From an uncultured bacterium (GTDB taxonomy: Bacteria > Babelota > Babeliae > Babelales > Vermiphilaceae): a stretch of 64,000 nucleotides of DNA. The stretch covers positions 928,001 to 992,000 of the forward strand of contig OY970212.1 in the NCBI GenBank assembly GCA_963713925.1, in the 5' to 3' direction. Under the pieces are notes generated by a model that saw only the letters and a list, made by a program, of their open reading frames with translations, searched no databases and had not been told where the DNA came from. Of the stretch, positions 1 through 64,000 are shown piece after piece (within the stretch, counting starts at the first letter, position 1; each line of letters starts with the position of its first letter). The position numbers were made by a program, and so were the translations under genes.

Positions 1-110
1 TAATTATGACTCGCCGTATGTCAAGGTCAATTTTTTGAAAGCCTATTGCTAAAAATCCTTATTTTGGCACAATAAAAAAGAAACTTTTCTTTCTTACAAG
101 GTATAAATCA

Positions 111-710
111 ATGGCAAAAATAGATATGTCGCTCATTCAGCGGCTTCGTGATATCACCGGTCTTGGTATGATGGATTGCAAAAAGGCATTGGAAGAGACT
201 GATGGCGATCTTGAAAAGGCAATAGAAATTTTGCGTAAAAAAGGCGCCGCGGTTGCAGCAAAACGCGCTGACAAAACAACCTCCGAGGGTCGCGTTCATG
301 CCTATATTCACCCGGGCAACAGAATCGGTGTTTTGCTTGAGCTTAATTGCGAAACCGATTTTGTGGCAAATACTGATAATATGAAGGCGTTTGCGCAAGA
401 CGTGTGCATGCATATCACCGCCATGAAGCCATTGTATTTGAGCCCTGAAGAAGTTGATGCAAAATTCTTGGCGCATGAAAAAGAAATCTTCTTGGAACAA
501 ATGCGCTCAACTGGAAAACCTGAAAAAGTAATAGCACAGATCGTTGAAGGCAAAATCAATAAGCTTTATACAGAAGTATGTCTTCTGAAACAACCATTTG
601 TGAAAAATGATCAAAAGACGATTGAAGAACTTTTGAATGATTTGATAGCAAAGACCGGGGAACGTGTCCAAATCAAACGTTTTGCTCGTTTTGAAATCGG
701 TATTTACTAA
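111..710 (+). CDS. tsf: Elongation factor Ts (short form)
   Basis: LRDITGLGMMDCKKAL, ELNCETDFVA and C-terminal RFARFEIG motifs. Confidence 0.98.
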   Translation: MAKIDMSLIQRLRDITGLGMMDCKKALEETDGDLEKAIEILRKKGAAVAAKRADKTTSEGRVHAYIHPGNRIGVLLELNCETDFVANTDNMKAFAQDVCMHITAMKPLYLSPEEVDAKFLAHEKEIFLEQMRSTGKPEKVIAQIVEGKINKLYTEVCLLKQPFVKNDQKTIEELLNDLIAKTGERVQIKRFARFEIGIY

Positions 711-762
711 ACCCGACGTACTTTTGGGCCTAAAGTTTTTTTAAATTAGTAAGGGAATGCAT

Positions 763-1353
763 ATGGCGCAACCAATAACCATTATCGAAAATGATATAAA
801 ATCGTTTCAGACTCCTATGGATGCTGAAATGGCAAAAGCGATTAAGCATTTTGAAGGCGAATTAGTAAAAATTCGTACAGGCAGAGCACACACCTCAATG
901 GTTGAAGATATTATGGTGACTGCTTATGGGCAAAACCCTATGCCGCTTAAATCTTATGCGGCTATTGCAGCACCGGATGCTGGCTTACTCACTATTCAAC
1001 CATGGGATGCGACTTTAGTTGCTGACATTGAAAAAGCAATTAAACTTTCCGATATTGGGCTTAATCCGGTCAATGATGGTGCTGTTATCAAGCTTGTATT
1101 GCCTAAAATGAGCAGTGACCGACGAGAAAGCTTGATTAAAATCTTGGGCACAAAGCTTGAAGAGTGCAAAATCAGCATTCGAAATGTGCGCAAAGACTTT
1201 AATAATCTTTTGCGTGACGCTAAAAAAGATAAGAAAATTTCAGAGAATTTTGCGAGTCGTTTAGAAGATGTGTTGCAGAAATCAACTGATAATTTCACGG
1301 AAAAAGCAAATCAGCTTGCCGATAAAAAAGACAAAGAATTAAAATCTGTTTAG
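763..1353 (+). CDS. frr: Ribosome recycling factor
   Basis: KIRTGRA, LTIQPWD, GLNPVNDG, SIRNVRKD motifs; directly follows tsf; start could also be 757. Confidence 0.97.
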   Translation: MAQPITIIENDIKSFQTPMDAEMAKAIKHFEGELVKIRTGRAHTSMVEDIMVTAYGQNPMPLKSYAAIAAPDAGLLTIQPWDATLVADIEKAIKLSDIGLNPVNDGAVIKLVLPKMSSDRRESLIKILGTKLEECKISIRNVRKDFNNLLRDAKKDKKISENFASRLEDVLQKSTDNFTEKANQLADKKDKELKSV

Positions 1354-1388
1354 ACTATCGTTTTTTTGCTTTATTTTCTTTTCTCTTT

Positions 1389-1397
1389 TGTTACAAT
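1389..1397 (+). promoter_or_regulatory. Putative extended -10 promoter for the tRNA pair
   Basis: TG-T-TACAAT about 13 nt upstream of tRNA-Lys. Confidence 0.4.
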
Positions 1398-1410
1398 ATT
1401 GAAATAATTT

Positions 1411-1483
1411 GGGCTGCTAGCTCAATTGGCAGAGCAACAGACTCTTAATCTGTGGGTTCTTGGTTCGATTCCAAGGCAGCCCA
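1411..1483 (+). tRNA. tRNA-Lys (anticodon CUU), 3' CCA not encoded
   Basis: Acceptor GGGCTGC/GCAGCCC, anticodon arm ACAGA-CTCTTAA-TCTGT, T-loop GGTTCGATTCC. Confidence 0.96.
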
Positions 1484-1505
1484 ATTGGTTTGAAATAATC
1501 TTATT

Positions 1506-1592
1506 GCAAGAGTGGCGGAATTGGTAGACGCGCTGGACTTAGGATCCAGTTCCCGAAAGGGAGTGGGGGTTCGATTCCTCTCTCTTGCACCA
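1506..1592 (+). tRNA. tRNA-Leu (anticodon UAG), long variable arm, ends in CCA
   Basis: Acceptor GCAAGAG/CTCTTGC, arm CTGGA-CTTAGGA-TCCAG, variable arm TCCCGAAAGGGA. Confidence 0.96.
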
Positions 1593-1628
1593 GGCTTCGC
1601 CCGTAAAGGGCTACGCCTGGCATGGCCA
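1590..1628. repeat. Family E palindromic repeat abutting the tRNA-Leu 3' end
   Basis: CCAGGCTTCGCCCGTAAAGGGCTACGCCTGG resembles CCAGCCTTCGCCCTTTTGGGCTATGGCTTGG at 38381. Confidence 0.7.
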
Positions 1629-1693
1629 GACTTTTTACCCAAGACATTTTATTATGCTTTGGATCCAAGAATTCGCCCGATATAGAAGTAACT

Positions 1694-2587
1694 ATGAGAT
1701 ACATAATTCTCACCTCAGCCCTTTTAGTGGCATGCCTTCAGTCGACTATTCATGCCGCTGATGCTATAACCTCAGCTCCATATCCCTATTGGCATTCACT
1801 CCCCAACGAAATTCAAGACACAATTCTCGATATTATCGATTTAGAAGAAGAAAAAGTTTCTGGAAAAAAACTGACTCCGGCCGATTATACGTGGTTGTAT
1901 CAAAACTATGCGACCGTACGAATGGTCCACATGACACAACGTACCTACCGACAAACGGGTAAGCGAGAACATGATGAACTAAAAAAGCGTATCACTTTAC
2001 TCGACCATAACCTTTTGATGTCATTGGTTGATGTCGACCCGAAAACGATACTGAAATCGCTACGAAAAGAAAAAAGTCCTCAGCTGGAAGATACCAAACA
2101 AAATAACCGACTATGTGCTCTCGAACATCTCAACGATATTGTCATGTCACTCGAAAAACCTTTATCCCACAAGATATTCAAGAGATTTCTTACCAGCTCT
2201 CCTGAATTACTTTTGTCAAAAAAGCCTAGAGCTCTCATTCCGAATCTGCGTTTTATCCGCGATTATTATTCGCCATTCATGCTAAGCTTAATCAAAAATG
2301 GTGAATACGACCTCTTATCGTTTCTGATTTCTCACAACTATCCTTTAATCACCGGAAACATGGCCAACCCTGATCTAGTAATTCTGCTGGAAGACAAAGC
2401 ATATGATTTAATCCAAAAACACAAGCTCAAGCTCAAACTTAAGTCTGTATCAGAACCTAAAGATAAAGACGCGCTAAAAATTATGTCAATAGTAATGAAT
2501 GCATATAGGTATGAAATTTGCAAAGTAGAAGATTACTCTTGGACCCATTTGCATTCTCCAGCAAATTCATGTTGTACCATCATTTGA
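1694..2587 (+). CDS. Secreted hypothetical protein with F-box-like motif and C-terminal CaaX (putative effector)
   Basis: Signal peptide MRYIIL...IHAAD; WHSLPNEIQDTILDII; ends NSCCTII; start moved from 1622 to the signal-peptide Met. Confidence 0.75.
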   Translation: MRYIILTSALLVACLQSTIHAADAITSAPYPYWHSLPNEIQDTILDIIDLEEEKVSGKKLTPADYTWLYQNYATVRMVHMTQRTYRQTGKREHDELKKRITLLDHNLLMSLVDVDPKTILKSLRKEKSPQLEDTKQNNRLCALEHLNDIVMSLEKPLSHKIFKRFLTSSPELLLSKKPRALIPNLRFIRDYYSPFMLSLIKNGEYDLLSFLISHNYPLITGNMANPDLVILLEDKAYDLIQKHKLKLKLKSVSEPKDKDALKIMSIVMNAYRYEICKVEDYSWTHLHSPANSCCTII

Positions 2588-2592
2588 AGACA

Positions 2593-2626
2593 AAGAGGCG
2601 AGGACATAATCCTCACCTCTTGTTTT
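2593..2626. terminator. Intrinsic terminator between convergent genes
   Basis: AAGAGGCGAGGA / TCCTCACCTCTT stem followed by GTTTT. Confidence 0.65.
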
Positions 2627-2647
2627 AGTAAAATCAGCAAACTGTTT

Positions 2648-4063
2648 TTACAATAATTCCCCAGCCAAGCGACTCAACTCAGAACGCTCACTCGTTTCAA
2701 GATAAACCGTTCCGAAAATATTTTGTCCTTTGAACCGCTCGCTGGTGACCACGAGGCCGTTTGAGCTGAAATCAAGGTATGGCGAGTCAATTTGATATGG
2801 GTCACCTGCCAAGATAATCTTACTTCCCTCGCCTACACGGCTCACCAGCGTTTTAACTTCATGCGGCGTGAGGTTTTGCACTTCATCAATTAAGATATAT
2901 TGATATGGAATAGAGCGTCCACGCATGTAGGTGATTGCCTCAAGGCTCATTTTGTCGTGCTTGACAAGTTCATGTAACGGCCCGAGACCGGTTGAATCAA
3001 CCCGTTGCTCAATTTGAGCAAAGCGACGTTTTCCTTTTTTATCTTTAGAACCATTTTGGTGATCAGGCAGATATTCTTGTTTGATATCGTGCTGATGTCT
3101 GGCCGCTTGGCCTGCATGCACAATAAAATCAATGTTGTCATAAATTGGCAACATCCAACTTTGTAATTTTTCTTCAATGGTCCCCGGCAAATAGCCAATA
3201 TCTCTGCCAAGCGGCACCACCGGGCGAGAGATGAGAATTTTGCGATACACGTCTTCAACAAGCACCTTGTGCAATCCCGCAAGAAGCGCCAAGAATGTTT
3301 TTCCGGTTCCAGCCGGACCAAAAAGTGTGAGGCACTGAATTGAATCATCGAGCAATAAATTGAGCGCCATGAGCTGCTGTGGATTGCGAGCTTGCAACGG
3401 CCACTTGAACACCGGGTCAGCAATGGGTATAAATTTTGAATGCCCTAAATAGCGGAACACTTTATAATGATGCGGATTATGATTGCTTTCAACTAAAACA
3501 AACTCATTAGCCGTCAATTCATATTCTTTTGCAAGATGATAAAGATCATCCGGCACCTCTTTTTTCAATTGCACTGCCGGCACTTGAAGAGTAATCCACC
3601 CACGATAAAAATTATCCCGAGATACTCGCTCTTTCATATAATCAACGGCTTCAATGCCAAGCGCATCGGCCTTGACGCGAGCATTCAAATCTTTCGAGAC
3701 AAAGCGAACATCGAACCCTTTGTTTTTAAAACTCAAGGCAGTCAAAATAATCTCGTTGTCCTGCAGATTCATTCGAAATGGAATGAGCAGCGGCTGATCC
3801 GGATCCAGAAATAACACTTGCACTATTGCACCATTATCAAGCTTAATTCCATCTCCCAAAGAGCCTTTTTGGCGCAGCGCATCAAGTTGGCGAATGACTT
3901 CGCGCGTGTTTCTTCCTCGATCCGTTGTTTCTTTTTTAAACTCATCCAACTCCTCTAAAACAATTGCGGGGATCCCAACGAGAGCCCCTTCAAATGCATA
4001 GAGTGCGTGTGGATCATGTACCAAGACATTGGTGTCGAGCACAAATAATTTTTTCTTTATCAT
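2648..4063 (-). CDS. PhoH family protein with N-terminal PIN domain (PhoH2/YlaK type)
   Basis: FVLDTNVLVHDP PIN motif, GPAGTGKT Walker A, MRGRS, IDEVQN, GDPYQID. Confidence 0.95.
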   Translation of the reverse strand: MIKKKLFVLDTNVLVHDPHALYAFEGALVGIPAIVLEELDEFKKETTDRGRNTREVIRQLDALRQKGSLGDGIKLDNGAIVQVLFLDPDQPLLIPFRMNLQDNEIILTALSFKNKGFDVRFVSKDLNARVKADALGIEAVDYMKERVSRDNFYRGWITLQVPAVQLKKEVPDDLYHLAKEYELTANEFVLVESNHNPHHYKVFRYLGHSKFIPIADPVFKWPLQARNPQQLMALNLLLDDSIQCLTLFGPAGTGKTFLALLAGLHKVLVEDVYRKILISRPVVPLGRDIGYLPGTIEEKLQSWMLPIYDNIDFIVHAGQAARHQHDIKQEYLPDHQNGSKDKKGKRRFAQIEQRVDSTGLGPLHELVKHDKMSLEAITYMRGRSIPYQYILIDEVQNLTPHEVKTLVSRVGEGSKIILAGDPYQIDSPYLDFSSNGLVVTSERFKGQNIFGTVYLETSERSELSRLAGELL

Positions 4064-4283
4064 GACAACCCTTTTTTATGTCCAAATGAAGCCAATGTTG
4101 CAATACCCCATGCCTTATTGCTCAGGCTTCATGTATATCCAACCTCGACATATCGCGATTGGAAGCCGCTCGTCGAAGGCATAACATACTACTCAGAGAC
4201 ATCCTAACAAACAGACTCCGCTCAAGCAATGAAACATAAGAATTTGGGAAATAATAACCACCAGGAACTTAAAAACAACTTTT

Positions 4284-5252
4284 TTATTTCAAAAATCGCT
4301 CCATGACCGTAATATCAATTGCCGACGGCTTGCGAACAAATGAAGCACACGATTCATGGGCAAGCGCGGTGCACAATGTATCCCGATATGGACCCTGCGA
4401 ACTTTTTGCATGATATTTTTTATCAAATCCTATCGTTTGCAATGTCGCAACAACATTTTCTATATGTGTCCCTCCCGCGACTGCGATGACTACTTCATGA
4501 TCAGCTTCTTTTTTTATAGTCTCATGCACCATCACACAGTCTAATAATCCGCTATCAAAAGTGAGCAGTTGCCTCAATAATGCATATTTATTCTGTCGAT
4601 ATCGATTTTGCATGATGCTCACATAATTGGCAACGCTCATATCATGCTTTTTGTCTAGCTTCAAAGTTCGTGCAGCACCGTTTGTTTTATTAATGTTTTC
4701 TTGATACCAATCATGCGCCTTCCAATCGTCATACGTTGAGATCAGATCACACAACTGTGACATCTCTTGGTGTATATCCGCGATCCGTATGGAACACGCG
4801 GGCTGAAATTGATATGGACTCGTATATTTACTCGTGAGTAGTCCCCCACAGGAAATCACTCTATGATATCGATACTCAAGATTCAAAACCGGAATATTAA
4901 TACGCGCTATATCTTGGGCCAGGTGCGCAAGCATCCCTTGTTTTGAATTAAGCACATAGGAAGCACACCCAAAATTGCCTATCGAGCTGGCTGAACTCAA
5001 ATCTTCCACTAAAAATTGTACTTTACGCCCTTGTAGCTCTTGGGCAACTTTCAAGACATAATCTCGTTGAATTGCATTATGAGGATGCTGCTTATCATGG
5101 TAATCGCTCAGCCCGATGAATGTTTTTTTCGGTCCGGAATAGCTATCTTTGAGTTCTAAAACAGTTAAATCATAAATATATGGATGGAGCGCATTAGTTA
5201 TCACTAATGCAGTCCCCAATGAACAGATTTTGATTAAAAGTGCATGCTTCAT
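4284..5252 (-). CDS. Hypothetical exported protein
   Basis: 322-aa ORF, hydrophobic N-terminus; motifs GLSDYH and VAGGTH suggest a metal-binding enzyme, family not recognised. Confidence 0.75.
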   Translation of the reverse strand: MKHALLIKICSLGTALVITNALHPYIYDLTVLELKDSYSGPKKTFIGLSDYHDKQHPHNAIQRDYVLKVAQELQGRKVQFLVEDLSSASSIGNFGCASYVLNSKQGMLAHLAQDIARINIPVLNLEYRYHRVISCGGLLTSKYTSPYQFQPACSIRIADIHQEMSQLCDLISTYDDWKAHDWYQENINKTNGAARTLKLDKKHDMSVANYVSIMQNRYRQNKYALLRQLLTFDSGLLDCVMVHETIKKEADHEVVIAVAGGTHIENVVATLQTIGFDKKYHAKSSQGPYRDTLCTALAHESCASFVRKPSAIDITVMERFLK

Positions 5253-5376
5253 ATCTCAACCTTGTATAATATATTCATTTCAAATTATAAAAAATTTACA
5301 AATGAAAAATAAATACAATCGTGAAAAAGCCACAAAAAGCGAGTTGCTTTCGATACAAATTCAAAAAAAGGCTGGG

Positions 5377-5449
5377 TCCAGGTTAAGTAGATCCTGAAAT
5401 AAATTCAGGATGACGCAATAAGGAACTTCCGGGATTTTTGTATAGGCTC
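5377..5449. mobile_element. Truncated copy (right half) of the MITE at 19296-19439
   Basis: 38-nt TCCAGGTTAAGTAGATCCTGAAATAAATTCAGGATGAC identical to 19364-19401, then a diverged right terminal repeat ending GGCTC. Confidence 0.8.
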
Positions 5450-5472
5450 CACTCAACGCTAATTGTAATTTA

Positions 5473-5964
5473 GGCGGCAACTTTTGTGTAAAAAATGGGG
5501 GGGGGCAATTTCGTTGTGTTTATTAATCGGGGGTCCCCAATCGCAACTTGTGAAGATTGGGGTAAAACCGGGGGTGAATAGAATTTGCCTGTCCGCGGAA
5601 GCTTCGCCGCACACGGCCGTAGTTCTACGAACGAAGGCGGCAATTTTTGGTGTAAAAAATGGGGCCCCCGAGCGTAATGAAATTTGCCTGTCCGCCGAAG
5701 CTTGGCCCCAAATGCAAATTTGGGTAAAATCTTGCCGAGTCGAAATCGGGTCCCAAGTGAAGCAAAGCGTAACTTGGGTGAAATGACCCGGATAAGCGAA
5801 GGAGGAGGGTATAAAAAAACCCCCATCCAGACAGAACGTCATGGACAGGGGAAATGGAGGTTATCTGAGTTATGTTTGAATCGCTGATTATTACCCCAAT
5901 TTTTGCTTCCGCTTCAATCGGGGACCCCGTGAATACTACTTCGCTGCTTTGCAGCTACGAAGTA
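5473..5964. repeat. Intergenic mosaic of family A and family E palindromic repeats
   Basis: A copies at 5528-5563, 5704-5725, 5747-5779, 5893-5929; E copies at 5587-5640, 5686-5703, 5934-5964; direct repeat GGCGGCAA..GTGTAAAAAATGGGG at 5473 and 5636. Confidence 0.8.
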
Positions 5965-6057
5965 CTAGACAGATCTTGGGTTATTTCAACTGATTCAAGT
6001 AAAAAGGTACACGAAGATTTTTTAAAAAGCAACAGTTTCATTCCACTGTTTCCAACT

Positions 6058-7695
6058 TCATTGAGCACTATGCGCATCAAGTTCATACAACCGTTTTTTA
6101 TCAATCTTTCCTGTTGCAGTAGCCGGCAAAGGCTCGGTTGTGATAATAAATGAACGGGGCATTTTATAATGAGCAAGAGACTCAGAACACAACTTCTGCA
6201 ACTCAGCCAAAAGCCCTTTATGTTCGGATCTTACTTGCACATAAGCAACTGGAAGTTGATCACCCATACTACGCTGACGCTCCGCATGGGACCCGATTTG
6301 GCCTCCTTCTGCCGGTTTGCCAATAACTCCAACGCGCACGACCAATGGATGACTCATGATTACATTTTCGATCTCTTGTGGATAAATTTTGAAGCCTTTA
6401 TTGGCAATTACATCTTTCGCTCGTCCGGCGATAACAATGCGTTTTTGTTCATCAAAATAGGCCAAATCTCCGGTCGCAAACCACCCATCATGCATGACAT
6501 CTTCTGTCGCTTCAATTGCATTGTAATACCCGAGCATAACTGAATCACCTTTGACAAACAGTTCTCCAATAACACCCGAATTAGTCACCATATTTCCTGC
6601 TTCATTTTTCAAGACAACTTCAAGCCCGGCTACTGCTGTGCCAACAGTGTTTGTTTTAACGGGGATATCTTCAAGATCAACGCTAATAAGCGGCGATGTT
6701 TCAGTTAATCCATATCCGCTGCATATTTTTCTGCCAAATAATAATGCAAATCCAAGCCTGATTTTATCCGGCAATGCGTCTCCACCCGAGACAATATATT
6801 TCACTGAATCGAAATTAAAATTACGTAACAATGCCATCAAACCATAAAGAGCTGGAACACCAACCATAATAGTGGGTTTCAATTTCATATTTTCAAACAA
6901 ATAACGTCGCTCAATTTTGGGCACGACAATCACTGCCGATCCGGTCAAAAAAGCTCCCCATACGCATGCAAATTGAGCGAACGCGTGAAAGAGTGGCAAC
7001 ACACCAAAAATGCGCTCACCCTCTTGCAGCCCAAAACTCAACCGCGCAATCCCTTGCGCAATATTCGTCACAATATTTCGTGCACTGAGCATAACTCCTT
7101 TTGGCATGCCGGTCGTTCCGGAAGTATAGAGCAACACCGCTAACTCATCCGGTTGCGAATCAACCGGATTGTAATCAAGTTCATGAAAATCTGTTTGAGA
7201 ATTCTCCATTTCTTCTTTTGACACAACATGAAAAGAAGAACAATCGATTTCAGACAATTTCGGTTTCTGCTCTTGAGAAACACATACAACTCTCGGAGCA
7301 GCGTCGGCGATAATATGTTGTAACTCCCGTTCTTGTAAAAAAATATTAAGCGGTGCAACAATTGCCCCCACATGTGCAGCGGCGCAATAGGCAATATAAA
7401 ACTCGGGAGAATTTTCCCACAATACCAATACGCGATCACCCTTTTTAACCCCTTTTGCACGCAAGAGGCTGCTGAATTTTACCGACGCAATAAAGAGGTC
7501 TTTATAGGTCATCACTGACGAGCGATATAAAAGTGCTATTCTATCGGCAAAAAATAAGGAAGCTCGATGTAAGAATCGAGAAAGCGATAGGGGATGTCCA
7601 TCAAAATGGAGCCATTGTTGCGCAAGCTCAAATCGCTTCTGTTCACTGGTTACTTTTTTAATATCTTGCAACGTTATAGATGTAGTATAGCTCAT
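6058..7695 (-). CDS. Long-chain fatty acid--CoA ligase (AMP-binding enzyme)
   Basis: YTSGTTGMPKG, GYGLTE, TGDLA, TGKIDKK; in-frame repeat insertion at 6262-6294. Confidence 0.93.
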   Translation of the reverse strand: MSYTTSITLQDIKKVTSEQKRFELAQQWLHFDGHPLSLSRFLHRASLFFADRIALLYRSSVMTYKDLFIASVKFSSLLRAKGVKKGDRVLVLWENSPEFYIAYCAAAHVGAIVAPLNIFLQERELQHIIADAAPRVVCVSQEQKPKLSEIDCSSFHVVSKEEMENSQTDFHELDYNPVDSQPDELAVLLYTSGTTGMPKGVMLSARNIVTNIAQGIARLSFGLQEGERIFGVLPLFHAFAQFACVWGAFLTGSAVIVVPKIERRYLFENMKLKPTIMVGVPALYGLMALLRNFNFDSVKYIVSGGDALPDKIRLGFALLFGRKICSGYGLTETSPLISVDLEDIPVKTNTVGTAVAGLEVVLKNEAGNMVTNSGVIGELFVKGDSVMLGYYNAIEATEDVMHDGWFATGDLAYFDEQKRIVIAGRAKDVIANKGFKIYPQEIENVIMSHPLVVRVGVIGKPAEGGQIGSHAERQRSMGDQLPVAYVQVRSEHKGLLAELQKLCSESLAHYKMPRSFIITTEPLPATATGKIDKKRLYELDAHSAQ

Positions 7696-7764
7696 ACCGA
7701 TTTACTCACTCTAGATCGATCATTTAAACATAGTTTAGAATGATCGACTTTTTTTATAGCCATT

Positions 7765-7950
7765 CTATTCTTCAAACTTAATAACATTCACCGGACACGA
7801 TCGCACCGCCTGCTCAATCGCCTCAACATGCTGCTCAATGGGCGCATTTTTTTTGATGTGCGAAATGTCAGTGACTTCAAAAATCTCAGGCGCGATAAAT
7901 TCACACAATCCGCAGGTGGTGCACCCCGGTTCAATAGATAGTTTTTTCAT
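7765..7950 (-). CDS. Small single-cluster ferredoxin
   Basis: CTTCGLC...CPVNVI. Confidence 0.9.
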   Translation of the reverse strand: MKKLSIEPGCTTCGLCEFIAPEIFEVTDISHIKKNAPIEQHVEAIEQAVRSCPVNVIKFEE

Positions 7951-8036
7951 ATGGAGACTCAAATAATAAAATATCCTAAAAGAATATCGTAAAACAATTT
8001 GATCTTGCTGTCATTTTTTACCAATTTTTTATCTCA

Positions 8037-9656
8037 TTATCTGAGCGAACGCAAATGTTTTAAAATGATCGGAATCATTTTTTGGGCTACTGTCGAATTG
8101 TCTTGTTTCTGCAATTCTTCAAGCTTGTCTACGCAGTCTTTCAATTTATGCTTGTGGATTACAGACGAATGGAGTGTTATTGCATTGACCACACACATCA
8201 TTTGTAACACTGAAAGAGGCAATTGCTTTAGAAATTGTTGCTGATCATCGGCAAACCCCACTTTATATTTCATAATTTTACCATGATCATTATCGGCATA
8301 TATGGAACAGTCCCGGCAATATTGAGCAAAACGACTGGCAGGGCATTGATATATCGCTTGCTTTTTTTCTTTGATTTTTTGTAATAAACCTCCTTGAACA
8401 AACAAACGCACAAGTGAAAAAAAAGCTCCATTGTCGCCAAAACAAACCTGATCCCATGAACCGTAAAACTCGCGCGCCTCCCCTAAGCCCAACTCTACTA
8501 AATACGAGCGCGGATCGCCTCCCTTGTTTTCTAATGTTATATATCCGAGTTGTTTTCCGTCCGGCGATATAGCCAATGAGCGAACTTCTTGAATCCCAAT
8601 GCCTACCGGTGCTCGATTGATAAGATTTAGCGTTTTGCAATCCCAGGTATAGACCTCGTTTTGATGGACGCCCACTGCAGTTCCCATTGAACTAAATTGC
8701 ACATCACAATCTGCATCGTGAGGTAAAACTCCTCGGCATTGATGTGATTTTCTCTCAATAATCTGCGTCGAAATAACCTTTCGAACGGCAATAAGCTCAT
8801 TATCAGGAGAAATAGAAAAACCTTTTATATTCCCATCCCCCGAAGCCTCAATTTCTTCCCTTTGGGCAGTATCAGTTAGGTTTGTTATCCGAAAACGTTT
8901 ATCTTGAGCCCAATTGTTTTTTGATATGGTCGCTAATAGCAATGATTCATCCGGAGAAAATAAGTGTACTTGGCCAGATCTGCCCCACACGTCGCAGATA
9001 CGTCTTCCCGAAAAAGATTCTGCCACCCATAGTTCTTGTGCCATAGAAAATCTACCTACTTCATCAGATGGGCTCCGGCTATAATCTTTCCCTACAAGCG
9101 CATATTTTCCTCGCGGCGACATTTTTATAAGGTTAACAAGTTCCGGAATCGGCAATGGGGTGCCGGTCAGCAAATCACTTAAAAAAGGAGCTGAACCGCG
9201 AAGATCGGTGAGTATTTCATCTTTTAATACATTTTCAGAATCAGGTGTTAAATCCAAAGGTGTGCAATCTCCTGATATTATTCTTGTTATCATTGCATTC
9301 TGCACGGAATCAGCAAGTTTCTTGCTTTCAAAAAAATCAAGCAGTGTTGAAACAGAACCGAGCTGTTGCAAATTAAGAATATTCATAAATGACGGATCTT
9401 TTATCATTGTTTTAATGTGTCTCATATCCAGGGCAGTGCCCACGGAGATGTTTATATCTGTAACGCCATCCGCGATTGCAATCTGATTATCCAAAAAAGG
9501 GCTTGCAAGCGTCTGCGCCATTTCAGCAGAGACCTTCTCACTCTTGCCATCCGGAAATTGTAACTTCCATGTATTGGTTTCCGGTTTATCCGCAGCATGC
9601 ATGCCAAATGCAAAAGCACTGAATACGACAATTCTTTTTATAACAATTTTTTTCAT
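8037..9656 (-). CDS. Secreted beta-propeller (WD40-like) protein
   Basis: Signal peptide ending MHAAD; repeated FSPD/ISPD blade motifs. Confidence 0.8.
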   Translation of the reverse strand: MKKIVIKRIVVFSAFAFGMHAADKPETNTWKLQFPDGKSEKVSAEMAQTLASPFLDNQIAIADGVTDINISVGTALDMRHIKTMIKDPSFMNILNLQQLGSVSTLLDFFESKKLADSVQNAMITRIISGDCTPLDLTPDSENVLKDEILTDLRGSAPFLSDLLTGTPLPIPELVNLIKMSPRGKYALVGKDYSRSPSDEVGRFSMAQELWVAESFSGRRICDVWGRSGQVHLFSPDESLLLATISKNNWAQDKRFRITNLTDTAQREEIEASGDGNIKGFSISPDNELIAVRKVISTQIIERKSHQCRGVLPHDADCDVQFSSMGTAVGVHQNEVYTWDCKTLNLINRAPVGIGIQEVRSLAISPDGKQLGYITLENKGGDPRSYLVELGLGEAREFYGSWDQVCFGDNGAFFSLVRLFVQGGLLQKIKEKKQAIYQCPASRFAQYCRDCSIYADNDHGKIMKYKVGFADDQQQFLKQLPLSVLQMMCVVNAITLHSSVIHKHKLKDCVDKLEELQKQDNSTVAQKMIPIILKHLRSLR

Positions 9657-9679
9657 CTCAACTTCCTCATTTCAAGATT

Positions 9680-11281
9680 TTATGAAACGGTGCAACTCTT
9701 TTTTTTGCCAAATCGTTCAAGCAAGCCATCTATTATTTTTCTATCTGCCGAACAAATGTTAGGTCTTATATCTTCCAAAACTTTCACATGAGCAGCGATG
9801 ACCGCCGGATCAACAGGATTTCGAGAGTCTTTTCCTAAAACATAAAAAAGGGATAGTGGCAATTCTTTGAGTGTCGCTTTTTCCATCTTAAGATCCGTAT
9901 CATATACGCTGATTTCCCAGCGAAACTTTCCATCGGAGCCTAGATAATTTTCGCGTAATAACTTTCCATTTGAAGAAAAAATAGCCCTCCGCGGACAATA
10001 CATTGACCGCTCCCCAAAATAGGGCGCCAAATGAATGCGACAAGCATCTTTATTCCCACAGACATCCGAGACACTAAGCGGTATATCATTACAATAAAAA
10101 GCTCTTTTCCCCCGCCTATGCATACTTAAAGATGTCCCTGCAATAAGAGCATAATCTTTCAAGGAAATAACCTTTGCTTTTTCTCTGCTCACGAACACTA
10201 TCTTTTTATCATCTGGTGAAATTGCAAGATCTCTGAAGCCCGGCACCTTGAGGCTGCTCCCCCCCTCCCATAGAGGGTCAAGGGTATGCGCATCGAATAA
10301 AAATAATCTTTCAGAATCCCTTGAGAGATCCTTTTCAACCACTGCTAAACAATTACCATCATGAGTATATTTCAGGCAAATAGGCTTCCCCCATGTTTTA
10401 CATTTTATTTGAACCCTATTATCTTTTCTATCGAACAAAGCAAGCGATCTTATCCCCCCAATTGCAAGAGTTTTGGCATCGGGAGCAAGAGAATGTGCGT
10501 ACATTGCTGGTATTTGTGTCTGCGAAAAATCAATGAATTCTTTTTGATCTAAAGCCAAGCAATCAATAAATTCTATCGTTTTATTTGTATCATCACAGCA
10601 CATGAGTAACGAATCATGAAAATCCGAGAAAGCTATAGTATGTTGAGTAACTGGAAAGGTGCTCAAAACTTCTCCCGAACTAGTTGCGATAATCTTAACC
10701 GTTTTTTCTCTGAAATTGTTCTTTTTTGATAAAAGCGCATACGTACCCAAGATTGAACATCCTTTCAATCGAAAGCCTTCTTCAACATCAAATCTTTTAT
10801 GCAGTTCAAAATCATCGATTTTATCAAATGGTCCCAAAAATCGCACCATCGACATACACTTTTGTTTCAATGCATCTTTCCAACTGCCATGAGCATCAAA
10901 CACAGCAACGATGTCACGTCCTTGAGATGCAAACCGATCTTGCAAGAGCATATTCGCAGTTGCGAACATATTTTTTGGAGCTTCAAGATGATCGAGAAGA
11001 TCTGCCACTTCCACCACTTGCTTGGTTGTCATCTGTGAATAATCCGGTCCGGTTTCTTTTAAAATGGATTTCATTGCTTCTGCTGTTCCAAAATCCATTG
11101 GAACGGCATTGCCCGATCCCACTATATTTTTGAAAAAATCAAATTTCTCAAGTGAAGCGCATGGAGCTTCCACTATTCCATCAGAAAATTGCAATAACAA
11201 GTTATTCGAAACGTCTTGTCTATCAGCCGCATGCGCAGTAAAGATTGCGCATAGAAACAACATCGTTCTTTTTTTGTACAT
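9680..11281 (-). CDS. Secreted beta-propeller protein with C-terminal CaaX
   Basis: Signal peptide ending AHAAD; LAPD/ISPD blades; ends KKKSCTVS. Confidence 0.8.
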   Translation of the reverse strand: MYKKRTMLFLCAIFTAHAADRQDVSNNLLLQFSDGIVEAPCASLEKFDFFKNIVGSGNAVPMDFGTAEAMKSILKETGPDYSQMTTKQVVEVADLLDHLEAPKNMFATANMLLQDRFASQGRDIVAVFDAHGSWKDALKQKCMSMVRFLGPFDKIDDFELHKRFDVEEGFRLKGCSILGTYALLSKKNNFREKTVKIIATSSGEVLSTFPVTQHTIAFSDFHDSLLMCCDDTNKTIEFIDCLALDQKEFIDFSQTQIPAMYAHSLAPDAKTLAIGGIRSLALFDRKDNRVQIKCKTWGKPICLKYTHDGNCLAVVEKDLSRDSERLFLFDAHTLDPLWEGGSSLKVPGFRDLAISPDDKKIVFVSREKAKVISLKDYALIAGTSLSMHRRGKRAFYCNDIPLSVSDVCGNKDACRIHLAPYFGERSMYCPRRAIFSSNGKLLRENYLGSDGKFRWEISVYDTDLKMEKATLKELPLSLFYVLGKDSRNPVDPAVIAAHVKVLEDIRPNICSADRKIIDGLLERFGKKKSCTVS

Positions 11282-11379
11282 CAACAATCCTTTCAAATGA
11301 ATATCGCTCTGCTCATTTTTGCTGATATACTATAAAAAAATAAAAACAAAGTCAGTTGTTTATAGAAAATGGATCTCAC

Positions 11380-12126
11380 ATGATCACACTCAACAGGGGT
11401 GTTTTAATTGCCGTTGAAGGCATCGATGGCTCAGGAAAAAGTAGCCTAGTAAAAAATTTAAGCGCACTGCTTGAAAAAGCCGGTTTGCCCGTGCGCACAA
11501 CGCGCGAACCGGGGGCAACTCCTTTGGGCAAGCAACTGCGCACATTGGTGCAAGAAAAATCGGTTGCCATATGCCCCGAAGCAGAATTTTTACTGTTTGC
11601 TGCCGATCGGGCCCAACATATGCATGAGATTGTGCTCCCCGCATTGGCACAAAACAAGATTGTCATCTCCGATCGCATGAAAGATTCGTCACTGGTGTAT
11701 CAAGGATATGGCAGAGGATTGGATCGAACATTCATCAACACCGTCAATTCTTGGACAATGCAAAATCGAGAACCGGATCTGACTTTGTATGTAAACGTTG
11801 ACATACAGACAGCTTCAGAGCGAATTAAAAAACGGAATGAGAAATTAACTTCTTTTGAAAAAGAACATGCTCAATTTATTCAAAAGCTCATCGATGGATT
11901 TAATGATCTGTATTATACCCCATATCGAAGCTCGATGGGAGCCACACATACCCCATCTCGAAGCTCGATGGGGGCCCCGGATTTAAGTAGAACGCAAAGT
12001 GCTGAAGCAAGACATGCCTCAAGTGTAATTATTTTGGATGGAAATCTTGATGAGCAAACCGTTGCTCACACCGCTTACAAGGAGTTGACCACATGGATGC
12101 AACAACAATCAGTCATAAACAACTGA
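11380..12126 (+). CDS. tmk: Thymidylate kinase with in-frame repeat insertion
   Basis: EGIDGSGKS P-loop, TREPG, LFAADRAQH, SDR, YQGYGRG. Confidence 0.96.
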   Translation: MITLNRGVLIAVEGIDGSGKSSLVKNLSALLEKAGLPVRTTREPGATPLGKQLRTLVQEKSVAICPEAEFLLFAADRAQHMHEIVLPALAQNKIVISDRMKDSSLVYQGYGRGLDRTFINTVNSWTMQNREPDLTLYVNVDIQTASERIKKRNEKLTSFEKEHAQFIQKLIDGFNDLYYTPYRSSMGATHTPSRSSMGAPDLSRTQSAEARHASSVIILDGNLDEQTVAHTAYKELTTWMQQQSVINN

Positions 12127-12863
12127 ATCAACTCGATCAACTGCATATCCCACCCGCACAAATCTGGTTTGGCCCGGACGAGACTGCATTATCCGAAGCA
12201 ATCAAATGGCTGCAAAAAACGATTGCACACGGACATTCAGACGCCACTTGTTACACTTGCAATGCCATTCGGACACATGAATACGCATCAGTCTATTGGC
12301 TCAAGCCTGAAAAGAATTATGTGCTTGAAGATCTTGAGGATGTCTTTCAACTCTGTGCATTCAAACGAGATGCACATGATCCTTTTTTTATCATCTTTCA
12401 ACGAGCAGAAACCTTGAGCGCGCAATGCGCCAACAGTTTGCTCAAACTTGTGGAAGAACCACCGACCGGTTACCATTTTCTCTTTTTGACCAACAAGCTT
12501 GAAGCGATTTTGCCAACCATTCGCTCCCGCTGCCATATTCATACATTATCAGCTGTCGCCGATGCGACATACCCATCAACACTCATTGAACTACTTCTGG
12601 AGCAAAAAAATACCGCCCTTGCATTTGCAAAGGAACTTGATGCAATTAAAATTGATGAAGTTGAGAGCATGAAACTGCTCAATGATTTAATAACCATCTG
12701 CACGAATAAAACAAAATCCTCAATCGAACACAATGATACTGCTGCATACGCCTATTGGAATGCGGTGCATTCAGTTGTTCTATCCGGCTTGAAGCAGCCG
12801 CCTATGGCCGGAAGCAGTAAATTGTTTTGGAAGAATCTATATCTACAGTTGCGAGTAAAATAG
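12093..12863 (+). CDS. holB: DNA polymerase III subunit delta' (divergent)
   Basis: ANSLLKLVEEPP and ILPTIRSRC; canonical position after tmk. Confidence 0.88.
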   Translation: MDATTISHKQLNQLDQLHIPPAQIWFGPDETALSEAIKWLQKTIAHGHSDATCYTCNAIRTHEYASVYWLKPEKNYVLEDLEDVFQLCAFKRDAHDPFFIIFQRAETLSAQCANSLLKLVEEPPTGYHFLFLTNKLEAILPTIRSRCHIHTLSAVADATYPSTLIELLLEQKNTALAFAKELDAIKIDEVESMKLLNDLITICTNKTKSSIEHNDTAAYAYWNAVHSVVLSGLKQPPMAGSSKLFWKNLYLQLRVK

Positions 12864-12877
12864 ATTTTGTACATTTT

Positions 12878-14200
12878 TTATTTTACCGCTTTATGCAAAT
12901 GCGCAAGCATCCAAGGCAATAGCTCTTTAGCTGGTTTTGATTGATCAGAATCTCTCGCTTGAGATATTGTTTCGATGCATTGTGCCAATTCTGATTGATT
13001 GATCTTCTTTTTTCCCACTGCGCACAACATAGACAGCGTCTCAAGTGGAATTTTCTTTAGAAATTTTTCTTGTTCATCCGTAAATTCGATATCACTTACT
13101 TGAATGGTGCTCTGATCAGGAAATAATGCTACTAATTTTCCGTTAATGTAGTCAGTCAGATATGATCTAAAGAAGGGAGTTTTTTGCGGTTCTCCATCTG
13201 TTTTTTCATTCGTAACCCAACAGGAGCCGGCTTTTTTCAAATCACGATCGTATCTATGAAAATGAAGAACAAGCTCATCCCCTTTTTTTGATCTTCTAAT
13301 ATATTCTGACGGCTCAAAGTCTTGTGGTTTTCTCTTCTCAACCAGACCACTAGCAATATCTATATGATAATTAACAAACTTATTACGTATTGCTATTTTA
13401 TTATCAGTTGTAAACTCCACTGAAGGAAATGGCGCATAGTTACAGTTTGTTCTAACTTCAATACATTTTATTTTACCGTCGGTTATATCCACTATATGTA
13501 AATACCTACCATCATACAAAGCAAGGATTGATTTATCTGGAGCAAAAATCATTTTATAATTTTTGCTTTCGCTTTGATACGGCAATTTAAAAATTCTCTG
13601 CCAGTGTAATAAGTCGGTTGATAGATCAAATAATTCTATCAGATCTTTAGAATGAATTGCCACACGGAGTGAATCTGGTGAAAAAATTGTTAATTGAGAA
13701 TCTAGTCCTCCATATGGCATAGTAGCAACTTTCGTGCTCACGGGCATCTCTACGAATGGTGCGACAAATCTCAATCGACTCACTATAAGATCTTGAAATT
13801 CATACATAAAATTTTCCGGTACATCGATATTTTTCATACTATGTCCAATAAAAAATTTTTCACTCATCCGTTCAATAATAGGCTGCGCCAAATCTGCGCA
13901 AGCAACTCCTTTATCAATATAGTGCAGCATAAGTCCCAGTTTTTTAAATGGCGTCCGCTGTAATGCTGAGGGACCTTGTTCTTTTAAATTTGATAATGAA
14001 TTGATAATGCTTTGGGGTGTTATTTGATATGTAACCTTGGGGCATAAGGATAGGTTATCTAAATTAAATTGTTTTTTTTGTTCTGCAGAGAGTATTATCG
14101 AAGAATTGTCACGAAATTTAATCAATGATGGTGATTCTTCTGCTGCAGATATAGATAAAGATGAAATAGTGACTAAAGCAAGCAAGTTGTAATACAACAT
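12878..14200 (-). CDS. Secreted beta-propeller protein (third family member)
   Basis: Start re-placed at MLYYN (signal peptide ending ISAAEE); FSPD/FAPD blades; C-terminal FLKKIPLETLSMLC shared with paralogues. Confidence 0.75.
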   Translation of the reverse strand: MLYYNLLALVTISSLSISAAEESPSLIKFRDNSSIILSAEQKKQFNLDNLSLCPKVTYQITPQSIINSLSNLKEQGPSALQRTPFKKLGLMLHYIDKGVACADLAQPIIERMSEKFFIGHSMKNIDVPENFMYEFQDLIVSRLRFVAPFVEMPVSTKVATMPYGGLDSQLTIFSPDSLRVAIHSKDLIELFDLSTDLLHWQRIFKLPYQSESKNYKMIFAPDKSILALYDGRYLHIVDITDGKIKCIEVRTNCNYAPFPSVEFTTDNKIAIRNKFVNYHIDIASGLVEKRKPQDFEPSEYIRRSKKGDELVLHFHRYDRDLKKAGSCWVTNEKTDGEPQKTPFFRSYLTDYINGKLVALFPDQSTIQVSDIEFTDEQEKFLKKIPLETLSMLCAVGKKKINQSELAQCIETISQARDSDQSKPAKELLPWMLAHLHKAVK

Positions 14201-14322
14201 GACAACCTTTCCTTGAATTGCATACACGTAATGTAATTTTGTCTTGCGCACAGTATATGCAGTTTTCGCCCAACGTACAATCTCTTTGCTTTCGATGCTC
14301 AAACAGTCTAGACTCGGACATG

Positions 14323-14354
14323 ATCCGCCTTCGCTAAAGCTATGGCGTGACAAG
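14323..14354. repeat. Family E palindromic repeat (intergenic)
   Basis: ATCCGCCTTCGCTAAAGCTATGGCGTGACAAG; 26/32 identical to reverse complement of 42183-42214. Confidence 0.8.
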
Positions 14355-14451
14355 AACTGCGATTGACGGTTCGCAGCGAGGAACCTATCCCGAAATATAA
14401 AACGTCTTCGGATATAATGAAGCGCAATCCGAATATCAAAGGAGATTTTTT

Positions 14452-15405
14452 GTGGAAAATACGTACACAAAAAAAACAGTCATTGCCATTGGAGCAACAA
14501 CGGTGCTCCATGCAAGTATTCTTTTGTTATTACTTGCTCGATTGTTACTTGATCACACCGATTCTGAAAAAGCATTTCCTTTACCCGAAATTCCTGATAC
14601 CTGGGCGAAGAGAGATGCGCCTATTCGTTTTGTAGATTTTAATGAGTCGGAAAAAGAAACGAATAATCAACAAGAAGCATCATCTGAAGCGCAAATGCAA
14701 AACTCTGTTGAAAAAATGATCGTGGAACCAACATCTATTGCCCCTGAAATCGAAGATAATCAAGAAACGACGACCCAAGAATCACAAGAGCTTCCTCAGG
14801 AAGAAACTCATCAACAAAGTCAAAACGAAGCGCTCACGCACGGTTTTGCGATGAATGTCGAGAATAAACCCGAACCAATCGCCAAAACAGAAGAAAAGAA
14901 ACCAATTACAAAAGAAGTTCGGGTAAAAAAAAGGCCAGCCGAGAAAAAACCTGTGCCCCAAAGAAAATTACCGAAACTCGAAGATTTAACCGACATGTTT
15001 AAAATGCGCATGAACCAACAAGCTCCGGTGGGTGATTTCTTTATGCAAGGTAATCCTCACAACCTACCGCCAGATCAACAAATTATTTTTGAACGTTATC
15101 GAAGCAAATTAAGCGCCATTATCGAACAAGTTAAAAAAGAAAATCCAATGCCGTGCGCGGTGCCGCTGGGAGTCATGATCAAAATCTATTTATCACTCGC
15201 GCAAACCGGTCGATTTAAAGAATTGAAAATCACGCACAGCACTGGATATAACTCGATAGATAATTATTGTATGACGATTTACAAAATAGCGTCCGAACGA
15301 TTCCCACCGATTCCTTCTTGCCTGAAAGAATCGATGTTCAAGGGAACCATCACGCTGCAATCAACTCAGAGTCCACAAGCCGGCGGTTGGTTTTGCTTTA
15401 ACTAA
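14452..15405 (+). CDS. TonB/TolA-like energy transducer protein
   Basis: N-terminal TM with LHAS, E/Q/K/P-rich linker, C-terminal STGYNSID...FPPIP domain. Confidence 0.7.
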   Translation: MENTYTKKTVIAIGATTVLHASILLLLLARLLLDHTDSEKAFPLPEIPDTWAKRDAPIRFVDFNESEKETNNQQEASSEAQMQNSVEKMIVEPTSIAPEIEDNQETTTQESQELPQEETHQQSQNEALTHGFAMNVENKPEPIAKTEEKKPITKEVRVKKRPAEKKPVPQRKLPKLEDLTDMFKMRMNQQAPVGDFFMQGNPHNLPPDQQIIFERYRSKLSAIIEQVKKENPMPCAVPLGVMIKIYLSLAQTGRFKELKITHSTGYNSIDNYCMTIYKIASERFPPIPSCLKESMFKGTITLQSTQSPQAGGWFCFN

Positions 15406-15504
15406 GTGATGGACATTTTTAAAAAAAATTTCTATAAAAAGCTAAGGCATCTGATATTTCGATGCATTGAAGCATTATTAAAAAAGTTTTTCACATTTAT
15501 TAAA

Positions 15505-15529
15505 GGGGCCCCCAAACATACTTGGGGGT
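15505..15529. repeat. Family A repeat (short copy) upstream of the glycosyltransferase start
   Basis: GGGGCCCCCAAACATACTTGGGGGT. Confidence 0.65.
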
Positions 15530-15543
15530 GTAGTGGTTGGTAC

Positions 15544-16791
15544 ATGAAGCGTTTTCTCATTCTTTTATCATGCATTTTTTCATTTTCAATTTTTATACCC
15601 CATACCGTGTACGGGGGCCTCAACTCTCACACCTATGACCCGGTGCTTGCCATTGTGATCATGGTCAAAAATGAGCAAGATAATATCGTCAAAACGCTCG
15701 AACCATACGTGCAAGCCGGCATCAACTCATATCTGGTATTTGATACAGGTTCTACTGATCAGACGATAGAAGTTATTTCAAACTATTTTGTAGAACAGGG
15801 TGTTACCGACGCCCACATCAGACAAGAACCGTTTATCGACTTTGCGACCTCACGCAATCGCGCACTTGATTTGGCGCAAGAAATTTTTCCAAATGCCGGT
15901 TTTTTTCTCATGCCCGATGCTGAATGGTATATGGAACATGCAGACTCGCTCGTGAAATTTTGTGATAACGAATTAGAATCAGGAAATGCGCGTGAATTAT
16001 ACTTAGTTCGTATCGGCAATGAGTATATCGATTTCTTCCATGCCCGATTATTTAAGGGAGACACCAAGATTCGTTTTGTCGGAAGTGTACACGAAATACC
16101 GAGTCAGGGAACTGGAAATAAAACGCCGCATGAGGTGTTCTTTCATTGGATGCCGTCAAAACTCGGTGCTGAAAAATCATTTGCACGATGGAAACGAGAT
16201 AAAGTCTTGCTTGAAAAAGATTACGCAAAAGACCCGCTCAATGCGCGAACGCTTTTCTATTTAGCTCAAACATATTCGCTGCTTGGAGAAGCAGAAAAAG
16301 CTGCCGAATTTTATCTCAAACGAACTCAAGTGCCAGGATTTGTCGAAGAAACATATGTAGCATGGTATCGCCTGGGACATATGTATGCAACGCTCTGTTC
16401 GCAAGGAAAAGCTTCTTGGGCATTCGCGCTGCTCTATTATATGCAGGCCTTTGCGTATAGACCGTGTCGAGCAGAACCGTTAATCACACTTGCTCGCCAC
16501 TATGTTGAAGAAGGAAATTATGATCTTGCCTATCTCTATGCACGCCGCGCCTGCGAAATTCCATATCCGGCACAGGATATCTTGTTTATCGATAAAAATC
16601 TCTACGATTATGATCGATATGAAATACTTTCGCGTGCATGTGTGTATGTGAAAGACTACATTGTGGGAGAATGGGCAACACTCAAGGCATTGGCAATCCA
16701 TCCTGATGACCAACGCTTACGAAATAATTTAAAACTACATGAGCTCCAAAAAAAGGGTCTTTCCTCTCAAACTATGACTGCCGCTGCATAA
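15544..16791 (+). CDS. GT2-family glycosyltransferase with TPR repeats and signal peptide
   Basis: IMVKNEQ, DTGSTD, DFATSRN, DAE, VGSVHE, then FYLAQTY TPRs; start placed at MKRFL. Confidence 0.88.
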   Translation: MKRFLILLSCIFSFSIFIPHTVYGGLNSHTYDPVLAIVIMVKNEQDNIVKTLEPYVQAGINSYLVFDTGSTDQTIEVISNYFVEQGVTDAHIRQEPFIDFATSRNRALDLAQEIFPNAGFFLMPDAEWYMEHADSLVKFCDNELESGNARELYLVRIGNEYIDFFHARLFKGDTKIRFVGSVHEIPSQGTGNKTPHEVFFHWMPSKLGAEKSFARWKRDKVLLEKDYAKDPLNARTLFYLAQTYSLLGEAEKAAEFYLKRTQVPGFVEETYVAWYRLGHMYATLCSQGKASWAFALLYYMQAFAYRPCRAEPLITLARHYVEEGNYDLAYLYARRACEIPYPAQDILFIDKNLYDYDRYEILSRACVYVKDYIVGEWATLKALAIHPDDQRLRNNLKLHELQKKGLSSQTMTAAA

Positions 16792-18202
16792 CCCATTGAT
16801 GCGCGCGCTCAAGCAAATCTTGTTTGGTAAGAGTGTGATCTTCGATCTGAAGAGCATATAAATGATCAAGCAGTTCGCCCATGCTTGGCCCGGGAGCTAT
16901 GATGTTCATGACATCTCGGCCCAACACAAGCGGCTCTTCAGGCTTATATTCAATATGAAGTTCGCTCACAATGGACAAGAACAGATCAATCTGTGCTATT
17001 TCTATTCGTAACGGCTCATGCCCTTTCGGATTACGCCCACGCTTGTCAGCTTGTGCTAATTGCGCAAGCATCGCCATATTGGTGTAGGGAGCCAGTTTGA
17101 GCGCAAGCCGTTTGTATGCGCTCTTGCCAGATTTTTGTTCAACAAATACTATTGGATCCAGGTGATAGCGCACTAGCCGCTCAACTGCCGCGATAAGCAT
17201 TCCGTTTGCGGTAACACGTTTGAGCATTGAGCGCGCAAGCGGCACACCTTCAACTTGATGATTGTGGCTGATGATTTTTCCATCTTCTGTTTCAGTCGTT
17301 CCGACTTTTCCTAAATCATGACAAACTGCCGCCCAAGAAAGAATAACTTTTTCAAGCCCTTGATAGTGAGCATAATAAACGGCATCAAGTGTCTGCATAG
17401 AATGCTCAAATACATCACCTTCCGGATGCCATTGTCGATCTTGCACAACTCCCTTTGTTGCAGCAAGCTCCGGTAAAATTTCTTTTAATCGATCAATATC
17501 TTCCAACCAGCGAACTCCGAGTGATGCTCTTTTGGAGCGTAAAAATAATTTTTCGAATTCAACTTCAATGCGTTCACGCGCAATCTGAGAAATGTCCATA
17601 GTCCGACAAACCTCAGTCAGCTCTTGATCGGGATACATCTCAAATCGACCAATAAATTGCATGACGCGATAAAATCTGAGTGGATCTTGCAAGAAAAATG
17701 AAGCATTGGGAGCTCGCAATGTTTTTGTGATCAGGTCATGCAATCCATGAAAAGGATCTATCAATTCAGATGTGACCATATCGATTCCCATTGCATTGAT
17801 CGTCAGATCACGTCGTGCAAATGCTTGCTCAATCGGAAGATCAATTTTCGTTTGCACAATCGGCTTTCTACCGGCACTATCAATACGAGGAACAGACCAA
17901 TCAATGTCATACTTGGTTAATCGCAACACGCCAAAAGCTTTGCCTACTTCATCAACAAATCCAAACTGCGCCAAAACAGTTTTTAACTGATCGAGGCTCA
18001 TGCCATGAATTTCAATATCAACATCCTTGATCGATAAGCCCAAAAACATATCTCGAACCGCCCCACCCACTAACAAAATGCGAGCTCCATGCGCAGAAAG
18101 AGATGAAATAATTTCACGCAATCCTTTATTTTGATCCAATACGATCTTGATAGTTTTTTGAATCAGATCTGAAGTTTGTATAGAATGGGGGTACTGTGAC
18201 AT
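16772..18202 (-). CDS. cca: CCA-adding tRNA nucleotidyltransferase with HD domain
   Basis: VGGAVRD..DVD, RRDLTINA, DPLR, WHPEGDV, CHDLGK. Confidence 0.93.
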   Translation of the reverse strand: MSQYPHSIQTSDLIQKTIKIVLDQNKGLREIISSLSAHGARILLVGGAVRDMFLGLSIKDVDIEIHGMSLDQLKTVLAQFGFVDEVGKAFGVLRLTKYDIDWSVPRIDSAGRKPIVQTKIDLPIEQAFARRDLTINAMGIDMVTSELIDPFHGLHDLITKTLRAPNASFFLQDPLRFYRVMQFIGRFEMYPDQELTEVCRTMDISQIARERIEVEFEKLFLRSKRASLGVRWLEDIDRLKEILPELAATKGVVQDRQWHPEGDVFEHSMQTLDAVYYAHYQGLEKVILSWAAVCHDLGKVGTTETEDGKIISHNHQVEGVPLARSMLKRVTANGMLIAAVERLVRYHLDPIVFVEQKSGKSAYKRLALKLAPYTNMAMLAQLAQADKRGRNPKGHEPLRIEIAQIDLFLSIVSELHIEYKPEEPLVLGRDVMNIIAPGPSMGELLDHLYALQIEDHTLTKQDLLERAHQWVMQRQS

Positions 18203-18281
18203 ATTTTAATTCCATGTAAGGAAAATTATGAATATAGAACTTACCAATTTTACACCCTACGCTTGTGAAGAACGAGAGCGG

Positions 18282-19268
18282 ATGATTCACGTAAAAGCCC
18301 CCTTAATCGGGCCCCAAGCGAAGCAAATGCGAAGCTTGGGTATTTTACAGCATATCCTCGTATCGCTGGTTTTATCAACCCTCATTTCCACAAAAAATTT
18401 ATTTGGCGACTCGGAAAGCTCCTGGAAATCATGGCTTCCATGGCCTGCGAAAAAGTGGGAAAAATCGACCGAAACAATTACGTCCCAACTGAATCATCCA
18501 TCGTGTACGCTTGTCATCAATAATACACATGGCTCAATTACCTTAAAAACATGGGATAAGGAAAATGCAACGATTGAAATACAAAAAAGTGCTCCCGACA
18601 AAGAAGCTTTGGGAAAGATAAAGATTGAAAAAGTAGAAAAAAGAGATTTATTATCTTTGACGACGCAAGAAGGATCCAATCAACAGGTAGATTATCTCGT
18701 GCTCGTGCCCGCCCATGCGCACGTCCAAATCACAACACAAGATGGTGATATCAATTGCTCCGGCCATTTTTTGGGCAAAATTTCCGCGACGGTTGAAAAA
18801 GGTTCTATTTCAATGGATCATCATACACAGCTTTTTACTGCCTCAACCACAAAAACAGGCGGCATCACCATTCTCCAGGCCGATGGCCCGGTAAATGCAT
18901 CTACTGCGTCTGGCGCAATCGCGGTGAAAAATTCTAAAAATTCAGTCTTGGCAAAGACACAAAACGGCGCCCTATCGATTGACGTCCATTCGCTTCCGAC
19001 CACATCAAAAATTGACGTGAAAACAAATAATGGAACCGTGACACTCAAGCTCGATGCAACTGTTAATGCTGATATTCAAGCAAGCACGCAAAAAGGAACT
19101 CTTATTTCAACGATTCCAATCACTATTAAAAGCTACACAACAACCCTCGGACCGGATAGTTGGAAGCAATTTAAAAAATCAGTTGATGGAACGATTGGTT
19201 CAGGAGAGTCACTTATTTCAATCGCATGCGTTAAAGGATCGATTAAAATAAGTCCATTAAAGGCATAA
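18282..19268 (+). CDS. DUF4097-like beta-strand repeat protein
   Basis: Repeated T..G.I units (TQDGDI, TASGAI, TNNGTV, TQKGTL); start uncertain (18228 or 18282). Confidence 0.75.
   Translation: MIHVKAPLIGPQAKQMRSLGILQHILVSLVLSTLISTKNLFGDSESSWKSWLPWPAKKWEKSTETITSQLNHPSCTLVINNTHGSITLKTWDKENATIEIQKSAPDKEALGKIKIEKVEKRDLLSLTTQEGSNQQVDYLVLVPAHAHVQITTQDGDINCSGHFLGKISATVEKGSISMDHHTQLFTASTTKTGGITILQADGPVNASTASGAIAVKNSKNSVLAKTQNGALSIDVHSLPTTSKIDVKTNNGTVTLKLDATVNADIQASTQKGTLISTIPITIKSYTTTLGPDSWKQFKKSVDGTIGSGESLISIACVKGSIKISPLKA
18308..18341. repeat. Family A repeat in the 5' part of the DUF4097 gene
   Basis: CGGGCCCCAAGCGAAGCAAATGCGAAGCTTGGGT, reads GPQAKQMRSLG in frame. Confidence 0.8.
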
Positions 19269-19295
19269 AATCACGGCCCTTACTGATAACAGTAA

Positions 19296-19439
19296 GAGCT
19301 TATACGAAAATTAAGCTTTCTAACTAAAAAGGGTTGATTTGTCATGCTGAACTTGTTTCAGCATCCAGGTTAAGTAGATCCTGAAATAAATTCAGGATGA
19401 CATAGCAATAAAAAACTTCTGGGATTTTCGGATAAGCTC
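19296..19439. mobile_element. 144-bp MITE with 16-bp terminal inverted repeats and TAA target duplication
   Basis: GAGCTTATACGAAAAT ... ATTTTCGGATAAGCTC (15/16 match), TAA on both flanks, internal double hairpin; partial second copy at 5377. Confidence 0.8.
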
Positions 19440-19460
19440 TAAGATGATGACCGTGAAAAT

Positions 19461-19652
19461 TTATCGTTTTTTTGATGGCGCTTTTGGAACTTTTGCTCCG
19501 GATTTCCGTGCTTCCGAGAGACCAATTGCTATTGCTTGCTTTCTGCTCGTTACTTTTTTACCACTTTTACCGGACTTTAATGTTCCTTCTTTCATCTCAT
19601 GCATTGCGCGTTTCACTTTCGCTTGTGATTTTTTTCCATATTTTCTTGCCAT
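19461..19652 (-). CDS. Small basic protein (DUF6496-like)
   Basis: KVKRAMHEMKEGTLKSG...VTSRKQAIAIGLSEAR; AGGAGG RBS. Confidence 0.85.
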   Translation of the reverse strand: MARKYGKKSQAKVKRAMHEMKEGTLKSGKSGKKVTSRKQAIAIGLSEARKSGAKVPKAPSKKR

Positions 19653-19714
19653 GATAACCTCCTTTTTTTAAATACAATATGCCCCGGCAAAAAACCGGGG
19701 CACATCAAGATTAT

Positions 19715-19748
19715 GGTGTCCCCAAGCGTAATGTATGTAGCTTGGGGT
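19715..19748. repeat. Family A repeat (intergenic)
   Basis: GGTGTCCCCAAGCGTAATGTATGTAGCTTGGGGT. Confidence 0.75.
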
Positions 19749-19756
19749 TTATTAGT

Positions 19757-19951
19757 TTATTCCATATCCTCTTCACGTCGTGAACCAGCTTCTCGCTTTT
19801 CACCACGGTTTGATTGAGCTTGTTTAGACTCATTACGCTCATGCTTCATCGATTTTTCTTCACGTTCAGCATGATTAAATTGTCCATGCTTTGAAGCTTC
19901 TTTTTGTTCTTTTTGGTTGTTGTTCCAACCGTGTTTTTTTTCGTTAGCCAT
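19757..19951 (-). CDS. Small hydrophilic, probably disordered protein
   Basis: 64 aa, E/K/R/Q-rich, AGGAGG RBS; N-terminus shared with 20139-20315. Confidence 0.8.
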   Translation of the reverse strand: MANEKKHGWNNNQKEQKEASKHGQFNHAEREEKSMKHERNESKQAQSNRGEKREAGSRREEDME

Positions 19952-20079
19952 GAGAACCTCCTTTTTAGGTAATAGCTACAATAGACTCCCCGATACAAGA
20001 ACTGTACCTGGTTACTATAAGTGTAACAACTCAACTACCCAAAAAGCAATAATTTCAGTTAAAAATTTTAATTTAGGCT

Positions 20080-20124
20080 AAAAAAAGATATCCCGGAGAA
20101 ATTAATCTCGGGATATCTTTTTTT
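20080..20124. terminator. Intrinsic terminator after the Cys-rich gene
   Basis: AAAAAAAGATATCCCG ... CGGGATATCTTTTTTT. Confidence 0.8.
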
Positions 20125-20138
20125 GTAAGCAAATGTAT

Positions 20139-20315
20139 TTATTTGCAATTTTTGTCGCCGCATTTGCCGCAATCACTGCATTTACAGTCTTTGCCGCAGC
20201 AGTCACAGTCTTTCGCACAAGACTTGCCATGCTTTTCATGCTTCATTGACTTATCATGGTGCGACGCACTCTTTTCTGAGTGAGGGTGTTGACCATATTT
20301 TTTTTCCTGAGCCAT
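20139..20315 (-). CDS. Metallothionein-like His/Cys-rich peptide (58 aa, absent from ORF track)
   Basis: Hand translation MAQEKKYGQHPHSEKSASHHDKSMKHEKHGKSCAKDCDCCGKDCKCSDCGKCGDKNCK; AAGGAG RBS; own terminator. Confidence 0.85.
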   Translation of the reverse strand: MAQEKKYGQHPHSEKSASHHDKSMKHEKHGKSCAKDCDCCGKDCKCSDCGKCGDKNCK

Positions 20316-20427
20316 GAGAATCTCCTTAAATTATAGCTGGAAATAGACTCCTGGAGCATTCCTACTTTTATTTTTCTATAAAAATACCTCCAGTTACTTT
20401 CATCGTAGCATAAACAGCAATCTTATT

Positions 20428-21003
20428 TCAATATTCAGATTGAAAATTATTTACATGGGGTCTGTGTTCTGCCGCCTTGAATTGTTGTTCTAAAATATCG
20501 CGAACACGAGCATGTCGCTCATCATATATCGGGTTAAATTGATCCGAGCAGAAAAAGGGTCGTGTCATAAGCTCTTGTTTTTTCAGAGATACTAAGGCTT
20601 GCCCGGCAATTTGACGAATACATTCGGGGTTATCCTCACATTGTTTGATTGCGACAAAAAGTTGCAACACTTCAAATGCATATCCTTTTTTGGCAAACGT
20701 ACAAATAATTTTTTTTAATGATTTAACACAAACAGCATTGAAGGGAATGATTGCGAGATATCCTTTTATTTTTTTAACTTCCTCCTGCGCTTCATGTTCG
20801 TTTAAACCATGATTTGCTTTAATCCGACTTGCTGTCATTTCCAAGGCATAGCGCGCGTCAGCAATTTGAAGCATTCTAATCGCCATATTCTGTCGATTTA
20901 CTTTTTCAAGACGGGGTGATATTGTCGGCTTATCAGCTGCTCTGATAAAAGAGACGAAACTAAGAAATAGAAATGTCAGCTGACTTCTCACGAGACTCTC
21001 CAT
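20428..21003 (-). CDS. Secreted hypothetical protein
   Basis: Signal peptide ending IRAAD; start uncertain. Confidence 0.7.
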   Translation of the reverse strand: MESLVRSQLTFLFLSFVSFIRAADKPTISPRLEKVNRQNMAIRMLQIADARYALEMTASRIKANHGLNEHEAQEEVKKIKGYLAIIPFNAVCVKSLKKIICTFAKKGYAFEVLQLFVAIKQCEDNPECIRQIAGQALVSLKKQELMTRPFFCSDQFNPIYDERHARVRDILEQQFKAAEHRPHVNNFQSEY

Positions 21004-21018
21004 TTTATTTTTGTGACA

Positions 21019-21065
21019 AATGAGTGGGGTGACTATACTCAATAAGCGTAGTCACCCCACTCATT
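21019..21065. terminator. 17-bp perfect inverted repeat (terminator or RNA stabiliser)
   Basis: AATGAGTGGGGTGACTA / TAGTCACCCCACTCATT. Confidence 0.55.
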
Positions 21066-21102
21066 CGATTGCAAGCTAACGTAATTTTAAATCAAATTAT
21101 CC

Positions 21103-21657
21103 TCATGCTACCTTTTTAATATCTTCATCAGTAACATTGCCAAACAAATTAATGCCTGAGCTCGCACCACTTCCGGTGAAAAGCCCCTTCGCCCTATTTC
21201 CTTTTTGTGGTCGAATGGAAATATTGCCATCTTTATCTTCTTCGACAACAAGCGCTATAATTTTTCTCTTGCTATTTTGATTGAGTTTATAGGTAATCGA
21301 TTTTTTGGTTTTTGGGTTATAAACTTGAAATTTGAATTCTTGCGTTACATCGAGTGGTTCAATCCCTCTTGCTCCTTGTCGAGATTGACCACCAACCACT
21401 TGAGTTATACGCAAATAATCTTTGCCCTTTAATTTTCCCTGAACACGATCTTTTGTGAGGGCCTGATTTTCTTTAAAAACCGCTAGACCCTTGCTTTGAA
21501 TATCAAGCCCGATACCAAAATCGTTTTTGGTATCATTGCGCACTTCGATAATGCCTACAGTTTGGCTCGGCTTTGACCCTTGCTCACTAATAACTTCAAC
21601 ATCCGCTTGAAGCATTGCCGCAGACATGAGCAACATACTGGCTATTTGTTTTTTCAT
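21103..21657 (-). CDS. Secreted hypothetical protein
   Basis: MKKQIASMLLMSAAMLQAD signal peptide, AGGAG RBS. Confidence 0.8.
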   Translation of the reverse strand: MKKQIASMLLMSAAMLQADVEVISEQGSKPSQTVGIIEVRNDTKNDFGIGLDIQSKGLAVFKENQALTKDRVQGKLKGKDYLRITQVVGGQSRQGARGIEPLDVTQEFKFQVYNPKTKKSITYKLNQNSKRKIIALVVEEDKDGNISIRPQKGNRAKGLFTGSGASSGINLFGNVTDEDIKKVA

Positions 21658-21817
21658 TCCTCACTCCTTTCAAATAAAAAAAATAAGACTTCGGATACAT
21701 CCTATTCTAAACGTGGTTCAAATTGCTATACCTTTTCACGGCTCTGGTAGCGGTATTTTCAAATTTGGTGTATTTTACTCAGAAAAGATCATTTATATTC
21801 TCGTTTGAGGAAATATC

Positions 21818-23521
21818 ATGAAATCAGATAAAGCCCTTGAAATGCTGCGCCATTCATGCGCGCATCTTCTCGCACACGCTGTTGTAGAACTCTATCCTGA
21901 TACCTTGCTTACTATTGGACCCGCAACTGAAACAGGCTTTTTTTATGATTTCCTTCCAACGACAAACTTCAAAGAGGCCGACCTTCCTGCTATTGAAACT
22001 CGCATGCGAGAAATTCAAGCGCGCAACCTGCCTATTACTCACAAACAAATAACAAAGGATGAGGCTCGAAAGATATTTGCCAGCAATCGATTCAAACTGG
22101 AACTTATTAATGAAATTCCCGGCGACACAGTCGGGCTCGCAAGCCAAGGCAATTTTCATGACCTCTGTAAAGGAGGACACGTCAATGCAACCGGAGATAT
22201 CAAGCATTATAAAATCCAAGCAATCTCCGGATCATACTGGCGCGCAGATAAAACCAACCAAGCCTTGCAACGCATCACCGGTACTGCATTTTTGACCGAA
22301 AAAGATCTCAAAGACTACGAGCAACAGATTGAAGACGCGCAGCGCTATGACCATCGCCGCATCGGAAAACAGCTTGATCTCTTTTCTTTCCATGAAGAAG
22401 GAGTCGGATTTCCCTTTTTTCACCCGAAGGGCAAGTTCGTTTTGAATCTTCTGCAAGGGTATCTACGAAAGCTGCTTGAAAAAGCCGGGTATCTTGAAAT
22501 TCAAACACCCATCATGCTTTCAGATGAATTGTGGAAACAATCGGGACATTATGCACATTATAAAAATAATATGTATTTCTGTTCCATTGATGAGAAAGAT
22601 TACGCAGTCAAACCGATGAACTGCCCCGGCTCAATTCTCATTTATAAAGAGCGCCCACGATCATACAAAGATCTCCCGCTTCGACTTTCTGAATTTGGAT
22701 TAGTACATCGCTTTGAACTTTCAGGAGTGTTGCATGGGCTATTCCGCGTGAGAGCATTTACCATTGATGACGCCCATATTTTCTGCACCCCTGAGCAAAT
22801 CGAGCAAGAAGTCTTGAATGCTATCAAGCTCAATGTGGAAGTGTTTAAAAAGTTCGGCTTTGAACATATTGATATCGGTCTTTCAACCAAGCCTTCAAAC
22901 GCAATGGGCAGCGATGCTTTGTGGAAAAAGGCAATTGATGCATTAGCAAATGCACTCACTACTGCAGGACTGAAATTTAAAATTAATGAAGGCGACGGAG
23001 CCTTTTACGGGCCTAAAATCGAATTTGGTATCAAAGATTCGATGGGCCGCGAATGGCAATGCGGCACCGTGCAGCTCGACTTTTTCCTTCCGGAAAATTT
23101 CAACCTCGAGTATGTCGCCTCCGGCGGGGCCAAAGAGCGGCCGGTCATGATTCACCGCGCCATTTATGGTTCATTTGAGCGATTCTTTGCAATTCTACTT
23201 GAACACTTTAAGGGCAACCTCCCATTCTGGGTTGCGCCGACACAAATTCGTATTTTAACCATTACTGATGAACAAAAGCCATATGCGCTCGATATCGCTG
23301 AGAAATTAAAAGCAACCGGTTTACGCGTGGAGATTGATGAATCGCATGATCAGATATCTGCTCAAATTAAAACAGCCCAATTGGCTAAGATTCCATGGAT
23401 GCTCGTAATTGGTAAAAAAGAAGCTGAAAACAAGACGATTACGCTCAGATATTTGGACGGCAAGCAGGAGTTTGGATTGAACTTAGAAACGGTCATTGAA
23501 AAGGCCAAGAACCTTTTATAG
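21818..23521 (+). CDS. thrS: Threonine--tRNA ligase (lacks N-terminal TGS domain)
   Basis: RHSCAHLLA, DLCKGGH, DHRRIG, KPMNCP, GAFYGPKI, MIHRAIYGSFERF. Confidence 0.98.
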   Translation: MKSDKALEMLRHSCAHLLAHAVVELYPDTLLTIGPATETGFFYDFLPTTNFKEADLPAIETRMREIQARNLPITHKQITKDEARKIFASNRFKLELINEIPGDTVGLASQGNFHDLCKGGHVNATGDIKHYKIQAISGSYWRADKTNQALQRITGTAFLTEKDLKDYEQQIEDAQRYDHRRIGKQLDLFSFHEEGVGFPFFHPKGKFVLNLLQGYLRKLLEKAGYLEIQTPIMLSDELWKQSGHYAHYKNNMYFCSIDEKDYAVKPMNCPGSILIYKERPRSYKDLPLRLSEFGLVHRFELSGVLHGLFRVRAFTIDDAHIFCTPEQIEQEVLNAIKLNVEVFKKFGFEHIDIGLSTKPSNAMGSDALWKKAIDALANALTTAGLKFKINEGDGAFYGPKIEFGIKDSMGREWQCGTVQLDFFLPENFNLEYVASGGAKERPVMIHRAIYGSFERFFAILLEHFKGNLPFWVAPTQIRILTITDEQKPYALDIAEKLKATGLRVEIDESHDQISAQIKTAQLAKIPWMLVIGKKEAENKTITLRYLDGKQEFGLNLETVIEKAKNLL

Positions 23522-23535
23522 CGAAATAATTTTGC

Positions 23536-24693
23536 ATGAAAAGTATGAATGTAACGATATCTCTGTCGTTTCTTATCTTTAACACAATAGTTTTCTCACT
23601 ATGTGCTCTTGATATCCCAAAACTGAGGGATGCTGTTATTATCAAACCGATCGTCGATGCAAGCATAAGCATGCCGATTCCTATTAATGATCCGGCATCG
23701 CCACAGAACGAAAAAATCAGAAGAGCTCATCAGTTTCTTTTCAATCAAAGAGTGAGTGTGATCGGTCAGGATCAAGGCTGCCTTGTTGTGCAAGTAACAG
23801 ATGATAATGCCATATATGGGACAAGACAAGAAGGTTTACACAACACATTTTGGATCAAACGGAGTGATATCAAAATGCTTAACGAAATAGCTAAAGACAT
23901 TCGAAAGACCATACCTAAGTCAATCTATGGCAAGGGGTCGACAATTGTGCTGACATACCCATGGAAAGGCTTGTCGACTGGCACTCGATTGCGATACTGT
24001 CCCGAATATACAACAGACCAAAGTTATCTTGTTGCATACCCCGACCATCAAAAAAATTCGATATCATATGACTATGTTTCTCATCAAGACGCGATTGTAG
24101 AAACCCCCAAAACCTCCCTTGAATCTCGCGCTCTCTTTGTACGTCTTATCAATGGATTGATGGATAGATTATATGAGTCTGGTGACAAAGTGATCCCTTA
24201 TGTATGGGGTGGAAGCAGTTTTATCAGGGCACACGCCCCCAATGATTATTATCTGGCAGAAGATGGGTCTGCTTGGCATAGAGCTGGAAATCAGATGCCA
24301 TATACCGGTTACGATTGCTCCGAATTTGTGATGCGTATGGCACAAATGGTAGGAATCAATTTCCCATGGAAAATAACTACCACAATGAAAGATGCTCTTT
24401 CTCCCCTCGCTCCCGAGGATCAACTCCAAGAAGGCGACCTGATTTGGACGCACGGGCATATTATGCTTGTAAGCAATCTTGAGCGTAATGAAGTTATAGA
24501 ATCTCGTGGTTACAGCTCCGGATACGGATGCGTACATCGAATTCGTCTGTGCGAATGCCTTGACGGTGTTGAAACATTTAATGAGCTTTGCAAGCGATAT
24601 GTAGCACAAGAGCCGATTCGCTACAAAAATAAAGCTGGTTTCCTCGCTGATAAATCCCAACCCTTTCAATTGTTAAAACTTCCTTGCGACTAA
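23536..24693 (+). CDS. NlpC/P60 family cysteine peptidase, exported
   Basis: PYVWGG, GYDCS, LQEGDLIW, GHIM. Confidence 0.85.
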   Translation: MKSMNVTISLSFLIFNTIVFSLCALDIPKLRDAVIIKPIVDASISMPIPINDPASPQNEKIRRAHQFLFNQRVSVIGQDQGCLVVQVTDDNAIYGTRQEGLHNTFWIKRSDIKMLNEIAKDIRKTIPKSIYGKGSTIVLTYPWKGLSTGTRLRYCPEYTTDQSYLVAYPDHQKNSISYDYVSHQDAIVETPKTSLESRALFVRLINGLMDRLYESGDKVIPYVWGGSSFIRAHAPNDYYLAEDGSAWHRAGNQMPYTGYDCSEFVMRMAQMVGINFPWKITTTMKDALSPLAPEDQLQEGDLIWTHGHIMLVSNLERNEVIESRGYSSGYGCVHRIRLCECLDGVETFNELCKRYVAQEPIRYKNKAGFLADKSQPFQLLKLPCD

Positions 24694-24717
24694 AAACCAA
24701 ACAAAATTTGGGAAATA

Positions 24718-24750
24718 GTGGCCCCCAAGCTCATGCGCTTCGCTTGAGGT
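24718..24750. repeat. Family A repeat between convergent genes
   Basis: GTGGCCCCCAAGCTCATGCGCTTCGCTTGAGGT. Confidence 0.65.
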
Positions 24751-24755
24751 GATCA

Positions 24756-25418
24756 TCAGCGAGATCTAGTGACGCCCTTGCGCTGGCACAAATCAAAGAT
24801 AGGGCATTTTGAGCAAAAGGGAGAAATGGGAACACATATGTTTTGCCCCCACATAACAAGCAAACGTGTGTATTGAATCCAATACTTTTTTGGCAACAGC
24901 TCCCGCAGTGCCTTTTCCGTTTCTTCAGGAGCTTTGGTTGAGACTAAGCCAAGCCGGTTAGAAATCCGATGAACATGAGTATCGACAACCATTGCAGGTA
25001 TGCCAAAGCCTTCGGCAAGGACCAAATTAGCGGTTTTGCGCCCTACCCCGGGCAATGTCAGAAGTTCTTCCATAGCATTGGGGACTTGAGATGAATAGTT
25101 TGAGATGAGAATGGCTGAAATTTGATGAATGGCGCGCGATTTGTTACGATAAAAACCCACCGGATAGATGAGTTTTTGAATCTGTTCCAAGGAAAGCGCA
25201 AGCATTTGAGAAGGTGTCTTTGCATGCTCAAAGAGCCTGATTGAAGCAGGCAACGAGACAGTATCTCTCGTTCTGAGGCTCAAAATACACGAAATAAGCA
25301 CTAAATAAGGGTCCCGCCCAAACTGATCGACTATTGAAATCGATGCAGGTGGCATCATGCCCTTGGTTGCTTTTTCGAGCGTTTTAATGATTAGTTCAAT
25401 ACGCCCTTCTGAAACCAT
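24756..25418 (-). CDS. nth: Endonuclease III
   Basis: LPGVGRKTAN HhH, VDTHVHR, C-x6-C-x2-C-x5-C Fe-S motif. Confidence 0.97.
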   Translation of the reverse strand: MVSEGRIELIIKTLEKATKGMMPPASISIVDQFGRDPYLVLISCILSLRTRDTVSLPASIRLFEHAKTPSQMLALSLEQIQKLIYPVGFYRNKSRAIHQISAILISNYSSQVPNAMEELLTLPGVGRKTANLVLAEGFGIPAMVVDTHVHRISNRLGLVSTKAPEETEKALRELLPKKYWIQYTRLLVMWGQNICVPISPFCSKCPIFDLCQRKGVTRSR

Positions 25419-25426
25419 CTCGATAA

Positions 25427-25537
25427 TTAACGGAATGGAGGAAACTCTTCAGCAAACACGATTGCCGCAATAACAAATAGGGCAAGTTTAACGTAATCAG
25501 AGTTTACAAAAGCTATAATATTCTTTAGTTTATTCAT
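25427..25537 (-). CDS. Short hydrophobic peptide 1 (36 aa, ends FPPFR)
   Basis: MNKLKNIIAFVNSDYVKLALFVIAAIVFAEEFPPFR; AGGAG RBS 7 nt upstream; divergent from regulator 1. Confidence 0.65.
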   Translation of the reverse strand: MNKLKNIIAFVNSDYVKLALFVIAAIVFAEEFPPFR

Positions 25538-25598
25538 AAGTGGACTCCTGATAAAACAATCTGACCCAAGTATAACCACTTGGCAACCTAAGATCAAT

Positions 25599-28304
25599 AT
25601 GATTGATAACTTTTTAACATTATTCGAACAAGCCTTTGGCAATAATTATTCCCTTTTGGTATTTTTAACGATCTCCTTCTTGGTAAAGGGATATCTTTTT
25701 ATTTATCTCACAATAAAAGGGATTATCAATTCTTCTAAAATTTATCGTCCGGTCCCCCTGCTCTTGCTTGTTCTTTTAAGCGGAATTATTCAAGATTCGG
25801 CCTGGATCGCTAGGCTCATTGGCCGTATTTTCTTCGCATCCAGTCAACCATCTTTGTATGTTGCGGGATGGGTTATCTTTTCCTGGGCCTTTCCTACCAT
25901 TCAATATCAAGCGGTGGCACTTTTTCTTGAATCGCTTGTAAACCAACAAAGACATTTTTCCGGGAGGAATATTCTTACCTCACTAATAAGTGTCGGATTC
26001 AGCATCTTTTTTGTTGCTGCCGGCATACTCAATTTACTTGATATTCGCAGTTTGGATATGCACATAGTGCAAGAATTCTGCAGTTTATATTGCATTTTAT
26101 TTTTAATGCCTTTGAGTATAATAAACGTATTTTTGAAAATGAAAAAAAGCACGGTTCCTGAGATTCTCAGACAGCAATTATTGATCATTCTCAAGTTTTT
26201 TATCTACCCGCAACTTTTTTGTGATTTTATTCAGTTATATCCATTTAAAATTGTATCCAACAGCACTCTTGCAAATAGTTATGGCATGGTTGGTCTCTCG
26301 ACTATCTTACTTGCATGCGCTATGTACTATTGCACCCGGCGAATCATTGCTCTCAGATTCTTAAATATTAAAGAGCACGTTGAAGCTGCCGATCGTTTTA
26401 ACTTCGTTAACAGCTTTAAAGATGTGCTTGAACAGTTTAGCTCGGTAACTAATGTGAAAGAGTTGGCTTATATCACGCAGACCTTCTTTAAAGAAAATTT
26501 TAATATTCCTCTCTCAAAAATACAGGTTCACATCAGGAATGATGGCAAGAAAGAAGGTTCTCTTTCAAGTAGGCCTGAGCTGAGCACCATTGAGGTCGTC
26601 GCTGAAACATTTGTAACTACCCATTATCAAAATATCGCTGCTAAAACTGAAGAAGTTCTTATTTTTGATGAAATTGCGTTTAACAGCTTTTATGGGACAA
26701 AAGATCAACGCCAAGAGCTACACTTTTTAGAAACTATTAATGCTGATATCTTTTTGCCTATCTTCAAAAATGATTCTGTGATTGCCTATATCATAGTTGA
26801 GCGGTATGCGCGACCCAAAGAATTTTACAGCACCGGCGAGCGGGATGAGATGGTTATATTTGCTCACTATTTGGGCAACATGATCCACCTACTCAAAAGC
26901 AGGCAGCTGGAATCGATTATTCAGCAGGAAAAAGAACTCAAAGAAGAGATTTACAATAAACATCAAGAAATCAATCAATATAGAGAAAGCATTCGATCCT
27001 TTTTGCGTAACAAGCCAAAAGAGATTGGCATCTTATTTTATAAGAATCGAAAGTTTATCTTCGGCAATCAGACAGCCCAAGAACTTGTGAAGGTGAATCC
27101 CAACACGCAAGAGGGTCACCCATTTGTGAAAGCAATCAAGCAAATAGCCACCATGGTTGAAGAATACAAGTCACCGCAAAATACGATTTATGCCGAATCT
27201 CCTGATCAAAAATATGTCATATCAGGTGTGCCTAATATTGAAAAAAACAATGTGATCATCACAATCTATCCGCCAGACATTTCTGATATCATAAAGCGAC
27301 AATTCAGTAGCTTGAAAGATCCGAGTAAATGGGATTATTTACTCTATCTTGAAACGACTCAATCGGGACAACTCATCAATCAAATGATCCCGGGAAATAG
27401 TGAGACTATTCTTCATTTCAAAATTGATCTACTCAAGCTCGCGCTGAATAAAAAGGCTATTTTAATCGATATGCCGCAAGAAGACACTCTTTCGATCGTT
27501 GAGATTCTCCATCATATATCATTGCGCGAGACACTCCATGTGATGCATATCAAAAGTCCATCTTCACATGCGGAACATGCTATCAAGCTCTTTGGAATCA
27601 ACCCCATTTTTTCTATGAATAAAGATACACAGTCACTGCTTGAAAAGCTCCATAACGTCGGCACGCTTTTTATTGAAAACATACACTTGCTTGAACTTGA
27701 AACTCAGGAATATTTGGCTGAATATTTACAATACGGCATGTTTCGCGTGTACAAAAGTGATCAACGAAAAGAAGCGAATGTACGCATTATCTGCTCAAGC
27801 AATCAGGATTTAACCTATCTCAGTCAACAAGGAAAATTTTCAGCTAACCTTCTTGCCGAATTGAAAAAAACACAGATTAAATTCCCCTCATTGCACGAAC
27901 TTCCACAAGAAGAACTTTCAGAACTCACTGAAGGATTCTCTCATGGCATGCTTCAAAACCAAGCCTATTCGAGTCTCTTGGAATTGACCGACCGAGAAAA
28001 AAATAGACTCATTGAATCGCGTCCGGTGAGTTTTAAGGAGCTTAAGCAACGAATTCAACAACTTATGCATAATAAATCAAAAAAGAATGAAATTGAGCAT
28101 GAAACTCATTTCGACCCAGCATTTGTTGATATTTCAAATCCTGAGCTTCTGCAAGCTGTCAGACTTGGCAAACACGCACTGCGCGACAAACGGGTCATGA
28201 CTATGTTGTGGAACAAATTTAAGAATCAGAATAAGATTGCGTCATTCTTGGGCGTTAACAGATCGTCAGTAAACCGACGCTGCAAAGAATTCAATCTTGA
28301 ATGA
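25599..28304 (+). CDS. Membrane-anchored regulator 1: multi-TM sensor, GAF/PAS-like region, degenerate sigma54-activator AAA+ domain, Fis-type HTH
   Basis: About 7 TM segments in the first 250 aa; GTLFIENIH, NVRIICSSN; HTH NQNKIASFLGVNRSSVNRR. Confidence 0.85.
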   Translation: MIDNFLTLFEQAFGNNYSLLVFLTISFLVKGYLFIYLTIKGIINSSKIYRPVPLLLLVLLSGIIQDSAWIARLIGRIFFASSQPSLYVAGWVIFSWAFPTIQYQAVALFLESLVNQQRHFSGRNILTSLISVGFSIFFVAAGILNLLDIRSLDMHIVQEFCSLYCILFLMPLSIINVFLKMKKSTVPEILRQQLLIILKFFIYPQLFCDFIQLYPFKIVSNSTLANSYGMVGLSTILLACAMYYCTRRIIALRFLNIKEHVEAADRFNFVNSFKDVLEQFSSVTNVKELAYITQTFFKENFNIPLSKIQVHIRNDGKKEGSLSSRPELSTIEVVAETFVTTHYQNIAAKTEEVLIFDEIAFNSFYGTKDQRQELHFLETINADIFLPIFKNDSVIAYIIVERYARPKEFYSTGERDEMVIFAHYLGNMIHLLKSRQLESIIQQEKELKEEIYNKHQEINQYRESIRSFLRNKPKEIGILFYKNRKFIFGNQTAQELVKVNPNTQEGHPFVKAIKQIATMVEEYKSPQNTIYAESPDQKYVISGVPNIEKNNVIITIYPPDISDIIKRQFSSLKDPSKWDYLLYLETTQSGQLINQMIPGNSETILHFKIDLLKLALNKKAILIDMPQEDTLSIVEILHHISLRETLHVMHIKSPSSHAEHAIKLFGINPIFSMNKDTQSLLEKLHNVGTLFIENIHLLELETQEYLAEYLQYGMFRVYKSDQRKEANVRIICSSNQDLTYLSQQGKFSANLLAELKKTQIKFPSLHELPQEELSELTEGFSHGMLQNQAYSSLLELTDREKNRLIESRPVSFKELKQRIQQLMHNKSKKNEIEHETHFDPAFVDISNPELLQAVRLGKHALRDKRVMTMLWNKFKNQNKIASFLGVNRSSVNRRCKEFNLE

Positions 28305-28316
28305 TGCGAATCAAAT

Positions 28317-28394
28317 TTAATCGTTCGGTGGAAATCTCATCATTACCGCGATGAGAAAAACTACTGAAAAAAATTGAAATAGTAACGTACTCAT
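28317..28394 (-). CDS. Short hydrophobic peptide 2 (25 aa, ends FPPND)
   Basis: MSTLLFQFFSVVFLIAVMMRFPPND; GAGGA RBS; divergent from regulator 2. Confidence 0.6.
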   Translation of the reverse strand: MSTLLFQFFSVVFLIAVMMRFPPND

Positions 28395-28476
28395 ATATCT
28401 TCCTCGAAAGTTATTCGTCCTTTCCCTCCATGTTGCAATCTCTTTATGATGTTGTAGTATAGTGACATTATAAAGG

Positions 28477-31221
28477 ATGATCAATAATATGCTGAACATT
28501 TTTCAATCTGTATGTGAATTAATACACAGCAAGCATTTCTTTTTTATAACCCTCATCTTTGTTCTATGCGCGAAATGTTTTCTTTTTATACAACTCATCA
28601 ATAGAACAAAACATTCTACAACTCAGCGTTTATCTATTTTGCTATTACTCGGAGTCATTATAGGATCTATAGCCGGCGATGTCAGCTGGTTTATTAAATT
28701 GTTGAGAGATTTATGGATTACAACCATCCCATATACAGTTAATATTTTTGGGTTAAGAATAGCGTGGGCATTTCTTATCATTCAATATCAGTCGCTCGCC
28801 CTCTTTATAGAAACGGTTCCTCAAAGAATTTTTCGATTAAAGCGCATGCATTTTGTATCGTTAGCTGTTAGCTGCGCGATCGCTTGTTTTTTTGTGTACA
28901 TTGCTTTTTTTGAACCCACCCTTCTTACACAAGTTGAGCGGCACCTTGCATTTAACGAAACAAATCCACAATTAATTCCTTGGGAAGTGCTTGTCATGAG
29001 ATATGTGAGTCTCTATCTCATTCCTATTTTTATGCTTTCCAGCCTCTTTTATACATTCAAAGCAATTTCTTCGCGACGATTGCCCACCCTACTTAAACGG
29101 CATATGTCAATTCTTGTACAATATTTTCTAACTCCATTCTTTATTGCGGAATCTATCGTTGCTATTCATATGAATGTCAAATCGCTTAACATATATTCAA
29201 GTGGAATCCTAAGTATATCGAATATTCTTTTGACCTGTTCTCTCTATTATAGCATTCGCACAATTTTAAATCTTCGATTCCTCAATCTTGACGCTCATAT
29301 TCCTGCCCGTCAACGCGTCAATTTTATAGAGCATTTCAAAGAAGCTCTTGAGACTCTGAGCAAAGTAGGAAATATCGAAGAGTTAGTTCAAATTACTCAA
29401 ACATTCTTTAAAGAAGCCTTTGATATTCACAATAAAAAAGTCACTCTCCACATCAAAAATCTTTCGCCGGAATCTACATCAGCAACTCCAGATAAAGTGA
29501 ATCCGCTTGAGCAAAGCATTGAACAATTTTTGCTCACATTGACCGAAAAAGAATCCGAGTGTCTGAAAAAATTAAAAATCTTAATTAACGATGAACTGAG
29601 CTTTACCGAATTTTATAACCCCAGCCCGATACGACACAAGTTCATACAATTTTTGCAGGATAATCAGTTGGATATCTTCTTACCCATTTATAGAAACAAC
29701 ACAATTATTGCACACATTAGCGTTGGGTTGAACGCACGGCTGCAACATAACTATACGCTCGCTGACCATGATGAAATGCTTGTTTATAGCACCTACTTGG
29801 CAAGCGTTATCAATTTGGTTAGAAATCGTAATCTCAAGCAGCTCATTCAAAAAAAACATATATTGCAAGATGATGCATTTCTCAAACATCAGGAAATTAA
29901 CTTATACAAAGAAAGTATAGAAGCTTTTATAAAAACAAACGCAACCAAGCACATCGGTATTTGTTTTTATAAAAATAATAAGATTACTATTGCGCATATC
30001 CTTTCCCACGGAATTATTAACCAACAGATTATTCAACAAGATCGTCATCCGCTCACCAAAGCAATCAAGGAAATTGGCGATCAAGTAGAACAGTTCAAGA
30101 CTCCTGCTACGCAGTTAATTAATTATGATGGTATACGCATTGTGTTAACCGCCGTCTCAAACCTTGAACGACAAAATGTGATCGTCACGTTATATCAACC
30201 GGAAATTTCGGATGTATTAAAACATAAAATAAATGTATTGAAAGACCCTGAACGCTGGAACTTCTTGCTCTACCTTGAAACGACAAAATTGGGCGCCAAA
30301 ATCAACCAGCTCATTCCAAGCGATAGTGAATTGATGCTCAATCTCAAGATTGAGTTGTTGCAAAATGCTATTAATCGAAAAATCGTACTTCTCAATGCCC
30401 CCGAAGAAGATATTCAATCGCTTGCACAGGTGATGTGTCAAAGCAGCGCTCAAAATATGCTCCATATATTGTCACTCAAATATCAGGCTCAAGATGCAAC
30501 CTATTATAAAAAGATGTTTGGAGATCACTCAGTTTTCGGTTCACATTCAGAACCGGCTCTGCTTGAGAAAGCTAATAATAACGCGACAATTTTGATAGAA
30601 AATATTCATTTCCTCGATTTGCAAACGCAAGCAATGCTTGCGCACTACAACAAAACGGGTGCCTATAGCCCATACCACAGCAGTGCACTCACCGAATCAC
30701 ACGTTCGTATTATATGCACCACCAACCAAAGCATCTCCAATCTTCTGCTTGAGAATAAGTGTGACTATGCATTGTATGAAATACTCAAAGATTCGAGCAT
30801 GAGCTTTCCTTCTCTACTGACCCTCCCGCATGAAGAATTAGAAGGATTGGCGCATGGATACTTACATCAGTTATTGCAACAAGATGAATTTAAAATTACT
30901 ATACCACCAACAAATAAAGAGATCTCGAACATTGTCAGAACAAAACCGACTAGTTTGACTGAATTAAAACGCAAAGTAAAAAATCTTCTCACGGCTCAAA
31001 AAGAATCGCTTCCCGATTCTGATTTTGAACATGCACACTCAACTGCATCTCAAGAACATGAGATCATCCATGCAACCAGACTTGGAAAAAAAGCCTTACA
31101 AGACCCGGATATTATGCGCGTTTTATGGCAAAAGTTTAAAAATCAGAATAAAATTGCTACCTTTTTAGGAGTAAATAGATCATCAGTTAATAGACGCTGT
31201 AAGGAATATCAGCTCCAGTAG
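28477..31221 (+). CDS. Membrane-anchored regulator 2 (paralogue of 25599-28304)
   Basis: Shared IQYQ..ALF.E, LRFLN, ITQTFFKE, KHQEIN, LLYLETT and near-identical HTH. Confidence 0.85.
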   Translation: MINNMLNIFQSVCELIHSKHFFFITLIFVLCAKCFLFIQLINRTKHSTTQRLSILLLLGVIIGSIAGDVSWFIKLLRDLWITTIPYTVNIFGLRIAWAFLIIQYQSLALFIETVPQRIFRLKRMHFVSLAVSCAIACFFVYIAFFEPTLLTQVERHLAFNETNPQLIPWEVLVMRYVSLYLIPIFMLSSLFYTFKAISSRRLPTLLKRHMSILVQYFLTPFFIAESIVAIHMNVKSLNIYSSGILSISNILLTCSLYYSIRTILNLRFLNLDAHIPARQRVNFIEHFKEALETLSKVGNIEELVQITQTFFKEAFDIHNKKVTLHIKNLSPESTSATPDKVNPLEQSIEQFLLTLTEKESECLKKLKILINDELSFTEFYNPSPIRHKFIQFLQDNQLDIFLPIYRNNTIIAHISVGLNARLQHNYTLADHDEMLVYSTYLASVINLVRNRNLKQLIQKKHILQDDAFLKHQEINLYKESIEAFIKTNATKHIGICFYKNNKITIAHILSHGIINQQIIQQDRHPLTKAIKEIGDQVEQFKTPATQLINYDGIRIVLTAVSNLERQNVIVTLYQPEISDVLKHKINVLKDPERWNFLLYLETTKLGAKINQLIPSDSELMLNLKIELLQNAINRKIVLLNAPEEDIQSLAQVMCQSSAQNMLHILSLKYQAQDATYYKKMFGDHSVFGSHSEPALLEKANNNATILIENIHFLDLQTQAMLAHYNKTGAYSPYHSSALTESHVRIICTTNQSISNLLLENKCDYALYEILKDSSMSFPSLLTLPHEELEGLAHGYLHQLLQQDEFKITIPPTNKEISNIVRTKPTSLTELKRKVKNLLTAQKESLPDSDFEHAHSTASQEHEIIHATRLGKKALQDPDIMRVLWQKFKNQNKIATFLGVNRSSVNRRCKEYQLQ

Positions 31222-31227
31222 GAAAAA

Positions 31228-32181
31228 ATGGAATCGGTGGAACTCAACATCTCTCAAGAAATTTTTAAAGAATTATCACATGAATTCATACTCCACCTGC
31301 AAGTTGAGCGACGCGTTTCAGAGCATACCATTCGCGCATACACCGGAGATCTGACAGATATTGTTCATTTTTGGACTTCACTATCAGAAGATGATCAAAA
31401 ACATCTTCCCTTCAAACAAATACTCGATCGATACATGATGAGTATTTTTTATAAAAAAATCAGTAAAAGTTCTATTGCTCGTAAATTCTCTTGTCTACGC
31501 TCATTTGAAAAATTTCTGCTCAAGCGGGGAATTCGATTAGCGCTCAAAATAAAACGACCACGCATAGAAAAAAAATTACCGGTCTATTTAAGCATTGATG
31601 AAATCACTTATCTCCTTGACGGCATTTCTGACAAAGAGCTGTTGTGTCAATATCCTTTGCGCGATAAAGCAATTTTTGAACTGCTCTATGCAACCGGAAT
31701 ACGATGTTCAGAGCTCGTTTCAATTTGCATGCGCGATCTTAATATGCACGAAAAAACAATTCGCATATTTGGCAAAGGAGCAAAAGAGCGCATTGTGTTG
31801 TTCGGCCAGCGAGCAAAAGAACGCCTGGAACTTTATTTGCAAAAGGAACGAGCTTTTGTTAAAAACACGGATGAGCGTCTGTTTTTGAACAATCGCCATG
31901 AACCGCTCACGCAACGGAGCATTCAAAGAATTATCGAACATTTCAGGATGTTTCTAAAAACTCCCCGAGAGATTACGCCTCACAAGCTACGACATTCATT
32001 TGCAACGCATTTGCTCAATCAAGGGGCCGATCTGAGAGCCGTTCAAGAACTGCTGGGGCATGCGAGTTTGACAAGCACCGAAAAATACACTCATGTCACC
32101 CTTGAAAAATTACACCAACTATGCAATGATATTCATCCGATTAATGATATCATGAAGTCCATGAAAAAAAATGAGGACTGA
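31228..32181 (+). CDS. xerC: XerC/XerD-type tyrosine recombinase
   Basis: LYATGIRCSE, GKGAKER, TPHKLRHSFATH, LLGHASLTSTEKYTH. Confidence 0.88.
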   Translation: MESVELNISQEIFKELSHEFILHLQVERRVSEHTIRAYTGDLTDIVHFWTSLSEDDQKHLPFKQILDRYMMSIFYKKISKSSIARKFSCLRSFEKFLLKRGIRLALKIKRPRIEKKLPVYLSIDEITYLLDGISDKELLCQYPLRDKAIFELLYATGIRCSELVSICMRDLNMHEKTIRIFGKGAKERIVLFGQRAKERLELYLQKERAFVKNTDERLFLNNRHEPLTQRSIQRIIEHFRMFLKTPREITPHKLRHSFATHLLNQGADLRAVQELLGHASLTSTEKYTHVTLEKLHQLCNDIHPINDIMKSMKKNED

Positions 32182-33905
32182 TGCTTATTCATTGGCCATC
32201 AGTGCGTCGCCAACTTACTACAATTGTTTTTGTCTCGTTCTGCGCGTCTCTTATCATCATATTTCGCCTCTTTTATCTGCAAATCATACTCGGTGATATC
32301 TTTTTCTCCCAAGGGGAAAAAAATTTCTTAAGAACCGAAAGAATCCCTTCTCCGCGGGGTGACATAGTCGATAGCAAAGGCCGATTTTTGGCCACCAATC
32401 AGCCAACGGCTGACCTCTATTGGCAAGGGACCGGAAAGAAGAAGTTTGATGAAGCGCAAAAGAAAGTTATTGATCGATTAATAAACATTTTAGGAATTCC
32501 CGAGGAGCAAACTCTTGAATTTCAAGCGATGATTCTTTCAGCCGAACGATCATATCAGCCGATCCTTATGCTCAAGGATCTTTCTTTTGATCAATTAAGC
32601 AAAATTCAAGAACAGTTTCCTGAGACTACAAATATTTTTATAAAAAACAGTTTCAGGCGATATTATCCGTATGGAGCATATGCCAGCCATGTCGTTGGCT
32701 ATCTGGGCCAACTGAACATGGAATTATCCGGAAAAATGGGGCTTGAGCAGATCTATCAACAACACTTGCAAGGCGAGCAAGGCGTTATCTTAAAAACCAT
32801 CAACTCAATCGGGAAAAAGCTCAATCAACAAGAATTGAAAGAGTCACAAATCGGTAAAACAATTCAAGTGACCATCGATATCGATCTGCAATCTGCGATT
32901 GAAAAAGTGTTTCCGGAAAATTTGTCCGGCACCTGCATTATCATGGATCCTTCAGACGGTTCGCTGAAAGCACTCGTCTCTCGGCCTCATTTTGATCCAT
33001 CTTCATTTTTAAAACAGATTACCCATGGTGAGTGGCAACTTCTGCAAGAAAATCAGCGATTTTTAAACAGAGCGTTGAATGCGACATACCCCCCCGGCTC
33101 CATTTTCAAGCTCGTGACAACGGCCGCCGCACTCGAGCATGACATCATTAAACCGGAAGATAGTTGGTATTGTAAGGGCTATGTTACTTTTGCACATCGG
33201 CAATATTGGTGTGCAAATCGCGCCGGACATGGCTCGTTGAGCGCGCGTAAGGGATTGGCAAAATCATGCAACACTATGTTTTTTGACATTGCAAAGCGTA
33301 TTGATATTGATGCACTCGCCGATTACGCGTATCGTTTTGGCCTGGGCAGATCAACCGCACTGCCATTTGCTCAAAAGAATGGGCTGATCCCTTCAAAGTC
33401 ATGGAAACAAGCAGCAAAAGGTGAACGCTGGTGGCCGGGAGAGACATTGTCGGCAGCTATTGGACAAAGTTATCTGCTTGTTACCCCAATACAAATTGCG
33501 CGCATGATTTCCGGAATTTTCACCGGATATTTGGTCAAACCGCGCATTTTAGTTGAGGATCCAATAGATATCGAACCATTGAATATCAAACCGGAAACAC
33601 TCACCTTTTTGAGAAAATCGATGAAATCAGCCATTAAAATGGGTACTGCTCAAAAGCTGAAAGTATTGAAAAATTTTGAGATTTACGCAAAAACATCAAC
33701 AGCTCAAACAAGCGCTTACAACAAGCGATGCCTGGGAAGTGTTTATTTGGAACACGGCTGGTGCGTCGCGCATTTCAAGTATAACGATAACGAACCGTTG
33801 GTGATGGTGCTTTTAGTCGAACATGCCGGCACGTCGCGAGTGGCAACTGATATTATCGGGAAGTTTTTATTAGAGTATAGAAAGCTGTGCAAAGAAGTTG
33901 TTTAG
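32181..33905 (+). CDS. mrdA: Penicillin-binding protein 2 (class B transpeptidase)
   Basis: PRGDIVD, RYYPYG, PGSIFK (SxxK), SCN, KTS. Confidence 0.92.
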   Translation: MLIHWPSVRRQLTTIVFVSFCASLIIIFRLFYLQIILGDIFFSQGEKNFLRTERIPSPRGDIVDSKGRFLATNQPTADLYWQGTGKKKFDEAQKKVIDRLINILGIPEEQTLEFQAMILSAERSYQPILMLKDLSFDQLSKIQEQFPETTNIFIKNSFRRYYPYGAYASHVVGYLGQLNMELSGKMGLEQIYQQHLQGEQGVILKTINSIGKKLNQQELKESQIGKTIQVTIDIDLQSAIEKVFPENLSGTCIIMDPSDGSLKALVSRPHFDPSSFLKQITHGEWQLLQENQRFLNRALNATYPPGSIFKLVTTAAALEHDIIKPEDSWYCKGYVTFAHRQYWCANRAGHGSLSARKGLAKSCNTMFFDIAKRIDIDALADYAYRFGLGRSTALPFAQKNGLIPSKSWKQAAKGERWWPGETLSAAIGQSYLLVTPIQIARMISGIFTGYLVKPRILVEDPIDIEPLNIKPETLTFLRKSMKSAIKMGTAQKLKVLKNFEIYAKTSTAQTSAYNKRCLGSVYLEHGWCVAHFKYNDNEPLVMVLLVEHAGTSRVATDIIGKFLLEYRKLCKEVV

Positions 33906-34201
33906 CCCCTTGTGCAGGGGCAAGCACCCATGCGTCGCCTATCCACGCCTTTCCGGCTTGGCAGGCTATGCAGGGCAGGCCAAAAGGAGGTCTCGCTTGT
34001 CCTGCGAAACTTGCCGAGCTGAACGCCCGGACAAGTGAAGCACGGACCACCTCCTTTGGAATCCAGGCACTTAAGGCCTGCTGCCTTAAGAAACCGCTGT
34101 AATCGCTTCAGGTTCGACCACACGTGATTTGTTTCACAAATCTCTTAATGGTCCGAATGAAGCTGCATCGATTTTTATTTTACTAATGTCGATTTTAACG
34201 C
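33906..34201. repeat. Family D structured repeat, copy 1 (with nested family E inserts)
   Basis: 34047-34077 is 30/31 identical to the reverse complement of 50026-50056; 34174-34201 is 25/28 identical to the reverse complement of 49910-49937. Confidence 0.8.
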
Positions 34202-34262
34202 ATTGCTATTTTGAAACGTTGCTCATTTTTGACTTTTTTCTTTGTTAGAATTCTTCCGATCT

Positions 34263-34336
34263 CCGTTCGTGGTGAGCGTAGTTTCGGGCCCCATGCTGAA
34301 AGCGTGGGTAAAAACGAAGTCGAATCCATACGAACG
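34263..34336. repeat. Family B repeat with nested family A copy
   Basis: CCGTTCGTGGTGAGCGTAGTTT[CGGGCCCCATGCTGAAAGCGTGGGT]AAAAACGAAGTCGAATCCATACGAACG. Confidence 0.8.
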
Positions 34337-34439
34337 ATTGTAAGCTATTTCATGGAGATTACAGAAACTCAACAGAAACTAATAAAAAGTGCACATGGTT
34401 ATTGAGCCATACGCACTTTTTAGTAGCTAAGAAATAATT

Positions 34440-34814
34440 TCAGCTCTTCACTGAAATTTGAATATTGTCGAATTTGCCTTGGGCTATAGCCTGCGTTAAA
34501 ACGCCACCAAGGTATCCCAATAGGGAACCGACGCAAAAAGATTGCGTCTCTCCATTAACTTCTTCAATAGAATTTTTGGAGCTAGCGATTACGCCATCAA
34601 TTATAATATTGAGAGGAATAAGGCTCAGCAATCCGTACATTACTGTATTTTTTCCCTCATTTGTTCCCTGATACATTAGTCCAGAAAACCATCCTAGAAC
34701 AAATCCTGTTGCGCCAATAGTTCGCTCGCTCAGTTTCTGCCGATCACTTTTTTGTTGCGCGCCGCAAAGGCCGACTGCCATTAATGCTGCGAATAGAACT
34801 AAGCGTATTTTCAT
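34440..34814 (-). CDS. Small exported/membrane protein with glycine zipper
   Basis: Signal peptide MKIRL; GFVLGWFSG; VGSLLGYLGG. Confidence 0.7.
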   Translation of the reverse strand: MKIRLVLFAALMAVGLCGAQQKSDRQKLSERTIGATGFVLGWFSGLMYQGTNEGKNTVMYGLLSLIPLNIIIDGVIASSKNSIEEVNGETQSFCVGSLLGYLGGVLTQAIAQGKFDNIQISVKS

Positions 34815-34888
34815 AAAATAACCCCCATTATAGTAAGTATTGTTATACATATTCCATTTATAATTATCTTCTTATCGATAAATATCGC

Positions 34889-35272
34889 TTACCTGTTTCT
34901 ATACTTTCCATATAAGTGTGCTGATACAAAAAGGGCACACCATGAACCACCCCAGGCAGCCCATCCAAACATATTTTTATCATCCGGAGTCATATTCCAT
35001 TTTTTGATCGCAATTCTTCTTCCAATTGGTTCAATGAGAAAAGAACACCCGGGAATCATTACCCGAGGCCGTTGGTGTAAACGTTTTTCGTAATGCCTAT
35101 CACTTATTTTCATATCCACGAGAGCTGCGGCAAGTCCTGTGCCTAAACCAAAGCCAAATCCTTTTATGATCGGATGTATGTTTCCAATACGCATTGGCTT
35201 TTCTTGATCTGCAGCCGTGATGATTGATGCTCCGATTAACAACGTCGCGCATAAAATTATTATTTTTTTCAT
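34889..35272 (-). CDS. Small exported/membrane protein with glycine zipper
   Basis: Signal peptide ending ITAAD; GFGFGLGTG. Confidence 0.75.
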   Translation of the reverse strand: MKKIIILCATLLIGASIITAADQEKPMRIGNIHPIIKGFGFGLGTGLAAALVDMKISDRHYEKRLHQRPRVMIPGCSFLIEPIGRRIAIKKWNMTPDDKNMFGWAAWGGSWCALFVSAHLYGKYRNR

Positions 35273-35694
35273 ATACCTACCTCAAACCGATATATCGGAA
35301 TGGCACCCGAAAAAAAGTTACCCGTGTCCATTGCATCCGATACCGTTTTTTTCTTGAAAAAAGGAATGCTTATAAGATGCATTTTCGCATAATAAGCCAT
35401 TGCCATTGGAAGAACAATCGCAGCGATATTAAAAGGCACGCTCCCATCAATACCGGCAATGCGCCCCACCACCGTTGAAAGTTGTTTAAAAGACCAACCG
35501 GAAGCAAGTCCGGCGGAAAAACCTGAAACATTTTCAATCACTGATGATTGAATCTCTTTTTGCAAGACGGATTGACCCGGTGATTCAATAGCCGCTTCAG
35601 TGTGCGTCGGCATGCTTACTGGATGCTTACCTGAATGATCTGCATTGAGCGCACCGAATGCAAGGAAAAGGAGGATAAAAAATTGTTTTTTCAT
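35269..35694 (-). CDS. Small exported/membrane protein with glycine zipper
   Basis: Signal peptide MKKQF...LNAD; GFSAGLASG; 4-nt overlap with the next gene. Confidence 0.75.
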   Translation of the reverse strand: MKKQFFILLFLAFGALNADHSGKHPVSMPTHTEAAIESPGQSVLQKEIQSSVIENVSGFSAGLASGWSFKQLSTVVGRIAGIDGSVPFNIAAIVLPMAMAYYAKMHLISIPFFKKKTVSDAMDTGNFFSGAIPIYRFEVGI

Positions 35695-35942
35695 AAAAAC
35701 TCCTGTCATGCCATAGTTCTTGTCCCGCTATAGCCCTAAGGGCAAAAGCGGATTAACGAGGCGGACCATTTTACTCAGCCCAAAGGCTGTTTTGCTTATT
35801 TTCTTAGTATTAAGCTTAACCGGCACGTACAGGATAGACAAATGGGTAGTTTTCACATTGAAAATATTCTCAATGCGTCACATGACAATAAAAGAGGCCG
35901 GGATTTTTAGTTCCAGCCTCTCGAAAAACACTTAAAACAGGC

Positions 35943-37550
35943 TCAATTTTCAGGGTAAGATAACCCGACAATCTCATATGCCTTTTTGCCATCAACGGTT
36001 TCTTCCTTGAGCAACTCTTGCGCCAAGCGCTCAAGCTTATCCTTATTTTCAGTCAACAAGCCCTTTGTTTTTGCCATGCATTCATTGAGCAAGTCTTGAA
36101 CCAACCGCTCAATTTTGACCGCTATTTCAGGAGCCAAAGAAAGATCCCGATCGCTGTAAACAGCCACTCCCAACTCTTCACTCATGCCATATGAACGAAT
36201 CATGTGGCGAGCAATGTTGGTTGCCTGGTTGAAATCATGCCAAGCACCGTTATTTTGCGCACCACACGCTATTTCTTCAGCGGCTCGACCTGCAAGAAAT
36301 ATGCATATTTGAGCCATTAACGCTTCTTTCGAGCTTGAAAAACGCTCGTCTGCAAAATCGTCCCAATAAGTAACCCCGAGCGCCCCGCCCCGCGGTACGA
36401 TAGTAATTTTATGTAGTGGAGGAACAAGACCGGCATGAAGCATCTGAACCAATGCATGTCCTGCTTCATGATATGCCGTTTCGCGCTTTTCTTTCTCATT
36501 CATACGCCGATAGTCTTTGATCGGACCCATGTTCTGTTTATCGTACGCTTCTTCAATATCTGCCTGCGTGATACCCGCGCTCCACGGGTTACGCGCGGCC
36601 AAAATAGCTGCTTCATTGAGTAAGTTCGCCAAATCGGCACAGCTAAATCCACTCGTTCTGCGCGCGATAACATCGAAATCAATCTCGCCGGTAAAATGTT
36701 TATCTTTCGCATGAAGTTCAAGCACTTCTTTTCGTGCAGCTCTATCCGGGTACGGAACTTCAATGTGTCTATCAAATCGTCCGGGACGCAAAAGCGCCTC
36801 ATCGAGAATATCTTTTCGATTTGTCGCGGCTACAACAATAACATCATCTGTTGTGGAAAAGCCATCCATCTCGGTCAAAAGCTGATTCAATGTGACCGCA
36901 AATTCATCGGCTCCGCCAAATGCTTCAGTTCTTTTTTTTCCGATTGCATCTATTTCATCAATAAAAATGATGCTTGGTGCATGCTTTCTCGCTTTATCAA
37001 AAAGATCTCGAACACGCGCAGCGCCAAGACCAACCCACATTTCTACAAATTCGCTTCCGCTGACACTATAAAAAGCACAATGGGTTTCACCCGCCAATGC
37101 TTTTGCTAAAAGCGTTTTTCCGTTTCCGGGCGCGCCAACGAGCAAGACGCCGCGCGGAGGTCGCGCGCCAAAACGAGTGTATTGTTCTGGAGATTTTAAA
37201 AAGCGAACAATGTCAGAAAATTCATCTATGATTGATGACATACCGGCAACGGAAGCAAACGTTTCATCCGGAAAGTAAGATTCAACTTTTTTTTGTTCTT
37301 GTTGATTTTGACCGTCATATTTGTGATGGACTGTGATGCCGATATATTTCATGAATAATACGGTCACGCACATCGTCGTTAAGCTCGTAAGCGCTGTGTT
37401 TACTTGATTGCGCCAATTTATATAGCTCCTCCACGGCAATGGTTGCTCACCAGCTCTTACTTGCAAGAAAGGTGTCACCGGTATCGCAATAGCTAACAAA
37501 AGATATGCTTTTCGCGCACCAAACGCGCGTACATTTTTGTTTTTGAACAT
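35943..37550 (-). CDS. ftsH: FtsH-family ATP-dependent zinc metalloprotease (second paralogue)
   Basis: [27 protein letters not shown]; start placed at MFKNK. Confidence 0.93.
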
Positions 37551-37623
37551 GGAGTCTCCGATTGTTTTTGTTATCAATCCTAGAATGATCAGCAAATCAA
37601 TTATAAAGACTACTAAAAAAATG

Positions 37624-37656
37624 AAAAAGGCGCGATAGAGAAATCTCTATCGCGCC
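37624..37656 (-). terminator. Intrinsic terminator after rpsT
   Basis: 13-bp stem GGCGCGATAGAGA/TCTCTATCGCGCC with U-tract on the minus strand. Confidence 0.85.
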
Positions 37657-37679
37657 CGAATTTAAAATCGAATCTCAGC

Positions 37680-37946
37680 TTACTCAGCTTGATTCATGCG
37701 TTGCGCAAGTCTGCTTATTTTACGAGCAGCAGTGTTTGCATGAATAAGCCCTTTGCTTTTCGCACGAGCCAATTGCGCTTGAGCATCATTGAAAAGAACT
37801 TTTGTTTGCTCTGCATTTGTGTCTTGTTCAATCGCAACCATCAATTTTTTGATTGTGGTCTTGATCGCACTTTTACGAGCCAAGTTACGAACTCTGTTTT
37901 TTTCGCTACGTTTTGCAGCTTTCTTTGCGTGTTTTAAATTAGCCAT
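37680..37946 (-). CDS. rpsT: 30S ribosomal protein S20
   Basis: MANLKHAKK...KGLIHANTAARKISRL. Confidence 0.97.
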   Translation of the reverse strand: MANLKHAKKAAKRSEKNRVRNLARKSAIKTTIKKLMVAIEQDTNAEQTKVLFNDAQAQLARAKSKGLIHANTAARKISRLAQRMNQAE

Positions 37947-37997
37947 CGCGTTGATACCTATCTTAATCCCAAACTATAACTTACTGGGAATCCAACC

Positions 37998-38201
37998 TTA
38001 TAATACTTTCTTTACCAAACCGGCTTTGACACATTTGGTGCACACCTTATCTTGGTGCACTCTTCCTGAATCGTCATTTGCCATAACAAATCTCATTCTA
38101 TGAACGTTTGGATATATCCAGCGTTTAACACGGTTATTCGCGTGACTTACGAGGTTACCTACTTGCGGGCCTTTATCGCATACCGCACAAATTCTTGCCA
38201 T
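37998..38201 (-). CDS. rpmB: 50S ribosomal protein L28
   Basis: MARICAVCDK...GNLVSHANN...PNV...VCTKC. Confidence 0.96.
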   Translation of the reverse strand: MARICAVCDKGPQVGNLVSHANNRVKRWIYPNVHRMRFVMANDDSGRVHQDKVCTKCVKAGLVKKVL

Positions 38202-38380
38202 GGATCGATGTCCTTTCTAAAGTGTCTATTTTTTTACCCCGGACCTTATAGCCCGCAGCGGCCTTTTTTAATTGAAACTATGTCTTTAAACGGCCGTTAA
38301 AAAGTAATTCTTTCTTATTTTACTAAATAAGCTATTTTTTTCAAATGTAACTTAAAAGAATTATTATAGCGCCGCAGGTT

Positions 38381-38416
38381 CCAGCCTTCGCCCTTTTGGG
38401 CTATGGCTTGGCGAGC
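38381..38416. repeat. Family E repeat just downstream of ftsH
   Basis: CCAGCCTTCGCCCTTTTGGGCTATGGCTTGGCGAGC. Confidence 0.7.
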
Positions 38417-38429
38417 CCCTAAACCCGAT

Positions 38430-40316
38430 TTATAATGCCGCAGGTTCTCCCTGGGTGTCAGGGTTTTGCCCACCCTCAATCTTTGCTTCAGGATATTCAA
38501 GCCCAATCACTTGGTATACCTCTTTGGCATCAAGAGTCTCTTTTTCAAAGAGCGCTTGCGCCAAGGCATCCAGCTTATCTCGATTTGTTCTTAGAAGCTC
38601 CTTGGCTTTGTCCAAACAGCTTTGAAGAAGGTCTTGAACAGCCTTATCTATCTTTTGCGCAGTGGCTTGAGAATAAGGGAATTCTCCATAGCCTGGTTTG
38701 TAAAGCACCGGACCAACCTCAGGGCTCATGCCCAAATAGCAAACCATATAACGGGCCATGTTGGTTGCATTTTCAAAATCACCCCCAACGCCTGAATCCT
38801 GAGTATTGTATACTACCTCTTCAGCTGCACGCCCCCCGAGAGTCATGATAATTCTTGCGACTTTTTGCTCTTTTGTTTCAGTGTGTTTATCACGCTCCTG
38901 AGCAAAGAAGGTAACTCCAAGAGCCCGACCACGAGGAACTATGGTAACTTTATGTAAAGGGTCTTTTAATTGACCGTACAGAATTTGACCCAACGCATGT
39001 CCTGCTTCATGATATGCAACCAGCTTTTTATCTTCGGGAGTCATATGAGAAGTCACCCATTTTTTACCCATAACGATCTTATCGTAAGCTTCCTCAACAT
39101 CGTGCTGTGTAATTCCTTTACGGCCATCAGCTTTTGCCGCGATCAAAGCAGCTTCATTCATAAGATTAGCCAAATCTGCTCCGCTAAAACCGGTAGTTCT
39201 ACCCGCAAGCCTGTCGATATCTATCGCATCTTGCCATATTTTATCTTTTGCATGGAGTTTGAGAATTTGTCTTCTGCTTTCTTTATCAGGGAATGGGACA
39301 GTCACATGGCGATCAAAGCGGCCCGGTCTGAGCAACGCCTTATCAAGTACATCCGGTCTATTGGTTGCTGCAAGCACAATAACAGGAGCAGCACCCATGG
39401 TTGTAAAGCCATCCATTTCTGCTAACAATTGGTTGAGTGTTTGTTCACGCTCATCATTTCCTCCGCCACCGCCGGCAGTTCTTTGACGTCCAACCGCATC
39501 AATTTCATCAATGAAAATGATGCAAGGCGAATGTTTGCGCGCTTGTGCAAAGAGGTCACGCACACGTGAAGCGCCAACGCCAACAAATACTTCTATAAAA
39601 TCTGAACCGCTTAAACTAAAAAAGGCGCAATTGGCTTCTCCGGCAACCGCTTTGGCAAGCAAGGTTTTCCCATTTCCTGGGTCGCCCACCAAAAGAACTC
39701 CACGAGTCACCTGAGCACCGAATCGATTATATTTTTCAGGATTTTTTAAATACTCAACAACATCCTGCAATTCTTCTTTTGCTTCTGCCGCACCGGCTAC
39801 TGAGCTGAATTTTTCCTTAATAGAACCCGGCAAATACATGCGAGCTCTGCTCTTACCCATCGAAAAAATAGTGCTGCCAGAATTGTTTGAGCTCCCTGAT
39901 GCTCGTTGTCTGATGATAAGCCACACCATTCCTGCGATGATAGGAAGTAGTAAGAACAACATCAGGAACAACCAACCGCTGGACAATCCCGATAAGAATG
40001 ATCCTTCGCTGACAGAAATGGAAACTTTGTGTTCGCGCATAAGATTTGTGTCAGATGGATTGTTTTCAAGAATCGTTGACTCAAATCGAGTTCCGTCTTT
40101 CAAGAGTCCGCCCACTTGCTTGCCTGCTATTTTGACCGAAGCAACCTTATCTGCTTCAACCTGGGAAATAAAGTCAGAATAACTAAGCACCTTGATCGGA
40201 CGAGTAAATTCACTCATCTTGGTCAAAAGGCCAAGCCCTATAAGAATAATGGAAGCGAACACGATGACCGTGCTGATTCCATTGGAAAAGAAAAAGTTAT
40301 TATTTTTTTTACTCAT
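38430..40316 (-). CDS. ftsH: ATP-dependent zinc metalloprotease FtsH
   Basis: Two TMs with periplasmic domain, [25 protein letters not shown]. Confidence 0.97.
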
Positions 40317-40460
40317 CGGTACTACCTTGAAAATAACCCAAAGCCATTACCTTTACCTTCATTTTGACGGGCAAAAGATGAAATTGGGATCTGATTACGT
40401 TAAAACTATATGCTCTATTATAAAAATTTTTACCTTTTCTGTCGAATTTAATCGTCCTAC

Positions 40461-41726
40461 TCAGCTTATTAATGGGTAGGTTGCATATCGTGGTGACCAT
40501 GATGGATAGGAGCAAAAAAGACCCTCTGGACTCACATATGACATTTTCTTTGAAATCATATCAAAGAGAGCGATACGGCTTTTACCCCCCTGTTCACTTG
40601 AAAACAGCACCATCGATCCACAGGGTGACCAACTGCATTCATCTTTATTGGATGCATCGAAAGTCAACTGGGTATGTTCCTTACTGACAAGATCCACAAC
40701 AAAAACCTGGCTCAATCCATTCACAATCTTTGTATATGCAAGCTGATTTCTGGCTTCATTATATGCTGGGCATGCGCAAAAACCGCCCTCAGTTAGACGA
40801 TCTATGGTGTTATTGGCAATGGTATACCGATAAATTTGAGGTAACCCGGTCTGAAAATCGGAACAATAATAGATGGTGCCTCCATCAGGCGAGAGTATAG
40901 GAGAAACATTATTACCGGTATTGTTGCTGATTTTTTTCAATGCACCCTTTTGGTAGAAATAAATATGGCATGCTCCCCCACCTCGAGAGGCACAATACAC
41001 CAATGATTTTCCATCCGAGGAAAAACTCGGCAACATATTAATGCCATCAAAATTTGAAACAACTTTAACTTTTTTGTCCAATCGCACCGCCATTAAAGGC
41101 ATATTATAGGATCCATAGGTGGAATAAAAAATGAGTGGGTCAGCTACATCACTATTCCATCGAGGCGCAATATGAATGCCGGGCCCTTTCACTACCGGCT
41201 CACTATTGAGCCCATCAAAATCCGCGCAATAAATATGCGTTTCATGACTTCCATTTTTTTTCGGTTGTTTCACGCAATAGGCAATGCGAGTTGAAAAAAC
41301 GCCCGGCAGCCCGGTTAATGTCGGCCAAACCATATCCGCAATCGCATGCGCCCACACCCGTTCTGAATCTGTTTGCTTGTGATACCGCGTGCCCTTTATC
41401 ATATGTGCTCTTGAGGTGTCATACATGCGAAACTCGATTGATGCATCATTGCTTGAGAGAATGAGCGCGACAGCAAACTTTTCATCAGCCAACTTTCTCA
41501 AGTCGGTCCGTTGAATATCTTTTGAAATCATTCGGACAGATACGTTGCAATAATTACGAAATTGCAAATCATGCGCCATAAGCTGTGCTGTCGCAACAAG
41601 AGAAATATCATCGATAATCCCAATGAGCAGGCCAACCTTTTCACGACCGCGAGCACTCACGCTCACTTGTTCTTGTGCCTCTGCACCCATCATTACTGCC
41701 AAAACCATAAAAAATATATGTTTCAT
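40461..41726 (-). CDS. tolB: TolB-like protein (PD40 beta-propeller)
   Basis: AHAIAD, FSTRIAY, P.FS.DG / WSP repeats; downstream of tolQRA. Confidence 0.88.
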   Translation of the reverse strand: MKHIFFMVLAVMMGAEAQEQVSVSARGREKVGLLIGIIDDISLVATAQLMAHDLQFRNYCNVSVRMISKDIQRTDLRKLADEKFAVALILSSNDASIEFRMYDTSRAHMIKGTRYHKQTDSERVWAHAIADMVWPTLTGLPGVFSTRIAYCVKQPKKNGSHETHIYCADFDGLNSEPVVKGPGIHIAPRWNSDVADPLIFYSTYGSYNMPLMAVRLDKKVKVVSNFDGINMLPSFSSDGKSLVYCASRGGGACHIYFYQKGALKKISNNTGNNVSPILSPDGGTIYYCSDFQTGLPQIYRYTIANNTIDRLTEGGFCACPAYNEARNQLAYTKIVNGLSQVFVVDLVSKEHTQLTFDASNKDECSWSPCGSMVLFSSEQGGKSRIALFDMISKKMSYVSPEGLFCSYPSWSPRYATYPLIS

Positions 41727-41727
41727 A

Positions 41728-42597
41728 TTACACCTTCATTGTTATACAAAACTCTTTCAACCGCGCCCAAGCAGGAAAGCTCTGCATGATCTCACACGCA
41801 TTACGCGCAGCAATATCAAACAAGAGAATCCCTGACGATTTTGCTATTTCTATCGTTACAATTTTGCCATCTTGACCGACTGAAAATTTCACTTGGCATT
41901 CTGTTTTACTATCTCCACAACAAGGCGGTTTCCACCGAGGGCCAATGGTACAAGAAATAAACTCATACATTGCCAACTGCTCAAGCTCAGGTGCGCTCGT
42001 TATTATGCGTTGTTCGTTGCTTTGCACTTCTTTTTTTGCATCCGGCAATGCGTTAGTTTTTTTCTCCGGCTTTACCTCATTCGAAACTTGAGGTTTTTCA
42101 TCTTTTACAACAGTCGGTTTAAGTTCTTTCTTTTCCTCAACCGACACACTGTTTGCTACAGCCTTTTTTTCCACCCTCACTTCTTGTCCCGCCGTAGCCT
42201 TGGCGGAGGAGGATTCTTCTATCTTCTTCTGCTCTTGCTTTACCGGTTTCACGTTATTCTGATTTTCGATAACTGCAGTTTTCGGCTTCTCATCTTTTTT
42301 TACAACGGCTTTCTTATTTGCAGGAACAACCTTTTTTGTCGTCTGCTTTTGATGAGCAGCGGGTTTTTCACTTTTTTTGACTGGCGTTATCTTTTGCTCG
42401 GCAAATGGCGCAAAGATGACCGGCGCCTCAGAATGCATGTTCGTTTTGCCAAGAGAAAATTGATAGACTCGCGACCCGGCAAATCGCAAAAAGAACACGG
42501 GCAGCACAAGAAGATGCATCATAAAAACAATCATTGCAAACTGCAGCCAGATGTGCGTGGCTTTAGCTTTTTTTTGTAGCCAAAGCAACATATTCAA
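41728..42597 (-). CDS. tolA: TolA/TonB-like protein
   Basis: TM with His, K/E-rich linker, WKPP and SSG...FD.AA C-terminal domain; in-frame family E insert. Confidence 0.75.
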   Translation of the reverse strand: MNMLLWLQKKAKATHIWLQFAMIVFMMHLLVLPVFFLRFAGSRVYQFSLGKTNMHSEAPVIFAPFAEQKITPVKKSEKPAAHQKQTTKKVVPANKKAVVKKDEKPKTAVIENQNNVKPVKQEQKKIEESSSAKATAGQEVRVEKKAVANSVSVEEKKELKPTVVKDEKPQVSNEVKPEKKTNALPDAKKEVQSNEQRIITSAPELEQLAMYEFISCTIGPRWKPPCCGDSKTECQVKFSVGQDGKIVTIEIAKSSGILLFDIAARNACEIMQSFPAWARLKEFCITMKV

Positions 42598-42976
42598 TGC
42601 CTCCTACTGTTTTTATTTTATTCACAACCTCAACAATTTTGCCGTACACCGCGTCAGTGTCTCCGCGCACAAACACCGGACGACTATCTCCGGGCCGCAA
42701 TGCACTTTGAATTGTTCTGATCAAATTTTCATCATTGACCGGAACTCCATTAAAAAACATCTGATGTTCTTTGGTGATATATACGATGAGGTCTTGTGTC
42801 TGCGCGACCGCTTCTTTTGCATTTCCGCTCGGCAAATTGATTTTGATTGAATTATGCATCACCGGAGTCGCAACCATAAAAATGATTAACAATGTTAATG
42901 CGGTATCAATTAAAGGAGTCAAACTAATTTCAGATAACGCAACGCGAGATCTGCGTCTGGTCGATCTTGTACGCAT
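42563..42976 (-). CDS. tolR: TolR/ExbD family protein
   Basis: ISLTPLID...LLIIFMV, VRGD...YG. Confidence 0.9.
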   Translation of the reverse strand: MRTRSTRRRSRVALSEISLTPLIDTALTLLIIFMVATPVMHNSIKINLPSGNAKEAVAQTQDLIVYITKEHQMFFNGVPVNDENLIRTIQSALRPGDSRPVFVRGDTDAVYGKIVEVVNKIKTVGGIEYVALATKKS

Positions 42977-42985
42977 AACATCTCC

Positions 42986-43660
42986 TTAGTTTGATTTTTG
43001 AACAATGCGATGTACATAATCAACAACGTGTGTCAAAGATGTTTCGAAGGATCTATTTTTTGATTGCAACAAATTAAACAAAATGAATGCCGGTATTGCA
43101 ACCAAAAGGCCTGCTAACGTTGTTGTTAATGCTTGCGCAATTCCAGGAGCAACCGCAGCAATGTCTGCCGTTTGAGCTTGGCTGATCCCGACGAACGCAT
43201 GAATAAGCCCCCATACCGTACCAAACAATCCTAACAACGGCGCCACTGATGCTGATGTTGAAAGAACAGCCATGCCGGATTCCTCATGCTGCATCATGTC
43301 ATCAACTTGTTGCATAAGCTGATTGTCCAAAGATTCCATCGCCTGATGAGTAATCGCATGCATTTGCGCCGGGCCACCATGCCATTCGATGAGTTTCAAA
43401 ATTTTGAATAAAAAATAACCACCGACTGTATGAAGATTGTGTGAATGAAGAGTCACAAGATCATGAATTGTTTTTGCGTGTTGTAATTGAGAAACGAGAC
43501 CTGCAATCTGTTTTTGCTTAATTCGATTGCCATTGAGCTTGTAGAAAAAGATTGTCCAACATGCAATAGACATTGCAAGCAAGATAAGTAATACCACTAT
43601 ACTCACAAAATCTGATTGACGAATGAGTTGCCATAAGGCGCTTCCAGTAAAGAAATTCAC
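42986..43660 (-). CDS. tolQ: TolQ/ExbB family proton channel
   Basis: APLLGLFGTVWG, VAPGIAQAL.TT.AGL.VAIPA; GTG start. Confidence 0.92.
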   Translation of the reverse strand: MNFFTGSALWQLIRQSDFVSIVVLLILLAMSIACWTIFFYKLNGNRIKQKQIAGLVSQLQHAKTIHDLVTLHSHNLHTVGGYFLFKILKLIEWHGGPAQMHAITHQAMESLDNQLMQQVDDMMQHEESGMAVLSTSASVAPLLGLFGTVWGLIHAFVGISQAQTADIAAVAPGIAQALTTTLAGLLVAIPAFILFNLLQSKNRSFETSLTHVVDYVHRIVQKSN

Positions 43661-43763
43661 GACTCACCTTTCTTGATACTAGTTTTTTCATATGTACCGA
43701 GCTTATTTTATCAGAAGATAGTCATATTTTGAAATAGTGAACGCTAAACCATGAGAAAGGTCG

Positions 43764-45539
43764 ATGATGACATATAAGATAATTGCTATTTTTTTGCTCG
43801 CAATCCTCACGTCTCGCGCAGCAGAAATTGATACTTGTGCCGATATATATGACACTCTTCATGAAATACTTACAAGCGATCTGAATGATAAAAACAATTT
43901 TGAAAAAAAAGAGCCGATTTTTAGCACCATAGCGGCCCCTTTCAATAATAAGGAAAAAGACGAACTTTTTACCGAGCTGCAAAGAGAATGGCAAAATGCA
44001 TATGAAGAATATCAAGGATATTACAAACTTGCACAAGAAGATGACCGATTAAAACCTGCTGTTTCAAAAAAAGATCAACAACTACGCGCGATCAAAGAAG
44101 CGGTAGAGTCGCTTTGCAAATCGGAAACGAAAAAACCGACTCCCGCATCAGTCAAAAACGAAGGATTCGATCTTGCTTCCATTGAAATCAAACAGTGGCC
44201 AAGCCTTGGCCAACCACATGGCCCCACCTGCGGATTTGACGCGGCAAAAAATAGCAAGCATATGCTCAATTTTGCAGTTGGACTTATCGACGAAAATGAG
44301 CTCAAAAAGCGCTTAACAGCACCAATCGATACCGAACATTATCCGCTTACCTTCTGCAGGGCAGTTGCAAAAAAGCAAGAAAATCTTGATCTGGTAGAAA
44401 TAGACAAAATATTGTCAGAAGTATACAAACTTCAACCCACAGAGATAACGGTCCTTCCTGATCCTTCGCAATATAATCCCGAAGTTTTAAGAGATGATCA
44501 ATTTGAAGGTATAAAAAAAACAGTTGAAGCTATTACAACAAAAACACCTGTTGTCCATGCATTTATTTTGGGCAACATGGAGCAAACGGGACACAAAACT
44601 GGAACAGAAGGCCATTGGGTTGCTCTAGTTGTACAAGTGACTGAAAATGGCAAAATTATTTTTCATTTTGCCGATTCTATGAATGGTGCGGCAAAGCCTG
44701 CAGTTGATCGACTATTGAAAATACTGCAACGAGATATCACCTCTGATGAAATAATGCAAAAGTTGGAGTGGTTGATGCAAAGAACATCTATGCTGTTAGG
44801 CGATTTAAATATCGAATCAGCAATCGAGCATAGCAAAGACTTAAACAAAATTGTGGAAGAAAAAAAGTGGAAATATTCTGATGTTGCGCATATATGGAAT
44901 GCACAATTTATTACAATCTTTAAGAGATTTACCACCTGGTTTGGAATTTTCAATTCGGCAGATAATGCTATGAATGCCGACGATTTTTTTCAAAACTTGT
45001 GGCCCTATTGGCAAAACATACCCGCGATAAAACAAAGTGCCGAGAAAATAAGACAAGCTATACATGCATACACACAGGACATGTTCAAGAATGCGATAAC
45101 AAAAACGTACGCAACGGTACGAGATCGCAAAATAAAAACGGCGCTGACTCCAATCGTATCAAACATATTAAACTATCTCCAAGAACAAAGTGGAGAAGCT
45201 GTTAATTATAGCGAAAAGCTCGATTCGCTCACGCAAAAAAACAAATGGTCGTATACGGATGTCTCGCATCTGTTTACAAAAGAATTCAATGAAATTCTTG
45301 AGTGGTTCAATCAGTTTCTACTTGCCCTGGGTACCGATCCCAACTTTGTAGCTGCCATGAAATCACCAACACCTACCGGAATACATATTTTTCTATTGAA
45401 AATGGGAAAATACTGGATTCCAATGGCGCACGAAAAAACGTTACAGCGCAAGTATGCTCAGGAACTTAAAACAATACTTGATCCTTTGATACTGAACAAA
45501 AAAAGTATCTTCTGGATCACAGTGCTTGATATGCAATAA
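43764..45539 (+). CDS. Secreted papain-like cysteine protease (putative deubiquitinase-type effector)
   Basis: Signal peptide; QPHGPTCG, GHWVALVV, HFADS. Confidence 0.7.
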   Translation: MMTYKIIAIFLLAILTSRAAEIDTCADIYDTLHEILTSDLNDKNNFEKKEPIFSTIAAPFNNKEKDELFTELQREWQNAYEEYQGYYKLAQEDDRLKPAVSKKDQQLRAIKEAVESLCKSETKKPTPASVKNEGFDLASIEIKQWPSLGQPHGPTCGFDAAKNSKHMLNFAVGLIDENELKKRLTAPIDTEHYPLTFCRAVAKKQENLDLVEIDKILSEVYKLQPTEITVLPDPSQYNPEVLRDDQFEGIKKTVEAITTKTPVVHAFILGNMEQTGHKTGTEGHWVALVVQVTENGKIIFHFADSMNGAAKPAVDRLLKILQRDITSDEIMQKLEWLMQRTSMLLGDLNIESAIEHSKDLNKIVEEKKWKYSDVAHIWNAQFITIFKRFTTWFGIFNSADNAMNADDFFQNLWPYWQNIPAIKQSAEKIRQAIHAYTQDMFKNAITKTYATVRDRKIKTALTPIVSNILNYLQEQSGEAVNYSEKLDSLTQKNKWSYTDVSHLFTKEFNEILEWFNQFLLALGTDPNFVAAMKSPTPTGIHIFLLKMGKYWIPMAHEKTLQRKYAQELKTILDPLILNKKSIFWITVLDMQ

Positions 45540-45557
45540 AAATGAATCGTTTCTGAC

Positions 45558-45594
45558 AATGGAGGGCTGATTTTCAGCCCTCCATTTTATTTTT
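45558..45594. terminator. Intrinsic terminator between convergent genes
   Basis: AATGGAGGGCTGA/TCAGCCCTCCATT followed by T-run. Confidence 0.85.
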
Positions 45595-45826
45595 AATTTC
45601 CACCCTGATCTGGTCTTTGTTGTTGTAGCTTGGCAAGCCGAGTAGCTATTTCCTCTTGTGATCTCTTACGAACCAAATCTCGGGGCGATACTGGTTTCGT
45701 TTTATCGGGGGCCGGTGAAGAACCTCTTTGGGCAAATTTTAATTTTTCTTGAGAACGTTGCCTCGGAGAAAGTTCGGAGGCCTGTGCTGCAAATACTGCA
45801 ACAAAAAGAACTAATAGTTTTTTCAT
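45593..45826 (-). CDS. Small secreted protein with internal SPR...RSQE duplication
   Basis: MKKLLVLFVAVFAAQASE; AGGAG RBS. Confidence 0.8.
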   Translation of the reverse strand: MKKLLVLFVAVFAAQASELSPRQRSQEKLKFAQRGSSPAPDKTKPVSPRDLVRKRSQEEIATRLAKLQQQRPDQGGN

Positions 45827-45982
45827 GATACTCCTTTTATGCCCAAGCTTACTTCGTTCTCGGGCCCATTATAGCAATCTCAAAACATATTTTTTGAGAT
45901 TTATGATATTTATTTTCATGGAAACTATAATTTGTCCCTTATACTACAACAAAGATTTATCCATTATCAAGATGTCTGTAGA

Positions 45983-47443
45983 CTATCCACCTTTGATCAC
46001 TACGATCGGACGGAGTCGAGCCACTTTTCTGGCAATGTTTGCGTTATGCACCACATTGACCACTTCATGAACATCTTTGTATGCCAATGGCGCTTCTTCT
46101 GCGAGCCCCGATGACGAATCACAGCGTACGACGATTCCTTTATCATGCATATTATCAAGCAACACGCGCGTCTGCACTTTCTTTTTTGCCTGCATGCGCG
46201 ACATAGTGCGTCCTGCTCCATGACAACAAGATCCAAATGACTGTGCCATACTTTCTTCGGTTCCGCTCAGCACATACGAGGCGGTGCCCATCGTACCGGG
46301 AATTAATACCGGTTGACCAACTTTTTGATATGTATGGGGAAGTTCCGGTCTACCCGGCCCGAATGAACGCGTCGCACCTTTACGATGTAACAGCAATTCT
46401 TGCATTTTTCCATCGACTGTATGCATTTCTCGTTTGCCGATGTTGTGCGATATATCATAGACAAGTTTCAATTGTTCTTGTTTACCAAAAGCTTGTTGCC
46501 ATGCGTGGCGCACTGAGTGAGCAATCATGTGTCGATTTGCCCATGCAAAATTTGCTGCTGAGACCATCGCTGCAAAATAATCTTGCCCCAGAGAACTTTT
46601 AAAAGGAACACATACCAATTCACGATCGGGCAATTGATACCCAAACTCAGGACTTTGATCTACCATTTTTTCTAAAAAGTCAGTACATACTTGATGTCCC
46701 AACCCACGCGAACCGCAGTGAATCATAACGGTGAGCATTCCTTTGCGCAATCCAAACGCATCCGCCGCTTGCTCATCAAAAATTTCGTCAACATATTGCA
46801 CTTCTAAAAAGTGATTTCCCGAGCCCAAAGTTCCCAACTGGTCTGATCCACGCTCGCACGCTTTTTTTGATATGAGTTCAGGATTGCCGCCAGCCATGTT
46901 GCCACGCTCTTCGCAATATTCAAGATCGTCAAGCTCTCCATATCCTTTCTCAAACATATATGTGGCACCGCCCTGCATGATACGAGTCAGTTCATGAGAA
47001 TCATATATGTATTTACCACCACGTCCGACGCCAGAAGGCACTGCTTCATAAAGTGCATCAGCAAGTTTTTCAAGATATTTTTTGACCGATGCATATGCAA
47101 TGTTTGAAGTGAGCAACCGAACGCCGCAGTTAATATCGTATCCAATGCCACCCGGAGAAATGATGCCATCATCTGCTATTGAAGTTGCAACGACCCCACC
47201 GATTGGAAAACCATAGCCCTGATGAATATCCGGCATTGCAAGTGCGTATTTGACAATTCCGGGCAATGTTGCAGTGTTCACCAATTGCACCAGTGAGCGA
47301 TCATTGGAAATGCTGGCAAACATTTTTTCAGACATATACAAACGTGCTGGTGCGCGCATGTCGGAGCGAAAGCTTTGGGGAATTTCATAAAGCCAGTCGG
47401 ATAGCTTGATCAAATCTTCCCATCGGACATTTTTTATAGTCAT
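45983..47443 (-). CDS. rtcB: RtcB RNA ligase
   Basis: MPDIHQGYGFPIG, GYDINCG, GTLGSGNHF, HCGSRG, HRKGA, HGAGR, EEAPLAYK. Confidence 0.97.
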   Translation of the reverse strand: MTIKNVRWEDLIKLSDWLYEIPQSFRSDMRAPARLYMSEKMFASISNDRSLVQLVNTATLPGIVKYALAMPDIHQGYGFPIGGVVATSIADDGIISPGGIGYDINCGVRLLTSNIAYASVKKYLEKLADALYEAVPSGVGRGGKYIYDSHELTRIMQGGATYMFEKGYGELDDLEYCEERGNMAGGNPELISKKACERGSDQLGTLGSGNHFLEVQYVDEIFDEQAADAFGLRKGMLTVMIHCGSRGLGHQVCTDFLEKMVDQSPEFGYQLPDRELVCVPFKSSLGQDYFAAMVSAANFAWANRHMIAHSVRHAWQQAFGKQEQLKLVYDISHNIGKREMHTVDGKMQELLLHRKGATRSFGPGRPELPHTYQKVGQPVLIPGTMGTASYVLSGTEESMAQSFGSCCHGAGRTMSRMQAKKKVQTRVLLDNMHDKGIVVRCDSSSGLAEEAPLAYKDVHEVVNVVHNANIARKVARLRPIVVIKGG

Positions 47444-47472
47444 GACTTTTCAACCTTTTTCCCGTTTTAGCA

Positions 47473-47746
47473 GTTCGTATGGTTCGACTCCATTACATTT
47501 TGACCCCAATCTACGCTTGCGCTACGATCGTGGACCCCAAAATGACATTTCGCTCACCACGAACGGCAACTTTGCTATTTCCTGATAACCTTTTTTTACC
47601 CAACCTCATTTCAATCGATTGGGGCCCTTTTCATTTTTTCTGTTATACCCACGCTTGCGCATGGGGCCCGGTCGTTTCACCCATGCTGGCGCATGGGGCC
47701 CGGTCGTTCGTGGTGAGCGTAGCAAGGCGCAGTCGAACCATACAAA
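47473..47746. repeat. Composite repeat cluster: two inverted family B elements and four family A copies
   Basis: B reverse 47473-47566 (nested A 47503-47538), A at 47598-47627, 47647-47670, 47679-47702, B forward about 47705-47746. Confidence 0.85.
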
Positions 47747-47779
47747 CTTTTTTAAAAGCTCAACTTTAATTACACCCTA

Positions 47780-48217
47780 CTATATATCAAACACAATACT
47801 CGCTTGCCATTCACCATGTTCTTGTTTGACCCATGCATCATGATAGGTAACCGCTTTTACTTCCAAATCAATGCGTGTCACTTTTTTGCCAAACACGCGC
47901 GCAGTCAACTTCGTGTGATCATTAAAATGAATGGTCCCATCAAAAAATGCACAATTATGTACATCGGACAAATAAAGTAACTCAGAAAGAAAATTCACGA
48001 GCAAAATATCGAGCGTACCGCCGGATACTTCAACTTCTTTTTCAAGATCATATGAATTGAAATGAAAGCGATCTTTGTGTAATGATGCGCCGGGAATGTG
48101 AGGCCCTATTACATGAAACAAGCCACGCATTGCGTTAATGAAAAGTTCTTGAAGTGACGTACCAAAAATGTGCAGTTGTAAGTCTGCGGTATGGTCAATA
48201 AGAATGAAATCTTTCAC
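47780..48217 (-). CDS. Archease (RtcB activator)
   Basis: DHTAD, FLSELLYL, EVKAVTYH, VFDI; upstream of rtcB. Confidence 0.95.
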   Translation of the reverse strand: MKDFILIDHTADLQLHIFGTSLQELFINAMRGLFHVIGPHIPGASLHKDRFHFNSYDLEKEVEVSGGTLDILLVNFLSELLYLSDVHNCAFFDGTIHFNDHTKLTARVFGKKVTRIDLEVKAVTYHDAWVKQEHGEWQASIVFDI

Positions 48218-48239
48218 GCTACTCTCACATCACTTTTAT

Positions 48240-48626
48240 TTAGCAAATGTTCCAATCAGACTGACGTTTTATTTTGTCAAAGCTATAAAAATAGCGTTTA
48301 TCATTGATAACAACTTCACAACCGGAGCGTTTATGACCTTCAAACCCATACTCAAATTCGACTGTGTTCAATTTTATAGCCGGCTTCTCTCCGCTGTATT
48401 TCTTGAATTTGGCTTTGCCAGCCTCAAAACCAATTTGCCATCGACATTTATCGTGTGTTGCGACAATAGCCCCCGCATTAACAGTTACCGGTTCCGGAGA
48501 AACCGGTTCCCATTTGACACATCTACCACATCCAAAAGCCCTTAAAACTTCCATGGAATATGACGATTGAGCAAGTAATAACGCCGTCATCAAACAGATC
48601 AATTTCAACATAGACATCCTTATCAA
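48240..48626 (-). CDS. Secreted hypothetical protein
   Basis: Signal peptide ending SYSME; start uncertain. Confidence 0.65.
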   Translation of the reverse strand: MIRMSMLKLICLMTALLLAQSSYSMEVLRAFGCGRCVKWEPVSPEPVTVNAGAIVATHDKCRWQIGFEAGKAKFKKYSGEKPAIKLNTVEFEYGFEGHKRSGCEVVINDKRYFYSFDKIKRQSDWNIC

Positions 48627-48721
48627 TCATAATTTCACAGAGCAATCTGTTAAAAGTTTGACAAATAAATAAGAAAAAACAAACTGATTTGTGATTATTA
48701 TCTTATATCATAGAGGGTTTT

Positions 48722-49255
48722 ATGAAACATTCTCTTTTACTTTTTTCCACATTTGCAGTTCAATTGTACGCGAATGTTAGTTTTGATGAACTGAGAAAAC
48801 AATACATCAATAATAACCGCTGCTGTATTCTTGAAGGTATTGAAGTAGCAAATAAAAACAGAGGTTTTGCCATTCCCAAACCGGAATTAGAAAAATCAGC
48901 ACGAGAATTGAAAGCAAAAGGCTTGGAGCTATTTTTGAGTGATAATGATGAATGCGCATACTATCCGCACGAAGATCGATGCCTACTCTATAACCACATC
49001 GTTCGCTTTTTGAATATGACAAAGGATGAAGCGATTACGGAAATAAAATCATTAATTGAAAAAGGGATCGCCGACGCCGCCTGGGAAGAAAAATGGCGTG
49101 AGAATCCTCATGATTCTGAAATGGTAGATGAATCACAAAATAGATTTGACGCGATCAAAAAAGGCATTACTCTCTTGCAAGAATTTCTCGAACTTGCAGA
49201 AAAAGCTGAAACCCGAAATATATCACCCACGCTGGCATGCGGGCACCTTTCTTGA
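48722..49255 (+). CDS. Secreted hypothetical protein
   Basis: MKHSLLLF signal peptide, GAGG RBS. Confidence 0.7.
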   Translation: MKHSLLLFSTFAVQLYANVSFDELRKQYINNNRCCILEGIEVANKNRGFAIPKPELEKSARELKAKGLELFLSDNDECAYYPHEDRCLLYNHIVRFLNMTKDEAITEIKSLIEKGIADAAWEEKWRENPHDSEMVDESQNRFDAIKKGITLLQEFLELAEKAETRNISPTLACGHLS

Positions 49256-49276
49256 ACAGGTAATATTTACAGTATT

Positions 49277-49711
49277 ATGATCCATTCAATACGCACTTTT
49301 CTTGAGCAATTTCTTGATCAAACCGGCAATAGTATAGACCGGCAACTCATCACGCAGTGGCATACCATCGTCGGTGATTTAGCGCATAAAATGACGCTTG
49401 AAAAAATCGACGGCTCAACGTTGGTGATCGGTGTTTATGACGCAGCATGGATGCAGGAGCTCTACTTACTTTCCCCTCTTTTGATAAGAAAAATAAATAA
49501 AGCGCTCGGAAGCCAAACAGTGAAAGCGTTGCAATTTAAGCGTGTTGTTCGCAAAAAAGAGAACAGCGGTACAAAAAAGACACGTCCCTCAATGTCCGTT
49601 ATCACCCCTCCTCCGCTGACAAACATTGAAAAAGATGCGCTTATTTCGCTTGATTCCGAGCTTGCTAATAGTTTGGCTGAGTATCGGAAGCGCGTACATA
49701 TAAACAAATAA
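49277..49711 (+). CDS. DUF721/DciA family protein (replicative helicase loader)
   Basis: QWHTIVG..LA, LVIGV..AAWMQEL, LIRKIN..LG. Confidence 0.85.
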   Translation: MIHSIRTFLEQFLDQTGNSIDRQLITQWHTIVGDLAHKMTLEKIDGSTLVIGVYDAAWMQELYLLSPLLIRKINKALGSQTVKALQFKRVVRKKENSGTKKTRPSMSVITPPPLTNIEKDALISLDSELANSLAEYRKRVHINK

Positions 49712-50130
49712 CCCGCTCCCCGCGGGAAGGGGCAAGAGAGGTCTTGTCACCTCTCTTGCATCTCGGACACTTAAGACCAAGGTCTTTAGAATCCCTTGAG
49801 GTTCAACTCACCATACACAATTTAACAAATTGTTTCATTGGTTCGATGAACCTCATCAGACTTTCTTTCTTTATTGATGCGACATCGCTTATCCAAGTCA
49901 TATGACACGGCATTAAAATCAACATTAGTGAAATAAAGAAGTCCGGTAGTTTCACGAGACCGAAGCAATTTCGCAGAAATTGTGTGTGTCGAGGTTTGAA
50001 ACGAAGGACGGATTTTTAAGGCAGAGCCTTAAATGCCTGGATTCCAAAGGAGGTGGCAGCACCTCCTTGGCGCTTGTCCCTGCGGAAGGGACCCAATGTT
50101 CTTCTGGCGCTGGTCCCCGCGGAGGGGACA
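49712..50130. repeat. Family D copies 2 and 3 arranged as a long imperfect inverted repeat
   Basis: Both arms have the same hairpin order; right arm matches 33906-34201; central palindrome GTCATATGAC at 49897-49906. Confidence 0.7.
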
Positions 50131-50198
50131 AAAAAATCTCTGGCTATTCCCTAACCTAACCATATAGATTAAATACTGTTATAAAGGAGATTCAGTTT

Positions 50199-51833
50199 AT
50201 GAAATTAGTATACATAATTCCCCTTATTTTCATGCCCCCGCTTTCATCTCAAGATTCAAATCAATACCTTGATTTTGCTTGGGCAACTTATTTGCAATCA
50301 AGCGGAAAATTATCGGAATCATTAGAGCGTTACCGACCGCTGTTGCAACAGACCCAAAATCCTGCCGTTTTAAAAGGCTATTTCCAGCTTCTTGCCGCCG
50401 GCAATCAATGGCCGGCAATGATTGCGATGAGAACGATCATAGATACCACTTTAGCAGACGAAATTAAAACACAACTTCTACTTGCACAAGCATATGCGCA
50501 CACCGGCAATAGCGCAGAGATGGATAAAATAATTTTGCGTTTGAACTCAAAATATCCTGAAAATCCGGATATAACGCTCAATACGGCTCAACTCTATTTG
50601 CGATACCAAGAACCGGAAAATGCGTTGCTCACAATTGATAACTATTTGAAAAAAGCTTCTGATAAACCAACTAACTTTATTTTTCATTTTATGAAGTCGC
50701 AAATATATGTTCTTCTTGGCAAAAAGACGCAAGCGCTTACTGCCGTGGAAAAAAGCATTGAGCTTTATAGCACTTTTGACAAAAGCTGGCTCATGTATGC
50801 ATTGCTTCAAGAGCAAGCAGGTAATATCAAAAAAGCACTTACGGGATATATTAGCTTTGTACGAGAAACCCAAGATCCGACTCACGAAATTCAAGCGCAT
50901 ATCACCAAGCTGCTGGCTCAACACAATATTCCTCTTGCTGCTGTTGCCAATCAAGAAAGTTGCTCAGAAAGAATATGTTCATTAATCGGTCAAAAAAAAT
51001 ATGATGAAGCGATGCAAACGGCGCTCGATTTTCTCAAAACCAACCCGAATAATGAAGAGGTCAAACTTCTTGCCATTGATAGCATTATTGGTGCAAAACA
51101 ATATACAAAAGCAATCGGGATCTTGAGTCAATGGGCTCAAGAAAATCCTGGAAAAGAACTCTGGTTTAAAACGCTCTATTGGATAGGCTTGCAAACAAAG
51201 GAATGGTTGCCGATTCTTTCAGTCTATCAGACAGTGATTAAAAAACATCCTCATCAATTACTTTCCTATTTATACGCCTCTGACGCGCAACTCGTGCTGA
51301 ACAAGCAGGCTGATGCGCTTCATTCTCTTGCAAAAGCCCGCGATCTGGCTGAATCTCCATCGCTCAAGGCAGCTATTTTATATCAAATTGCGCTCGTGCA
51401 TTATAAAAAGAAACATTTCTCATATGTAAAACAATGCTTGAAAGAAGCATGTTCACTTCCGACGATTTATGCACCGGCATTTAATTTGTTGGCATATTAC
51501 ACCGCCGGAAAAGAAGGCGAAATTGAAAAAGCTGAGAGCTTAATTAAGCAAGCACTCAGCATTGATCCGAACAACCCGCATTATCTTGATACGCGAGCTT
51601 ATATTTTCCGCAAAGCATCCGAACACGATAATGCATTGCCTTTTTTGCAACAGGCTGTCTCGCTTGCGCCACGCGATCCGACTATCAAATGCCATCTTGC
51701 AAAAACATATCATGCACTCAATAATCATGAAAAGGCAATTTCCCTTCTTGACGAAGTGATCACAATCACACAAGATGATACAAAAGTTAATAAACTGAAA
51801 AAATTGCGTGATTCATGGAAGATCAAGAAATAA
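50199..51833 (+). CDS. Exported tetratricopeptide repeat protein
   Basis: Multiple TPRs including NLLAYY, ALSIDPNNPHYLDT. Confidence 0.88.
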   Translation: MKLVYIIPLIFMPPLSSQDSNQYLDFAWATYLQSSGKLSESLERYRPLLQQTQNPAVLKGYFQLLAAGNQWPAMIAMRTIIDTTLADEIKTQLLLAQAYAHTGNSAEMDKIILRLNSKYPENPDITLNTAQLYLRYQEPENALLTIDNYLKKASDKPTNFIFHFMKSQIYVLLGKKTQALTAVEKSIELYSTFDKSWLMYALLQEQAGNIKKALTGYISFVRETQDPTHEIQAHITKLLAQHNIPLAAVANQESCSERICSLIGQKKYDEAMQTALDFLKTNPNNEEVKLLAIDSIIGAKQYTKAIGILSQWAQENPGKELWFKTLYWIGLQTKEWLPILSVYQTVIKKHPHQLLSYLYASDAQLVLNKQADALHSLAKARDLAESPSLKAAILYQIALVHYKKKHFSYVKQCLKEACSLPTIYAPAFNLLAYYTAGKEGEIEKAESLIKQALSIDPNNPHYLDTRAYIFRKASEHDNALPFLQQAVSLAPRDPTIKCHLAKTYHALNNHEKAISLLDEVITITQDDTKVNKLKKLRDSWKIKK

Positions 51834-52933
51834 TAAAAAACCCCAACCTCCGCTCCGTTTCGGCTGGAGACCCCAAAAAATATATTCCACATGAAATGCG
51901 GGAACCCCAAAAGAGACATAAAAATATTTGTTTTGTCGCCGGTCGCTCAGGAGGCCACATTGTGCCATGCCTGACGCGTGCTGCACAGATTAAAAAGCGA
52001 TATCCGCATTTTACACTTTCTCTTTTTACCACAAGGCATGTGCTTGATATGAATATTGCACGTCAAAGCACTGTGCCCATTGCGCACATTCCGCTCAGTC
52101 TCGGCGAAGTTCCAGGAAAGAATCCATTTAAAATCATTTTTTTCTTGATGCAATTGCTGTATGCCTTTATTAAGTCGGCGATTATACTCAAGCGTAATCG
52201 CATATCCCATGTTGTCACGACGGGCTCATACATCGCAATTCCAGTCTGCTTGGCGGCATGGATCTTGAAAATTCCGATTGAACTTCACGTGCTTGATATT
52301 GCCCCGGGCAAAGCATTGCGCTTTCTCGCGCCGTTTGCCCAATCAATTTCACTTTGTTTTGCAGAATCTGAAAAATATTTTCCGAAACATAAATGTTATG
52401 CGACTTCTTATCCAATTCGATTTGAAAAACCCCAATTTCGTTCCACTTCAATTGGGTGCCCCACAGAAAATACAATATCAAAAAAATTTACTTTACTTAT
52501 TTTAGGAGGCTCACAAGGTTCTGATTATGTAAATCGGCTCGTGCAAGAATGGGTAAAAAAATATGGCGTTCATATAAAAAAGAGACTGCATATCATTCAT
52601 CAAACCGGGGCTCTTAAAGACTCTGATGTCGCCTCATTCTACAAAGAACATGGAATCAATGCGATAGTCTTTGATTACAAAAACGATCTGGAACACTGTT
52701 TAGCAACAGCGGATCTAGTCATCTGTCGCTCGGGCGCCGGCACCTTGTTTGAAATAGATTTTTTCAAAATCCCCTGCATAACGATTCCACTGGTTACCAA
52801 AACAACGGCGCATCAAGTTGATAACGCTCGTTCCTTTGCAGCTCGCTTTCCGGAAAGGTTTATGCATTTAGAACAAAAAGAAGATGTGAAACTTATGAGT
52901 GAGCAACTGAATCAGACGATTCAAAAATGGTAG
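51815..52933 (+). CDS. murG: MurG lipid II GlcNAc transferase with in-frame repeat insertions
   Basis: GRSGGH, LGGSQGS, HQTG, ICRSGAGT, HQVDNA. Confidence 0.93.
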   Translation: MEDQEIIKNPNLRSVSAGDPKKYIPHEMREPQKRHKNICFVAGRSGGHIVPCLTRAAQIKKRYPHFTLSLFTTRHVLDMNIARQSTVPIAHIPLSLGEVPGKNPFKIIFFLMQLLYAFIKSAIILKRNRISHVVTTGSYIAIPVCLAAWILKIPIELHVLDIAPGKALRFLAPFAQSISLCFAESEKYFPKHKCYATSYPIRFEKPQFRSTSIGCPTENTISKKFTLLILGGSQGSDYVNRLVQEWVKKYGVHIKKRLHIIHQTGALKDSDVASFYKEHGINAIVFDYKNDLEHCLATADLVICRSGAGTLFEIDFFKIPCITIPLVTKTTAHQVDNARSFAARFPERFMHLEQKEDVKLMSEQLNQTIQKW

Positions 52934-52989
52934 TTTAGCCCACTTTCTTTATCAAAGATTTTTGAGGCTTTCAAAAAGAAAACCTTTTT

Positions 52990-54885
52990 TTACACCAATA
53001 TCTCGATCGATCGTGGACCTTGATGCGTCAATGACTCACCGGTGAATTTATCAATGAACAAAGAGCGCAGTGACGGATCATATTTAAAATGAAGCTGCTT
53101 GCTTGATGCAATAGACTTATACAACGCACTCCAAATCGGAAATGCTGTGTGAATTGGATAGATATTTTTGCCCAATGCTCGGTTGTCATCGCATCCGATA
53201 TAAATGCCGGTTGTTAATTCTGGCGTTGCGCCCACAAACCAGCAGGTGCGTGAATCGTTGGTTGTTCCCGTTTTGCTGATGACATCACAATCGACAATCT
53301 GTTCATGCAACCATGCACGTATGCGCGTCATTGAATGCTCAAGCACTTTGGAAACTTTACTGACTATAATGCTGTCTAACACCTTTTTTTGTTGTTCCTG
53401 ATGGTAAAACAATTTCTCACCCCACCTATTTTTTACCCATCGAATCATATATGGCTCGTGCAGGATGCCGCACGCGGGAAAAATGGAGAACATGCTCGTT
53501 GCTTGCAGCAGCGTGGTATCAACACATCCAAGCGCAAGGGAAGGATACCGATGCGTCGGCATAGTGATGCCGCACTGTTCGGCCAATTGAAATATGCCGT
53601 CAAAACCATATTTTAATAATGTTTTGATCACAACCATATTATTTGAATAAGACAATGCATAAGCAAGCGTCACATTCCCTTTAAAAATGCCATCATGATT
53701 TTTTGGTTTCCACACTGCATTTCCTAGCTGCAACTCAACCGGCTCATCAACTTCAACATGATTGAATTCTGCGTTCTGAGAAAGTGCATGTGCGTAAATT
53801 AATGTTTTAAAAATGGAACCAATTTGACGATACGCTTGGCATGCTCTATTAAAACGTGACTCATAAAAATTGTAGCCCCCGACCACCGCCTTAATTTGAC
53901 CTGTGTTGTGATCAAGCGAAAGCAATCCGCCGTCAATTGGCATTTGGAGTGTTGTACGCAACTGAGCAACATGGTCACAAAATGCCTTTTGAGCTGCCTG
54001 TTGGATAGATGCATCAATGGTCGTCTGAACAACAAGCCCTTCTTCGTATAATGTTTTTGAACCAAATTTTTCTTCCAAGTTCTGACGCACCAATTCTTTC
54101 AAATGTGCATACTGCTCACCCTGTTTTGGCGCGTTGGTTGTCACCGGGATTGATTGGAAATATTCTTTTTGCTCGAGCGTTAAAAAGCCGCATCGCTGCA
54201 TTTGAAAAAGCACAAGATCTCTGCGCGTTTGAGCGTTATCAGGATGGAGCAGTGGACAATAACGTGCAGGAGAAGAAACAATCGCAGCAAGCACTGCAGC
54301 CTGATCGACGGAAATATCTTTCACGCAAATGCCCCAAAATCGTTGGCACGCTGCTTCTACTCCATAAATGCCACATCCAAAATAGATGGTATTTAAGTAG
54401 GTGAGCAAAATCTGTTCCTTCGTGCATTGATACTCAAGCACGAGCGCATAAAATTGCTCTTTTATTTTTCGCTTAAATGTTTTTTGTGCGTCAAAAAAAA
54501 GTAACCGCACAAGTTGTTGAGTGATGGTGCTTGCCCCCTGTGCTCGCTGGCCTTTGATAAGATTCACCAGTAATGATCGGACAATTCCGCGCAGCGAAAG
54601 CCCATGATGCTCAAAAAATTTCCAATCTTCCGTTGCGATAAATGCGTCAATAACGTGCTGCGGAATCATGCTGATGCCCACAGCCTCGCGCCGTTCCTTG
54701 GCAAATCGAAAAAGTTCGTTGCCATTCGCGTCGAGAACAATCGTCGGCTGCTCCTGTTTAATTGCAATCAAAGGAGTTATATCAACGCTTGTGGTATGAA
54801 GCATTGCACAAAAAATACCGATTCCCATTGCTATACACGCAATAAAGGTGCCGAAGATGTATAACAAAAGGCGAGACCATTTCAT
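52990..54885 (-). CDS. Class A penicillin-binding protein (PBP1A family)
   Basis: EDWKFFEHHG, GASTITQQ, RKIKE, GSIFK, SNN, KTGT; start placed at MKWSR. Confidence 0.93.
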   Translation of the reverse strand: MKWSRLLLYIFGTFIACIAMGIGIFCAMLHTTSVDITPLIAIKQEQPTIVLDANGNELFRFAKERREAVGISMIPQHVIDAFIATEDWKFFEHHGLSLRGIVRSLLVNLIKGQRAQGASTITQQLVRLLFFDAQKTFKRKIKEQFYALVLEYQCTKEQILLTYLNTIYFGCGIYGVEAACQRFWGICVKDISVDQAAVLAAIVSSPARYCPLLHPDNAQTRRDLVLFQMQRCGFLTLEQKEYFQSIPVTTNAPKQGEQYAHLKELVRQNLEEKFGSKTLYEEGLVVQTTIDASIQQAAQKAFCDHVAQLRTTLQMPIDGGLLSLDHNTGQIKAVVGGYNFYESRFNRACQAYRQIGSIFKTLIYAHALSQNAEFNHVEVDEPVELQLGNAVWKPKNHDGIFKGNVTLAYALSYSNNMVVIKTLLKYGFDGIFQLAEQCGITMPTHRYPSLALGCVDTTLLQATSMFSIFPACGILHEPYMIRWVKNRWGEKLFYHQEQQKKVLDSIIVSKVSKVLEHSMTRIRAWLHEQIVDCDVISKTGTTNDSRTCWFVGATPELTTGIYIGCDDNRALGKNIYPIHTAFPIWSALYKSIASSKQLHFKYDPSLRSLFIDKFTGESLTHQGPRSIEILV

Positions 54886-54970
54886 CAGGAAACCATCCAA
54901 CACACTGCTTTTTACTTGAGTTTGTAATACGCACATACTAGAATACTGGTGAAATAAATAATTTCTATGA

Positions 54971-55444
54971 ATGAGAAATCTGGTGACTGAAAAACAAATT
55001 GCATTTCCAAACATTCGACTCTTTATTACGCCTATTGCCGTGCTTATGGCGGGAATATTTTGCGCATTACTTTTTAACAAAAGAGTCAGTTATTGGCTTA
55101 TCGGGCTTTTTGCGCATTCTATTATATACTATTGCCCAAACTCATATCTTATGCTCGTTGCCTCATTGGCCACCTTGGAAAATTTCATATTTTTGGGGTC
55201 TTCCCTAGAGACCATTGCCCTTTTTTCAATTCTCTTCCCGCTGGGGTTGTCTGCAAGAAAATACCTGTATAAAGATATAAATGCCGTCATGCTCCTAGCT
55301 GTGGCCGGGCTTCTGCTGGAACTTTTCATTGAATATTGCTTCCACCACCGAGCCATTGTTTGGCCCTATACCTTTTTGAAATTATCTGTTACCCTTGTAG
55401 GAGTATGGGTAGTATCATTGAAATCTAAATTATTTGATAGGTAA
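54971..55444 (+). CDS. Hypothetical integral membrane protein
   Basis: 157 aa, hydrophobic throughout; stop codon overlaps the 5' end of rnpB. Confidence 0.65.
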   Translation: MRNLVTEKQIAFPNIRLFITPIAVLMAGIFCALLFNKRVSYWLIGLFAHSIIYYCPNSYLMLVASLATLENFIFLGSSLETIALFSILFPLGLSARKYLYKDINAVMLLAVAGLLLELFIEYCFHHRAIVWPYTFLKLSVTLVGVWVVSLKSKLFDR

Positions 55445-55866
55445 ACAAGACAACCGCTGCGCCTAAAAGCGTAGAGGAAAGTCCGGACTCCAAACGAATA
55501 AGGTGCCTTAGAAGAGTAATCAAGCTCATGACTAGTCATGAAGCACACTCAATTAAGGAGGGCGTAAGCCCATGGAAAGTGCCACAGAAAAAAACCGCTA
55601 TACTCTCAAGTGAGGCTCGTTTAAAATTCGGGCCCCAAGCGTAGTAATACGTAGCTTGGGTTTATAGTAAGGGTGAAAACGTGGGGTAAGAGCCCACGAT
55701 GGAGACTAGCAATAGTCTACAGGGGTAAACCCGACCTGGAGCAAGACAAAATAGGCATGTGTTGGTTGTTCGTTCCGTTGTAAACATGCGGGTATGTCGC
55801 TCAGAGAAATGGTTGTCATTGCTTTTCTAACACGAAGCAAAACAGAATCCGGCTTATTGTTTACCT
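55439..55866 (+). ncRNA. rnpB: RNase P RNA (bacterial type A) with expanded P8 and P12
   Basis: P1 AGGTAAACAA/TTGTTTACCT; GAGGAAAGTCCGG; AGTGCCACAGAAA; AGGGTGAAA; GGTAAGAG; GGTAAACCC; GAGCAA; AACAGAATCCGGCTTA. Confidence 0.96.
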
Positions 55867-55884
55867 TTCAACCTTTCATCTTTC

Positions 55885-56628
55885 ATGTATTCAAAACACA
55901 GCTTTTATATTCTTTCCTGCCTCCCCCTTCTTGCTCTTCTGGCGAGCTATAGTGCTACGCATATCTACATGAATCGAGGGAGTATTAAAACCCCCAACCT
56001 CTTAGGCATTGATCTTTTACAAGCTGCAGAATTATTGGCTCCTGTAAAACTGAATGTGCGTGTGCTCGGCAATAAAATAGAACCCGATTTGCCAATCGGA
56101 ACCATATTGCATCAACATCCATTACCCTCGACCGCTATCAAAGAAAATCAAACCGTTTTTGTGGTCACTTCTTTACAGCCGGAAAGTGTCAAAATGCCTT
56201 CTTTAATTGGGTTTACCAAGCAAGAAGCCGATGACCTGATCAGCCCCCTTGGCATTCGAAAAAAATATGTATACACAACCAGTAACCATCCGAAGAGCAC
56301 CTGTTTCGCTCAATTTCCAAGCCCCCAAAGCTCGATAACCGGGTGTGAATTGATAATTATTCTTATCGCTCAAGATAACCGCCCCCTACTAGTGCCTGAT
56401 CTCAGGGGTTTATCGGTCTATGAGGCCTCAGAACTATTAAATATGCACGATATGCAAATGACTGTCAGTCATAGGGAACAATTGCCCCTGGAACACACCT
56501 GTCTTACCAACTGCCATATTGTTCATCAAAACCCTGCCCCTGGCACCATGTTTATCAAAACTGGTAATCAACCCCCTTCATTAGCCCTTGAAGCGATATT
56601 TTCAGATAGAAAACATGGCTTTTTATAA
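55885..56628 (+). CDS. PASTA domain-containing protein
   Basis: TM plus three repeats starting TPNLLG, MPSLIG, VPDLRG with Q.P motifs. Confidence 0.88.
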   Translation: MYSKHSFYILSCLPLLALLASYSATHIYMNRGSIKTPNLLGIDLLQAAELLAPVKLNVRVLGNKIEPDLPIGTILHQHPLPSTAIKENQTVFVVTSLQPESVKMPSLIGFTKQEADDLISPLGIRKKYVYTTSNHPKSTCFAQFPSPQSSITGCELIIILIAQDNRPLLVPDLRGLSVYEASELLNMHDMQMTVSHREQLPLEHTCLTNCHIVHQNPAPGTMFIKTGNQPPSLALEAIFSDRKHGFL

Positions 56629-56691
56629 ACCTCATTTTTTATAGTAAAGTAAATACAGAGAATGTATGACTTTTTTATATGAAGGAAGATT

Positions 56692-57450
56692 ATGAAACGA
56701 TTATTTTTAACGGGTTTTGCAGCCCTTTTTACCGTTCCTGCATTCAGTGCCTCTCATGAAATAACCCATCAACAAATCTCCGATGCAAATACCGCTTTTG
56801 CGTTTGATATGCATCATACTCTTGTGGTGCCTAATGCAGCGGGTATGGCATATTGTGCCGTGAGCAATGCAGCTCCAAAGCTTGCAAAACTCTTGGTTCT
56901 TCTCCCTTTTGATACCATTCGTTATCTCATCACAGGAAATGGTTCTCAAGCAAAATTAATATATGGTCTTTTTAAACTTGGTTTTTCTTCACCCGGCGGC
57001 GAATATCAAACACTTATCGAGCAATATGATCCTGAGTTGTGGAAAACTGCTGAAAAAATGGCAACAACAATGAATATTATTCCGGGCATGCAAGAATTAA
57101 CGAGTGAGCTCAAAGCGCTTGGATACACACTCAGAATTGCATCAAATGGAAGTGCTTGGGAAGTGAAAGGTATGATGGCTCGATTACCTCAGCTCTTTAA
57201 CAATTTTGAAGCTGATTCTCAAACAGTTGAGTATGTTGGTTCAAAACGAACACCGAAAAAACCGGATCTCGCTTATTTCACTGATTACCTGAAGAAATTT
57301 GATATCGGTAAAAAGATTATCTTCGTCGATGACAAACAGGAAAACGTCGATGCCGCAAAACAAGCAGGGATGATCGGTCTTGTGTTCACCAATGCACAAC
57401 AACTGCGTAACGATTTGATCAATCTTGGTATTAAGCTGCAAAAGAAATAA
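56692..57450 (+). CDS. Secreted HAD-superfamily hydrolase 1
   Basis: Signal peptide; FDMHHTL, IASN, KKPD, FVDD. Confidence 0.85.
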   Translation: MKRLFLTGFAALFTVPAFSASHEITHQQISDANTAFAFDMHHTLVVPNAAGMAYCAVSNAAPKLAKLLVLLPFDTIRYLITGNGSQAKLIYGLFKLGFSSPGGEYQTLIEQYDPELWKTAEKMATTMNIIPGMQELTSELKALGYTLRIASNGSAWEVKGMMARLPQLFNNFEADSQTVEYVGSKRTPKKPDLAYFTDYLKKFDIGKKIIFVDDKQENVDAAKQAGMIGLVFTNAQQLRNDLINLGIKLQKK

Positions 57451-57465
57451 TATTTCTATAGCAAT

Positions 57466-57505
57466 AAAAATGCCTCGCAAGTAGAATTACTTGCGAGGCA
57501 TTTTT
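57466..57505. terminator. Intrinsic terminator
   Basis: AAAAATGCCTCGCAAGTA / TACTTGCGAGGCATTTTT. Confidence 0.85.
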
Positions 57506-57524
57506 ATTTTGTGAAGGCTTTGGT

Positions 57525-58277
57525 ATGAAGATTTTTGCGCTCGTTATTCTCGTCACATCATTTCTTATCAACGTGGCGGCCCATGAAATAATAGATTGTG
57601 ATCAGTGTTGCTCGCCGGATAAAATCGTTTTGGCATTTGATATGCATCATACCCTGATAAAACCTGATATTAAAACCATGATAGAAATAGCTTTGCATGA
57701 AGCTCCGCTTAAGATAGCAAAATTATTAACCTTTCTTCCCTTTGATTTATGTCGCTATTTAATCACAGGCAATGAAACCCAAACGGTTTTCATTCATACG
57801 ATATATACATTAGGTTTCAAATCAGCGGGTGATTCCTACAAAAAAATTATTCTGCAATACGATCCTCAACTTTGGCAAACGGCCGAGAAAATGGCAACTT
57901 CAATGATTGCGCTTGCCGGCATTGAAGAACTTTTAAAAGAATTAAAATCATTAGGATACACGTTAAGAGTAGCAACCAATGCAAGCTTTTGGGAATTAGA
58001 TGGAATACGACAAAAAATGCCTCAGATTTTTCAATGTTTTGAAAAATCTGCTCAAACGGTAAATAGTTTAGCTAATTCTCCCAAAAAACCGGATCTCGCT
58101 TATTTTACCGAATATCTGAAGAAATTTGACTCTGGCAAAGAGATAATCTTTATCGATGATGCGCAGGAAAATGTAGATGCCGCAAAAAAAGCTGGGATGA
58201 TTGGTATTGTATTCACTGACGCACAACAATTACGTGACGATCTAATCAAGCTTGGTATTAAACTGCAAAAGAAATAA
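57525..58277 (+). CDS. Secreted HAD-superfamily hydrolase 2 (tandem paralogue)
   Basis: FDMHHTL, KKPDLAYFT.YLKKFD and LGIKLQKK shared with the upstream gene. Confidence 0.85.
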   Translation: MKIFALVILVTSFLINVAAHEIIDCDQCCSPDKIVLAFDMHHTLIKPDIKTMIEIALHEAPLKIAKLLTFLPFDLCRYLITGNETQTVFIHTIYTLGFKSAGDSYKKIILQYDPQLWQTAEKMATSMIALAGIEELLKELKSLGYTLRVATNASFWELDGIRQKMPQIFQCFEKSAQTVNSLANSPKKPDLAYFTEYLKKFDSGKEIIFIDDAQENVDAAKKAGMIGIVFTDAQQLRDDLIKLGIKLQKK

Positions 58278-58385
58278 GAGTGCCGTCCCGAGGCATACCC
58301 GTTGCAATATTCTTGAATGTTGGGCACACTTTCATACAAAAAGAGCACACTTATTTGGGTATTTTTTATTTTTGAAGGCTTTTGT

Positions 58386-58784
58386 ATGAAGATCTTTTCG
58401 CTTGTTATACTCATTGCATCATTGCTTACATTGCTTACTAACACCAACGCTATTGCGCAAGCAGATGAACCGCAACCAGAACAACAAACAATGCAATCAA
58501 AAATACGTGATACTGTTGACGAATATACCACCTATCTGAAAGAAGAATTCATCGACACTTACCATGGATTAGGTGAGCTTGGTGCCGATTTTATTGCAGA
58601 TGTTATGTCTGCAACCGATCCCGTCAGCACCGTTATTGTGACAGGTGTCTCTGAGCTGGGCATTTTGGCACAAGACGGATATGAAACACTCAAGCTGGAA
58701 CTGAGTCCACTTGGCACCTTGATTACTTCCGCTCGAAAAAAATTGGAAGAATTTGCGTCAAACGTTCGTGTTGATAATAAATAA
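58386..58784 (+). CDS. Secreted hypothetical helical protein
   Basis: Start placed at MKIFS; leader similar to that of 57525. Confidence 0.75.
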   Translation: MKIFSLVILIASLLTLLTNTNAIAQADEPQPEQQTMQSKIRDTVDEYTTYLKEEFIDTYHGLGELGADFIADVMSATDPVSTVIVTGVSELGILAQDGYETLKLELSPLGTLITSARKKLEEFASNVRVDNK

Positions 58785-58786
58785 TT

Positions 58787-59764
58787 CTACTGAATTCTTT
58801 TTTGAAATTCTTGCTCATCCGTTTTGAGATTTAAGAGAAAGGCTATTTTTGCGGCTGCGTCATCATATCCGCTGCCTCCGATAGATTTTTCTACTTTGGT
58901 AGCTCTTTCAAGTTTTCTTGGGCTGAATGGATCTGTAATATCATTTGTGTACGGTCGAGGGCTCGTAGGCGGATTATCGACGTTAGCAACTTTTTTAAGA
59001 TCATTGCAGTGCGTCGTATCAATACATAAATGAAACAGCGACTCATCAAAAGCAGTAAATTTTTTTCTCTGTCCCTTATATTCATTCTTAAGAGTTTCTT
59101 TCTTGAGAGACAACACAGCATCAGGAAATTTTGAATTTTGAAGTACATCTGCGGCTAACCGCGTATTTGCTTTCTCCAATTTCGACATGACTTTTATTAG
59201 AAAATATTGTCCGTGATGATGAGCGAGAAAATCGGCAAACCGTTTTCCGACCAATTGATCTTTCGTCCAAAAAAACATCGCATAAAAACAAGCTTTATTT
59301 TCAGGATTCTTAAGCCGATCACGTGTTTCAATAAGGAATTTCATACTTTTGCGATAATGCTTTTCATCATACTTATCAGGCATTTTTCCTGAATCTTCAA
59401 GAACCATTTTTTCTATTTCACCTGAGTGTTCATATTTTTCAAGTACTTGCTCCAATTCTGATGTTGTCGAACCTTTCTTATGTGCAAGATTCTGTTTCGA
59501 TTCTTTTGACTTTTCCGATGATATTAAAAAGGTACTCTTTCCATAGTGATCGCTCAGAAGAATTTTTAAACTTTTATATATCTCTTCTTGGCCTGCAAAT
59601 GGCGGTGCAACAAAAATGATCAATGGTTTTTGAGCTGAGTCAGATTGTGTCGGACTCACCAAAGAAATTGGAGCTGATGATTCTTCATCCCTATCAGCAG
59701 ATCGCAATGATATGCAACATAATAATAGAATGATTCCACGCAGATGAACGGTCTTCAATTGCAT
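58787..59764 (-). CDS. Secreted hypothetical protein with degenerate P-loop-like motif
   Basis: Signal peptide ending LRSAD; LIIFVAPPFAGQEEI. Confidence 0.7.
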   Translation of the reverse strand: MQLKTVHLRGIILLLCCISLRSADRDEESSAPISLVSPTQSDSAQKPLIIFVAPPFAGQEEIYKSLKILLSDHYGKSTFLISSEKSKESKQNLAHKKGSTTSELEQVLEKYEHSGEIEKMVLEDSGKMPDKYDEKHYRKSMKFLIETRDRLKNPENKACFYAMFFWTKDQLVGKRFADFLAHHHGQYFLIKVMSKLEKANTRLAADVLQNSKFPDAVLSLKKETLKNEYKGQRKKFTAFDESLFHLCIDTTHCNDLKKVANVDNPPTSPRPYTNDITDPFSPRKLERATKVEKSIGGSGYDDAAAKIAFLLNLKTDEQEFQKRIQ

Positions 59765-59878
59765 GCTTTCTCCTAAATCCCAACATCGTAGGCTTCCGTT
59801 ACTGATACCTTATCGTTTTTGATGCACGGGTGGCAATGGTTATCTGATTTATGAATGCTGCAATAAATAAGCCCGCAT

Positions 59879-60883
59879 TTATAAGTGCGAGGACCCCAGC
59901 GAGTCAATTATGTGAGAGACGGATTTTCGAACATGTATAACTTCATAAATGGATCTGATGATTGGAATGCGTAGTGAGTGAGTATGTGCATACGCATAGA
60001 ATGAATTGAGAGTATTAACTCCCTCTGGCAAAATTCCGTATTCCTTGATCAGGTTATCGAGCGAATGCCCTGACCCCATTTTCTTTCCAACAGAAAAATT
60101 CTTGCTTAACCCTCCATATGAAGTAAGGATCACATCACCAAATCCTGCCAATCCATAGATCGTTTCTCGATCGGCGCCAAAAGCTTCCGCGATGCGCGCA
60201 ATTTCTTGAAAACAAAGTGTGAGAAAAAAGGCTCGAGTGTTCTGTCCGTATCCTGCTCCTTCGAGCATCCCCAAAGCAAGCGCGATAACATTTTTTAGTG
60301 CGCTACTTATTTGAACGCCTATGACATCATCTGTTGGGTAGAGCATAAAATACTCTGATTGCAAGAGCATTTGTGCTTGATTGGAAAGATCACTATCAGG
60401 ACAGGCAACCATTGCAGCACTCACCTGCTGACGTGCAAGTTCATGCGCATATGTCGGTCCGGCAACAACGGCATACGTCGCTTCAGAACCAAAAATATCT
60501 GTAATGATAGTCCCAGGAAATGCGAATCTGTTTTGTTCAAAGCCCTTACTCAAAACAATCCATTTAGTACTTTTCTGGCCCTTGAGCTCTCGATGCATGC
60601 GCGTCAAAACATCGCGCAAATATTGAGTAGGAATCGCCTCAGCAATCCATTCACACTGTAGAATAGACCCAAAATCAGTTACCGGCACAATGGCTTCATC
60701 CAGTTCAATACCGGGCAAATAGCGATCATTAAAGCGAGTACGCCGTATATGCTCAGCATTTTTTTGGTCATAACACCACAACAATACTTCATGGCCGTTG
60801 CGCGCAAGCACTGTTGCGATCGCAGTTCCCCATGCACCCTCGCCGATAACAGCTACTTTTTGTTTTACAAGACTGATATTCAT
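59879..60883 (-). CDS. gpsA: NAD(P)H-dependent glycerol-3-phosphate dehydrogenase
   Basis: GEGAWGTA, RYLPG, LSKG, GPTYA, ALKNVIA, GLAGFGD, EG. Confidence 0.95.
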   Translation of the reverse strand: MNISLVKQKVAVIGEGAWGTAIATVLARNGHEVLLWCYDQKNAEHIRRTRFNDRYLPGIELDEAIVPVTDFGSILQCEWIAEAIPTQYLRDVLTRMHRELKGQKSTKWIVLSKGFEQNRFAFPGTIITDIFGSEATYAVVAGPTYAHELARQQVSAAMVACPDSDLSNQAQMLLQSEYFMLYPTDDVIGVQISSALKNVIALALGMLEGAGYGQNTRAFFLTLCFQEIARIAEAFGADRETIYGLAGFGDVILTSYGGLSKNFSVGKKMGSGHSLDNLIKEYGILPEGVNTLNSFYAYAHTHSLRIPIIRSIYEVIHVRKSVSHIIDSLGSSHL

Positions 60884-61569
60884 GAGCCGAACTTTCTTGT
60901 GCATTGTTCATAATAGTTGAGCGCAACCTCAAAATCTTCTTGCTTCATATCCGGCCATAATTTTGAAGTAAAATACAATTCGCTGTAGGCAGATTGATAG
61001 GGCATAAAGTTGCTTAGTCTTTGGTGTCCACCAGTTCTGATAATAAGTTCGGGGTCCGGTGCAGCCTTTGTCCATAAAAACTGTTTAAAATCGTTCGGAT
61101 TTAAATCTTCTGCCCGTATTCCTGATGTAATAGCATGCTGAGCAAAAGCAACTGCCGCCCGTTCAAGCTCTTGGCGACCCCCATAGCAAAACATGATGTA
61201 CACACATAAAGCTATATTATGCTTCGTTTCTTGTTCAATGGTGCGTATGCTCTCAACAATGTTGGCTGAATAAAGCGAATGATCGCCAATGAACTTCACT
61301 GAAACTCCCGCCTTCTTAAGCTCGTCTACATTTTTTTTGCATTGCTCAATCAACAACGTATACAAAAACTGTCTTTCAATTTCAGATCGATTCAAATTTT
61401 CTAAAGAAAAGGTATAGAGCGAAAGATGAGAGATCTGCTTTTTCAAGCAAAAATCAATCACTTCCCTGACAGCATCAGTGCCTTTTTTATGGCCTAGCCA
61501 TGGAAGCATTCCCTGGTTTTTGGCCCACCGACGATTTCCATCCATGATACACGCAAGATGTTGTATCAT
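60880..61569 (-). CDS. uppS: Undecaprenyl diphosphate synthase
   Basis: IMDGNRRWA, FSLEN..RS, YGGRQE, IRTGG.QRLSNF, RKFG. Confidence 0.97.
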   Translation of the reverse strand: MIQHLACIMDGNRRWAKNQGMLPWLGHKKGTDAVREVIDFCLKKQISHLSLYTFSLENLNRSEIERQFLYTLLIEQCKKNVDELKKAGVSVKFIGDHSLYSANIVESIRTIEQETKHNIALCVYIMFCYGGRQELERAAVAFAQHAITSGIRAEDLNPNDFKQFLWTKAAPDPELIIRTGGHQRLSNFMPYQSAYSELYFTSKLWPDMKQEDFEVALNYYEQCTRKFGS

Positions 61570-61574
61570 AGAAT

Positions 61575-62231
61575 TTATAATCCATTTTCAGACGGAACAG
61601 TAACACTATTGTGTGATCGTAATACTTTTTCAATTCCTACAAAAAGAACTGCTATTCCGGTAATGACTCCCGCAAAAACAAGCCGCTCAATCGCGACGAC
61701 CGGCATAAGAGCCAGCCACGCGCTTCCGGAAACTTTACCGGCATACAACCAAATGACTGATCCCACTGCGTGGGCAATAAAGGTTGCTGCTAAAGAACGC
61801 AGATATAAGCTCTGAACGCGACACACGCCTAATATCATAGGGACAAGCCAATAAAGCGAATATACCTGTCCACCAATGCTTGCAGGGTGGGCAATGAAGA
61901 GAATCATGCACAAGGCAGGAATAACCCCATAAAAGAGCTTGCGTGAACCCGAAAAACTGAGGGATGCGCATAAGGTGGGAAGCTGGTAGGTTAACCCGAT
62001 CAGGATGCTTTTTGAGATTACGGCGTGAATAACCCAAGCAAACATGCTTGCCCCAAGAACCGAACTTAATCCAAAGGAAGCGGCGCCTGCAGGAATTATG
62101 AGCCCGGATAGACTAAAAAAACCAGTAATAGTGCCAAAAACGTAACTTACTTTCACTAATGCGGCAACCTGAGTTATACTGGAGATAATACAGAGACGTA
62201 TAAGTGAATATACTTTGGTAAAAAAGTCCAT
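61575..62231 (-). CDS. Integral membrane protein (possible ECF S-component-like)
   Basis: 218 aa, multiple TMs, FIAHP, TFIAHAVGS, VAIER motifs. Confidence 0.7.
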   Translation of the reverse strand: MDFFTKVYSLIRLCIISSITQVAALVKVSYVFGTITGFFSLSGLIIPAGAASFGLSSVLGASMFAWVIHAVISKSILIGLTYQLPTLCASLSFSGSRKLFYGVIPALCMILFIAHPASIGGQVYSLYWLVPMILGVCRVQSLYLRSLAATFIAHAVGSVIWLYAGKVSGSAWLALMPVVAIERLVFAGVITGIAVLFVGIEKVLRSHNSVTVPSENGL

Positions 62232-62321
62232 AAAATACCTCTTCTACTGATTAATGTAACACATCAATGATTATGGTACTGAGAACCAAAAATTTTTCAA
62301 ATATTGCCGTAGGGGCTAGGG

Positions 62322-62987
62322 ATGAAATTTAAAGCAATTATTTTTGATATGGACGGAACAATCATAGATACCGAACATATCTGGAACAGAGCAACTCGAG
62401 AATTAATCCGCAATCGAGGAGTTGTTATCACTCCTGAATTAGATCAAGAGCTCAAAGAACGTTTAAATGGGATGGCTCTTGGCCAAAGCTGCTCAATCAT
62501 CAAAGAAATCACCAAAACAAGTGAATCTGTTGAACAGCTCGTCAAAGAAAAATCAAACCTTGCCTGTTCATTGTATAAAGATGGCGTTCGATTTATTGAA
62601 GGATTTGAACTCTTTTTTAATAAAATAAAACAATACCCGCTTGCCGTCGGACTCGCAACAAATGCGGATGATGCAACGTTATCGCTGACCAAGCAAACAC
62701 TCAAGCTCGAGCGTTTTTTCGGCCCGCACCTGTATAATATTTCATATGTAAATAATGTGGGCAAACCAAACCCGGCAATTTATTTACACACGGCACGACA
62801 ACTTGAGGTTGATCCGCAAGAATGTATCGCCTTTGAAGATTCGGCACACGGCATTAGCGCGGCTCAAGCCGCCGGCATGTTTTGCGTAGGCATCAACAGC
62901 TCAAAAAATCCGACTCAAATTGCGCGTGCGCACCTGAAGATCGAGGGATATCATGAGATCGATCTTGAAAAACTGCTTCACGGCTGA
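62322..62987 (+). CDS. HAD family phosphatase (beta-PGM/CbbY-like)
   Basis: FDMDGTIIDTE, ATN, GKPNP, FEDSAHG. Confidence 0.92.
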   Translation: MKFKAIIFDMDGTIIDTEHIWNRATRELIRNRGVVITPELDQELKERLNGMALGQSCSIIKEITKTSESVEQLVKEKSNLACSLYKDGVRFIEGFELFFNKIKQYPLAVGLATNADDATLSLTKQTLKLERFFGPHLYNISYVNNVGKPNPAIYLHTARQLEVDPQECIAFEDSAHGISAAQAAGMFCVGINSSKNPTQIARAHLKIEGYHEIDLEKLLHG

Positions 62988-63079
62988 TACAAAAGATTCA
63001 AAATGAATCACTCAATAACCCGAAAGCCTTTGTTTCGCGCGTAAATCTACGAATCTTGTGACTCCACTCTACTAACCCG

Positions 63080-63113
63080 TTCTTCGAAGCTGCCATTAGG
63101 CAGCGAAGTAGAA
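63080..63113. repeat. Family E-related palindrome
   Basis: Reverse complement TTCTACTTCGCTGCCTAATGGCAGCTTCGAAGAA matches TACTACTTCGCTGCTTTGCAGCTACGAAGTA at 5934-5964. Confidence 0.7.
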
Positions 63114-63260
63114 TAAACCTTACTTCCAAAATGAGGTTATATCCCTCTTTTTGATGTTTTTTCCCAATATTGACCCTAGATCTTAAAACTTGTTACTATT
63201 TGAATATAGGCGCTTGACCGCTCATATCTATAAATAAAGACTTTAAAAGGAGGTTTTTTC

Positions 63261-63650
63261 ATGAAGCTACGCCTATTATTATCACTTATCACAATTGCTG
63301 CCGCTGCAACTTCTGAATATGCGTCGGAAACAGCTGCGCCCACAGAACCAACTCCCAAAGAACCCGTGTCTACTGCAAGCAAAGAAACGGAAAAACGCGG
63401 CCATAAAGATTTTGGTAAAAAGCGTCACGGTGAACATCACTGGAAGCATGGCCACAAAAATTTAACTCCTGAGCAAAGAGCTGAGCGAAGAAAACGATGG
63501 GCGGTGGCGGGGCTCACGCCTGAACAAAGGATGGAAAGAAAAAAGAAATGGGCAGCGCTCACCCCTGAACAACGTGAGGAAAAGAAAAAGCAATGGACTG
63601 AACGCAAAAATAGGTTTGCTCGAAAAGCATTTGCAGGCCAAAAGCAATGA
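63261..63650 (+). CDS. Secreted protein with three LTPEQR repeats (LTXXQ/Spy-CpxP-like)
   Basis: AGGAGG RBS, signal peptide, 3 x LTPEQRxE[RK][RK]K.W. Confidence 0.8.
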   Translation: MKLRLLLSLITIAAAATSEYASETAAPTEPTPKEPVSTASKETEKRGHKDFGKKRHGEHHWKHGHKNLTPEQRAERRKRWAVAGLTPEQRMERKKKWAALTPEQREEKKKQWTERKNRFARKAFAGQKQ

Positions 63651-63772
63651 TCCCCCACACACTGCTTCAATGACAAATTGAACCTGGAGATTTTAATTTA
63701 TTGATTTCTATTTGAAATTAATGGTAAAATTCAAGTAGAAATCAATAAATGATTGATTAAGGGGACAAATTC

Positions 63773-64000
63773 ATGAAAATTATTAAAAAAATTGCATATC
63801 TTGCGGCCGCTTTATATGGTATGTACGCAATGCATTCATACGTATATGCTGCCGATTCAGACCTTAGCCCTTTTAAACAATTCTTGAAAAATGATCACAA
63901 CTTGTCTCAGTTAAGGTCATTTTTACTACCCTATCTTAAAACTCAGCCTGAAAAAGTGCTTTATTTGCCTGATGGCTCTCAAATACTAACCGGTTCGGGA
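63773..64000 (+). CDS. Partial secreted protein, probably WD40 repeat, running off the window
   Basis: Hand translation MKIIKKIAYLAAALYGMYAMHSYVYAADSD...YLPDGSQILTGSG, open to the window end. Confidence 0.7.
   Translation, partial: MKIIKKIAYLAAALYGMYAMHSYVYAADSDLSPFKQFLKNDHNLSQLRSFLLPYLKTQPEKVLYLPDGSQILTGSG

Follow-up and report, generated by a model that had tools for sequence, protein, structure and literature searches.

Pro-Pro peptides encoded back to back with GPCR-like membrane regulators in Babelota would be an undescribed kind of bacterial peptide signalling

Relation to described systems

As described in PMC5007282, the known bacterial peptide signals are those of Gram-positives, their receptors being either histidine kinases or cytoplasmic RRNPP proteins. 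The RRNPP receptor criterion set out in PMC10075063 is a cytoplasmic TPR protein of 250-500 aa; the Rgg2/Rgg3 paralogues are reported to have one operator in common (PMC5007282), and PMC5199041 describes both orphan receptors and precursors, those of Bacillus Phr and of NprX, in which the mature peptide is repeated within the gene. The locus presented here resembles the RRNPP systems (Rgg/SHP, Rap/Phr, NprR/NprX, PlcR/PapR, AimR/AimP) in having a small pre-peptide gene beside a receptor gene, in the basic N-terminus, hydrophobic leader and short C-terminal mature peptide predicted for its product, and in being one-component. Its propeptides (18-64 aa) fall within the 10-100 aa of that group and the genes are direct neighbours at 113/132 regulators; like Rap/Phr, the family includes precursors with a repeated mature peptide, and orphan receptors. 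However, the receptor here is an integral membrane protein of 901-914 aa with seven TM helices and no TPR, and it belongs not to a Firmicute but to an intracellular bacterium with a diderm envelope, in whose genome (95.75% complete) we found no OppA for re-import. A membrane 7TM receptor without TPRs excludes RRNPP membership, and the likeness to Rgg/SHP drawn in the first-pass annotation holds for the gene layout and fails for the receptor.

Polytopic membrane sensors that read a peptide at the cell surface are found in Agr (AgrBDCA), ComCDE and ComQXPA, and in Agr the peptide and its sensor diversify jointly. In contrast, the sensor of the present locus is fused to a DNA-binding domain, without histidine kinase, response regulator or AgrB. 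Pfam matched no kinase domain in the receptor, and the genome yielded no AgrB, Rce1, response regulator or receiver domain, its two HATPase_c matches reading as GyrB and MutL; nor is AgrB among the conserved neighbours of the locus. Agr/ComD-type membership is excluded by the lack of a kinase domain in the receptor and of a receiver domain or AgrB in the genome. In the ToxR/CadC family, too, one protein of the inner membrane both senses and binds DNA; it has a single TM helix and an N-terminal winged HTH, whereas the Babelota regulator has seven helices and a C-terminal Fis-type HTH; we know of no self-made peptide ligand for ToxR/CadC. A GAF domain, an NtrC-family AAA+ domain and a Fis-type HTH are shared with the atypical enhancer-binding proteins TyrR, DhaR, NtrX and VpsR, and the best profile matches are PspF, NtrX, DhaR and TyrR, all far under cut-off. 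Unlike these proteins, the regulator has a seven-helix membrane sensor, a paired peptide gene and ATPase and sigma-54-contact motifs lost in 132/132 members. The predicted 7TM fold, N-out/C-in, recalls class A peptide-binding GPCRs and bacterial HisKA_7TM sensors, and the repeat-containing precursors recall that of the Ste2 pheromone of fungi, the yeast alpha-factor precursor being of this kind; here, in contrast to GPCRs, there is no G protein and the output is the fused HTH, and at only 5-12% identity we do not claim homology to GPCRs.

A literature search that took in few subscription papers and no supplements returned no description of the peptide or of the pairing. If our reading is true, Pro-Pro peptide and GPCR-like regulator would together be an undescribed kind of bacterial peptide signalling, adding a third receptor class for bacterial peptide signals in a diderm, obligate intracellular phylum and naming ligands for a bacterial GPCR-fold sensor.

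The regulators and their predicted sensor fold

The window, by which we mean the whole 64,000-nucleotide stretch of DNA analysed, belongs to a genome of the Babelota (Dependentiae/TM6), bacteria that inhabit protists; the regulator of about 900 aa was found in 185 of 261 genomes. The two tandem paralogues of this size seen at first pass were borne out: receptor-regulator 1 (25599..28304, + strand, 901 aa) and receptor-regulator 2 (28477..31221, + strand, 914 aa from the first ATG, the true start probably being the ATG at 28489 to judge from the family's usual spacing to the peptide promoter) are 36% identical overall. The structure model, fold search, Pfam/NCBIfam profiles and motif-loss checks divide regulator 1 into a GPCR-like 7TM domain (residues 16-253), a GAF domain (269-434), a linker with a putative PAS-like region, an ATPase-dead NtrC-like AAA+ domain (~600-835) and a Fis-type HTH (~870-901), and regulator 2 has the same architecture. 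The GAF part of the GAF/PAS-like middle suggested earlier is backed by the structure model and by Atlas matches; the PAS-like part drew no PAS match in profile searches. No TPR match was found in regulators 1 and 2 (Pfam/NCBIfam), and no NCBIfam match for the TM domains or the peptides; a sequence comparison with the PDB gave no relative for the sensor region.

The sigma54-activator-like domain of the first reading likewise stands as an NtrC-like core, with its motifs gone. In alignments, Walker A, GAFTGA and Walker B DE were each present in 0/132 regulators, and RpoN exceeded the family cut-off in 0/94 genomes; with all ATPase and sigma-54-contact motifs lost and RpoN unmatched, a sigma-54 enhancer-binding protein is ruled out. 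Identity between regulators 1 and 2 is 25% in the TM domain, 38% in GAF, 37% in AAA and 69% in the HTH, where 26 of the final 31 residues are identical, and 26 tandem pairs gave medians of 0.29 (TM), 0.44 (GAF), 0.57 (PAS-like), 0.56 (AAA) and 0.78 (HTH), the HTH being near-invariant in 125/132 regulators. The earlier contrast between diverged sensors and almost identical HTHs is right for the HTHs, the divergence covering everything except the HTH and not the sensor alone. We infer that the near-identical HTHs may converge on one operator; since the paralogues have different peptides, several inputs would then feed one regulon.

The sensor model has seven helices at pLDDT 90 (predicted structure). 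The best 50 structural matches in the fold search are all either GPCRs or other proteins of that fold (at best Z 17.1, with rmsd 3.8 over 225 residues), although Z 13-14 is attainable by helical bundles without kinship; Foldseek returned no match for the model at E <= 0.001. Positive-inside bias argues for an N-out/C-in topology, and with seven helices in GPCR order the sensor is predicted to have the GPCR fold, a statement about fold only that claims no G-protein coupling. HisKA_7TM (PF16927) was matched by Pfam in 0/130 members at E <= 0.1, and the nearest Atlas clusters in language-model features (score 0.92) have HisKA_7TM in 16-21% of their members.

A family of divergent Pro-Pro peptides

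Upstream of each regulator, on the opposite strand, lies a small open reading frame. Pre-peptide 1 (25427..25537, - strand, 36 aa) has AGGAG 7 nt before its ATG, a basic N-terminus, a hydrophobic leader and the predicted mature C-terminal peptide (E)EFPPFR; pre-peptide 2 (28317..28394, - strand, 25 aa) has GAGGA, a hydrophobic leader and the predicted mature peptide RFPPND. Their start codons are 61 and 82 nt away from those of the regulators, so that the first-pass account of ribosome-binding sites, translations and a 60-85 nt distance is confirmed. Each has a putative sigma-70-type promoter by consensus match, TTGATC-17-TATACT, at 25569..25597 (- strand; its -35 box stops 1 nt short of the start codon of regulator 1) and 28456..28484 (- strand), respectively; promoter scores of at least 11 were obtained in 95% of 114 regions against 23% of shuffles. 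Pre-peptide 1 is already called in public collections as an unnamed protein. One DNA run showed no variants. Peptide 2, of the [RK]-x-PP class (12/114 peptides), points towards the 3' end of the regulator 1 gene and has no downstream gene on its own strand. Among 213 Shine-Dalgarno-led small intergenic ORFs genome-wide, exactly these two combine a hydrophobic stretch with a near-terminal Pro-Pro; given this uniqueness and the recurrence of the layout throughout the phylum, the pair is not due to chance.

That recurrence was established with a picking rule that ignores prolines and takes the divergent, Shine-Dalgarno-led ORF upstream of the regulator. A Pro-Pro ORF was picked upstream of 113/132 regulators against 14/420 control genes and 0/102 further controls, and in 31/45 held-out metagenome copies, bearing out in a pre-set test that a short, divergent Pro-Pro ORF is conserved upstream of homologous regulators. 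Pairing drops to 13/26 among the most divergent receptors, most of the others keeping a signal-peptide ORF there whose Pro motif has drifted. The conserved unit is a signal-like leader followed by x-x-P-P-x-x, and not the 'IA...FPP' of the first-pass annotation: there is no conserved 'IA' across the family, and of 129 motifs no more than 23 have F in front of Pro-Pro, the rest having W (15), G (15), V (10) or further residues.

The peptides have a median length of 32 aa (n=114); K/R occurs within the first 10 residues in 105/114 and a hydrophobic core in 103/114, the hydrophobic stretch being unclear in 8/114. The tail after PP has 0-12 residues, and the motif is repeated inside one precursor in 12/114 cases, and also in L144, L153, L159 and L242; the L090 precursor carries DFPPMG three times. 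No Cys or Trp is conserved among the peptides for cyclisation or prenylation. All four synonymous Pro codons are in use in the Pro-Pro, and between the six close peptide pairs of equal length 25 codon changes are synonymous and 34 non-synonymous, with the fewest changes at second positions. No hexamer is common to both members in any of 17 tandem pairs.

Proposed signalling and alternative readings

Motif similarity follows the TM domain (partial rho 0.21 given the core, permutation maximum 0.12; core -0.01), a correlation that linkage alone could explain because the peptide gene adjoins the TM domain. At TM3 column 99, an aromatic residue goes with a small residue before PP (22/31 vs 15/83). 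In held-out data, the aromatic-aromatic combination of column 99 and pre-PP residue occurred in 0/14 vs 8/17 (p 0.003) and the small-aromatic one in 6/10 vs 2/21 (p 0.006). On phylogenetically independent pairs the covariation was not significant: about 4-6 agreed in direction and 1 went the opposite way (median p 0.125-0.25). Scored by plain side-chain volume, column 99 is only fifth among negative correlations (rho -0.35). The conserved pairing, the use of four Pro codons and a motif that tracks the 7TM domain and not the core argue, at the level of sequence, for the cognate peptide/receptor pairs that the first-pass annotation had suggested.

We posit, with a probability of roughly 0.68, that the Pro-Pro peptide is likely exported and cut and likely binds the predicted 7TM pocket of the regulator encoded back to back with it, the pair probably forming a peptide-pheromone system of the quorum-sensing type. 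The hydrophobic leader would take the pre-peptide through Sec, and cutting would free a Pro-Pro peptide of 5-8 residues. Release may fall to signal peptidase I, as is suggested by a small residue just before the D/E/Q-x-PP unit, at the predicted cut, in 25/43 cases; leaders without such a site, for instance that of peptide 2, may depend on an RseP/Eep-type protease, and the window genome encodes both signal peptidase I and an M50 protease. The mature peptide would then enter the outward-facing pocket of the predicted 7TM domain, with contact at TM3, and GAF would relay the signal to the dead AAA+ core, acting as an oligomerising scaffold, and from there to the HTH. Sigma-70 promoters would be controlled by a protein that stays in the membrane, with neither phosphorelay nor re-import. 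A likely use would be sibling or kin counting in the host cell or vacuole, timing the switch from replication to release. We regard it as an even bet that a diffusible pheromone, sometimes from a multi-copy precursor, and a DNA-wired GPCR-fold receptor make up a fifth basic quorum-sensing architecture, acting as a kin-counting developmental master switch in the protist. The Babelota papers PMC4378268 and PMC6561590 describe few regulators, and quorum sensing as absent in one isolate. Two-component systems were not found in the window genome, and the peptide/receptor system is a strong candidate there for infection-cycle control. The family offers more than 140 natural peptide/receptor pairs and a candidate specificity position, and the proposal could be tested without culturing the organism, by means of synthetic 6-7-mers and chimeric reporters.

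Several observations count against the pheromone reading. Pheromone genes are usually autoinduced, and no autoregulatory site was found. A palindromic EM search for an operator over 114 intergenic regions gave Shine-Dalgarno and promoter signals only; the one candidate from genome-wide dyads, TTTCW-N3-WGAAA (24 vs 6.9 expected), was rejected since it did not track regulator presence in 94 genomes, and the dyad analysis otherwise returned repeats. A TM3 Arg that is 93%-conserved in the family is missing from regulator 1 of the window. The Babelota envelope is described as diderm (PMC4776705, PMC6561590), which leaves the exit of the peptide through the outer membrane unexplained.

This envelope also favours a ligand that acts only on the cell producing it, either as a tethered or periplasmic modulator, for which MgrB/PhoQ is a model, or as a built-in readout of secretion and of the activity of envelope proteases. 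In 75/103 peptides the motif follows the hydrophobic window at a distance of 0-4 residues, so that in most of them it comes straight after the hydrophobic helix and the peptide may stay tethered to the membrane, and gene pairing and covariation fit equally well. We nonetheless consider such a self-acting ligand unlikely: motif repeats, the long soluble spacers of some precursors (up to 29 residues between hydrophobic core and motif) and signal-peptidase-like sites suggest a released unit, and fast, lineage-specific change of the motif better suits a private signal between cells than a self-check.

The pheromone reading must further be weighed against two that deny the peptide its role as ligand. 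Were it the regulator's output, as a secreted small effector or a peptide aimed at the host, with the receptor sensing a host molecule, its strong and conserved promoter would be accounted for; GPCR-fold pockets take many ligand types, and Babelota genomes are described as secreting many unknown proteins (PMC6561590). We hold this to be very improbable, since each receptor copy has its own distinct, co-duplicated peptide, the motif tracks the TM domain and not the DNA-binding core, the TM3 covariation replicates, and motif drift accompanies TM3 drift. It is scarcely plausible that the ORF is an antisense RNA or a leader peptide that stalls ribosomes near its stop codon on behalf of nth, even though Pro-Pro slows ribosomes, peptide 1 ends 8 nt before the endonuclease III gene (nth, by Pfam; 24756..25418, - strand) and nth comes next in 74/114 cases. 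The gap between peptide and nth ranges from 2 to 244 nt, and in 25/114 cases the peptide has nothing ahead of it but the tail of another regulator. Nor are arrest peptides characterised by a signal-like leader, by repeats or by 0-12 residues beyond PP, and Rfam gave no match. Adjoining the locus in 44/50 loci, nth is probably a conserved neighbour outside the signalling unit.

A divergent peptide gene beside the regulator

Both small antisense ORFs reported by the first-pass annotation, peptide 1 (25427..25537, − strand) and peptide 2 (28317..28394, −), translate as described, with ribosome-binding sites AGGAG and GAGGA; the distances separating them from where the opposite-strand regulators (25599..28304 and 28477..31221, +) start are 61 and 82 nt, within the 60-85 nt claimed. 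The two regulators (~900 aa) share 36% identity. In the genome from which the window derives (G000, a single 1.32-Mb contig, 95.75% complete), 213 intergenic ORFs begin with ATG, encode 15-70 aa and have a Shine-Dalgarno (SD) sequence, and of these only the two are hydrophobic and carry Pro-Pro near the end.

The 139 loci plus the window yielded 132 non-redundant full-length regulators that had 400 nt or more of upstream sequence. For each we compared the antisense ATG ORFs of 14-70 aa lying 40-260 nt away and chose the one with the best SD, ignoring prolines. The expected conservation of a divergent short Pro-Pro ORF was borne out by this proline-blind rule: the chosen ORF contains Pro-Pro beside 113 of 132 regulators, versus 14 of 420 G000 genes, a control that slightly overstates the background because the two window regulators were left in it, and 0 of 102 flanking genes. 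Because the first loci had already been inspected when the limits on SD score and distance were chosen, two held-out sets were run. From metagenomes, 71 full-length copies gave 61 non-redundant ones with enough upstream DNA, and the 45 with less than 70% TM-region identity to any training copy were used; Pro-Pro occurs in 31, and in 8 of the 14 misses an SD precedes what is, by our reading, a hydrophobic ORF bearing a variant with one Pro. Among the 26 most divergent receptors (one duplicating L041, two lacking upstream DNA), 13 have a Pro-Pro ORF, and most of the remainder a signal-peptide ORF in the same position, ending WPA, FPF, PSF or similar.

The regulator is present in 185 of 261 genomes of the phylum survey, and its TM profile matches 142 of the 191 that are at least 90% complete. 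Seven small or mid-sized families (f4, f6, f13, f15, f16, f18, f19) gave no match with either query; the system may have disappeared from whole Babelota lineages or never been present in them. Out of 1.84 billion proteins, a sensor-region profile matched only 466 clusters, the best 150 being mostly ~900 aa or shorter pieces. All named relatives belong to Dependentiae/Babeliales or unclassified bins, a few carrying other labels, which places the window in Babelota. The pairing is real, holds in most of the phylum and seems not to have been described before; its function is a proposal from sequence.

Six full-length receptors for which no upstream peptide gene was found are possible orphans (L006, first copy; L010, L025, L032 and L035, second copies; L110). 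At L146 and L147 (genomes G005 and G002) the receptor frames are ~800 rather than 900 aa and long pre-peptides are still present, while L167 (G180:C34) has two near-identical pre-peptide genes in tandem upstream of one receptor, like whole-gene phr duplications.

Anatomy and probable maturation of the peptide

The peptides span 18-64 aa (median 32, n=114), with K/R among the first ten residues in 105, a hydrophobic core in 103, and the last Pro-Pro 1-3 residues before the stop in 98. The IA motif originally proposed as a shared feature is not conserved in the family; of the proposed FPP end, Pro-Pro is the conserved part, and F before it is only the commonest choice, in 23 of 129 motifs. Each of the four Pro codons is used, and selection therefore acts at the protein level. 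Precursors carry two or three motifs in 12 of 114 cases (DFPPMG three times at L090, SVFPPIS twice at L134); in addition, L153 has five units and L159 three. This repetition within precursors indicates that the unit of function is the short Pro-Pro peptide. Mature-peptide repeats are likewise reported for Phr and NprX precursors in the relevant part of PMC5199041. Across L153, L159, L144, L090, L134 and L242 the repeats number 2-5 and some are non-identical; these precursors are candidates for specificity intermediates.

In peptides with D/E/Q two residues before Pro-Pro, A/G/S/C stands directly before the motif in 25 of 43, compared with a 19% share in the hydrophobic core, the pattern to expect if signal peptidase I cuts there. 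Peptide 1 fits this pattern (VFA, then EEFPPFR); in peptide 2 it is absent. G000 encodes signal peptidase I and one M50 (RseP/Eep-family) protease; searches of it found no AgrB, Rce1-like protease or OppA.

A predicted seven-helix receptor and its proposed ligand

An AlphaFold2 model of regulator residues 1-440, built on an alignment of 131 sequences (pLDDT 90, pTM 0.88), predicts seven long helices (16-253) followed by a GAF-type domain. An N-out/C-in topology is predicted because K+R are concentrated in loops 1, 3 and 5 (2.9, 2.7 and 4.4 per loop, versus 0.9, 1.5 and 0.5 in loops 2, 4 and 6). When the model was compared with 48,161 solved chains, the top 50 structural matches were all GPCRs or GPCR-fold proteins, with sequence identities of 5-12%; the highest Z was 17.1, at an rmsd of 3.8 across 225 residues. 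No Foldseek match passed E <= 0.001, GPCRs and GAF sensors coming in near 0.01, and unrelated helical bundles can reach Z 13-14, so we claim resemblance of fold, not descent. In the Atlas the domain lies near bacterial clusters partly labelled HisKA_7TM, and its TM-scores against GPCRs and against 7TM sensors of bacteria are 0.63-0.70; Pfam HisKA_7TM matches 0 of 130 regulators, and the part of PMC6944256 consulted merely lists that family. Conserved polar helix residues (K30, D66, W69, R93, W96, E154, Y164) would suit a predicted ligand pocket.

The domain first described as sigma54-activator-like does align, with the rest of the C-terminal half, to NtrC-family structures, but its AAA+ part is dead: all 132 regulators lack Walker A, GAFTGA and Walker B DE, and RpoN has no match above cut-off in any of 94 genomes. 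The HTH motif NRSS[VI]xxR is retained in 125 of 132. No receiver domain was found in G000; of its two HATPase_c matches, one reads as GyrB and the other as MutL.

Motif similarity correlates with TM-domain identity once identity of the core is removed (partial rho 0.21, 114 pairs; largest of 300 permutations 0.12), versus −0.01 for the core with TM removed and 0.03 for GAF; genetic linkage alone could explain this correlation. The strongest column association joins the residue before Pro-Pro to receptor position 99, in TM3 (z 10.8): position 99 is aromatic in 22 of 31 pairs with a small residue before Pro-Pro versus 15 of 83 others, and in 2 of 42 with an aromatic one versus 35 of 72. Under a rule fixed beforehand, 31 held-out pairs repeated both patterns (aromatic-aromatic 0/14 vs 8/17, Fisher p 0.003; small-aromatic 6/10 vs 2/21, p 0.006). 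Against this association, phylogenetically independent pairs agreed in direction about 4-6 to 1 but fell short of significance (median p 0.125-0.25), and by side-chain volume column 99 ranks fifth (rho −0.35). None of the 17 tandem pairs having two peptides shares a hexamer between them, and tandem-pair identity climbs from 0.29 in TM to 0.78 in HTH. At L095, tandem paralogues are 96-100% identical in PAS-like/AAA regions and 42% in TM domains, which looks like gene conversion sparing the sensor.

The first-pass proposal of cognate peptide/receptor pairs is supported, and extended by the GPCR-like fold, motif repeats and replicated covariation. We posit, with a probability of about 0.68, that the peptide is a released pheromone. 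The pre-peptide would be exported by Sec and trimmed, and the mature peptide would bind the outer pocket of the receptor at TM3, the signal passing via GAF and the AAA+ scaffold to alter HTH binding at sigma-70 promoters, a scheme requiring neither importer nor phosphorelay. That the ligand acts only on the producing cell is unlikely, and that the peptide is instead the output of the system is decidedly improbable. A leader or antisense role is more improbable still: the gap to the endonuclease III gene (nth) can be as short as 2 nt or as long as 244 nt, and for 25 of 114 peptides no gene lies downstream. Given the lifestyle, a released pheromone might help the bacteria to time their replication and release within the host.

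MgrB, ToxR/CadC, alpha-factor and Agr co-diversification serve as comparisons for the proposed system. The likeness to RRNPP and to Agr-type peptide signalling would be one of function; the system falls outside Agr by that family's criteria and outside RRNPP by those in the portion of PMC10075063 consulted. The review sections consulted distinguish four basic quorum-sensing circuits, with Gram-positive peptides read by cytoplasmic receptors or kinases (PMC5007282). Excerpts on Babelota describe a Gram-negative-type envelope (PMC4776705), put the predicted regulators of Babela at five (PMC4378268) and report that Chromulinavorax lacks quorum sensing (PMC6561590); those of PMC12172432 contain no passage on such a system. 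The literature searched, mostly open papers, yielded no description of a Pro-Pro peptide system.

Promoters, genomic slot and repeats

A sigma-70-type promoter consensus oriented toward the peptide reaches a score of 11 or more in 95% of the 114 regions versus 23% of shuffles, with a spacer of 17 in 95 regions and the −35 box mostly 3-7 nt from the regulator ATG; both window promoters read TTGATC-17-TATACT. Searches of intergenic regions and genome-wide palindromes found no operator for the regulator. The palindrome TTTCW-N3-WGAAA is enriched upstream of G000 genes (24 vs 6.9; e.g. C1:500757, 808106, 1020758), often preceding secreted-protein genes; it was rejected as the regulator's site because its presence does not track the regulator across genomes, and may be the site of another factor.

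The module occupies a fixed slot (24756-33905 in the window), flanked on one side by nth (44 of 50 loci) and on the other by a XerC-type recombinase (36) and penicillin-binding protein (35; named from our reading of the sequence), neighbours concerned with repair, chromosome resolution and wall synthesis. Two genes that motifs suggest are FtsH-like AAA metalloproteases lie near each other at 35943-37595 and 38430-40316 in the window. Elsewhere in G000, a hairpin repeat with core [GT]GGG-N-CCC[CA] has 166 matches (e.g. C1:27489, 44264, 315975), 105 of them intergenic although intergenic DNA makes up 12.5% of the genome, and a second enriched repeat has CCTGAA-N5-TTCAGG arms; both appear REP/MITE-like.
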